Part shown: positions 1-5,428 of the stretch, one piece after another | Layout of the letters: every line of letters starts with the position of its first letter | Position numbering within the stretch: the stretch's first letter is position 1 | IMG/VR virus record: IMGVR_UViG_2778261035_000008 | Coordinates: 1 to 5,428 of that record | DNA: 5,428 nt | Source: a virus | Lineage: Duplodnaviria > Heunggongvirae > Uroviricota > Caudoviricetes | Direction: 5' to 3' (one strand) | Made by a program: the position numbers and the translations under genes | Notes under the pieces: generated by a model | The model's input: the letters and a program-made list of their open reading frames with translations, nothing else | Database searches by the model: none | Told to the model about the DNA's origin: nothing

Positions 1-239
1 ACCGGTTTTGACTGGTCAGCGATGGCCTGCAACGATGCCGCCAGCGTGCCTTTTTTACCGGCCTTTGCAATTGCGCTTTGCACATTGGTAATCAGCACCG
101 GTTTATTGAGGGGGAAGGTTTCCGCATCCGCATCGCTGGCCGTGCAGACCATGCCGACAATGGCAGTGGATACGGTGGAAATGACGCGGGTGCCGTCGTT
201 AATCTCCAGCACCTGCACGCCATGATGATAGTCACTCAT
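1..239 (-). CDS. FI: Contractile tail sheath protein, N-terminal 79 codons (P2 gpFI-like); gene continues beyond the window's left edge
   Basis: Reverse complement from ATG (239..237) reads [79 protein letters not shown] with no stop before position 1. I recognise this as the N-terminus of P2-type tail sheath FI (recalled from memory, not searched). A GGAG Shine-Dalgarno (revcomp of 248..251) sits 8 nt upstream of the ATG. The + strand ORFs 22..225 and 78..293 are antisense shadows of this gene. Confidence 0.85.
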
Positions 240-827
240 CCGTTTAACTCCGTGGTTAATGGGTGCAACTATTTTCTGTTGGGCAGTGCATGAGACGCTA
301 TTTGACCTGACTGGTCAGTGGATGAAACAACAGATAAAGAAAAGGCGGGCAATCAGATTGCCTGTCCTGATTTGTACTCACTCATTTTCCGACTGACAGT
401 TTACATAGCCAAAACGCTATCAAATCTGACAGCCTGCTTGAGCGAGGAGCAGGCCTTGCAACTTCGTAGGCGCACTTTTAATATTTTTATGGGCAGTTAA
501 AAAACTTGTGGTATAAAGGCTCACCTACTGAACGTACTGTTGAATGAAGCGGGGTCTACAAGAATGAAAAAAATACGAACAGAACCGCCAACCGTTTCGG
601 TGAATAAATTAGTTTACGCTTATCCTGCACACTATTAATTTTAGAATCAAAAAAGACCAACTAAAATACAAAATAATTTTTACAGTGATTAGTTAATCAT
701 GAAAATATAAAGATAATCAAAACCACCACTTAAATTAACTGACACCCAAGCCTTGCAATGAAGATAACCCCCCGCAGCAGCGAGGTAATATCTTTTGTAT
801 CTATGTCGCAAAATATCACTCTTTTAC

Positions 828-856
828 TTGCTTAGAGCCCTCATAAGAGATACTTT
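828..856 (+). promoter_or_regulatory. Candidate sigma70-type promoter for the cargo gene (-35 TTGCTT 828..833, 17-nt spacer, -10 TACTTT 851..856)
   Basis: Read by eye in the AT-rich leader about 40 nt upstream of the ATG at 893. The -10 matches the consensus only at the T, A and final T positions. AT-rich DNA produces many such matches by chance. Confidence 0.2.
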
Positions 857-892
857 ATCAATCTTTATTCACGAACATCTAAATGGCAAATC

Positions 893-3055
893 ATGATAAA
901 CAATATAGTTATAAATAAAGTTGCAAGTTATAAGTCAAAATCAGAGTTAAATACTGATAAAAAAGTAAATATTATTTATGGTTTAAATGGAACAGGTAAA
1001 AGCACCTTCTCCAATTATTTCTATGACATAGATAATAAAAAATATGAGAATTGTTCCCACTCAGGTGAGTATGATGAAATCCTTGTCTACAATCAGAAAT
1101 TCATTCAGGATAACTTTTATGCAAAGGATTCTTTAAATGGAATATTTAGCTTGTCCAAGGAAAATAAAGAAGCAAAAGAAAAGGTTGAGAGCCTCACATT
1201 AGAAATAATAAAACTATCTGATGAAAAACGTGAAATTGAAAAAGAAATAACAGCACAAAACACCTCTGTTTCTGATGCAAAAAACAAAGCTCAAAATAAA
1301 ACATGGGAAATAAAAACCAACTATTCAGGTGGTGACAGGGTCCTTGAATTTTGTTTATTAGGAAAAATGGGAAGTAAAGAATCATTATTCAACCATCTTT
1401 GCTCCATTCCTTTACCTAATTCTAAGCCATCAAAAAACATCTCTGACTTAAAAGAAGAAGCAAGTGCGATTGATGGCGAAACAGCAATAAAATACAGCAT
1501 GCTAGAGGAGATTCACACCATCGTATTATCACTCGATGAAGTGGAATTACTTCAGAATATAATTGTGGGAAGTACAGATAGTCCCGTTTCATATCTTATA
1601 AGTAAGCTTCAGAACTCTGATTGGGTAAATGAAGGACTAAAATACTTAGAACAAACAGGAGATTCTCAGTGTCCATTTTGTCAATCTCAAATTATAACTG
1701 AAAACTTGGTTCAGCATATTCGCAACTATTTCGATGAAACGTATCAAGATAGTGTAAAAAAAATAAAATCCATTCAGACCAAATATAACTCATTGATTGA
1801 CAGTATTCCTTCACTGGATACTTATAAAGAATGCAAACTATCTTCAAATTATATAGTTCAATTAAGCGACTGTTACGCCCTGTTAAGAAAAGATACAGAG
1901 AGCAACTTGGAACTAATAAAGCAGAAGGTAACAAACCCCAGTACCCCAGTAACGCTGAATGATATATCCAACTCTGTTGATAACTTCAATTCATTAGTGA
2001 AATTAGTGAACAATGAAATAACCACACATAACTCAAAAATAGACAATGCAAAACACGAGCTAGAAAAAATAAAAATTTCTTTCTGGCAGCTCTTAAGGTA
2101 TGAGTATGATCAAACAATTTTAAATTTCAACGAAATAAAAGAAAGTGCAAACATTATAACAATCAGAAAAAACACCGCCAAAGATGAAAAAGAAGCAAAA
2201 ATAAAGACTAAAGATGCAGAACGGATTGAATATCAGAAATCAACAGTAAATATAGATGATGCCGTATTCAACATAAACCAAGGTTTAAATGACATCGGAA
2301 TCACAGATTTTCACATCGCAAAATATGAGGATACTCTTTATCGCATAGTACGTAATGACTCTAATTCTAAAGTATTCTCATCATTAAGTGAAGGCGAAAA
2401 AATGATTATCAGCCTTTTGTATTTTAGAGAACTATTCAGAGGTAAAAGAGTCGCCACCGAGGGTAAAACCAAAAAAATAGCTATAATCGATGATCCTGTA
2501 TCAAGCTTATCACATATTTTTGTCTACAATATAGGCCAACTAATAAAAAATGATTTCTTTAACTCTAATGAAATAGAGCAGATATTTGTTTTATCTCACA
2601 GCTTATATTTTTTCTATGAACTCGCTGATGCAAACCATGAAAGAAGAAAAGAAAATCAAAATTTATTTAGGCTTTCTAAAAACTCCAACGGCAGTTCAAT
2701 TATCTTAATGAAATACGATGAAATACAAAATGACTACCAGTCTTATTGGTCAGTAATCAATGATGACAAACAGCCTCCTGCCTTAATTGCTAACTGCATG
2801 AGAAATATAATTGAATACTTTTTCAATTTTGTACAAAAAGCAGATTTAAGCAATGTCACTCAAAAACCAGAGTTAAAAAAACCACGATTTCAATCCTTTA
2901 TTCGCTACATAAACAGAGAGTCACACTCATTAGGACAGAACATTTTTGACTTCAAGGAATTTAACTATAATGATTTCAAAGAAGGGCTTAGATTAGTGTT
3001 TGAGCACACAGGTTATTCTGCACATTATAAAAAAATGGCAAAAATAAAGAACTAA
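893..3055 (+). CDS. ABC-type ATPase with a CxxC-containing insertion and putative C-terminal nuclease domain; candidate RloC/PrrC-like anticodon nuclease (anti-phage abortive-infection protein). Function is inferred.
   Basis: 720-codon ORF, ATG 893 to TAA 3053..3055. An in-frame stop at 833..835 and no alternative start codon between make 893 the only possible start; no canonical SD. Motifs read from the translation: Walker A GLNGTGKST (aa 30-38, nt 980..1006); CPFC (aa 260-263, nt 1670..1681) in a Lys/Glu-rich region between Walker A and signature; signature-like LSEGEK (aa 498-503, nt 2384..2401); Walker B KIAIIDD(P) (aa 528-535, nt 2474..2497); H-loop-like VLSHS (His569, nt 2597..2599). 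C-terminal domain (aa ~585-720) has R637-x3-E641 (nt 2801..2815) and H678 (nt 2924..2926). Confidence that this is a real gene is ~0.9; confidence in the RloC/PrrC-like call is ~0.45. Confidence 0.8.
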   Translation: MINNIVINKVASYKSKSELNTDKKVNIIYGLNGTGKSTFSNYFYDIDNKKYENCSHSGEYDEILVYNQKFIQDNFYAKDSLNGIFSLSKENKEAKEKVESLTLEIIKLSDEKREIEKEITAQNTSVSDAKNKAQNKTWEIKTNYSGGDRVLEFCLLGKMGSKESLFNHLCSIPLPNSKPSKNISDLKEEASAIDGETAIKYSMLEEIHTIVLSLDEVELLQNIIVGSTDSPVSYLISKLQNSDWVNEGLKYLEQTGDSQCPFCQSQIITENLVQHIRNYFDETYQDSVKKIKSIQTKYNSLIDSIPSLDTYKECKLSSNYIVQLSDCYALLRKDTESNLELIKQKVTNPSTPVTLNDISNSVDNFNSLVKLVNNEITTHNSKIDNAKHELEKIKISFWQLLRYEYDQTILNFNEIKESANIITIRKNTAKDEKEAKIKTKDAERIEYQKSTVNIDDAVFNINQGLNDIGITDFHIAKYEDTLYRIVRNDSNSKVFSSLSEGEKMIISLLYFRELFRGKRVATEGKTKKIAIIDDPVSSLSHIFVYNIGQLIKNDFFNSNEIEQIFVLSHSLYFFYELADANHERRKENQNLFRLSKNSNGSSIILMKYDEIQNDYQSYWSVINDDKQPPALIANCMRNIIEYFFNFVQKADLSNVTQKPELKKPRFQSFIRYINRESHSLGQNIFDFKEFNYNDFKEGLRLVFEHTGYSAHYKKMAKIKN

Positions 3056-3100
3056 AAAACCGCAGTATATGGTTCAATGACTGAATTAATTATTCATCAC

Positions 3101-3131
3101 AGCCTATCAGGGATTTTATTATTGATAGGCT
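3101..3131. terminator. Stem-loop between convergent genes; possible intrinsic terminator for the cargo gene
   Basis: Perfect 9-bp inverted repeat AGCCTATCA (3101..3109) / TGATAGGCT (3123..3131) with a 13-nt loop, 46 nt after the cargo stop codon, followed on the + strand by ATTTATCTTATATAT. The tail is T-rich but not a clean T-run. Confidence 0.4.
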
Positions 3132-3200
3132 ATTTATCTTATATATCACCATGTTCGCATATCTGCTATTGCTTGCCCCTCCCGCTATCTAGCATGATCT

Positions 3201-3236
3201 TGACAGCTTCCGCTCGTGGCACAGAGCGGACTGTCA
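3201..3236 (-). terminator. Imperfect GC-rich hairpin downstream of gene G; possible terminator of the H-G tail fiber transcript
   Basis: TGACAG-CTTC-CGCTC / GAGCG-GA-CTGTCA around a GTGGCACA loop, about 60 nt past the G stop on the minus strand. No clear U-tract on the minus strand, so the terminator role is uncertain. Confidence 0.25.
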
Positions 3237-3292
3237 GATTAGGCTTTACTCTGTGCCATAGATATGTAAGCTCACACCAGAGCTCATACAAC

Positions 3293-3820
3293 TTATTGCG
3301 GCATTTCCGGCCATTCAGGATTTGCAGGATCCACACGACTGACCAGAACGCTGTAGCGTTCCCATGCTTCCAGTCGGCTGCGCTCCTCATCTGTTGCCAT
3401 GTTCAGTCTGACCGCGCGCTCCAGCAGCAAAATCACGGATTCAGCTTCGGAAAGTAAAGTTGCCTTTTGTGATTCTGCCAGTTGATGCTGTTCGTCTGCC
3501 GTATAAATCCGCTTAATCACGGCACCATCCTTAAACATCCATTTACCTGAGTCATCAGCACGTCGGTTGGCGGTAATATCAGGAACCTCGACAACGCTAA
3601 AACCTTCAGGGTTAAGCGTTGAAGCATCTCTGGTGATGCCGACAATTATATTATTCTCGTCGTAAACAATCTTTATCGTGTCTTCCTGAAAATTACTTAC
3701 TTCCTCATACCAGTTTTTTCCGTCTTCAGACCATAACCAGATAACATCAAAATTTTTTGTCAGTTGATATTGAGCAACAGTTTTGGGATTACCCGCAGTA
3801 ATATTTTTTAAATGCTGCAT
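3293..3820 (-). CDS. G: Tail fiber assembly (chaperone) protein, P2 gpG-like
   Basis: 175-codon ORF, ATG at 3820..3818 and TAA at 3295..3293. Translation [41 protein letters not shown]...[13 protein letters not shown] is recognised as P2 gpG-type tail fiber assembly protein (from memory). The start lies 3 nt after the H stop, with an AGGTG SD inside the last H codons, which is typical H-G coupling. Confidence 0.9.
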
Positions 3821-3823
3821 AAA

Positions 3824-5428
3824 TTACACCTGTGCGACGTTATACCATGTGCCATTGATGTATTTTTGTATTGGTCTGAATACTGCGGGGTCATCACCAT
3901 CGACTTCACCGACAATACCAAGCCCTGTAATTACATGGCCTGATTTTTCATACATCACACCTTTTTGCATAGTCTGAACAATACGTGTGCCCAGGCGAAT
4001 ATCTCGTACATAGCGAGAATCCGATTCAGCTTTGGTATATGCACCAACATCTCCCGCAGAGGGTTTGCGGGTTGTGGTGTAAAACTCTGACCAGTCAGCC
4101 TCAAATCCATAACCATCACGTGCTGAACGATAAAAAATACCGCCGTTCTTATAATTCACACGGAACTGTACGGCAGGGCAACTCCCCGCATTCATATTGA
4201 AGTGGAGGATTAATGTCGATGCACCGCTGATATCTGCATCATAAACACCGCTATTCCAGTTCCAGCCAACAGCTTTATCATTTGCAACCCTGCTTCCTGT
4301 TTGCCCTAAAGCAAATGCAGGCTGCTGGTTTTTCGTGTTGTAGTCTCGTCGCCAGCCGGGGGCATAAGCATCACCATGATTAATATAAGTGAATTGAGCG
4401 TTAGTGGTGCCGCCTCCGGTAGAAGTGCTTGGTGTTGTTACACGGATGGTCATGGCACCTTTATTACCCATAACCTCAATAACGCAACCTGCAAGATGAA
4501 TAGTTCCACAGCCAGTATCGGTAATAATTTTATTATTGCCGTATGACCATGAACATTTGCACATCCAGTACGGATGATTAAATGCACCACGGGAATCCAG
4601 CCATTCAATAAACTGAGCGGTTGTCCAGTTTCCGGCTTCAGTGCTCAAAGCGCCGCTATAAGCACGACAGGCACCGATATTTTTCGTGAAGGTATCCTTT
4701 CCCGGAATATCCGCACCGTTCTGATCTTTCTGAAGACGTTTTTCAGCATTGTCATAGGCAGACTTCACCGCTTTTGGTGTTGCGGCCAGCGTTTCCGAAT
4801 CACTGTTGGTGGCGCTACTGAGCTGGACAAGGCCTTTCCGCGCCGTGGTGGCATCCTGCGCAGTGTATTTCCCGTTAGCAAGGTCATACGCTGTCTTAAC
4901 CGCCTTTGGAGTTGCTGCAAGCGTTTCAGAATCGCTGTTGGTGGCGCTACTGAGCTGGACAAGGCCTTTTCGCGTTGTGGTGGCGTCCTGTGCAGTGTAT
5001 TTCCCGTTAGCAAGGTCATATGCTGCCTTTACCGCTTTCGGCGTTGCGGCCAGTGTTTCAGACGTGCTGTTGGTCGCACTGCTTAACTGAGTAAAACCTT
5101 TTGCGGTCAGCGAGGCGTCAGGGTGACGTCGTGACTGTTCATGTTCTGCAATTTTGTCATCAACGTAATCCTGCGTTGCCATCACCGTTGTGGTGTCAAT
5201 GGTCAGCTCCACTGAGGCCACACTGCTGACGATGATGACCATGCGGCAGGTCTGCGAACGCCCTGAGCCTTCGGCAAGGGCTGGCTTATAACTTTCGGCC
5301 ATGTTCGCCACGGCAATTAACGTTCCCGCATCATCGTACAGGCCAAGCTCTCGCATCCAGAAACCGCCCACCTCCGGCGGAATAACCAGCTCTGCGATAA
5401 TATAATTACTGTTTCGTTTGTCCTGGCT
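3824..5428 (-). CDS. H: Tail fiber protein (P2 gpH-like N-terminal region, divergent C-terminal receptor-binding region); 5' end lies beyond the window's right edge
   Basis: Minus-strand frame is open from the window edge (5428) to TAA at 3826..3824. The ORF track's M at 5371 is a GTG codon; the frame upstream reads SQDKRNSNYIIAELVIPPEV without a stop, so the true start is outside the window. The part reading ...GGFWMRELGLYDDAGTLIAVANMAESYKPALAEGSGR...TIDTTTVMATQDYVDDKIAEH matches P2 gpH as I recall it, followed by tandem fiber repeats (SSATNSxSETLAATPKAVKxAYD) and a distinct C-terminal domain. Confidence 0.9.
   Translation of the reverse strand, partial: SQDKRNSNYIIAELVIPPEVGGFWMRELGLYDDAGTLIAVANMAESYKPALAEGSGRSQTCRMVIIVSSVASVELTIDTTTVMATQDYVDDKIAEHEQSRRHPDASLTAKGFTQLSSATNSTSETLAATPKAVKAAYDLANGKYTAQDATTTRKGLVQLSSATNSDSETLAATPKAVKTAYDLANGKYTAQDATTARKGLVQLSSATNSDSETLAATPKAVKSAYDNAEKRLQKDQNGADIPGKDTFTKNIGACRAYSGALSTEAGNWTTAQFIEWLDSRGAFNHPYWMCKCSWSYGNNKIITDTGCGTIHLAGCVIEVMGNKGAMTIRVTTPSTSTGGGTTNAQFTYINHGDAYAPGWRRDYNTKNQQPAFALGQTGSRVANDKAVGWNWNSGVYDADISGASTLILHFNMNAGSCPAVQFRVNYKNGGIFYRSARDGYGFEADWSEFYTTTRKPSAGDVGAYTKAESDSRYVRDIRLGTRIVQTMQKGVMYEKSGHVITGLGIVGEVDGDDPAVFRPIQKYINGTWYNVAQV
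4745..5101. repeat. Direct tandem repeat, 132-bp period, about 2.7 copies, inside tail fiber gene H (encodes 44-aa fiber repeats)
   Basis: Copies at 4970..5101, 4838..4969 and a partial copy at 4745..4837. The 132-bp period was verified by matching anchors (ACCGCTTTTGGTGT at 4767..4780 vs ACCGCCTTTGGAGT at 4899..4912 vs ACCGCTTTCGGCGT at 5031..5044). The protein repeats are KGFTQLSSATNSTSETLAATPKAVKAAYDLANGKYTAQDATTTR / KGLVQLSSATNSDSETLAATPKAVKTAYDLANGKYTAQDATTAR / KGLVQLSSATNSDSETLAATPKAVKSAYD. Confidence 0.85.

Follow-up and report, generated by a model that had tools for sequence, protein, structure and literature searches.

An AT-rich cassette encoding an RloC-type protein in the Z/fun hotspot of a P2-like prophage

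How does a stretch of AT-rich DNA come to lie among the GC-balanced late genes of a tailed phage, and what does it bring with it? The window analysed here (5,428 nt of a Caudoviricetes genome, positions 1 to 5,428 of IMG/VR record IMGVR_UViG_2778261035_000008) raises this question. The original prediction was that it contains a sharply bounded island of recently acquired foreign DNA. The island is a swappable accessory cassette that occupies the slot from G to FI known as the Z/fun hotspot. Neither the island type nor its locus is new, and the cargo adds one more protein of the known RloC sort to a known hotspot.

Composition, position and mobility of the island

In sliding 200-bp windows the GC fraction falls from 0.44-0.57 to 0.27-0.37 at about 500-3150 and returns to 0.44-0.58. 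A maximum-likelihood two-changepoint fit placed the island at 476..3146, with a GC fraction of 0.316 inside and 0.489 outside (log-likelihood gain of 84.5 over a homogeneous model; 2x2 chi-square of 167, p 3e-38). The sharp AT-rich island foreseen in GC-balanced flanks is thus real. The interval first proposed, 500..3135, has a GC fraction of 0.318, and in 50-bp windows the transition spans a few tens of bp at either end, as had been claimed. GC at the first, second and third codon positions is 0.37/0.28/0.29 in the cargo ORF, 0.53/0.50/0.46 in H and 0.56/0.36/0.42 in G. The cargo protein is rich in the four residues said to dominate it (Lys 10.1%, Ile 9.9%, Asn 9.3%, Glu 7.9%) and also in Ser (9.9%).

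The flanking genes are FI, G and H, as originally identified. The 5′ part of FI (tail sheath; 1..238, minus strand, GC 0.56) was recognised by homology to the annotated FI of P2, Wphi and others. Its start is the ATG at 238 on the reverse strand, and the protein begins MSDYHHGVQ. The late promoter pF region, with the transcription start and activator-binding site, lies at approximately 263..340 on the minus strand by homology to annotated P2, whose features 763-765 and 808-836 were transferred through the alignment of window 1-450 with 501-955 of the P2 locus. Between pF and the cargo, the conserved backbone contains a terminator-like hairpin readable on either strand (344..366; GGCGGGCAATCAGATTGCCTGTC on the plus strand, GGCAATCTGATTGCC then CGCCTTTTCT on the minus strand), which is a consensus match only. 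Beyond the island lie gene G (tail-fibre assembly; 3293..3820, minus strand; Pfam Caudo_TAP, E 1e-33) and the 3′ part of gene H (tail fibre; 3824..5428, minus strand; Pfam Phage_fiber_2, Phage_tail_fib and gp37_C), both annotated as such in homologous loci.

These flanks are common to eight other P2-like phages or prophages (82-97% identity), and the genes in the slot are unrelated. Homology to the eight ends at 450-467 and restarts at 3199-3217. Against these breaks and the changepoints at 476 and 3146, the predicted island stands but its ends had been drawn about 25-65 bp too far inside. Elsewhere the slot holds fun(Z), SMEK, orf44, a metal-binding protein, an HNH endonuclease, a Sll1717 ATPase and others, with two genes between G and FI in phage 899. 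The nine P2-like loci have nine different slot contents, with a GC content of 32-41% (33% for P2's own cargo). The position between G and FI and the variable content among otherwise collinear P2-like genomes are those of hotspot cargo. Z/fun cargo of P2-like phages has reportedly been treated by Nilsson et al. in 2004 and by Christie and Calendar in 2016. The variable locus is already in the literature cited in PMC9122126 and PMC13586616. Like P2 fun(Z) and other Z/fun cargo, the present gene lies between G and FI within conserved boundary sequences, is similarly AT-rich, runs opposite to the late genes and would have an accessory, phage-exclusion-type role. It encodes a protein unrelated to fun(Z), and just 2 of the 5426 complete E. 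coli genomes have this cargo. The cargo is probably non-essential, since it is absent from the other phages.

The extent of homology to copies outside P2 prophages delimits a mobile cassette at 439..3171 on the plus strand. With blastn, window 439-3171 matched 7536-10279 of a Raoultella locus (L010; 88.0% identity) and window 439-3170 matched 4470-7204 of a locus from another enterobacterium (L012; 89.0%), and both of these copies lie in non-P2 islands. Window 784-3160 matched L011 (87.5%) and window 555-3135 matched L013 (83.1%). Outside prophages, the cassette is found on conjugative plasmids and in chromosomal islands, where TIR, SMEK, SymE and T6SS genes are its neighbours; it is mobile among non-P2 islands and plasmids. 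Its presence in a mere 2 of the 5426 E. coli genomes, at 99% identity, excludes a core gene; more than 1000 other E. coli genomes have these flanks but lack it. A 99%-identical protein is encoded by 18 contigs, all 18 of which have the gene in the P2 slot. Enterobacter phage ENT4 has a 33%-identical RloC-like gene in an AT-rich island; it was rejected as an instance of the same slot because its neighbours include no homologue of G or FI.

Unrelated genes in the same slot and cassette copies in non-P2 islands support the foreign, horizontally acquired origin that had been proposed. The claim that acquisition was recent rests on the rarity and near-identity of the copies, and AT-richness fails as evidence for it. 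The cargo gene has a GC content of about 31% in every host examined, including Raoultella with flanks of 57-63%, and all nine slot cargoes lie at 32-41%. Because of this, AT-richness alone gives no date, and low GC is a standing property of such cargo. The uniformly low GC across cargoes and hosts therefore means that the composition is maintained and is not merely a decaying signature. It could even be locally selected in the slot, through H-NS silencing or insulation of the two late operons, with the gene an old resident. This is most improbable, as the gene is missing from more than 99.9% of E. coli genomes, including those that share the flanks, slot contents are non-homologous between phages, and the cassette also occurs in unrelated islands. 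As a full alternative to acquisition, local selection is refuted and remains only a comment on the persistence of AT-richness.

The RloC-type protein and its proposed function

The sole cargo gene (893..3055, plus strand) encodes a protein of 720 aa, classed as RloC-type from Pfam, PADLOC, motifs and predicted fold. The protein matches Pfam AAA_13 over residues 10-699 (E 2.9e-107) and PADLOC PDC-S06 over residues 1-717 of 720 (PDLC04886, E 1.4e-254), with six more PDC-S06 models matching. PDC-S06 is a PADLOC 'candidate' system only; it calls for a full-length profile match by a single gene, as found here. Weaker PADLOC matches are to LmuB and AriA, and the PrrC model covers only the P-loop region (residues 17-81, E 1e-5). 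Homologues at 57-59% identity are named 'wobble nucleotide-excising tRNase' and 'Translation-disabling ACNase RloC' by their sources. The NCBIfam search with the cargo protein gave no match, nor did a single-sequence phmmer search of the PDB. A 33-sequence profile found only marginal PDB matches, mostly coiled-coil chains and a few short P-loop stretches.

The ABC ATPase motifs comprise a Walker A GLNGTGKST (30-38), LSEGEK (498-503), IIDDP (531-535) and the linchpin H569. No substitution occurs at G30, N32, K36, S499, E500, E502, D533, D534 or H569 among 118 relatives, which reach down to 28% identity. The CPFC motif at 260-263, a putative zinc hook from its sequence, is also invariant among relatives and is flanked by long helices. 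The C-terminal motif consists of R637-NII-E641, 36 residues and S677-H678; all 118 relatives have R637, and conservation is at least 90% at E641, S677 and H678. An AF2 model from the 118-sequence run has a pLDDT of 88.9, with helices 89-144 and 282-449 above 90, and superseded a first model from 33 close homologues (pLDDT 69.7, poor ATPase heads). The top Foldseek match of the model is Rad50 (E 6.7e-9), and SMC heads and Lamassu LmuB are the other best matches; all structural matches are confined to the ATPase and coiled coil.

[quoted passage not shown] The cargo protein has every one of these features: a length of 720 aa, the ABC motifs, a CX2C insert and R-x3-E-x36-SH. At the level of sequence, it is thus a member of the RloC family, with a predicted Rad50-like fold.

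The enzymes GkaRloC (Geobacillus kaustophilus HTA426) and AbaRloC (Acinetobacter baylyi; YP_044948) are reportedly the subject of work by Davidov and Kaufmann in 2008 and by Klaiman et al. in 2012 and 2014. Judged by their published features, the present protein shares with them the size class, the ABC motifs and an ATPase split by a helical insert. The putative zinc-hook CPFC at 260-263, at the apex of the insert, corresponds to Cys291 of GkaRloC, and the triad R637/E641/H678 to R692/E696/H737. As for RloC, the gene stands alone, unlinked to a restriction-modification locus, and has poor translation-initiation signals. It differs in being shorter, AbaRloC having 826 aa and the GkaRloC triad lying near residue 740, and in riding a P2-like prophage hotspot. 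Only GkaRloC and AbaRloC are known to excise the wobble nucleotide under the control of DNA, ATP hydrolysis and zinc.

PrrC of E. coli CT196 (prr locus) also combines an ABC-type NTPase N-domain with a C-terminal Arg/Glu/His nuclease triad and follows an abortive-infection logic, with translation shut off upon phage attack. However, PrrC proteins have 341-416 aa and lack the coiled-coil/zinc-hook insert, and they always reside in a silencing type Ic hsd locus, which is missing here. The size of 720 aa with an insert, the neighbours FI and G and the limited reach of the PADLOC PrrC model led us to reject an identification as PrrC.

The gene is preceded by a non-coding leader (453..892, plus strand), defined from a five-locus alignment in which its proximal 130 nt or so (about 760-892) are conserved in all five contexts. 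From this sequence, the proximal leader presumably carries the promoter and a weak ribosome-binding site. Promoter-like matches did not exceed shuffled expectation and included no convincing sigma-70 promoter, so that expression in the lysogen is an assumption. An Rfam search of the window, leader included, gave no match. A second gene or an RNA in the 440-nt leader was considered and rejected: a 2-nt indel in the homologues shifts the frame of the 24-codon ORF at 564-638, and a 40-aa minus-strand ORF is without support. Downstream of the gene lies a probable intrinsic terminator (3101..3146, plus strand; AGCCUAUCAG...UUGAUAGGCU then AUUUAUCUUAUAUAU). Its RNA fold is -13.3 kcal/mol (z -3.6 against shuffles) and it is kept in non-P2 copies; the consensus terminator scan did not call it. 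Of the hallmarks of a moron, the island thus shows the AT-rich composition and the terminator hairpin, with no promoter above chance.

We consider it fairly probable that the cassette is a moron in the Z/fun hotspot of a Peduovirus-type prophage and that it encodes an RloC-type anticodon nuclease acting in abortive infection. The moron would be self-contained, with a leader and promoter, one gene and a terminator. On one side it adjoins the late tail-fibre operon, at the end where G lies, and on the other the FI operon with its late promoter; its gene runs opposite to the late genes. By analogy with the Geobacillus and Acinetobacter RloC, the protein may be present at a low level in the lysogen, where its Rad50-like ATPase and zinc-hook switch would keep it silent. 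DNA breakage or degradation by an infecting phage, or its disabling of restriction, would set off ATP hydrolysis and so switch on the C-terminal nuclease. The activated nuclease would then cut tRNA anticodon loops, with excision of the wobble nucleotide. Translation would halt, no phage would leave the infected cell and the clonal hosts of the prophage would be protected. RloC activation is known to involve DNA, the ATPase, the zinc hook and inducers of double-strand breaks (PMC3458546, PMC3874168). In the literature searched we found no experiment on a PDC-S06 member, this protein included, and no phage-challenge test of RloC; papers that list RloC among defence systems give it as 'not tested' against phages.

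An ABC head with a coiled-coil insertion and the logic of an ATPase-gated nuclease are also found in Rad50/SbcC, Lamassu LmuB, Septu/retron PtuA and PARIS AriA. The protein might instead sense DNA as a Rad50/SMC-like ATPase and lack tRNA anticodon nuclease activity, its C-terminal domain acting on another substrate (mRNA, rRNA or DNA) or in signalling only; it would still be a defence or abortive-infection protein. Such a protein would fit the PADLOC rank of PDC-S06 as a candidate, the weaker matches to LmuB and AriA, which are ATPases of systems with other effectors, and the restriction of structural matches to the ATPase and coiled coil; moreover, substrate specificity cannot be read from sequence. 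The nuclease of the Rad50/SMC-like systems is a protein of its own or another domain (Mre11/SbcD, LmuA, PtuB, AriB), whereas here a putative PrrC/RloC-type nuclease is fused at the C-terminus. The conserved motif R-x3-E-x36-SH that defines RloC and PrrC argues against a different activity, as does the finding that each triad residue of the Geobacillus RloC is needed for its tRNase activity (PMC2610378). We regard a non-tRNase function as unlikely.

The RloC-type nuclease could also serve the prophage itself rather than exclude other phages, as a DNA-damage-responsive translation brake on induction or host survival, or as an addiction-type module stabilising the prophage. AbaRloC is activated by a double-strand-break inducer without phage, and its authors weighed a role in thwarting lytic prophage development (PMC3874168). 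A function tied to the prophage is difficult to reconcile with the presence of the cassette outside prophages, in islands and conjugative plasmids alike. Moreover, other P2-like phages have other defence-type genes in the slot, among which fun(Z) blocks T5 growth according to the P2 annotation. We find this alternative very unlikely.

Palindromes at the cassette boundaries

Two related palindromes bracket the cassette. The left element, of 'hp2' type (423..453), consists of AATCTGACAG and then the palindrome GCCTGCT-tgagcgagg-AGCAGGC. It forms an inverted repeat with 3212-3240 (local score of 26 versus 14.8 +/- 2.2 for shuffles, 1 of 2000 of which reached it). This element is conserved in all P2-like loci, and homology to the non-P2 cassettes starts within it, at 439. 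The right element, of 'hp1' type (3200..3240), consists of the palindrome TCCGCTC-gtggcaca-GAGCGGA followed by CTGTCAGATT. Its stem is extended in this window by TTGACAG/CTGTCAG and folds at -25.1 kcal/mol (z -3.1). The hp1 palindrome is present without CTGTCAGATT in the non-P2 loci L010 and L012. Since covariation in hp1 was not above shuffles, no structured RNA is claimed for it.

The two palindromes also occur in a fused form, hp1-18 nt-hp2, of about 70 nt. This fused element was found at 2479 places in 1803 of the 5426 E. coli genomes, and 421 plasmids carry it as well. At the loci examined, its position coincides with homology breaks between related islands, for instance between PARIS and Gabija. 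An exact 20-mer, TTGGCACRGAGCGGACRAAC, had been tried as the non-P2 junction form and gave 2 unrelated matches among genomes sampled at one per species; so exact a match proved too strict, since a BLAST search with the consensus gave thousands of places. The boundary element belongs to no Rfam family, and its sequence strings were found in no searchable paper.

The boundary element may be a site of cassette exchange. As in integrons, imperfect palindromes comparable to attC lie at the junctions of promoter-poor accessory cassettes in arrays, and content is swapped between otherwise identical backbones. Unlike attC, the element has two palindromes in succession (GTCCGC...GCGGAC twice), separated by a conserved 18-nt spacer, and unlike integron cassettes, the arrays end in half elements and contain genes in either orientation. 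No ORF for an integron integrase was found in the window and none was seen beside the arrays examined, and inspection by eye revealed no RYYYAAC/GTTRRRY core sites in the boundary palindromes. A 200-aa protein with a Phage_integrase domain is encoded at two of the loci (L026 and L028). Integron attC sites and IS200/IS605-type ends were both rejected as analogies, neither being backed by a linked enzyme or core motifs.

A tentative suggestion, which we hold to be rather unlikely, is that the cassette is a unit of an Enterobacterales-wide exchange system, delimited by palindromes as hp2...genes...hp1 and joined at hp1-18 nt-hp2 junctions. Defence and other accessory cassettes would then be swapped at the element itself, and not through homology of the flanking genes, whether they lie on plasmids, in CP4-44-like islands, in P2 Z/fun slots or in other prophages; a dedicated recombinase might do this, or recombination over short homologies. 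We found no description of such a palindrome-delimited system in the literature searched.

Significance for P2-like phages

The cassette is one more case of the rule that AT-rich defence cargo travels in fixed hotspots of temperate phages, here with an RloC-type enzyme, judged by sequence, riding a P2-like prophage. The PADLOC candidate PDC-S06 thereby gains a concrete and testable reading as an RloC-type anticodon nuclease. The boundary element is the more useful by-product, a specific and testable site at homology breaks in phages, islands and plasmids. According to a recent large-scale study of P2/P4 hotspots, it is not known how cargo is exchanged with unrelated mobile elements (PMC13586616). 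If exchange does take place at the palindromes, this would answer the question raised there of how hotspots trade cargo with unrelated elements.

AT-rich cargo of the Z/fun slot

The original prediction placed an AT-rich cargo at 500-3135 within a GC-balanced phage backbone. In a 200-bp sliding profile, the GC content is 0.27-0.37 over about 500-3150, compared to 0.44-0.57 before it, and recovers afterwards. A maximum-likelihood two-changepoint model locates the island at 476-3146 (GC 0.316 inside and 0.489 outside; log-likelihood gain 84.5; chi-square 167, p 3e-38), so that the predicted limits were off by only ~25-65 bp. The sole substantial ORF of the island (893-3055, plus strand, 720 aa) has a GC3 of 0.29 compared to 0.42-0.58 for the flanking genes, and its product is abundant in Lys, Ile, Ser, Asn and Glu.

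The window belongs to a P2-like (Peduovirus) prophage, with FI (tail sheath, start at 238), G (tail-fibre assembly, 3293-3820) and H (tail fibre, 3824-5371+) all on the minus strand. It was compared with P2, Wphi, 12474III, pro147, R18C and three E. coli prophages. DNA shared with these eight genomes runs from 1 to 450-467 and resumes from 3199-3217, with none between. Each of the eight carries a different cargo in the gap: fun(Z), which blocks T5 according to the P2 annotation, a SMEK-domain protein, orf44, a metal-binding protein, several small ORFs, an HNH endonuclease, a Sll1717-type ATPase or a 'lysogenic protein'. All nine cargoes are AT-rich (32-41% GC, versus 49-51% in the flanks). This Z/fun variable locus has already been listed as a site of accessory and anti-phage genes in P2-like phages (PMC13586616; PMC9122126). 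Within gene H, tandem imperfect repeats of ~130 nt at 4700-5105 correspond to Phage_fiber_2 repeats (three Pfam stretches) and account for multiple offset BLAST matches between P2-like phages.

The differing contents of the slot, together with cassette copies in non-P2 islands, bear out the reading of the island as acquired DNA: it is real, and its acquired cargo lies in a known hotspot. The RloC-like cargo gene has ~31% GC in every host looked at; its low GC is therefore a stable trait of the cassette and cannot serve as a clock. Recent arrival is suggested instead by rarity and near-identity. Among 5426 complete E. coli genomes, the cargo was present in only 2, 99% identical and both times in this slot, and the 99%-identical protein lies between FI and G on all 18 contigs that encode it.

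An RloC-type protein and its relatives

Over its full length, the cargo protein matches Pfam AAA_13 (E 2.9e-107); it also matches PDC-S06, a single-gene system listed as a candidate by PADLOC (E 1.4e-254). Homologues at 57-59% identity are named 'wobble nucleotide-excising tRNase' or 'Translation-disabling ACNase RloC' by their sources. RloC proteins are described as having 658-897 aa, PrrC-like ABC ATPase motifs, an ATPase split by a coiled-coil insert with a central CX2C zinc hook, and a C-terminal Arg-X3-Glu-X36-52-His triad, often with Ser before the His (PMC2610378). Each of these features was located in the 720-aa protein: Walker A (residues 30-38), the CPFC zinc-hook motif (260-263), LSEGEK (498-503), DD (533-534), H569 and the triad R637-x3-E641-x36-S677-H678. 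Across 118 relatives with identities as low as 28%, K36, C260, P261, C263, S499, E500, E502, D533, D534, H569 and R637 are invariant, and conservation of E641, S677 and H678 is 90% or higher. In an AlphaFold model built from the same alignment (mean pLDDT 88.9), long helices flank the CPFC loop on both sides. The PDB structures that this model matches best are Rad50 (E 6.7e-9), SMC heads and Lamassu LmuB; the likeness to Rad50 is the trait that defines RloC as against PrrC. Membership of PrrC was rejected on size, insert and R-M linkage. Judged from its sequence, the cargo gene is a new member of RloC, a large and already known family with 2892 representatives (E<=1e-3) that is also filed under PDC-S06.

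The gene has a poor ribosome-binding site, and the search for a sigma-70 promoter gave no clear candidate, in line with earlier remarks on rloC genes as a group. Its probable terminator is a hairpin at 3101-3131 (-13.3 kcal/mol, z -3.6) with a U-rich tail behind it. Beyond sequence and fold, we infer the mode of action by analogy with GkaRloC and AbaRloC (PMC2610378, PMC3458546, PMC3874168). The protein would be weakly expressed from its own signals, and its nuclease would be kept off by the Rad50-like head and zinc hook. DNA ends or damage caused by a phage, with ATP hydrolysis, would switch it on; the Arg/Glu/His site would then cut tRNA anticodon loops, and the resulting halt of translation would abort the infection.

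Relatives at 82-90% protein identity lie outside the P2 slot, in a Raoultella island between hypF and nor genes (with SymE and DUF6602 adjoining), an enterobacterial island beside T6SS Hcp genes, an integrase-bearing island that also encodes a TIR protein, and a fourth island beside a SMEK/TPR protein. DNA matches of these copies span 439-3171, 439-3170, 784-3160 and 555-3135 of the window, indicating that the moving unit is the gene with its leader and terminator. Conjugative plasmids carry remoter copies, at 66-75% DNA identity, in Yersinia, Rahnella and Pseudoalteromonas, and even in Lactococcus. Nine phage records encode RloC-like proteins (23-33% identity), among them Streptococcus prophages annotated as ACNase. 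In Enterobacter phage ENT4 (L021 3300-5700), a 33%-identical RloC-like gene likewise forms a sharp AT-rich island (GC ~0.31, against 0.55 for the backbone), but its flanks contain no homologues of G or FI.

A SMEK-domain protein adjoins the RloC-like gene in metagenomic island L013 (8614-10356) and is the only cargo of the slot in phage 12474III (L003 1058-2140). One small gene pool seems to circulate among these sites. In the island of the 90%-identical gene (L012 9925-13089), a TIR-domain gene is accompanied by a downstream tyrosine integrase, behind which lie two large ORFs that lack Pfam domains (513 aa; >668 aa). This arrangement appears to resemble the three-gene core of Gamma-Mobile-Trio elements (bioRxiv 10.1101/2023.03.28.534373).

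Palindromes at the slot boundaries

On both sides of the cargo the conserved backbone ends in related sequences. The left boundary (423-453) reads AATCTGACAG then GCCTGCT-tgagcgagg-AGCAGGC, and the right one (3209-3240, within an element at 3200-3240) TCCGCTC-gtggcaca-GAGCGGA then CTGTCAGATT. Together they form an imperfect inverted repeat (score 26, versus 14.8 +/- 2.2 in shuffles) that is common to all P2-like loci. At 3218-3258, GGCACAGAG, which falls within the right palindrome's loop and 3' arm, recurs inverted as CTCTGTGCC 23 nt downstream in conserved backbone. The two copies offer an alternative pairing that is incompatible with the stem of the palindrome itself; in pro147 the downstream copy carries mutations.

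The right-boundary palindrome (hp1) followed by CTGTCAGATTAG is the same beside gene G in P2-like phages (window 3209-3242) and at the array ends of CP4-44-like islands, beside yeeP-like GTPase and Ag43 genes (L026 6241-6275; L027 11755-11791; L029 7063-7100). Two unrelated element types therefore have the same 'frame' for their variable region. An Rfam IS102 sRNA (isrC-type) match (E ~8e-11) between the yeeP-like GTPase and Ag43 genes (L026 7390-7626; L029 8216-8452) confirms both loci as CP4-44-like islands.

A fused element at cassette junctions

In non-P2 cassette copies, the inner portions of the two palindromes are retained. In the Raoultella island (L010) and in L012, a left-hand type lies 18 nt beyond the right-hand type. 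The fused element of ~70 nt reads GTCCGCTC-TTGGCACR-GAGCGGAC, then RAACTAACTGAGCNRAAG, then GTCCGC-TGTGAGCGAANN-GCGGAC. In E. coli, 1803 of 5426 genomes contain it, at 2479 places in all and unannotated every time. It is also present on 421 plasmids of Enterobacterales (Klebsiella, Enterobacter, Pantoea and others) and in two near-identical P2-like phage records. In phage 899 it separates two genes within the Z/fun slot, with half elements at the slot ends. Its neighbours in E. coli EC102 are PARIS (ariAB) on one side and Gabija (gajAB) on the other. Elsewhere it bounds PD-T7-1, a DUF2971/PDC-S31 gene and an iron-uptake operon in islands, oxidoreductase genes on a plasmid, and RloC-like genes.

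In pairwise BLAST of eight loci, matching DNA begins or ends within the element in most cases. Elements or half elements were located at 423-453 and 3200-3240 of the window; L030 2598-2669; L024 4996-5070 and 2153-2226; L026 1711-1785, 4997-5071 and 6241-6266; L029 3864-3937, 5998-6073 and 7063-7091; L028 1830-1857, 5998-6072 and 7214-7243; L027 5992-6067 and 11755-11782; L012 7769-7843; L010 10851-10924; L025 5004-5077; and L031 5001-5068.

A 2004 paper by Nilsson et al. reportedly invokes site-specific recombination at the Z/fun locus in its title, and may have described the P2 flanks. The element may be a recombination site, a portable short homology or an insulator. Covariation in the hp1 stem was not significant, which argues for conservation as a palindrome in DNA sequence rather than as a demonstrably structured RNA. 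The element has no entry in Rfam and its sequence is not quoted in the searchable literature. A 2026 survey of P2/P4 hotspots leaves the exchange mechanism unresolved and does not mention such repeats (PMC13586616). Inside element-bounded arrays, a 200-aa protein consisting of the Phage_integrase catalytic domain alone (Pfam E 2e-17) is a possible candidate recombinase; it is encoded on the minus strand of a Qin-like prophage region (L028 3418-4020) and, as a pseudogene, of a CP4-44-like island (L026 3184-3786).

The island as originally described is ordinary, and it is the boundary element that deserves follow-up. The ~70-nt element marks junctions between accessory-gene cassettes, and its halves bracket the P2 Z/fun slot.

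Follow-up and report, generated by a model that had tools for sequence, protein, structure and literature searches.

The question raised by this locus is how a potentially toxic effector can be carried by a phage with no visible partner gene. The window, by which we mean the whole stretch of 5,428 nt that was analysed, holds a single large ORF between phage tail genes. The initial annotation read its product against the tRNA nuclease PrrC, and left two options, namely that the protein is self-regulated through its ATPase/hook module or that a small partner or RNA had been missed. Taken as a whole, the evidence makes it probable that the gene encodes a self-silenced nuclease of the RloC type, which is the sole cassette cargo of the Z/fun slot of a P2-like prophage. 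The "missing partner" is then no anomaly, but a published property that distinguishes RloC from PrrC.

The interval between G and FI is the variable moron slot known as Z/fun in P2-like phages (Table 1). A tail sheath annotation is found at the position homologous to FI in five other loci (L001 and L004-L007), and the frame of H remains open through 5428, its start lying beyond the window. P2, Wphi and many prophages have slot flanks that are 80-97% identical to the window, and they carry SMEK, Shedu, SIR2, LPO_1073, "lysogenic conversion" and further genes as cargo in the same slot, and the backbone homology shared with P2, Wphi and P2-like prophages with other cargo ends at 445-467 and resumes at 3190-3220. 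A scan of the window found an imperfect inverted repeat (left arm 423..438, right arm 3225..3240), and a "left/right inverted repeat" is annotated in the Z-region record of P2-EC58 (AJ512683). The slot thus lies between G and FI, has conserved backbone and inverted repeats at its edges, and varies in cargo among related phages. The earlier observation that one large ORF fills the interval is borne out, since the 720-aa frame is the only real gene there. Only about 439..3231 is cargo, and the remainder is phage backbone. The intergenic region also begins at 240 and not at 300.

Table 1. Features of the 5,428-nt window and motifs of the 720-aa protein.
Feature	Position (nt)	Residues	Strand	Remarks
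Tail sheath gene FI, P2-type	3..239	N-terminal 79 codons	-	Runs on past the window edge; read from translation
P2-like backbone, intergenic region upstream of FI	240..438		.	Common to P2-like phages with unrelated cargo
60-aa GTG ORF	318..500		+	Judged spurious; mostly backbone, straddles the backbone/cargo junction
Low-GC cargo cassette	439..3231		+	~30-34% GC vs ~50% in the flanks
Upstream block	784..892		+	Sole upstream block conserved in all close-relative contexts (alignment)
RloC-family gene, 720 aa	893..3055		+	Pfam AAA_13, PADLOC PDC-S06, motifs
Walker A, GLNGTGKST	980-1006	30-38		ABC N-lobe
Predicted zinc hook, C260-P-F-C263	1670-1681	260-263		Coiled-coil insert
Signature, LSEGEK	2384-2401	498-503		C-lobe
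Walker B, DD		533-534		DDP at 533-535
H-loop, H569	2597-2599	569		C-lobe
R637-X3-E641 (R637-NII-E641)	2801-2815	637-641		C-terminal, predicted HEPN-type nuclease region
S677-H678	2921-2926	677-678		36 residues after E641
126-aa ORF	3077..3457		+	Judged spurious; from cargo across the junction, antisense into G
Terminator-type hairpin, AGCCTATCA...TGATAGGCT then ATTTATCTT	3101..3131		+	Closes the cassette transcription unit
P2-like backbone downstream of G	3232..3292		.	Includes part of the inverted-repeat right arm
Tail-fibre assembly gene G	3293..3820		-	Pfam Caudo_TAP, E 1.1e-33; same annotation in homologous loci
Tail-fibre gene H	3824..5428		-	Pfam Phage_fiber_2 x3, Phage_tail_fib, gp37_C

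The protein matches Pfam AAA_13 (E 2.9e-107, profile positions 2-708 of 713) and the PADLOC PDC-S06 profile PDLC04886 (E 1.4e-254, residues 1-717 against profile positions 1-723 of 727), and six further PDC-S06 profiles also match. In the AF2 model (mean pLDDT 88) a split ATPase head is seen, with long helices (89-144 and 406-449) around a helical insert of about 370 aa that separates the two lobes, and an all-alpha C-terminal domain (608-720). The best Foldseek matches in the PDB are Rad50, SMC heads and Lamassu LmuB (E 5e-8 to 1e-4). The motifs show little or no variation in 25 close homologues and in 121 distant representatives of 28-58% identity; in the latter set C260, P261, C263 and R637 are present in all 121 proteins, position 641 is E in 113 and D in 8, H678 is kept in 119, and the pair S677-H678 in 116-119. 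[quoted passage not shown] The last 110 residues are the best-conserved part of the protein. This architecture points to a Rad50-like ABC ATPase head with a CXXC zinc-hook coiled-coil insert and a C-terminal HEPN-type anticodon nuclease, an assignment that we consider likely jointly with the RloC explanation as a whole.

The sequence criteria published for RloC (Davidov & Kaufmann 2008) are the ABC motifs, a CX2C in an alpha-helical insert, the triad R-X3-E-X36-52-(S)H and a length of 658-897 aa. The window protein has Walker A, an LSGG-like signature, Walker B and the H-loop, its ATPase is split by a helical insert with the CX2C, for which zinc binding is predicted, and the triad is R637/E641/H678 with Ser before His (R692/E696/H737 in GkaRloC of G. 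kaustophilus). Its length falls within the range, and nearly all full-length relatives listed have about 710-800 aa. As to linkage, 11 of 80 homologous loci (14% of the distant relatives) have the order hsdM-hsdS-[gene]-hsdR, as read from Pfam N6_Mtase, Methylase_S and ResIII/EcoEI_R_C, which is the "restriction-linked ORF" arrangement behind the RloC name; the published figure is 8 of 73 linked to type I/III R-M, and the window copy is unlinked. For relatives at 57-59% identity the source records give the name "Translation-disabling ACNase RloC" or "wobble nucleotide-excising tRNase". By the published sequence criteria the gene thus belongs to the RloC family and is more RloC-like than PrrC-like. 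It also resembles the known RloCs (GkaRloC, AbaRloC; Davidov & Kaufmann 2008, Klaiman et al. 2012, 2014) in that most of these stand alone and a minority lie in type I R-M operons, and in that they are often the single cargo of prophages, transposons or plasmids and share a weak translation signal that predicts low expression; in the window the putative Shine-Dalgarno is weakened to AATGG from the AAGGG of its relatives. It differs from them in being shorter (720 against about 800-826 aa; AbaRloC of A. baylyi has 826), in the minimal X36 spacing of its triad, and in belonging to the clade PDC-S06, which has the status of an untested candidate in PADLOC. [quoted passage not shown]

The earlier PrrC framing could not be retained. 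PrrC is the anticodon nuclease for tRNA-Lys linked to the type Ic R-M system EcoprrI, with which the window protein has in common the ABC motifs, the catalytic Arg-Glu-His and, presumably, a C-terminal domain of HEPN type and the logic of abortive infection by shutting off translation. PrrC is however compact (341-416 aa) and without a coiled-coil/zinc-hook insert, and it always resides inside an hsdMSR locus whose product silences it, whereas the interval here is without any R-M gene and its neighbours are phage tail genes. Against the PADLOC PrrC model the window protein gives one weak match restricted to the P-loop (E 1e-5, residues 17-81). In distant members of the family the match to this model extends over its C-terminal two thirds, nuclease domain included (E 1e-16 to 2e-7). 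With RloC in the place of PrrC most of the apparent puzzle is removed, since the RloC family is already known to travel without a partner and a gene without one is what would be expected.

The absence of a visible partner is confirmed by comparative genomics. When homologous loci were compared for conserved neighbours, relatives of 79-90% protein identity were found in at least five unrelated contexts with no neighbour gene in common. Apart from the P2 slot, these contexts are a SymE/DUF6602 island, an Hcp/psp region, an island with DUF3944-HTH and SMEK-TPR, an integrase/DUF4365 island and an island of unannotated small ORFs. A tightly coupled ORF on the same strand is absent in 47 of the 80 loci, and the family is carried on phages, plasmids and islands across many genera. 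For a toxin-antitoxin or two-gene abortive-infection module (type II/IV TA, ToxIN-like type III, AbiE) we found no conserved neighbour, small ORF, repeat array or Rfam family, and the match to AAA_21, the ATPase family associated with AbiEii, does not reach the cut-off of that family (23 bits against 27). [quoted passage not shown]

From the analogy with characterised RloC we infer a tRNase activity, autoinhibition, a trigger and a defence phenotype. The zinc hook and ATPase module of the protein itself would keep the nuclease inactive, and its release would follow when the ATPase head engages DNA, probably ends or breaks arising from infection, and hydrolyses ATP. The freed nuclease would then cut tRNA anticodon loops, so that translation stops and the infecting phage is aborted. 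A cis-encoded antitoxin, sensor or RNA would be unnecessary, and the gene could therefore move alone between phages, plasmids and chromosomal islands. Of the two options left at the outset, self-regulation through the ATPase/hook module is hence the one supported, as far as family membership can suggest it.

The alternative that survives best, although we regard it as unlikely, is that the protein is silenced in trans by a type I or III R-M complex of the host and released by anti-restriction proteins of the phage, in the manner of PrrC with EcoprrI. An interaction in trans was raised by Davidov and Kaufmann and is left possible by Klaiman et al. (PMC3458546); the operon-embedded homologues indicate that some family members may depend on R-M proteins, and a 72%-identical Erwiniaceae homologue lies near a gene for an ArdC-type anti-restriction protein. 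Purified RloC of G. kaustophilus is, however, silent alone and activated by ATP and linear DNA, with zinc-hook mutations bypassing this control (PMC3458546), and 10-12 of about 72 surveyed RloCs are in genomes without type I/III R-M. A need for one specific host partner would, moreover, make the spread over phages, plasmids and islands of many genera hazardous.

Further information comes from the cassette itself, which is found with identical edges outside P2-like phages. In loci L088, L096 and L114 the DNA homology covers 438/439..3170/3171 plus 3185..3231, whereas L098 shares the right end and has homology starting at 776; other loci carry an insertion of 96-550 nt at 3171/3185. The close relatives share only about 85-110 nt upstream, the gene and about 77 nt downstream, which take in the terminator hairpin, and among relatives the DNA homology shrinks to 784/810..3132 and, at about 70% identity, to the coding region alone. 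Together with the self-silenced RloC reading, it is likely that the 2.8-kb cassette carries one self-contained transcription unit of weak promoter, 720-aa RloC-family gene and hairpin terminator. Promoter, gene and terminator are also the minimal mobile unit defined by comparison, which offers a clean construct for a first phage-defence test of PDC-S06. Short core sequences at about 439-455 and 3203-3229 are common to P2 backbones and non-P2 loci. One could speculate, in a combined reading that we hold to be improbable, that the 720-aa PDC-S06 clade forms a branch of the ABC-HEPN anticodon nucleases that differs in function, having a trigger or tRNA target of its own, that recombination at these cores moves the cassette back and forth between chromosomal islands of other Enterobacterales and the Z/fun slot of P2, and that convergent transcription of the late operon could in addition mute the gene in the phage's own lytic cycle. 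If true, cores common to P2 backbones with any cargo and to non-phage loci would imply a dedicated cassette-exchange mechanism for single-gene defence morons.

Convergent transcription may also be considered by itself as a form of prophage control, in which late H-G transcripts would run antisense through the cargo and end near the hairpin at 348-362, so that the gene would be expressed less while the phage itself grows lytically. Gene and H-G operon are convergent, the scan lists no minus-strand site of terminator type from the G stop (3293) to 785, and a minus-strand hairpin with a T-run lies in the backbone at 362-348, within a hairpin (344..366) that the terminator scan finds terminator-like on both strands. 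This is purely positional reasoning from a consensus scan, however, and other cargos of the slot sit in either orientation, while the same cassette occurs outside P2-like phages. Such control would in any case be an extra layer and no substitute for autoinhibition of the protein, and as the explanation of the solitary gene we find it very improbable.

It is most unlikely that a small cis partner, i.e. an antitoxin peptide, a type I/III antitoxin RNA or a sensor, is hidden in 439..892, in 3056..3231 or antisense within the gene. About 450 nt of non-coding cargo do precede the ATG, and the block 555..633 is retained in several contexts. The gene is, however, intact in L116, where 634..774 is deleted, and in L089, L092 and L098, where everything left of 776-810 is absent (the homology of these four loci starts at 775-810), and in relatives at about 70% identity the flanking DNA has no counterpart at all. 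The GTG ORF noted initially does exist, but we judge it spurious; it is mostly phage backbone, since the backbone homology runs up to 445-467, its frame has early stops in three of five other P2-like backbones (L004, L005, L007) and diverges past the junction in the other two (L003, L006), and it has no Pfam or PADLOC match. The 126-aa ORF at the other end is likewise without a PADLOC match. Several further ORFs of 20-40 aa are present in 540..896, none of them intact across homologous loci, and no flanking small ORF keeps start, frame and length across these loci. The antisense ORF 1117..1287 is open in most relatives of 81-90% protein identity but stopped in 7 of 10 homologues at 58-72%, so that no conserved antisense ORF was found within the gene.

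The search for an RNA partner gave a similar result, and the suggestion of a missed peptide or RNA thus finds no support. Scans for Rfam families and tRNAs returned nothing, as did the tandem-repeat scan of the flanks. The 5' flank overall folds no better than shuffled sequence (z +0.7 to +1.2), and the conserved upstream block 784..892 contains no stable structure (z +1.2 and +1.0). This block may instead be read as a weak promoter and short 5' UTR, with TTGCTT (828-833), a 17-nt spacer and TACTTT (851-856), a pair that the consensus promoter scan does not list. The sole structured element found is the hairpin 3101..3131, at the terminator position. The fold of 3056-3145 has -19 kcal/mol (z = -2.96), and over 10 loci 97.7% of the cells of the 9 hairpin pairs are paired, with compensatory changes in 2 pairs, against 20-45% in slid controls.

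It can hardly be correct that the protein is no toxic nuclease but handles DNA as a Rad50/SMC-like ATPase whose C-terminal domain has degenerated, or that it is an inactive relic. All structural matches of the whole protein are to ATPases of the DNA-repair or SMC type, but purifying selection on the triad is strong and conservation is highest over the last 110 residues. In family members the match to the PrrC model also runs across the nuclease domain, and the ORF is intact and full length, whereas the decayed copy in L096, which has no long ORF, illustrates what a relic looks like.

The proposed self-silenced RloC-type nuclease can finally be set beside other ATPase-gated systems. Rad50/SbcC and Lamassu LmuB share the ATPase head with emerging coiled coil, with a CXXC zinc hook in Rad50, but are without a fused RNase domain and work with separate nuclease subunits (Mre11/SbcD, LmuA). 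The APECO1_4465-type ABC-HEPN proteins (Anantharaman et al. 2013, PMC3710099) have in common with it an ABC ATPase and, as predicted for the window protein, a C-terminal HEPN RNase, and are reported to be frequent in integrated prophages. Old of P2, from the other P2 moron locus, is likewise a single-polypeptide, ATPase-gated nuclease moron of P2-type phages, and has been reported as an autoinhibited enzyme that DNA ends or hairpins activate and that kills by cleaving tRNA (preprint 10.64898/2026.07.10.737580). It is nevertheless an ABC ATPase-TOPRIM protein with a TOPRIM effector in the place of HEPN, without a coiled-coil zinc hook, and with no sequence relationship beyond the ABC fold. The locus adds a clear example, of modest importance, in which the tail-region moron slot of a P2-like prophage carries, as its only cargo, a probable self-guarded tRNA nuclease of the RloC type. 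In the literature searched, PDC-S06 has no published anti-phage phenotype. A PDC-S06 protein of E. coli described in a preprint was flagged by PADLOC and apparently missed by DefenseFinder; if so, the DefenseFinder RloC model misses some members of PDC-S06. In E. coli the cargo is rare, being present in 2 of 5426 complete genomes.

The window is the tail region of a P2-like prophage in which, as the initial annotation stated, one large ORF fills the interval between two phage genes (see the table). The GC content is 28-35% over roughly 450..3150, compared with about 50% in the flanks, and the ORF, GC and gene-layout results together show that this factual description was correct; the 60-aa GTG ORF at 318..500 also exists, with further ORFs of 20-40 aa. 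Homology to the backbone of related prophages runs from 1 to 445-467 and again from 3190-3220, an imperfect inverted repeat is found at 423-438 / 3225-3240, and GenBank records of the P2 Z region carry annotated 'left' and 'right inverted repeats' at the cargo borders. The backbone homology and the border repeats indicate that 240..~450 and ~3200..3292 are phage backbone. No exact match to an Ogr-type TGT-N12-ACA box near FI was found in 240..450. Related prophages carry quite different cargo in the slot between FI and G, including a SMEK-domain protein, Shedu nuclease, SIR2 protein, LPO_1073 protein and 'lysogenic conversion' proteins, and in P2 and Wphi it is occupied by the classical Z/fun-region ORF. 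The gene is rare in E. coli: by megablast the flanks are present in 2667 of 5426 complete genomes, and the central gene in only two of the 5426. The RloC of E. coli APEC O1 was sought by distant blastn, which recovered only the two near-identical genomes. The tail-fibre gene H carries three tandem copies of ~130 nt (4745-5102; Pfam Phage_fiber_2 x3), which give multiple offset self-matches between related prophages.

Positions of genes in the window and of motifs in the encoded protein
Feature	Position	Strand	Basis or detail
Tail sheath gene FI start	3..239	-	translation
Long ORF between FI and G	893..3055	+	720 aa, sole long ORF there
Tail-fibre assembly gene G	3293..3820	-	Pfam Caudo_TAP, E 1e-33
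Tail-fibre gene H	3824 to past window end	-	Pfam matches
Walker A	residues 30-38		GLNGTGKST
Zinc hook	residues 260-263		C260-P-F-C263
Signature	residues 498-503		LSEGEK
Walker B	D533-D534		
ABC ATPase motif residue	H569		
Nuclease triad	R637 to H678		R637-NII-E641, 36 residues, then S677-H678

The encoded protein is a full-length match to Pfam AAA_13 (E 2.9e-107, profile 2-708 of 713). It is the PADLOC candidate single-gene system PDC-S06, which it likewise matches over its whole length (E 1.4e-254), and for which no experimental test was found in the literature searched. NCBIfam has no family for the protein, a PDB sequence search gave no match, and the PADLOC PrrC model aligns to its P-loop only (E 1e-5). 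The PrrC framing of the initial annotation does not hold, since size, insert and R-M linkage all differ from those of PrrC, and the features found are instead those of RloC. RloC proteins have been defined as polypeptides of 658-897 aa with ABC ATPase motifs, a helical insert whose central CX2C 'zinc hook' makes the ATPase Rad50-like, and a C-proximal Arg-X3-Glu-X36-52-His triad, often with Ser preceding the His (Davidov & Kaufmann 2008). All four are present in the window protein of 720 aa, which by every testable sequence criterion, judged against this published description, is a member of the RloC family.

The RloC motif positions do not vary among 25 homologues of 57-90% identity, and vary little or not at all among 121 cluster representatives of 28-58% identity, where C260, P261, C263 and R637 are found in 121/121 and H678 in 119/121, and where 113 have E and 8 have D at position 641. 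Judged from these alignments, purifying selection acts on the ATPase, the zinc hook and the nuclease triad alike. An initial AF2 model, built on 25 sequences, was of low quality (pLDDT 68, below 50 in the ATPase head) and was replaced by one from 126 sequences (mean pLDDT 88), which predicts a split ATPase head, long helices (89-144 and 406-449) on either side of the helical insert and an all-alpha C-terminal region. The best PDB structure matches of this model are Rad50 (E 5e-8), SMC heads, Lamassu LmuB and retron-associated ATPases. Distant family members match the PADLOC PrrC profile over its C-terminal two thirds (E 1e-16 to 2e-7), which links the nuclease region of the family to that of PrrC. 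R671-x6-H678 fits the HEPN Rx4-6H motif, and the nuclease domains of both RloC and PrrC have been placed in HEPN (Anantharaman et al. 2013, PMC3710099).

The initial annotation had proposed a comparison of homologous loci for conserved neighbours. All flanking ORFs were clustered in 80 loci from genome assemblies that encode relatives of 45-71% identity. The sole recurrent neighbours were hsdM and hsdS directly upstream and hsdR directly downstream, confirmed by Pfam, in 11 loci, mostly of Bacteroidota. The order hsdM-hsdS-[gene]-hsdR is the 'restriction-linked ORF' arrangement from which RloC takes its name, and the share embedded in R-M here (11/80, 14%) is near the 8/73 published for RloC. 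In one such type I locus (L036, 1700-3175), the HsdS encoded directly upstream of the homologue has a Pol-beta-type nucleotidyltransferase domain at its N-terminus. No tightly coupled same-strand ORF was present in 47 of the 80 loci. The contigs encoding close relatives (79-90% protein identity) were also examined. One in Raoultella adjoins genes for a SymE toxin and a DUF6602 protein, one in an Enterobacteriaceae isolate has an Hcp island on one side and the psp operon on the other, and the other sites are a DUF3944/HTH and SMEK-TPR island, an integrase and DUF4365 gene, unannotated small ORFs and the P2 slot. No neighbouring gene was common to these contexts, in line with the earlier statement that no partner gene is visible. 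In two Erwiniaceae loci (L117, L118) an ArdC-N/MPTase-PolyVal anti-restriction gene and a DUF1281 gene lie downstream of a 72%-identical homologue, which echoes the RloC-ArdC linkage noted for two orthologues by Davidov and Kaufmann.

A small partner or RNA that had been missed, the other reading offered initially, found no support in the flanks, where there was no conserved small ORF, Rfam match, repeat array or stable 5' structure. All small ORFs of the cargo flanks lose their start, shift frame or gain stops in homologous loci. These include 540..638(+), 556..660(-), 609..671(-), 689..811(-), 730..819(-), 758..835(+), 795..896(+) and 3090..3152(-), broken by start loss, frameshifting length changes or early stops, and all were rejected. 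ORF 318..500 is mostly backbone, spans the junction and is not conserved, with early stops in its frame in 3/5 other P2-like backbones, and it does not act as a partner for the cargo; ORF 3077..3457 was rejected because it, too, is junction-spanning. Antisense ORFs within the gene are not conserved, the longest being broken in homologues and the most persistent (1117..1287) having stops in 7/10 homologues of 58-72% identity. Rfam gave no match over the whole window on both strands at E<=1, and a tRNA/tmRNA scan found none. Tandem repeats in 240..3300 were limited to three trivial two-copy repeats, all within the gene, and a ToxI-like array was therefore rejected. With no conserved small ORF, RNA or repeat, and with neighbours that are not shared, it is very unlikely that the gene has a conserved partner encoded in cis, be it a peptide or a structured RNA.

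DNA homology around the gene extends over 438/439..3171 in three loci, over 554/555..3135 in three, and only over 776-810..3132-3170 in three more; L116, a homologous locus, has 555..633 and lacks 634..774. In relatives at ~70% identity it begins at the ATG and stops just before the stop codon. These limits define a minimal unit of ~85-110 nt upstream, the gene and ~77 nt downstream. The upstream block 784..892, alignable in all close contexts, holds a possible weak promoter (TTGCTT, 17 nt, TACTTT; our own reading, absent from the consensus-scan list) and a short leader. Its fold is no more stable than that of shuffled sequence (z +1.0 to +1.2), and the same applies to 555..640 (z +0.7). The downstream hairpin 3101..3131 (z -2.96) shows 97.7% pairing over ten loci and compensatory changes in two pairs, compared with 20-45% pairing in slid controls, and fits a terminator. 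Flank, gene and terminator form a minimal cassette that would be a practical construct for testing PDC-S06. Relative to every other context, the window and L001, both E. coli P2-borne copies, have a 7-nt leader deletion (CCTTGGG; window 861-886) and a T in place of G in the Shine-Dalgarno sequence (AATGG for AAGGG), which suggests lower translation in this host or phage. A 5' UTR hairpin sequestering the Shine-Dalgarno sequence (CTTTAG...CTAAAG in relatives) was rejected, as the two changes in the window break the pairing (alignment read by eye) and the fold is weak.

The nuclease of G. kaustophilus RloC excises the tRNA wobble nucleotide; its triad mutants are inactive and non-toxic, and mutations in the zinc hook switch the enzyme on. 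For the wild type to become active, ATP must be hydrolysed and linear DNA be present, and RloC is considered to have an internal silencing and activating switch (Klaiman et al., PMC3458546), with which Anantharaman et al. 2013 (PMC3710099), who describe ABC-HEPN proteins in prophage islands, concur. A. baylyi RloC is turned on in vivo by a DNA-break inducer. From its architecture and context the window gene most likely fits this RloC picture, from which we infer its activity, trigger and phenotype; it would be a moron-borne, self-guarded abortive-infection enzyme. A host type I R-M system could conceivably act on the protein in trans, and the authors of the RloC papers likewise left this standing. 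The same phage group offers a functional parallel in P2 Old, a one-protein nuclease gated by its ATPase that, according to a recent report, is autoinhibited and cuts tRNAs (10.64898/2026.07.10.737580). The observation of an effector with no visible partner is sound, and its explanation is already in the literature. RloC is not mentioned in the Rousset 2022 P2 hotspot paper or in the 2026 P2/P4 preprint. A consensus scan gave no minus-strand terminator-like site between the G stop and 785, and a backbone hairpin with a T-run lies at 362-348 on the minus strand (window 344-366); late transcription from H-G may therefore continue through the cargo gene in antisense.

The entire cassette 439..3231 is found with identical ends in loci that have no P2 tail genes (a Raoultella chromosome, a Logan contig and an IMG/VR contig). 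Short core sequences at its ends (left ~TGAGCGAGGAGCAGRC, right TTCCGCTCTTGGCACAGAGCGGAC; window 439-455 and 3203-3229) have matches in the homologous loci L088 (3536.. and 6830-6876) and L114 (2044.. and 5323-5369), and are common to P2 backbones with any cargo and to the non-phage cassette loci. They look like a recombination site for cargo exchange, to which the title of Nilsson et al. 2004 points. An extra segment of ~545 nt, absent from the window, lies downstream of the gene, between window 3171 and 3185, in L088 (6279-6830), L114 (4778-5323) and L096 (5253-5798); in L098 (3777-3873) it is 96 nt. The 545-nt segment had no match in phage or E. coli genome collections. Its 37-aa minus-strand ORF, intact in three loci, was rejected as a lost partner, as its protein identity (~76%) is below its DNA identity (~85%), and it is therefore probably non-coding. 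The cassette copy at 3001-5135 of L096 (IMGVR_UViG_2852055501_000007), with ~85% DNA identity and no long ORF, is a decayed pseudogene of the window gene.

Relatives are common, with 2892 cluster representatives at E<=1e-3, and occur in 224 plasmid records and a few phages. They include a homologue at 49% identity on Lactococcus plasmids and, in other temperate phages, more distant ones at 33% in Enterobacter phage ENT4 (PV844615, 31 kb) and at 25% in Streptococcus Javan phages, the latter annotated 'translation-disabling ACNase'.

Follow-up and report, generated by a model that had tools for sequence, protein, structure and literature searches.

What does the gene that has taken the place of fun(Z) in this P2-like prophage encode, and may it protect its host against other phages? 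The window, by which we mean the whole stretch of 5,428 nucleotides analysed here, carries phage tail genes identified with PHROGs and by comparison with an E. coli locus that is 99% identical and annotated in RefSeq. The first-pass annotation had placed an ORF of 720 residues between G and FI, in the position of Z/fun and on the strand opposite to the late genes, and our analysis confirmed the ORF, its strand and its slot (Table 1). The layout in P2 is FI (minus strand), the pF promoter, fun(Z) (plus strand), G (minus strand), and H (minus strand), and the RloC-like gene has the same slot and the same orientation as fun(Z). P2 homology ends at position 450 of the window and resumes at 3209; therefore, the gene replaces fun(Z) exactly. 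When the window is compared with prophages carrying other cargo, the breakpoints fall at 445-459 and 3190-3218. The RloC-like gene is preceded by 442 bp and followed by about 150 bp of cargo segment, and the GC content of this segment is ~30-33%, compared with 46-56% in the flanks. Window positions 439-3171 are 88% identical to a chromosomal islet of Raoultella.

Table 1 Features of the window, with positions counted from its first letter
Feature	Position	Strand	Basis or remark
Tail sheath gene FI, 5' end (first 79 codons)	1..239	-	PHROGs, RefSeq annotation, P2 homology
pF late promoter and activator site	about 260-340		just upstream of FI; P2 homology
AATCTGACAG	423-432		precedes hp2
Left boundary hairpin hp2, CCTGCT-TGAGCGAGG-AGCAGG	433..457	+	fold -13.8 kcal/mol
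Low-GC cargo segment replacing P2 fun(Z)	451..3208	.	P2 homology, GC profile
RloC-like gene	893..3055	+	ATG start, 720 aa, stop codon included
Walker A / P-loop GLNGTGKST, aa 30-38 (Lys36)	980..1006	+	motif search
Helical (coiled-coil type) insert splitting the ATPase head, aa 89-450	1157..2242	+	AF2 model
CPFC zinc-hook motif, aa 260-263	1670..1681	+	motif search
ABC signature LSEGEK, aa 498-503	2384..2401	+	motif search
Walker B IAIIDD (aa 529-534) and D-loop PVSSLS (aa 535-540)	2477..2512	+	
H-loop (switch) His569, in SHSLYF	2597..2599	+	invariant
C-terminal putative anticodon-nuclease (PrrC/RloC-type HEPN) domain, aa 585-720	2645..3052	+	
Triad codon R637	2801-2803	+	
Triad codon E641	2813-2815	+	
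Triad codons S677-H678	2921-2926	+	
Inverted repeat AGCCTATCA...TGATAGGCT	3101..3135	.	46 nt past stop codon, then AT-rich run
Right boundary hairpin hp1, TTCCGCTC-GTGGCACA-GAGCGGAC	3207..3240	+	fold -21.3 kcal/mol
CTGTCAGATT	3231-3240		follows hp1; inverted copy of 423-432
Tail fibre assembly gene G	3293..3820	-	PHROGs, RefSeq annotation
Tail fibre gene H	3824..5428	-	3824-5371, continuing beyond the window, where its 5' end lies; PHROGs, RefSeq annotation

The slot and the integrity of its gene

The G/FI slot is the second defence hotspot of P2, documented by Vassallo 2022. Other E. coli prophages carry SMEK, Shedu, SIR2, and LPO_1073 genes there, which agrees with the first-pass description of a locus with variable anti-phage cargo. 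The clade found in the window is rare in this slot (2 of 5426 E. coli genomes and 1 of 81 viral loci). P2 Fun(Z) is also encoded by a lysogenic-conversion gene and is reported to block T5, but it has no sequence relationship to the RloC-like gene, the whole 451-3208 segment being replaced. The RloC-like gene runs opposite to the late operons, the direction that a lysogenic-conversion gene would be expected to have.

The reading frame is intact, and its product matches PHROG 2801, a family listed as of unknown function. The ORF is under strong purifying selection, strongest on the C-terminal domain: compared with the Raoultella copy, dN/dS is 0.13 overall, 0.016 in the C-terminal domain and 0.19 in the helical insert, the least constrained region. 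Collinear homologs number 2892 cluster representatives at E<=1e-3, and these thousands of homologs, together with the overall dN/dS, show that the frame did not arise by chance. Dozens of homologs have the same length as the 720-aa protein, and identical or 99%-identical copies of the gene are found in two complete E. coli genomes and one viral contig. A decaying pseudogene, which the first-pass annotation had considered, or a chance ORF therefore deserves almost no weight: homolog lengths, selection and the intact catalytic motifs refute this reading, and the sole point in its favour is that neither a clear Shine-Dalgarno sequence nor a clear promoter was seen.

For these expression signals, a promoter scan against shuffled sequence gave nothing above chance upstream of the RloC-like gene, and no clear Shine-Dalgarno sequence was seen for it. 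We name no promoter, because the promoter and terminator scan counts do not clearly exceed those of shuffled sequence. The inverted repeat downstream of the stop codon is a possible terminator of the cargo gene; it was missed by the consensus terminator scan. The Rfam search returned no match at E<=1, and repeat scans within the gene detected only short repeats at chance level.

Assignment to the RloC family

Davidov & Kaufmann 2008 defined RloC proteins by ABC-ATPase motifs shared with PrrC, a coiled-coil insert with a CXXC zinc hook, the pattern Arg-X3-Glu-X36-52-His, often with a Ser preceding the His, a length of 658-897 aa, and genes that are rarely linked to restriction-modification (R-M) systems. 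Every sequence-level feature of this definition is present in the 720-aa protein. Its ATPase head is split by a helical insert of about 360 aa, and its C-terminal domain of 136 aa contains R637-NII-E641-x36-S677-H678 (R-x3-E-x36-SH). The same domain has R671-YINRES-H678 (R-x6-H), an example of the Rx4-6H motif that defines the HEPN superfamily, including the PrrC/RloC clade (PMC3710099). No R-M gene was found in the window, in the prophage of E. coli PSS-11, or next to the homologs.

Conservation was assessed in 58 diverse representatives with 28-58% identity to the 720-aa protein. Invariant residues among them include G30, N32, G33, and K36 of Walker A, S499-E502 of the ABC signature, D533, D534, P535, S538, and S540 of Walker B and the D-loop, and His569. 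In the zinc hook, C260, P261, and C263 are invariant and F262 is at least 90% conserved; in the C-terminal domain, R637 and H678 are invariant and E641, R671, and S677 are at least 90% conserved. We note that C54, W244, Y615, W619, and H711, which lie outside the known motifs, are also invariant in the family.

The AF2 model contains long helices at 89-145, 270-347, and 359-448, and a C-terminal domain in which a beta-hairpin precedes an all-alpha bundle (pLDDT 80.7); the ATPase N-lobe is modelled at low confidence. In structure searches, the whole model most closely resembled Rad50, Lamassu LmuB, cohesin, and condensin. The first-pass annotation had listed GLNGTGKST, CPFC, LSEGEK, IAIIDD, and His569, all of which are located where it put them, and the motifs and AF2 helices bear out its description of an ATPase head with a CPFC-containing insertion and a C-terminal domain. 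It had also proposed structural comparison with Rad50 and PrrC; Rad50 is the best fold match.

Pfam AAA_13, the family predicted in the first-pass annotation, matched residues 10-699 on profile positions 2-708 of 713 (E 2.9e-107), thus spanning the whole protein including the C-terminal domain. The PADLOC PrrC profile matched only aa 17-81, in the N-terminal P-loop region (E 1e-5), and the match to Lamassu LmuB was weak (E 1e-7). NCBIfam had no specific model, only sub-threshold Rad50 P-loop matches. Searches of the PDB gave nothing at E<=1 with the single sequence, and coiled-coil proteins and the SMC3 P-loop only with a profile; therefore, no solved RloC or PrrC relative is detectable by sequence. 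Homologs, including distant ones, are named RloC or "wobble nucleotide-excising tRNase" in the sources.

These searches also bear on whether the protein could be an ATPase of DNA repair or chromosome maintenance (Rad50/SMC/RecN type), or of a transporter, with no nuclease role. The whole-model matches to Rad50, cohesin, and condensin and weak profile matches to SMC_N, AAA_23, and Rad50 would suit this reading. However, the profile matches cover nothing beyond the P-loop and head and score well under the family cut-offs (NCBIfam Rad50, 13.5 bits against 1087; Pfam SMC_N, 12.6 against 40), so the confident SMC, RecN, or transporter match that the first-pass annotation had named as contrary evidence was not found. 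Neither the prophage locus nor the neighbourhoods of the homologs contain an Mre11/SbcD or kleisin partner, membrane or transporter domains are absent, and the most conserved part of the protein is the C-terminal domain, which Rad50 and SbcC do not have. We consider this alternative very improbable.

The studied RloC proteins of Geobacillus kaustophilus (GkaRloC) and Acinetobacter baylyi ADP1 share with the 720-aa protein the ABC-ATPase head split by a CXXC-bearing helical insert, the C-terminal Arg-x3-Glu-x36-Ser-His triad, a stand-alone gene with no linked R-M system, membership of Pfam AAA_13, and homologs bearing the same COG-type name. By residue positions, GkaRloC is collinear with it: K36 corresponds to K44, C260/C263 to C288/C291, D533 to D572, and R637/E641/H678 to R692/E696/H737. 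Lys44 of GkaRloC, the equivalent of Lys36, is needed for activation of its anticodon nuclease (ACNase). Activating GkaRloC in vitro requires linear DNA together with ATP, and its zinc-hook mutants are hyperactive. In the fragments of the Davidov & Kaufmann Fig. S1 alignment available for comparison, CPFC resembles ...RCPFCQ... of an RloC orthologue, a local match in the zinc-hook block. The studied proteins are longer, with 826 aa in A. baylyi RloC and a catalytic His at residue 737 in GkaRloC, whereas the 720-aa protein belongs to a distant clade carried as cargo of P2-like prophages in the G/FI slot. The first-pass annotation had recognised an RloC-type architecture, which the published sequence definition supports, and had cautioned that the protein might be a poorly characterised relative rather than a canonical RloC. 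This caution was fair, given only ~33% identity to the RloC type known from P2 prophages and the match to a PADLOC candidate, both described below.

RloC-like genes in P2 prophages have already been reported, but in the Q/A (old/tin) hotspot. The AAA_13 protein found there, between the portal gene Q and the replication gene A, has the same architecture, with CXXC and triad in register, and is likewise cargo of P2-like prophages, but it is only 32-33% identical to the protein encoded in G/FI. It is common in its hotspot, with 420 occurrences in the Rousset survey and about 21 of 81 viral loci. Its members include E. coli APEC O1 YP_852004, system #5 of Rousset et al. 2022, where the type was labelled 'RloC-like', and a protein of the P2-like Enterobacter phage ENT4, which aligns with the 720-aa protein over its full length (33% identity, E 7e-99), triad and CXXC included. 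The APECO1_4465 group of Anantharaman et al. 2013 is the YP_852004 type, and the Kaufmann group described the APEC O1 type, represented by ENT4, as an RloC orthologue flanked by phage replication and capsid genes.

The PADLOC PDC-S06 profile PDLC04886 matches residues 1-717 on positions 1-723 of 727 (E 1.4e-254). As this match runs end to end, PADLOC already lists the subfamily among its single-gene defence candidates. The candidate is a computational one, and the literature searched contained no described mechanism or test of it and stated no link between PDC-S06 and RloC.

Other known systems are less similar. E. coli PrrC likewise combines an ABC-type NTPase with a C-terminal RNase bearing the same triad pattern, and it cleaves tRNA abortively, as the 720-aa protein may. 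However, PrrC does not have the coiled-coil/zinc-hook insert, is about half the size, and is always encoded inside a silencing type Ic hsd (R-M) locus, whereas the neighbours of the RloC-like gene are P2 tail genes. A helical insert in the ATPase head is also found in Rad50/SbcC and in the SMC-like defence ATPases Lamassu LmuB, retron/Septu PtuA, and PARIS AriA, which as a group give the best structural matches; Rad50 and SbcC share the zinc hook as well. In all of these proteins, the ABC ATPase is a sensor or switch for a nuclease effector. In the 720-aa protein, the putative effector is instead part of the ATPase chain itself and is predicted to be an RNase of HEPN type rather than Mre11, Cap4, HNH, or Toprim. 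Rad50/SbcC work with an Mre11/SbcD partner and have no extra C-terminal domain, and LmuB is encoded with the LmuA effector; the gene in the window has no LmuA-like neighbour. Taken together, sequence comparisons support the protein as a member of the already known RloC family, not a new system.

Boundary hairpins and possible cassette exchange

A pair of related hairpin sites flanks the cargo, and the same sites bound other defence cassettes elsewhere. The hairpins hp1 and hp2 share 7-9-bp inverted arms (GTCCGCT/AGCGGAC) and differ in their centres (GAGCGA in hp2, TGGCAC in hp1). This layout appears to be that of two heterospecific tyrosine recombinase core sites. Cassette homology breakpoints fall inside the hairpin sites; the RloC-like and PD-T7-1 cassettes are each found in two unrelated contexts with breakpoints of this kind. 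Some of these islands encode a 200-aa Xer/invertase-like recombinase (WP_001305361 or WP_023147793).

E. coli genomes contain only 1-2 hairpin doublets, and the examined E. coli copies lie in prophage or defence-gene regions. Ordinary REP/BIME repeats were considered, since some copies are located between convergent accessory genes, but were set aside as a sole explanation because of this low number of doublets, their location, and the homology breaks inside the sites. Plain intrinsic terminators were rejected, since the hairpins are not followed by a T-run.

Elsewhere, the homologs are single genes with no conserved neighbour. A Vibrio vulnificus homolog directly adjoins a Bunzi system (BnzA/BnzB, E 1e-208 and 1e-216), and the Raoultella homolog has a SymE toxin gene on one side and a PD-(D/E)xK nuclease-like gene on the other. 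We tentatively suggest that the RloC-like gene could be one cassette in a site-specific exchange among P2 G/FI slots, other prophages, and chromosomal islets. Work by Nilsson and colleagues from 2004 reportedly may already cover part of the cassette exchange in P2-like phages.

Proposed function and significance

Overall, we believe that the gene probably encodes a stand-alone anticodon nuclease of the RloC family, carried as lysogenic-conversion cargo of a P2-like prophage. For the 720-aa protein, we infer tRNA cleavage, DNA-end sensing, and phage protection from the biochemistry of the Geobacillus and Acinetobacter RloCs (PMC2610378, PMC3458546, PMC3874168; Davidov & Kaufmann 2008; Klaiman et al. 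2012, 2014). In a lysogen, the gene would be expressed at a low level from a promoter of its own, while the late genes on the other strand are silent. The protein would form a dimer, with the nuclease restrained by the ATPase/zinc-hook module. A superinfecting phage would create DNA ends through degradation of host DNA or through linear replication or packaging intermediates, and the ATPase heads would bind these ends and hydrolyse ATP. Hydrolysis would free the C-terminal RNase to cut the anticodon loops of tRNAs. If the enzyme acts like GkaRloC, the wobble nucleotide would be excised, and therefore phage Pnk/Rnl1 repair could not reverse the damage. Translation would halt and the infection abort, protecting the prophage-bearing population. 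We note that RloC is listed among defence systems on biochemical grounds and by analogy with PrrC; no plaque-assay proof of phage protection by any RloC was found in the literature searched.

The architecture and abortive logic could also be the same while the RNase substrate or the trigger is unlike that of the studied RloCs. The enzyme might make a simple anticodon-loop nick as PrrC does, or cleave other tRNAs, rRNA, or mRNA, and it might respond to a phage protein or a nucleotide instead of DNA ends. The distant relationship to the studied and longer RloCs leans this way, as do the five invariant residues without an assigned role. The studied RloCs also differ in substrate preference, tRNA-Glu fragments having been probed in A. 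baylyi and tRNA-Lys cleavage assayed for GkaRloC. Nevertheless, the protein keeps every element that controls the known mechanism (triad, zinc hook, and ATPase motifs), and profile searches indicated no other sensor domain. We regard a different substrate or trigger as rather unlikely.

A selfish role, in which a toxin or addiction module stabilises the cassette or prophage, or serves the prophage life cycle (for example, by stopping host protein synthesis when the prophage is induced) rather than defence, seems to us unlikely to a greater degree. The Kaufmann group considered prophage-related roles for RloC following DNA damage, the cassette travels between sites that have no relationship to each other, and the Raoultella copy has a SymE toxin gene beside it. 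Yet the gene has no antitoxin partner and stands alone in all contexts seen, the slot otherwise holds recognised defence genes, Bunzi adjoins the Vibrio homolog, and the direction of transcription is like that of a lysogenic-conversion gene.

The assignment to RloC ties PDC-S06, an anonymous PADLOC candidate, to a named mechanism, and it shows that different clades of a single effector family have been taken up by the two P2 hotspots. If the boundary hairpins are recombination sites, they would explain the swapping of single-gene defence cassettes in hotspots. The natural trigger of RloC, whether DNA ends or phage-specific, is still argued by inference, and direct experiments would be possible with this intact gene of RloC type, which comes with its upstream region and naturally belongs to a P2-like prophage of E. 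coli.

Position of the gene and its cargo segment

The first-pass annotation placed the gene between G and FI, opposite in strand to its neighbours, at the Z/fun site of P2. PHROGs, the RefSeq annotation of E. coli PSS-11 and a comparison with P2 agree on this placement. The gene order in P2 is FI(-), pF promoter, fun(Z)(+), G(-) and H(-). P2 homology of the window stops at 450 and is back from 3209, and therefore the ORF and its flanks replace fun(Z) exactly. E. coli PSS-11 contains the same locus, with a cargo region 99% identical to that of the window. There is no recognisable Shine-Dalgarno sequence ahead of the ATG at 893 (window 860-895), and the 442-bp AT-rich region upstream of the gene contains no promoter match above chance. 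RloC ORFs generally look poorly expressed (Davidov & Kaufmann, PMC2610378).

Gene H contains a 132-bp tandem repeat (window 4751-5119, minus strand; 2.5-2.8 copies, 81-85% identity), which encodes 44-aa units (…LSSATNSxSETLAATPKAVKxAYDLANGKYTAQDATT…). Homology to other P2-like H genes is patchy across the repeat, which probably corresponds to a variable section of the fibre shaft.

Features of the window and of comparison loci from other genomes (L handles)
Feature	Position	Strand	Remarks
Tail sheath gene FI, start	239-1	-	PHROGs; RefSeq annotation of E. coli PSS-11
hp2	433-457		Loop TGAGCGAGG; stem like that of hp1; left cargo boundary
Low-GC cargo (ORF and flanks)	451-3208		GC ~30-33%, against 46-56% outside
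RloC-like ORF	893-3055	+	720 aa; sole long plus-strand ORF of the window
hp1	3207-3231		Loop GTGGCACA; stem like that of hp2; right cargo boundary
Boundary sites with repeat arms	423-457; 3207-3240		
Tail fibre assembly gene G	3293-3820	-	PHROGs; RefSeq annotation of E. coli PSS-11
Tail fibre gene H	3824 onward	-	PHROGs; RefSeq annotation of E. coli PSS-11
Codons of further invariant residues	1052-1054; 1622-1624; 2351-2353; 2735-2737; 2747-2749; 3023-3025		C54; W244; R487; Y615; W619; H711
200-aa tyrosine recombinase	L194 9126-9728 (-); L195 4421-5023 (-)		Pfam Phage_integrase
Hairpin-site loci	L196 5570-8772; L194 7003-11292; L195 2834-8243; L197 4864-6828; L002 7529-10917; L133		

Family, conservation and predicted structure

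The Pfam AAA_13 profile, a match of the predicted type, aligns with the protein over its full length (E 2.9e-107; residues 10-699 against profile positions 2-708 of 713) and therefore takes in the C-terminal domain too. The PADLOC profile PDC-S06, a single-gene defence candidate, matches with an E value of 1.4e-254, and the PADLOC PrrC profile matches the P-loop region only. NCBIfam holds no specific model for the protein, and a PDB sequence search returned no relative. A scan of 1.84 billion cluster representatives gave 2892 relatives, 961 of them at E<=1e-30; the best 150 of the 2892 are mostly collinear and ~710-790 aa long, with some truncated fragments. Homologs at <=58% identity are labelled "Translation-disabling ACNase RloC" or "wobble nucleotide-excising tRNase" in their sources, names that are automatic and indicate the COG-type family.

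RloC is defined by ABC motifs resembling those of PrrC, a CX2C zinc hook within a helical insert, the C-proximal motif Arg-X3-Glu-X36-52-His, often with Ser preceding His, a length of 658-897 aa, and rare R-M linkage (Davidov & Kaufmann, PMC2610378). The motifs named in the first-pass annotation are all in place: Walker A (30-38), CPFC (260-263), LSEGEK (498-503), IAIIDD (529-534) and His569. The C-proximal motif reads R637-NII-E641, exactly 36 residues, and S677-H678. Across 58 aligned representatives (28-58% identity), G30, N32, G33 and K36 of Walker A, C260, P261 and C263 of the zinc hook, signature residues S499-E502, D533, D534, P535, S538, S540, H569, R637 and H678 are invariant, and E641, R671 and S677 are at least 90% conserved. 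GkaRloC, the Geobacillus RloC, has a collinear layout, and the importance of its K44, C288/C291, D572 and R692/E696/H737 was demonstrated by mutation (Davidov & Kaufmann, PMC2610378, and later GkaRloC work). R671-x6-H678 fits the HEPN Rx4-6H motif, which has been assigned to PrrC and RloC (Anantharaman et al., PMC3710099). The part of the published RloC alignment available as OCR text includes a member with ...NNDWVNQGRNY / GSDSRCPFCQNTLDDEFKKELERYFDDTF, close to residues 241-284 of the window protein. Judged by its sequence, the protein carries every feature by which RloC is recognised, and the proposed architecture of ATPase, CPFC insert and C-terminal domain is supported by AAA_13, the motif pattern and conservation.

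Six residues outside the ATPase, zinc-hook and R637/E641/H678 motifs are also invariant in the 58 homologs, down to 28% identity (see table). C54 of the ATPase N-lobe and H711, close to the C-terminus, are the most striking; the residues may take part in metal binding, tRNA binding or domain coupling.

The full-length AF2 model is of moderate quality (pLDDT 72, pTM 0.44), with a poor N-lobe, and predicts long helices in the insert. Its closest PDB structures are Rad50, Lamassu LmuB, cohesin, condensin, retron PtuA and AriA. These matches are in line with the "Rad50-like region" described for RloC. Confidence is better for the model of the C-terminal 136 residues (pLDDT 80.7, pTM 0.74), a beta-hairpin and a helical bundle. 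The N-terminal ATPase lobe (residues 1-88, window 893-1150) has a pLDDT of 41-52 though highly conserved, likely owing to a shallow alignment (38 sequences, >=57% identity) or a requirement for dimer or nucleotide, and this part of the model should not be used.

A pseudogene is refuted, as the protein is as long as dozens of homologs and dN/dS against a Raoultella copy (88% nucleotide identity) is 0.13 overall. By region, the C-terminal domain has a dN/dS of 0.016, against 0.09-0.14 for the ATPase lobes and 0.19 for the insert; thus, the putative nuclease domain is the most constrained part. This constraint fits an effector rather than a linker or decaying tail.

Hairpin sites at the cassette boundaries

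One arm of a 10-nt inverted repeat (AATCTGACAG / CTGTCAGATT) abuts the outer side of each hairpin. The patterns are GTCYGCT-tt-GAGCGA-aa-AGCRGAC for hp2 and GTCCGCT-yy-TGGCAC-ag-AGCGGAC for hp1. In P2-like prophages with other cargo, homology to the window breaks off at 445-459 and 3190-3218. A scan for the hp1 pattern, with one genome per species, found 97 stretches, mostly in Enterobacterales; hp2 follows hp1 within ~20 nt at 31 of 99 sites, often as hp1-18 nt-hp2, and such doublets occur in 616 of 5426 E. coli genomes (1-2 copies). The G/FI slot of E. coli MY504 reads P2, hp2, A, hp1.hp2, B, hp1, P2, with the doublet between two cargo genes. Nissle and a Rac-like prophage have a HEC-08 gene and a PD-T7-1 gene flanked by the sites, in the vicinity of a 200-aa tyrosine recombinase. 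The MY504 cargo (NZ_AP026902, L196 5854-8565) encodes a DUF3800 protein and a 461-aa protein; the latter, an uncharacterised occupant of the hotspot, has no Pfam or PADLOC match.

The RloC-like and PD-T7-1 cassettes each have two contexts that are unrelated to one another, and the breaks in homology fall within the sites. For PD-T7-1, homology extends from TGAGCG of hp2 to TGGCACA of hp1, and the outer arms differ; the RloC-like cassette breaks in the same pattern between the window and Raoultella, where it has half an hp2 site to its left and, 550 bp to its right, an hp1-hp2 doublet. Cassette exchange by a tyrosine recombinase would call for such a pair of sites, alike in their inverted arms and different at the centre. 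We hypothesize that hp1 and hp2 form a heterospecific recombination-site pair for this purpose. In other genera, ordinary accessory genes surround some of the copies. The window encodes no recombinase. The 200-aa tyrosine recombinase, encoded among defence-type genes ~2 kb from the doublets of two E. coli islands, is a candidate enzyme for the sites; its NCBIfam matches, to Xer and DNA-invertase models, are weak and far below cut-off. Nilsson et al. 2004 may describe these sites in part. The boundary sites merit separate study.

Probable defence role and proposed mechanism

We infer a defence role from context and family. The G/FI slot is a second P2 defence hotspot (Vassallo et al. 2022), and in other P2-like prophages it carries SMEK, Shedu, SIR2, LPO_1073 or Fun(Z), which bears out the hotspot location claimed for the gene. 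Homologs outside the window are single genes with no conserved partner. A Vibrio vulnificus homolog (59% identical) lies directly downstream of Bunzi (PADLOC; BnzA E 1e-208, BnzB E 1e-216); the two form a small defence islet between housekeeping genes, and they adjoin in all five places shown (L005-L009, 4565-10157). In Raoultella sp. (L002 6670-12251), a chromosomal islet between hypF and norW comprises three consecutive genes, with the RloC-like cassette (88% identical in nucleotides to window 439-3171) between a SymE toxin gene and a DUF6602 / PD-(D/E)xK nuclease-like gene.

RloC-like genes in P2 prophages were already known. E. coli APEC O1 YP_852004 (738 aa), whose neighbours are given as "phage replication initiation, capsid" genes, is on the original list of RloC proteins; ABC-HEPN proteins were noted in prophages (Anantharaman et al., PMC3710099); and an AAA_13 "RloC-like" protein, with 420 occurrences, ranks fifth in frequency among the systems of the P2 Q/A hotspot (Rousset et al.). 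Phage ENT4 represents this Q/A type, with its gene between portal and gpA; its protein shares only 32-33% identity with the window protein, and the CXXC and triad of the two align. Among 81 viral contigs with relatives, ~21 have them in the Q/A slot and one in the G/FI slot, the latter encoding a protein 100% identical to that of the window. The cassette itself is present in 2 of 5426 complete E. coli genomes and in none of the deposited phage genomes. The clade is thus rare in the G/FI slot, a location that is new but unsurprising.

Domain make-up and conservation, read by analogy with GkaRloC and AbaRloC (from Acinetobacter), suggest how the protein might act. A dimer would be kept inactive via its zinc hook and ATPase. 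DNA ends, supplied by a superinfecting phage through degradation of host DNA or exposure of linear DNA, would stimulate ATP hydrolysis and release the RNase, which would cut anticodon loops, possibly excising the wobble base. Repair by T4-type Pnk/Rnl1 would then fail, translation would halt, and infection would abort. Rival readings are an RNA target or trigger different from those of the studied RloCs, and an addiction or prophage-centred role; a repair-type ATPase is disfavoured. Reviews place RloC among tRNA-targeting immunity proteins on biochemical grounds, and the literature searched contained no report of a plaque-assay test of any RloC. The evidence supports an RloC-family single-gene defence cassette, presumably abortive, and PDC-S06 of PADLOC gains a mechanistic name.

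What the first reader, a model, noticed from the sequence alone, without database searches (positions are those of the whole stretch)
2645..3052. C-terminal domain carries an Arg-x3-Glu ... His arrangement like the PrrC anticodon-nuclease catalytic triad
In the last ~140 residues, R637 and E641 are spaced R-x3-E (CMRNIIEY) and H678 follows 37 residues later (RESHSLG). As I recall it, the PrrC anticodon nuclease active site uses an Arg/Glu/His triad with the same R-x3-E spacing and a His some 30 residues downstream. The domain is too short for a Toprim fold and lacks an obvious DxD motif, which argues against an OLD- or PARIS-AriB-type nuclease. This is pattern matching by eye on three residues and could be coincidence.
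Basis: inference. Interest (0 to 1): 0.6.

Follow-up and report, generated by a model that had tools for sequence, protein, structure and literature searches.

The report
RloC/PrrC-type tRNA nuclease in prophage
The Arg/Glu/His pattern is real and is the conserved active site of an RloC/PrrC-type "suicide" RNase fused to a DNA-sensing ATPase, carried as a rare defence gene in a P2-like prophage; this is an ordinary new member of a known protein family.

Summary
Observation confirmed. R637, E641 and H678 sit at nt 2801, 2813 and 2924 of a 720-aa ORF (893-3055, +).

The three-residue pattern alone is weak. It appears in 8.5% of shuffled C-domains and three times in this protein. It is, however, part of a seven-residue motif: R637-N638-x2-E641 ... 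R671-x2-N674-x2-S677-H678. This reproduces the spacing of the mutationally essential PrrC residues R320-N321-x2-E324 ... R349-x2-N352-x2-S355-H356. Each residue is 84-99% conserved across 128 C-domains from separate 50%-identity clusters.

The whole protein matches Pfam AAA_13 (E=3e-107), as does bona fide PrrC. Profile-profile alignment to 29 PrrC sequences puts all seven residues in register: full length 95.9% probability, C-domain alone P=0.0024.

The architecture is RloC-like rather than PrrC-like. An ABC ATPase is interrupted by a ~360-aa helical insert with an invariant CPFC "zinc hook", followed by R-x3-E-x36-SH.

The gene is the only ORF in a low-GC cargo island (453-3206) in a P2-like tail-gene hotspot, and occurs in 2 of 5,426 complete E. 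coli genomes. PADLOC calls it candidate PDC-S06.

New member of a known kind; modest interest. RNase activity, target and trigger are inferred, not shown.

The parts
453..3206 (.). Variable cargo island in a P2-like prophage tail-gene hotspot, between the tail sheath gene (off the left end) and the tail fibre assembly gene. GC is about 31% against about 45-55% in the flanks.
   Evidence: blastn against an E. coli O145 prophage that carries an SMEK gene in the same slot: backbone homology covers window 1-452 and 3207-5428 only. GC profile. Other E. coli prophages hold SMEK, Shedu or LPO_1073 genes here.
893..3055 (+). Single 720-aa ORF: an RloC-like ABC-ATPase / zinc-hook / HEPN-type RNase (Pfam AAA_13; PADLOC candidate PDC-S06). 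RefSeq annotates it 'AAA family ATPase'.
   Evidence: AAA_13, E=2.9e-107, residues 10-699; PDC-S06, E=1.4e-254; WP_112911329.1.
980..1006 (+). Walker A / P-loop, GLNGTGKST (residues 30-38; K36).
   Evidence: G35 and K36 are invariant in 118 homologues. 91 of 92 diverse full-length relatives have the motif.
1151..2236 (+). About 360-aa mostly helical insert in the ABC head (residues about 87-448), flanked by two long helices (87-137 and 406-448). It corresponds to the coiled-coil insert of RloC and Rad50.
   Evidence: AF2 full-length model, pLDDT 83-94 over the long helices. PrrC lacks this segment.
1670..1681 (+). CPFC (C260-C263), a candidate zinc hook at the midpoint of the insert.
   Evidence: Invariant in 118 close homologues. 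CP[FL]C is present at about position 264 in all 92 full-length representatives. The RloC hook is C-x-x-C, C291 in GkaRloC (PMC3458546).
2381..2401 (+). ABC signature motif, SLSEGEK (residues 497-503).
2477..2512 (+). Walker B and D-loop, IAIIDDPVSSLS (residues 529-540).
   Evidence: Aligns to PrrC FIDDPVSSL, which contains D215/D216.
2588..2602 (+). H-loop / linchpin His, VLSHS (H569).
   Evidence: Invariant. Aligns to PrrC H251.
2630..3052 (+). C-terminal domain (residues 580-720): a beta-hairpin followed by a helical bundle. Predicted HEPN-type, metal-independent RNase (anticodon-nuclease) domain.
2714..2749 (+). YDEIQNDYQSYW (residues 608-619), a highly conserved segment that aligns with the PrrC anticodon-recognition peptide KYGDSNKSFSYH (284-295). 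Candidate substrate-recognition element with a different sequence.
   Evidence: N613 98%, Y615 100%, Y618 91% and W619 100% conserved. Alignment. LARP motif (PMC3025547).
2801..2815 (+). R637-N638-I-I-E641, the counterpart of PrrC R320-N321-x2-E324. It lies in the middle of helix 629-647.
   Evidence: (R 99%, N 94%, E 95%).
2903..2926 (+). R671-Y-I-N674-R675-E-S677-H678, an HEPN R-x6-H motif and the counterpart of PrrC R349-x2-N352-x2-S355-H356. It lies at the end of helix 664-674 and the start of the following loop.
   Evidence: (R671 97%, N674 84%, R675 91%, S677 98%, H678 99%). HEPN motif position (PMC3710099).

Best explanation
The ORF at 893-3055 encodes a single-polypeptide RloC-type ribotoxin. 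It is carried as defence cargo by a P2-like prophage.

Anatomy (shown): an SMC/Rad50-like ABC ATPase head with intact Walker A, signature, Walker B/D-loop and H-loop motifs. The head is split by a ~360-aa helical insert with an invariant CPFC hook at its midpoint. A ~140-aa C-terminal domain homologous to the PrrC/RloC anticodon-nuclease domain (HEPN superfamily) follows.

Mechanism (inferred from PrrC/RloC biochemistry): the nuclease is kept latent by the ATPase/hook module. A phage-associated signal drives ATP-dependent head engagement. In GkaRloC that signal is DNA, especially DNA ends, together with ATP hydrolysis. Head engagement brings the C-domains into an active arrangement. The site built from R637/N638/E641 and R671/N674/S677/H678 then cuts RNA by metal-independent transesterification, leaving 2',3'-cyclic phosphate. 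The most likely substrate is a tRNA anticodon loop. Translation stops and the superinfecting phage is aborted.

The segment equivalent to PrrC's tRNA-Lys recognition peptide has a different, family-specific sequence (EIQNDYQSYW). The substrate therefore need not be tRNA-Lys.
For: Family membership:
- Full-length Pfam AAA_13, and genuine PrrC falls in the same Pfam family above the curated cut-off.
- PADLOC PDC-S06, 845 bits.
- Homologues of 58% identity are named 'Translation-disabling ACNase RloC' or 'wobble nucleotide-excising tRNase' by NCBI and JGI.

Active site:
- Seven PrrC-essential or conserved positions are reproduced with the same spacing, and each is 84-99% conserved over 128 diverse C-domains.
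- hhalign full length: 95.9% probability, E=5e-9, in register.
- C-domain alone: P=0.0024, with 1 of 300 shuffles as good.
- 17 of 29 PrrC C-domains score at least 5 bits against our C-domain HMM, versus 26 of 2,900 decoys.

Published RloC sequence criteria (ABC motifs, coiled-coil/CxxC insert, R-x3-E-x36-52-(S)H; PMC2610378):
- All are met: R-x3-E-x36-SH and CP[FL]C in 92 of 92 relatives.
- Landmarks are collinear with GkaRloC K44/C291/D572/R692/E696/H737.

Fold:
- C-domain model has pLDDT 85. E641 sits on the preceding helix and R-x6-H at a helix end and loop start, as in HEPN domains.

Context:
- It is the only ORF in a low-GC cargo slot that holds other defence genes in sister prophages.
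- P2 tail-gene hotspots are defence hotspots (PMC13586616).
- Relatives occur in phages and integrative elements, once next to ArdC.
Against: - No biochemical or genetic data exist for this protein or for PDC-S06.
- The C-domain alone is not detected by the PADLOC PrrC HMM in 10 of 10 family members tested. The C-domain-only profile similarity is modest: hhalign probability 12% on the database scale.
- There is no solved PrrC or RloC structure to compare with, and AFDB was unavailable.
- 3D proximity of the residues could not be measured.
- The residue after the HEPN Arg is Tyr, not the typical polar N/D/H. PrrC has Ile there, so this is a clade trait.
- The substrate-recognition segment differs from PrrC, so tRNA specificity is unknown.
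Confidence: 0.75

Rival explanations
1. The C-domain is an active HEPN RNase, but the physiological substrate is not a tRNA anticodon loop. It could be mRNA, rRNA or phage transcripts, as with RnlA/LsoA or Cas13 collateral cleavage.
For: The segment aligned to PrrC's anticodon-recognition peptide is unrelated in sequence: YDEIQNDYQSYW versus KYGDSNKSFSYH. HEPN RNases have many substrate classes (PMC3710099). Nothing here tests the substrate.
Against: [quoted passage not shown] The aromatic positions Y618/W619 align with the essential PrrC Y294/H295.
Confidence: 0.15
2. The protein is a DNA-damage or DNA-end-responsive stress or checkpoint factor serving the prophage or host, for example by tuning induction. 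It would not be an anti-phage defence, and the RNase would act on self in response to genotoxic stress.
For: RloC ACNase is activated by DNA ends in vitro, and by a DNA-break inducer in Acinetobacter baylyi (PMC3458546; PMC3874168). Direct anti-phage data for RloC-type proteins were not found in the papers read.
Against: The gene occupies a slot that carries recognised defence genes (Shedu, SMEK) in sister prophages. P2 hotspots are defence hotspots. The family is flagged as defence-associated by PADLOC through genomic association. The gene is rare and mobile, in 2 of 5,426 E. coli genomes.
Confidence: 0.08
3. The R/E/H arrangement is coincidental or merely structural. The C-domain would be a non-catalytic regulatory or partner-binding module, as in ABC ATPases that need a separate nuclease (AriA/AriB, LmuB/LmuA, PtuA/PtuB).
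For: The three-residue pattern is common by chance. The ABC region weakly matches the AriA, LmuB and PtuA models. The PADLOC PrrC HMM does not detect the C-domain on its own.
Against: The seven-position motif is 84-99% conserved across clusters at or below 50% identity. The register matches PrrC in three independent alignments. No partner gene is present in the island, nor is one conserved next to homologues.
Confidence: 0.03

Closest known systems
RloC (prototype Geobacillus kaustophilus GkaRloC; Davidov & Kaufmann 2008, PMC2610378; Klaiman et al. 2012, PMC3458546)
   Same: One polypeptide of about 700-800 aa. An ABC ATPase head is interrupted by a helical insert with a central C-x-x-C hook. 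The C-terminal domain carries R-x3-E-x36-52-(S)H. The order of landmarks is collinear: K44/C291/D572/R692/E696/H737 in GkaRloC versus K36/C260-263/D533-534/R637/E641/H678 here. It is not linked to an R-M locus. Close homologues are already labelled RloC by annotation pipelines.
   Different: About 80 aa shorter, with an E-to-H spacing of 36 intervening residues, the lower limit of the published range. A preprint implies that an E. coli PDC-S06 ATPase is not called by DefenseFinder. Whether that protein is this clade was not tested. This copy sits in a P2-like prophage tail hotspot. Wobble-nucleotide excision, the DNA-dependent ATPase and the zinc response are untested.
PrrC (E. coli anticodon nuclease, tRNA-Lys; Blanga-Kanfi 2006, PMC1484252; Meineke 2010, PMC3025547)
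   Same: Same Pfam family (AAA_13). The same catalytic constellation, R-N-x2-E ... R-x2-N-x2-S-H. Nearly identical distances from the ABC motifs: Walker B Asp to catalytic Arg is 104-105 residues in PrrC and 103-104 here, and H-loop His to Arg is 69 versus 68. The C-terminal tail after the His has similar length (40 versus 42 residues).
   Different: PrrC is 396 aa with no coiled-coil/hook insert. It is always embedded in a type Ic hsd R-M locus and silenced by it. It has the LARP peptide KYGDSNKSFSYH, where this protein has YDEIQNDYQSYW. The PADLOC PrrC HMM matches only the P-loop region of this protein.
Prophage-borne ABC-HEPN proteins of the 'PrrC/RloC/APECO1_4465' group (Anantharaman et al. 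2013, PMC3710099)
   Same: ABC ATPase fused to a C-terminal HEPN RNase with a conserved Rx4-6H motif. They are encoded in integrated prophages and were proposed to exclude superinfecting phages independently of R-M systems.
   Different: Whether this ORF belongs to the APECO1_4465 subgroup or the RloC subgroup was not tested. The APECO1_4465 sequence could not be retrieved, and one attempt to locate it failed.
PADLOC phage-defence candidate PDC-S06
   Same: Full-length match to sub-model PDLC04886 (E=1.4e-254), with weaker matches to six further PDC-S06 sub-models.
   Different: PDC-S06 is a guilt-by-association candidate with no published mechanism or validation in the papers found. This analysis adds a mechanistic reading: the PDLC04886 clade of PDC-S06, which contains this ORF, consists of RloC-like anticodon-nuclease-type proteins.

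Membership tests
Pfam AAA_13 (PF13166) | Whole-protein score above the curated gathering cut-off (36 bits) | tested here: met
   360.6 bits, E=2.9e-107, residues 10-699 to HMM 2-708 of 713. The C-domain alone scores 52 bits. Genuine PrrC scores 50-62 bits.
RloC | ABC ATPase motifs (Walker A, signature, Walker B/D-loop, H-loop) | tested here: met
   GLNGTGKST, SLSEGEK, IAIIDDPVSSLS and VLSHS are all conserved.
RloC | Coiled-coil insert in the ATPase head with a central C-x-x-C zinc hook | tested here: met
   CPFC 260-263 sits at the midpoint of the 87-448 insert. It is invariant in 118 close relatives and present as CP[FL]C in 92 of 92 diverse relatives. Long flanking helices appear in the AF2 model. 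Zinc binding itself is not testable here.
RloC | C-terminal R-x3-E-x36-52-H motif, with Ser often preceding His | tested here: met
   R637-x3-E641-x36-S677-H678, 95-99% conserved. Definition from PMC2610378.
RloC | Direct sequence homology to a biochemically characterised RloC (GkaRloC or AciRloC) | not tested
The only support is collinearity of published residue numbers and third-party names on 58%-identical homologues.
RloC | Wobble-nucleotide excision; DNA- and ATP-dependent activation; Zn-hook silencing | not testable with these tools
   Needs biochemistry.
PrrC | Catalytic residues R320/N321/E324 and R349/N352/H356 | tested here: met
   They align to R637/N638/E641 and R671/N674/H678. The PrrC residues were verified in 29 PrrC sequences.
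PrrC | About 400-aa ABC-ATPase + ACNase protein without a coiled-coil insert | tested here: not met
   720 aa with a ~360-aa insert.
PrrC | Embedded in a type Ic hsd R-M locus | tested here: not met
   The neighbours are P2-like tail genes, and no hsd genes lie within ±3 kb.
PrrC | Match to a PrrC-specific HMM over the whole protein | tested here: not met
   The PADLOC PrrC model hits only residues 17-81, E=1e-5. It does not hit the C-domain alone. The control PrrC scores E=1.8e-147.
HEPN superfamily | Rx4-6H motif at the end of a helix and the start of the next loop, with an upstream acidic residue on the preceding helix | tested here: met
   R671-x6-H678: helix 664-674, then a loop. E641 lies in helix 629-647. 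Criterion from PMC3710099.
HEPN superfamily | Four-helix up-down bundle fold similar to solved HEPN domains | tested here: inconclusive
PADLOC PDC-S06 | Full-length HMM match | tested here: met
   PDLC04886, 845 bits, residues 1-717 to profile 1-723 of 727.
OLD / PARIS AriB (Toprim nucleases) | Toprim domain with a DxD motif, or a match to AriB or OLD models | tested here: not met
   No Toprim, OLD or AriB hit in Pfam or PADLOC. Only weak AriA (ATPase) matches, in the ABC part.

The most novel reading that the evidence does not exclude
The PDLC04886 clade of PDC-S06, which includes this ORF, is a distinct branch of RloC-like nucleases. It has its own invariant substrate-recognition element (EIQNDYQSYW) and an additional invariant C-terminal His (H711). 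It would cut a different tRNA, or another RNA, from those cut by PrrC and RloC. It would be triggered directly by the DNA ends of a superinfecting phage through its zinc-hook ATPase. If so, this P2 cargo gene would give a natural anti-phage context for the RloC-type switch, which I found documented only in vitro and under genotoxic stress in the papers read.
Probability: 0.3. Interest if true: 0.5.

Novelty: new member of a known kind. Interest (0 to 1): 0.3.

Why it matters
It gives a mechanistic label to a gene that RefSeq calls only "AAA family ATPase" and PADLOC lists as the unexplained candidate PDC-S06. At least the clade containing this gene (PADLOC sub-model PDLC04886) is RloC-like: an ABC-ATPase, zinc hook and HEPN anticodon-nuclease-type ribotoxin with a fully conserved PrrC-type active site.

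It also offers a tractable E. coli/P2 system to ask what triggers RloC-type nucleases during infection and which RNA they cut. The protein class, its catalytic residues and its presence in prophages were all described between 2006 and 2013, so a specialist would not be surprised.

Tried and rejected
- PDB sequence search with the ORF and with PrrC found no solved relative.
- Foldseek of the C-domain model against PDB and BFVD found nothing significant.
- AFDB50 was not available, so the intended direct fold comparison with AlphaFold PrrC/RloC models could not be run.
- The PADLOC PrrC HMM on ten isolated C-domains gave no hit. The full-length PrrC hit of the ENT4 relative is therefore driven by the ABC part and is not independent evidence for the C-domain.
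- NCBIfam gave only sub-threshold Rad50 P-loop hits. Rfam gave nothing in the window.
- The promoter/terminator scan was no better than shuffles. There is no credible partner ORF in the 440-nt leader or the 3' spacer.
- One attempt to locate APECO1_4465 in E. coli APEC O1 by guessed coordinates failed.
- Literature searches for AAA_13, DUF4441 and recent RloC work were uninformative.
- Considered and rejected: a Toprim/OLD/AriB nuclease (no matching domain), a two-gene ATPase + nuclease system (no partner gene), and chance (conservation and register).
Full report
**What is in the window.** The window holds one long ORF on the + strand (893-3055, 720 aa) inside a low-GC stretch, about 31% against 45-55% in the flanks. 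On the minus strand to its right lie a tail fibre assembly gene (3293-3820, Caudo_TAP) and a tail fibre gene (3824-5371). To its left is the start of a tail sheath gene that runs off the window. This is the backbone of a P2-like prophage. Comparison with an E. coli O145 prophage shows backbone homology only for 1-452 and 3207-5428, and that prophage carries an SMEK-domain gene in the same slot. Other E. coli prophages carry Shedu, LPO_1073/Vpar_1526 or a 'lysogenic conversion protein' there. The ORF is therefore the sole cargo of a swap-prone hotspot. Hotspots within the P2 tail genes are described as defence hotspots (PMC13586616). The gene is rare: 2 of 5,426 complete E. coli genomes carry it.

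**Check of the observation.** Coordinates 2645-3052 are residues 585-720. R637, E641 and H678 are as stated. The three-residue pattern alone would not be convincing. R-x3-E-x36-52-H appears in 8.5% of shuffled C-domains and 33% of shuffled whole proteins, and three times in the real protein.

**What lifts it above chance.**
- The residues are invariant in 118 homologues of at least 57% identity. They are 95-99% conserved in 128 C-domains drawn from separate 50%-identity clusters: R637 99%, E641 95%, H678 99%.
- The mutational literature on PrrC lists further essential nuclease-domain residues, N321, R349 and N352 (PMC3025547). This protein has N638, R671 and N674 at exactly the corresponding spacing, plus Ser before the His. 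The motifs are R-N-x2-E ... R-x2-N-x2-S-H in both proteins. The six-residue pattern occurs in 0.025% of shuffles.
- R671-x6-H678 is the HEPN superfamily Rx4-6H motif, and E641 is the upstream acidic residue of that superfamily. PrrC and RloC were assigned to this superfamily in 2013 (PMC3710099).

**Homology to PrrC, tested with real PrrC sequences.** I scanned one genome per species for the exact PrrC anticodon-recognition peptide KYGDSNKSFSYH. This returned 40 loci, from which I extracted 29 complete PrrC genes.

*Controls.*
- The Enterobacter copy (L043, 396 aa) reproduces every published EcoPrrC residue number and scores E=1.8e-147 on the PADLOC PrrC model.
- That PrrC matches Pfam AAA_13 above the curated cut-off (50.1 bits; residues 152-358 to HMM 484-688). 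The window ORF matches the same model end to end (360.6 bits; 10-699 to 2-708). Both C-domains therefore map to the same part of one curated family.

*Alignments.*
- hhalign of a 93-sequence full-length family profile against the PrrC profile gives 95.9% probability, E=5e-9. The alignment runs from the signature motif through the C-domain. It pairs R637/N638/E641/R671/N674/S677/H678 with R320/N321/E324/R349/N352/S355/H356.
- With the ABC part removed, the C-domain profiles still align in the same register. P=0.0024, and only 1 of 300 column-shuffled PrrC profiles scores as high.
- An HMM of the C-domain scores at least 5 bits on 17 of 29 PrrC C-domains, versus 26 of 2,900 shuffled decoys.

The similarity of the nuclease domain alone is thus weak but reproducible, and it falls at the expected place. 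It is too weak for the PADLOC PrrC HMM to see in isolated C-domains. This explains why the gene is not labelled PrrC.

**Architecture: RloC-like, not PrrC-like.** PrrC is about 400 aa and sits inside a type Ic R-M locus. This protein is 720 aa, stands alone, and has a ~360-aa mostly helical insert (about 87-448) between Walker A and the signature motif. At the midpoint of the insert is C260-P-F-C263. It is invariant in close homologues and present as CP[FL]C in all 92 full-length representatives. RloC was defined as a distant PrrC homologue with the ABC motifs, a coiled-coil insert bearing a CxxC zinc hook, and R-x3-E-x36-52-H 'where Ser often precedes His' (PMC2610378). This ORF has R-x3-E-x36-SH. 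Published GkaRloC landmarks (K44, C291, D572, R692, E696, H737) are collinear with K36, C260/263, D533/534, R637, E641 and H678. Homologues at 58% identity are already named 'Translation-disabling ACNase RloC' or 'wobble nucleotide-excising tRNase' in NCBI and JGI records. PADLOC files the protein under candidate PDC-S06 (E=1.4e-254), for which I found no mechanistic or experimental description. The 2013 HEPN survey had already noted prophage-encoded ABC-HEPN proteins in the 'PrrC/RloC/APECO1_4465' group and proposed that they exclude other phages.

**How it most likely works.**

*Shown:* intact ATPase motifs, a conserved hook, a conserved PrrC-type catalytic constellation, a single-gene cargo, and a defence-hotspot location.

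*Inferred from PrrC/RloC biochemistry:*
- The RNase is latent until the ATPase/hook module senses a signal and hydrolyses ATP. For GkaRloC the signal is DNA, preferentially linear DNA.
- The C-domain then cleaves RNA by metal-independent transesterification. The substrate is most likely a tRNA anticodon loop.
- Translation shuts off and the infection is aborted.

The segment that aligns with PrrC's tRNA-Lys recognition peptide is a different, strongly conserved sequence: YDEIQNDYQSYW, with Y615 and W619 at 100%. The target may therefore differ from that of PrrC.

**Rivals.**
- RNase with a non-tRNA substrate, about 0.15.
- A DNA-damage or stress role rather than phage defence, about 0.08.
- A non-catalytic C-domain, about 0.03.

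**Context of relatives.** The C-domain family comprises 485 50%-identity clusters, mostly proteins of 700-760 aa. Relatives occur in several settings:
- temperate phages, including Enterobacter phage ENT4, gut phages and Streptococcus Javan prophages;
- a Vibrio vulnificus chromosomal island;
- an Erwiniaceae integrative element next to ArdC, a linkage also noted for RloC in 2008.

No conserved partner gene was seen.

**Verdict.** It is a new member of a known kind. Interest is modest (0.3). The value lies in attaching a mechanism to PDC-S06 and to 'AAA family ATPase' annotations, and in offering an E. coli/P2 model for the RloC switch.

Noticed in passing
window 453-3206, compared with L053 955-2305: The cargo slot between the tail sheath and tail fibre assembly genes is swapped wholesale between otherwise 95-98% identical P2-like prophages. 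Other E. coli prophages carry SMEK-domain, Shedu, LPO_1073/Vpar_1526 or 'lysogenic conversion' genes in it. The junctions are sharp, at window 452/453 and 3206/3207.
   Followed up: partly
window 4574-5090 (tail fibre gene 3824-5371, minus strand): The tail fibre protein contains three near-identical tandem ~40-aa Phage_fiber_2 repeats (…RKGLVQLSSATNSDSETLAATPKAVK.AYDLANGKYTAQDATT…). The underlying DNA repeat also creates long spurious ORFs on the opposite strand.
   Followed up: no
P0174 (396 aa; L054 8001-9191): One metagenome-assembled genome encodes a 396-aa protein with this family's ABC head and C-domain (E=2e-39) but without the coiled-coil/zinc-hook insert, a PrrC-like architecture inside the RloC-like family. 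It lies next to an IS transposase near a contig end, not next to an R-M system. It could be a natural deletion derivative or an assembly artefact.
   Followed up: partly
window 2792-2941 (residues about 634-683): Pfam DUF4441 (PF14536) is weakly hit by 34 of 62 family C-domains (best E=7.6e-5; this ORF E=0.04, profile positions 2-53 of 116), exactly over the R-N-x2-E ... R-x2-N-x3-H core. DUF4441 may be a stand-alone relative of the PrrC/RloC nuclease domain. No literature was found.
   Followed up: partly
L004-L043 (genome contigs): The 12-residue PrrC anticodon-recognition peptide KYGDSNKSFSYH is conserved exactly in PrrC genes of 40 species. They span Proteobacteria, Bacteroidota, Verrucomicrobiota, Chloroflexota and Campylobacterota. 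N352 is Gln in 19 of 29 of them.
   Followed up: partly
L002 1429-3690 (Streptococcus phage Javan105): A prophage protein annotated 'translation-disabling ACNase RloC' (25% identical; PDC-S06 sub-model PDLC04890) keeps CPYC. It has R-Q-x2-D instead of R-N-x2-E, and apparently R-I-S-D where this family has R-E-S-H. Its nuclease site may be altered or inactive.
   Followed up: no
L045 4565-7719 (Vibrio vulnificus): The 59%-identical Vibrio homologue is preceded by two overlapping genes (551 and 499 aa) with no Pfam hits, in the same orientation. This may be another, uncharacterised defence pair in the same island.
   Followed up: no
L051 10836-12854 (Erwiniaceae integrative element): The 72%-identical homologue lies about 1.7 kb from an ArdC-type anti-restriction gene (ArdcN + MPTase-PolyVal), in an element with three tyrosine-recombinase-like genes. 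This echoes the RloC-ArdC linkage mentioned in the 2008 RloC paper.
   Followed up: no
window 3023-3028 (H711-Y712): A second His (H711, 99% conserved, followed by Y712 at 86%) near the C-terminus has no described counterpart in PrrC. Its role, structural or catalytic, is unknown.
   Followed up: no

Follow-up and report, generated by a model that had tools for sequence, protein, structure and literature searches.

RloC is a known anti-phage suicide enzyme encoded by a single gene. The family and its zinc hook were described in 2008 (Davidov & Kaufmann; PMC2610378), and the hook is thus an already known feature of such proteins. In Geobacillus kaustophilus RloC (GkaRloC), added Zn2+ inhibits the wild-type enzyme but not a hook mutant, the hook mutant C291G is hyperactive and has lost its Zn2+ sensitivity, and mutation of any residue of the catalytic triad abolishes activity (PMC2610378). 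The triad of the anticodon nuclease (ACNase) follows the pattern R-X3-E-X36-52-H, often with a Ser preceding the His (PMC2610378). The ATPase of RloC is DNA dependent and activates the nuclease (PMC3458546), and RloC is activated in its natural host by inducers of double-strand breaks (PMC3874168). Zinc at the hook, de-repression of the nuclease by hook mutations, a DNA-dependent ATPase, and excision of the tRNA wobble nucleotide are known only for GkaRloC and the Acinetobacter baylyi enzyme, AbaRloC (PMC2610378, PMC3458546, PMC3874168).

We analyzed a 5,428-nt window of a Caudoviricetes record that encodes a 720-aa protein with parts in common with several such systems. The protein has a Rad50-type ATPase head from which an antiparallel coiled coil emerges, and its head, arm, and candidate hook resemble those of Rad50, SbcC, and T4 gp46, but it is not a Rad50 orthologue. 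Rad50 and SbcC work with a partner nuclease (Mre11/SbcD), whereas the 720-aa protein lacks one and carries a predicted tRNase domain fused at its C terminus. The arm of Rad50 and SbcC is far longer, and that of the 720-aa protein is irregular with an extra helical hairpin. Rad50 and SbcC act in DNA repair; the output here would, by analogy, be translation shut-off.

PrrC shares the ABC-ATPase N-domain, the same Arg/Glu/His ACNase triad, and the character of an abortive-infection tRNase. Unlike this protein with its 459-aa insert, PrrC lacks both the arm and the hook, and it is always found within a silencing type I restriction-modification (R-M; hsd/prr) locus, whereas no R-M neighbor is present here. 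A PrrC assignment was rejected, given that the PADLOC match reached only E = 1e-5 over aa 17 to 81, that the insert is present, and that R-M genes are absent. Lamassu LmuB, PARIS AriA, and retron-associated SMC-like ATPases are likewise SMC/Rad50-like phage defense sensors with coiled-coil inserts and are structural neighbors of the head. They rely on separate effector proteins, however, and have neither a CxxC hook motif nor an ACNase domain.

Prophage context and family assignment

The rloC-like gene (nt 893 to 3055, plus strand, as for all protein features below; 720 aa, stop codon included) was taken from the open reading frame list and encodes a putative fusion of ABC-ATPase, arm-and-hook, and anticodon-nuclease parts. 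It is the sole cargo gene of a low-GC island (nt 453 to 3206, no strand assigned) in a P2-like prophage, located at a variable site between a tail sheath gene (minus strand, 5' end at about nt 239) and a tail-fibre assembly gene (nt 3293 to 3820, minus strand). GC content is 30 to 35% inside the island versus 45 to 55% outside. Pfam matched Caudo_TAP and tail-fibre domains on the flank, and the flanking stretches (nt 1 to 452 and nt 3207 to the end) keep 94 to 98% identity in prophages in which SMEK or Shedu genes take the place of this cargo. In Escherichia coli PSS-11 the gene at this site is annotated as an “AAA family ATPase” (WP_112911329.1). No R-M genes were found in the window or in an 11-kb homologous locus, and the island contains neither a partner effector gene nor an Mre11/SbcD gene, its flanks being phage tail genes. 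An Rfam search of the window found nothing, and promoter-like sites in the window occurred at chance level (13 found versus 12.7 expected). The gene travels alone in a mobile element and is not linked to a silencer, a situation that the 2012 paper of Klaiman et al. notes for rloC.

The motifs of the ATPase head lie on either side of a long insert. The Walker A motif (P-loop) GLNGTGKST occupies aa 30 to 38 (nt 980 to 1006), and its residues G30, N32, and K36 do not vary across 120 homologues; the ABC signature motif LSEGEK, with S499, E500, and E502 invariant in the same set, occupies aa 498 to 503 (nt 2384 to 2401). The two motifs are 459 aa apart. The Walker B/D-loop sequence IAIIDDPVSSLS (aa 529 to 540) and the region that follows, up to the switch histidine H569, extend over nt 2477 to 2599, with Walker B proper (IAIIDDP) at aa 529 to 535 (nt 2477 to 2497); D533, D534, P535, S538, S540, and H569 are invariant in the 120 homologues. 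These results verify the coordinates that the original prediction had given for the open reading frame, Walker A, the CxxC motif, and the signature/Walker B block, and they bear out its view that an insertion splits the head between aa 30 to 38 and aa 498 to 535. The span that it had marked, nt 1160 to 2383, corresponds to aa 90 to 497.

Family models place the whole protein, insert included, with RloC. Pfam AAA_13 matched end to end (aa 10 to 699; E = 2.9e-107), and the insert and the C-terminal domain also scored separately (4.6e-36 and 2e-12, respectively). COG4694/AAA_13 is the family of the Geobacillus kaustophilus and Acinetobacter baylyi RloC proteins (Davidov & Kaufmann 2008; Klaiman et al. 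2012, 2013). The PADLOC model of PDC-S06, a candidate defense system of one gene (PDLC04886), matched aa 1 to 717 of 720 with an E value of 1.4e-254, and homologues 57 to 59% identical bear the names “Translation-disabling ACNase RloC” or “wobble nucleotide-excising tRNase”; a Streptococcus prophage gene with only 25% identity also carries an RloC annotation. All RloC-defining sequence features of the 2008 description (PMC2610378) are present and conserved in the 720-aa protein.

The protein also differs from the experimentally studied enzyme. At 720 aa it lies at the short end of the RloC family (GkaRloC has 804 aa), its hook reads CPFCQ rather than CAFCG, and its subfamily has a catalogue entry of its own, PADLOC PDC-S06. 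Outside the hook motif, its insert has no pairwise-detectable similarity to that of GkaRloC. The latter was reconstructed from an OCR reading of the 2008 supplementary alignment. A BLASTP comparison of the 720-aa protein with this OCR-derived insert gave no meaningful alignment. With the insert as the query, no relative was found in genome contigs and no protein at E ≤ 0.001, the query text being probably noisy or composed of mixed alignment rows. A family HMM gave a collinear alignment in which CAFC falls on CPFC, but this alignment is weak (24.6 bits) and its compositional bias is high. The link to GkaRloC is therefore made through the family models and the 2008 alignment, from which the orthologue Q369M3_9GAMM scored 108.8 bits with our family profile.

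Based on these features and on those of the hook and arm given below, we consider it probable (about 0.8) that this prophage cargo gene specifies an anticodon nuclease of the RloC family, a self-contained enzyme of abortive infection whose CPFC loop is the family zinc hook.

The CPFC loop and its conservation

The hook loop comprises aa 256 to 269 (nt 1658 to 1699) and is supported by conservation and by the Rad50 and GkaRloC alignments. It contains the proposed zinc ligands in C260-P-F-C263 (nt 1670 to 1681). CPFC is the only CxxC in the 720-aa protein, and across 117 homologues the motif lies at 0.489 ± 0.008 of the distance from Walker A to the signature, in agreement with the prediction of a CxxC near the middle of the insertion. 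All 117 scored sequences have CP[FL]C once per insert (CPFC in 113, CPLC in 4). Among 120 representatives that share 28 to 58% identity and have a mean column identity of only 30%, C260, P261, and C263 never vary, and F262 is kept in at least 90%. Phage homologues only 23 to 27% identical retain the motif as CPYC. The hook region (aa 233 to 282) forms an island of conservation, with a value of 0.50 versus 0.33 to 0.37 in the arms, and the conserved pattern around the loop is W244-x3-G248-x11-C260-P-F-C263-Q. Because a single CxxC is in itself unremarkable (one occurs in 7.7% of shuffled versions of the protein and falls within the central tenth of the insert in 0.6%), it is on account of this conservation that we regard the motif as real.

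Comparisons with known hooks point the same way. In the 2008 supplementary alignment (PMC2610378), Q369M3_9GAMM, which belongs to the same subfamily as the 720-aa protein, has its sequence “...NNDWVNQGRNY GSDSRCPFCQ...” aligned with the hook of Geobacillus RloC, “...LQEWVREGLGL HKGLECAFCG...”. When a profile of the hook region was searched against 177,635 PDB sequences, two matches fell below E = 0.01, and both were the zinc hook of Pyrococcus furiosus Rad50 (6zff_A, E = 0.0032; 1l8d_A, E = 0.0041), with “kCPFCqq” aligned on “KCPVCGR.” These matches are marginal (E of about 0.003 to 0.004) and are partly due to the CPxC motif and helical composition. Taken with the RloC motifs, the invariant CPFC, and the covariation turn described below, the Rad50-hook matches support the original interpretation of the region as a Rad50/RloC-like zinc-hook candidate.

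Topology of the arm

A helical arm of about 360 residues (aa 88 to 448) splits the ATPase head. In the AlphaFold2 (AF2) model, assigned with DSSP, a long N-arm helix leaves the head (aa 88 to 145, nt 1154 to 1327; pLDDT of about 90) and is followed by an irregular segment of short helices and loops (aa 146 to 255, nt 1328 to 1657). This segment ends in N-S-D-W244-V-x-x-G248, in which W244 is invariant and G248 is conserved in at least 90% of the 120 homologues. Beyond the hook, the C-arm (aa 270 to 448, nt 1700 to 2236; pLDDT mostly 84 to 92) consists of a return helix (aa 270 to 304), an extra helical hairpin (about aa 288 to 357), and a long helix back to the head (aa 359 to 448). The hook itself is a loop by DSSP with a pLDDT of about 63 in the full-length model, and in an AlphaFold model of the excised aa 225 to 395 the CPFC part fell below 50. 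A Foldseek search of this excised model against the PDB returned generic helical bundles only (E ≥ 0.5).

The insertion had been proposed to be a coiled coil rich in Lys, Glu, Asn, and Ile. Heptad-like periodicity exceeded the 99th percentile of shuffles at aa 81 to 145, 278 to 305, and 350 to 448, reached only the 95th percentile at aa 273 to 277, and was never above the 99th percentile within aa 146 to 272. The coiled-coil appearance is thus limited to about half of the insert, and the arm as a whole is helical but irregular, with its extra hairpin, rather than a simple coiled coil. The compositional part of the proposal did not stand, as the insert is not distinguished by its contents of Lys (10.2 versus 10.0%), Asn (8.9 versus 10.0%), and Ile (9.8 versus 10.0%), and Glu alone is enriched (8.7 versus 6.5%). 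We attribute the richness in these residues to the AT-rich gene (30 to 35% GC).

Covariation across 120 representatives showed how the two halves of the arm pair. The final run left gap states out of the mutual information and removed columns with more than 15% gaps; with gap states included, positions 146, 147, 255, and 266 were gap-driven hubs, and the main ladder was the same after their removal. The N-arm helix (aa 88 to 145) pairs antiparallel with aa 397 to 448 (e.g., 101-443, 140-405, and 144-397), and aa 146 to 255 pair with C-arm residues 358 to 408 (e.g., 181-396, 200-384, 206-370, and 215-358). Further pairs involving the C-arm region were 222-287 (z = 13.2), 232-279, 327-368, and 220-342. 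In order, the ladder runs from 94/101 with 440 to 447 down to 215 with 358, and then through 222 with 287, 232 with 279, and 257 with 286. The Spearman correlation between i and j for the top 20 pairs was -0.33 versus a null value of +0.45 and was reached by 0 of 2,000 random sets, in a home-made analysis that controls incompletely for phylogeny and in which the choice of the 495-585 band followed inspection of the data. The chain therefore reverses at about aa 257 to 279, at the CPFC loop, and the halves of the arm are antiparallel. Covariation of N-arm and C-arm lengths was not significant (Pearson, 0.34; Spearman, 0.14), and this test was underpowered because lengths hardly vary in the subfamily.

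The absence of heptads from aa 146 to 255, together with the extra hairpin at aa 288 to 357, suggests that the hook sits on an irregular helical cap rather than at the end of a coiled coil of two strands. With this geometry, the short-armed PDC-S06 subfamily (about 720 aa, CPFCQ) might form no Rad50-style zinc bridge. Its CPFC loop, seated on a compact helical cap (aa 222 to 255, 270 to 304, the extra hairpin at 288 to 357, and the top of the helix at 359 to 384), could then serve as a latch in cis, or else as a switch that responds to redox state or metal and to which the tRNase reacts. We regard this as rather improbable. In favor of the hook, no Cys or His of the insert other than C260 and C263 is invariant, and a site with four ligands would thus seem to need a second chain.

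Less likely still is that CPFC makes up one half of a structural zinc site within a single chain, a knuckle or ribbon in a globular subdomain of the insert, and no interchain hook. The short helices and loops predicted on the N-terminal side (aa 146 to 255) would suit such a subdomain, Pfam zf-Di19 matched aa 259 to 278 weakly and below threshold (E = 0.03 to 0.07), and C154 is a Cys in 75% of homologues. However, C154 is missing in the other 25%, H275, C314, and C327 lack conservation, and no zinc-finger family matched at its threshold. Moreover, the covariation around the motif is that of a helix-turn-helix hairpin and not of a knuckle, and Rad50 hooks are the nearest sequences in the PDB.

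Our PDB searches found no structure of an RloC protein, and the arm topology derived from covariation (the ladder, the turn at CPFC, and the hairpin at aa 288 to 357) is therefore a small piece of new information. It could guide the design of constructs for structural work and of C260/C263 and E641/H678 mutants.

The C-terminal domain and the proposed mechanism

The C-terminal residues 601 to 720 (nt 2693 to 3052) form a predicted HEPN-type anticodon-nuclease domain, which carries the RloC triad pattern and is matched by positions 592 to 709 of AAA_13. The triad reads R637-x3-E641-x36-(S677)H678, as in the published pattern (PMC2610378), with R637-NII-E641 at nt 2801 to 2815 and R671-x6-(S677)H678 at nt 2903 to 2926. 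R637 is invariant and E641, R671, R675, S677, and H678 are conserved in at least 90% of the 120 homologues. Judging from these residues, the effector is predicted to be an RNase, namely, a tRNA anticodon nuclease, and not a DNase.

This complete, conserved triad weighs against the view that the protein is a DNA-sensing SMC/Rad50-like defense ATPase of the Lamassu LmuB or PARIS AriA kind, with a regulatory or partner-binding C terminus in place of a tRNase. Foldseek matched LmuB and retron SMC-like ATPases, and some distant phage homologues appear to lack the triad histidine. In PADLOC, however, LmuB (E = 1e-7) and AriA (E = 2e-5) matched only ATPase parts and did so far more weakly than PDC-S06 and Pfam AAA_13 matched the protein, and we rejected both assignments. 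The island also lacks the partner effector gene of such a system, and we consider this view very unlikely.

We give even less credence to a metal-free reading in which CP[FY]C is a glutaredoxin-type dithiol/disulfide switch that activates the nuclease under oxidative stress. C-P-F/Y-C is the classical active-site motif of glutaredoxins and thioltransferases, and pig thioltransferase (1kte, “TCPFCRK”) weakly matched the hook profile. This match was nonsignificant (E = 0.3) and ranked below the Rad50 hooks, and the AF2 model is free of beta strands from aa 67 to 472 and hence has no thioredoxin beta-alpha-beta fold. The reported inhibition by Zn2+ of GkaRloC with an intact hook only (PMC2610378) also speaks against a metal-free switch. 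A functionless CxxC, as arises by chance in 7.7% of shuffled versions, can be dismissed given the invariance of the motif in 120 homologues at 28 to 58% identity and its retention in phage proteins at 23 to 27%.

From the experiments on Geobacillus and Acinetobacter RloC, we infer that the 720-aa protein binds zinc, is bridged as a dimer, senses DNA, cuts tRNA, and protects against phages, and the following mechanism is modeled on those experiments. In a resting dimer, one Zn2+ ion shared by two CPFC pairs would keep the nuclease silent. On binding of the heads to DNA ends or breaks, for example those of an infecting phage or those caused by genotoxic stress, the ATPase would be switched on and the arms and hook rearranged. 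The nuclease would thereby be released, tRNA would be cut at the wobble position, and translation would stop. The original suggestion that this protein senses DNA ends, rather than being a constitutively active nuclease, would agree with the published biochemistry of RloC (PMC3458546, PMC3874168).

The hook of RloC, its regulatory role, and the sensing of DNA breaks were proposed and partly tested between 2008 and 2013, and our analysis thus opens no new question about them. If instead the short-armed subfamily formed no zinc bridge, a P2-type prophage would sense a specific superinfection signal, such as incoming linear phage DNA ends, rather than general DNA damage. For the RloC-type reading that we favor, the gain is one of annotation, in that a gene labeled “AAA family ATPase” or “PDC-S06” becomes readable as an RloC-type anticodon nuclease with a regulatory zinc hook. 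Because the same site elsewhere holds Shedu or SMEK-domain genes, this reading suggests that P2-like prophages are able to equip the host with a suicide enzyme that shuts off translation.

Prophage setting and family of the cargo gene

The window comes from a P2-like prophage. The start of a tail sheath gene (minus strand) lies at its left end, and to the right are a tail-fibre assembly gene (3293..3820, minus strand; Caudo_TAP) and a tail-fibre gene (3824..5371 and beyond, minus strand, with the window ending inside the gene) that matches Pfam Phage_tail_fib, three Phage_fiber_2 repeats, and gp37_C. Amid these tail genes sits one 720-aa ORF (893..3055, plus strand), in an island with a GC content of 30 to 35% versus 45 to 55% in the flanks. 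The flanks (1-452 and 3207-end) share 94 to 98% identity with other E. coli prophages. Because prophages with near-identical flanks carry differing genes at the same site (a SMEK-domain gene, a Shedu nuclease, a gene of the LPO_1073/Vpar_1526 family, or a “lysogenic conversion protein”), we interpret ∼453..3206 as a swappable cargo island. In P2-like prophages, the site is bounded by the tail sheath gene and the tail-fibre assembly gene, a position that corresponds to the Z/fun site of phage P2. A GC-rich hairpin with a terminator-like score on both strands (344..366, plus; 362..348, minus) lies just within the conserved left flank, adjoining the island border, and possibly serves to insulate the cargo gene against the tail operon. 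Repeated DNA also occurs inside the tail-fibre gene (4704..5428); positions 4745-5105 share 83 to 91% identity with shifted copies in the homologous gene of three other loci (L001 to L003), and these shifted repeats correspond to the three Phage_fiber_2 repeats.

The cargo gene is already recognized by Pfam and PADLOC. Pfam AAA_13, a model that itself includes the insert and C-terminal domain, matches aa 10-699 (E 2.9e-107), as well as the insert alone (E 4.6e-36) and the C-terminal domain alone (2e-12). PADLOC PDC-S06, a candidate single-gene defence family, matches end to end (E 1.4e-254). Searches of NCBIfam and direct sequence searches of the PDB with the window protein returned nothing useful. 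Homologues at 57 to 59% identity carry the name “Translation-disabling ACNase RloC” at NCBI or “wobble nucleotide-excising tRNase” at JGI. By the 2008 definition of Davidov and Kaufmann, RloC has ABC-ATPase motifs like those of PrrC, a coiled-coil/zinc-hook insert carrying CX2C at its centre, and a C-terminal triad, Arg-X3-Glu-X36-52-His, in which Ser often precedes His (PMC2610378). The window protein has R637-NII-E641 and, after exactly 36 residues, S677-H678. R637 does not vary among 120 cluster representatives (28 to 58% identity; mean column identity, 30%), in which E641, R671, R675, S677, and H678 are at least 90% conserved. HEPN RNases carry the signature Rx4-6H, which R671-x6-H678 fits. 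RloC and PrrC are among the HEPN proteins listed in bioRxiv 10.1101/2024.10.26.620412. An E. coli AAA-ATPase predicted by PADLOC to be antiphage (PDC-S06), WP_032269946.1, is a likely true positive of the model in bioRxiv 10.1101/2025.01.08.631966. This case hints that the DefenseFinder RloC model may overlook part of the PDC-S06 family.

Conservation of the CPFC motif and comparison with known zinc hooks

The original prediction was of a Rad50/RloC-like zinc hook in an insert splitting the ATPase head. Rechecked in the window sequence, its coordinates were all correct: Walker A at aa 30-38, C260-P-F-C263 as the sole CxxC (nt 1670-1681), the signature LSEGEK at aa 498-503, and Walker B IAIIDDP at aa 529-535. 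A CxxC occurred in 7.7% of shuffles of the protein, and one in the central 10% of the insert in 0.6%; the lone motif is not significant by itself, and conservation decides. C260-P-F-C263-Q is invariant in 64 homologues (57 to 99% identity). Across the 120 representatives only 22 columns show no variation, and these include C260, P261, and C263 alongside residues of Walker A, the signature, and Walker B, the switch His, and the nuclease Arg. Of 117 scored sequences, 113 have CPFC and 4 have CPLC, always 0.489 ± 0.008 of the way from Walker A to the signature, and a CPYC variant is kept in phage proteins at 23 to 27% identity. The hook region forms a conserved island (conservation, 0.50 versus 0.33 to 0.37 in the arms). 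C260 and C263 are the only invariant Cys/His residues in the insert (C154 is 75% conserved; H275, C314, and C327 are unconserved), so that a tetrahedral site would presumably have to take two ligands from a second chain, as in Rad50.

In the supplementary alignment of the 2008 study, the row for Geobacillus kaustophilus RloC (GkaRloC) reads '...DLQEWVREGLGL / HKGLECAFCGNKI...' and that for the orthologue Q369M3_9GAMM '...SNNDWVNQGRNY / GSDSRCPFCQNTLDDEFKKELERYFDD...' (PMC2610378); the corresponding stretch of the window protein is '...QNSDWVNEGLKYLEQTGDSQCPFCQSQIITENLVQHIRNYFDE...'. The Q369M3 fragment scored 108.8 bits with a profile built from the 120 representatives. For the Gka fragment, the alignment to this profile was collinear (profile positions 92-442; CAFC opposite CPFC) and reached only 24.6 bits, with strong compositional bias, and BLASTP of the window protein against the Gka insert fragment found nothing. 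Together, these results place the homology of the insert at the family-profile level, with recognizable conservation limited to a W-V-x-x-G...C-x-F-C...[HY]-F core. A hook-region profile (126 positions, aa 205-330, 60 sequences) searched against all 177,635 distinct PDB sequences gave exactly two matches below E 0.01, 6zff_A (0.0032) and 1l8d_A (0.0041). Each is the zinc hook of Pyrococcus furiosus Rad50, aligned with 'kCPFCqq' on 'KCPVCGR' and ∼35 residues on either side, a match that appears specific though marginal. Motif conservation, the 2008 alignment, and these PDB matches support the predicted hook.

Predicted arm topology

The full-length AlphaFold2 model (mean pLDDT, 79.7; pTM, 0.45) comprises an ABC head, a 58-residue helix (aa 88-145), short helices (aa 149-255), a loop with CPFC (aa 256-269; pLDDT, ∼63), further helices (aa 270-279, 282-304, 308-313, and 315-347), a loop (aa 348-358), helices returning to the head (aa 359-384 and 386-448), and a helical C-terminal domain. 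An excised-fragment model was uninformative at the hook.

Covariation was computed across the 120 representatives as mutual information with average-product correction, excluding gap states and columns with >15% gaps. An ordered antiparallel ladder emerges from the top long-range pairs, running from 94/101 with 440-447, 140 with 405, 144 with 397, 174 with 406, and 181 with 396, through 189 with 382, 200 with 384, 206 with 370, and 212-215 with 358-360, to 222 with 287 (the strongest; z, 13.2), 227/231/232/242 with 279, and 257 with 286. For 13 of the 20 highest-ranking pairs, i+j lies within 495-585, a band picked post hoc (4.8 pairs expected). Over all 20 of these pairs, the Spearman correlation of i and j is −0.33 versus a null mean of +0.45 (reached by 0 of 2,000 random sets). 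The arms are thus antiparallel partners, with the chain reversing between ∼257 and 279, at the CPFC loop. Additional pairs (327 with 368 and 220 with 342) indicate that residues 288-357 form an extra hairpin of helices, which packs against the top of the return helix. Residue types (E/K at 222 with S/K/D at 287; V/L/I at 232 with Y/L/F at 279) make it plausible that many pairs are salt bridges or core contacts. Covariation “hubs” occur at aa 146-149, 231-232, 255, and 266 (nt ∼1328-1339, 1583-1588, 1655-1657, and 1688-1690); positions 146, 147, 255, and 266 are gaps in 27 to 36% of 182 combined homologues, so the hub signal partly reflects subfamily indels rather than contacts.

The idea of a hook at the apex therefore holds in the topological sense, with the covariation turn at CPFC, but over its distal half the arm forms an irregular helical cap, not a coiled coil of two strands. 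A simple heptad score was above the 99th percentile of shuffles at aa 81-145, 278-305, and 350-448 but not at 146-272 (aa 273-277 reach only the 95th percentile). The K/E/N/I richness noted for the insert proved to be protein-wide.

Distribution, novelty, and proposed function

Among 5,426 complete E. coli genomes, only 2 have the window gene, each at the P2-like prophage locus. Relatives on 224 plasmids (162 conjugative) suggest broad horizontal spread of homologues across phyla. Lactococcus lactis/cremoris plasmids (matches H32 to H35), classic carriers of Abi systems, encode a full-length homologue at 49% identity. A Vibrio vulnificus homologue (locus L004, 5001-7157; 59% identity) lies inside a small island, downstream of two co-oriented genes (1565-4719; 551 and 499 aa; one-base overlap) that had no match in Pfam and could make up an adjacent unknown defence system. 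Homologues in Firmicute phages (23 to 27% identity; L009 2929-5190 in Streptococcus phage Javan105, L011 953-3232, and L012 917-3199), one annotated “translation-disabling ACNase RloC,” retain a W..G..CPYC hook along with the Walker motifs. At the C terminus they have R-x3-[DE] ... 'R-I-S-D-G' or 'G-M-S-D-G' versus 'R-E-S-H-S' in the window protein, so the catalytic histidine seems absent, and these proteins may be inactive or have a different effector chemistry.

The hook interpretation re-finds a family feature published in 2008, in an alignment that already included this subfamily (PMC2610378), and rloC was noted as prophage cargo in 2012 (PMC3458546). Modestly new are the rare E. coli P2-site allele and the covariation-based arm topology with its extra hairpin.

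In GkaRloC, triad mutants are dead and the hook mutant C291G has far higher activity and loses Zn2+ inhibition (PMC2610378). The RloC ATPase is DNA dependent, prefers DNA ends, and turns on the nuclease, and hook mutations bypass the need for this activation (PMC3458546). Acinetobacter baylyi RloC is activated by double-strand-break inducers and cuts tRNA-Glu and tRNA-Gln (PMC3874168). Because the window island is one gene and the neighbours of the Vibrio homologue differ, a partner gene is probably not needed. By homology, the resting P2-prophage protein would most likely be silent, with its hooks zinc-linked; its heads would sense DNA ends or breaks and then hydrolyze ATP, releasing the HEPN tRNase to excise the wobble nucleotide, which would stop a superinfecting phage through abortive infection.
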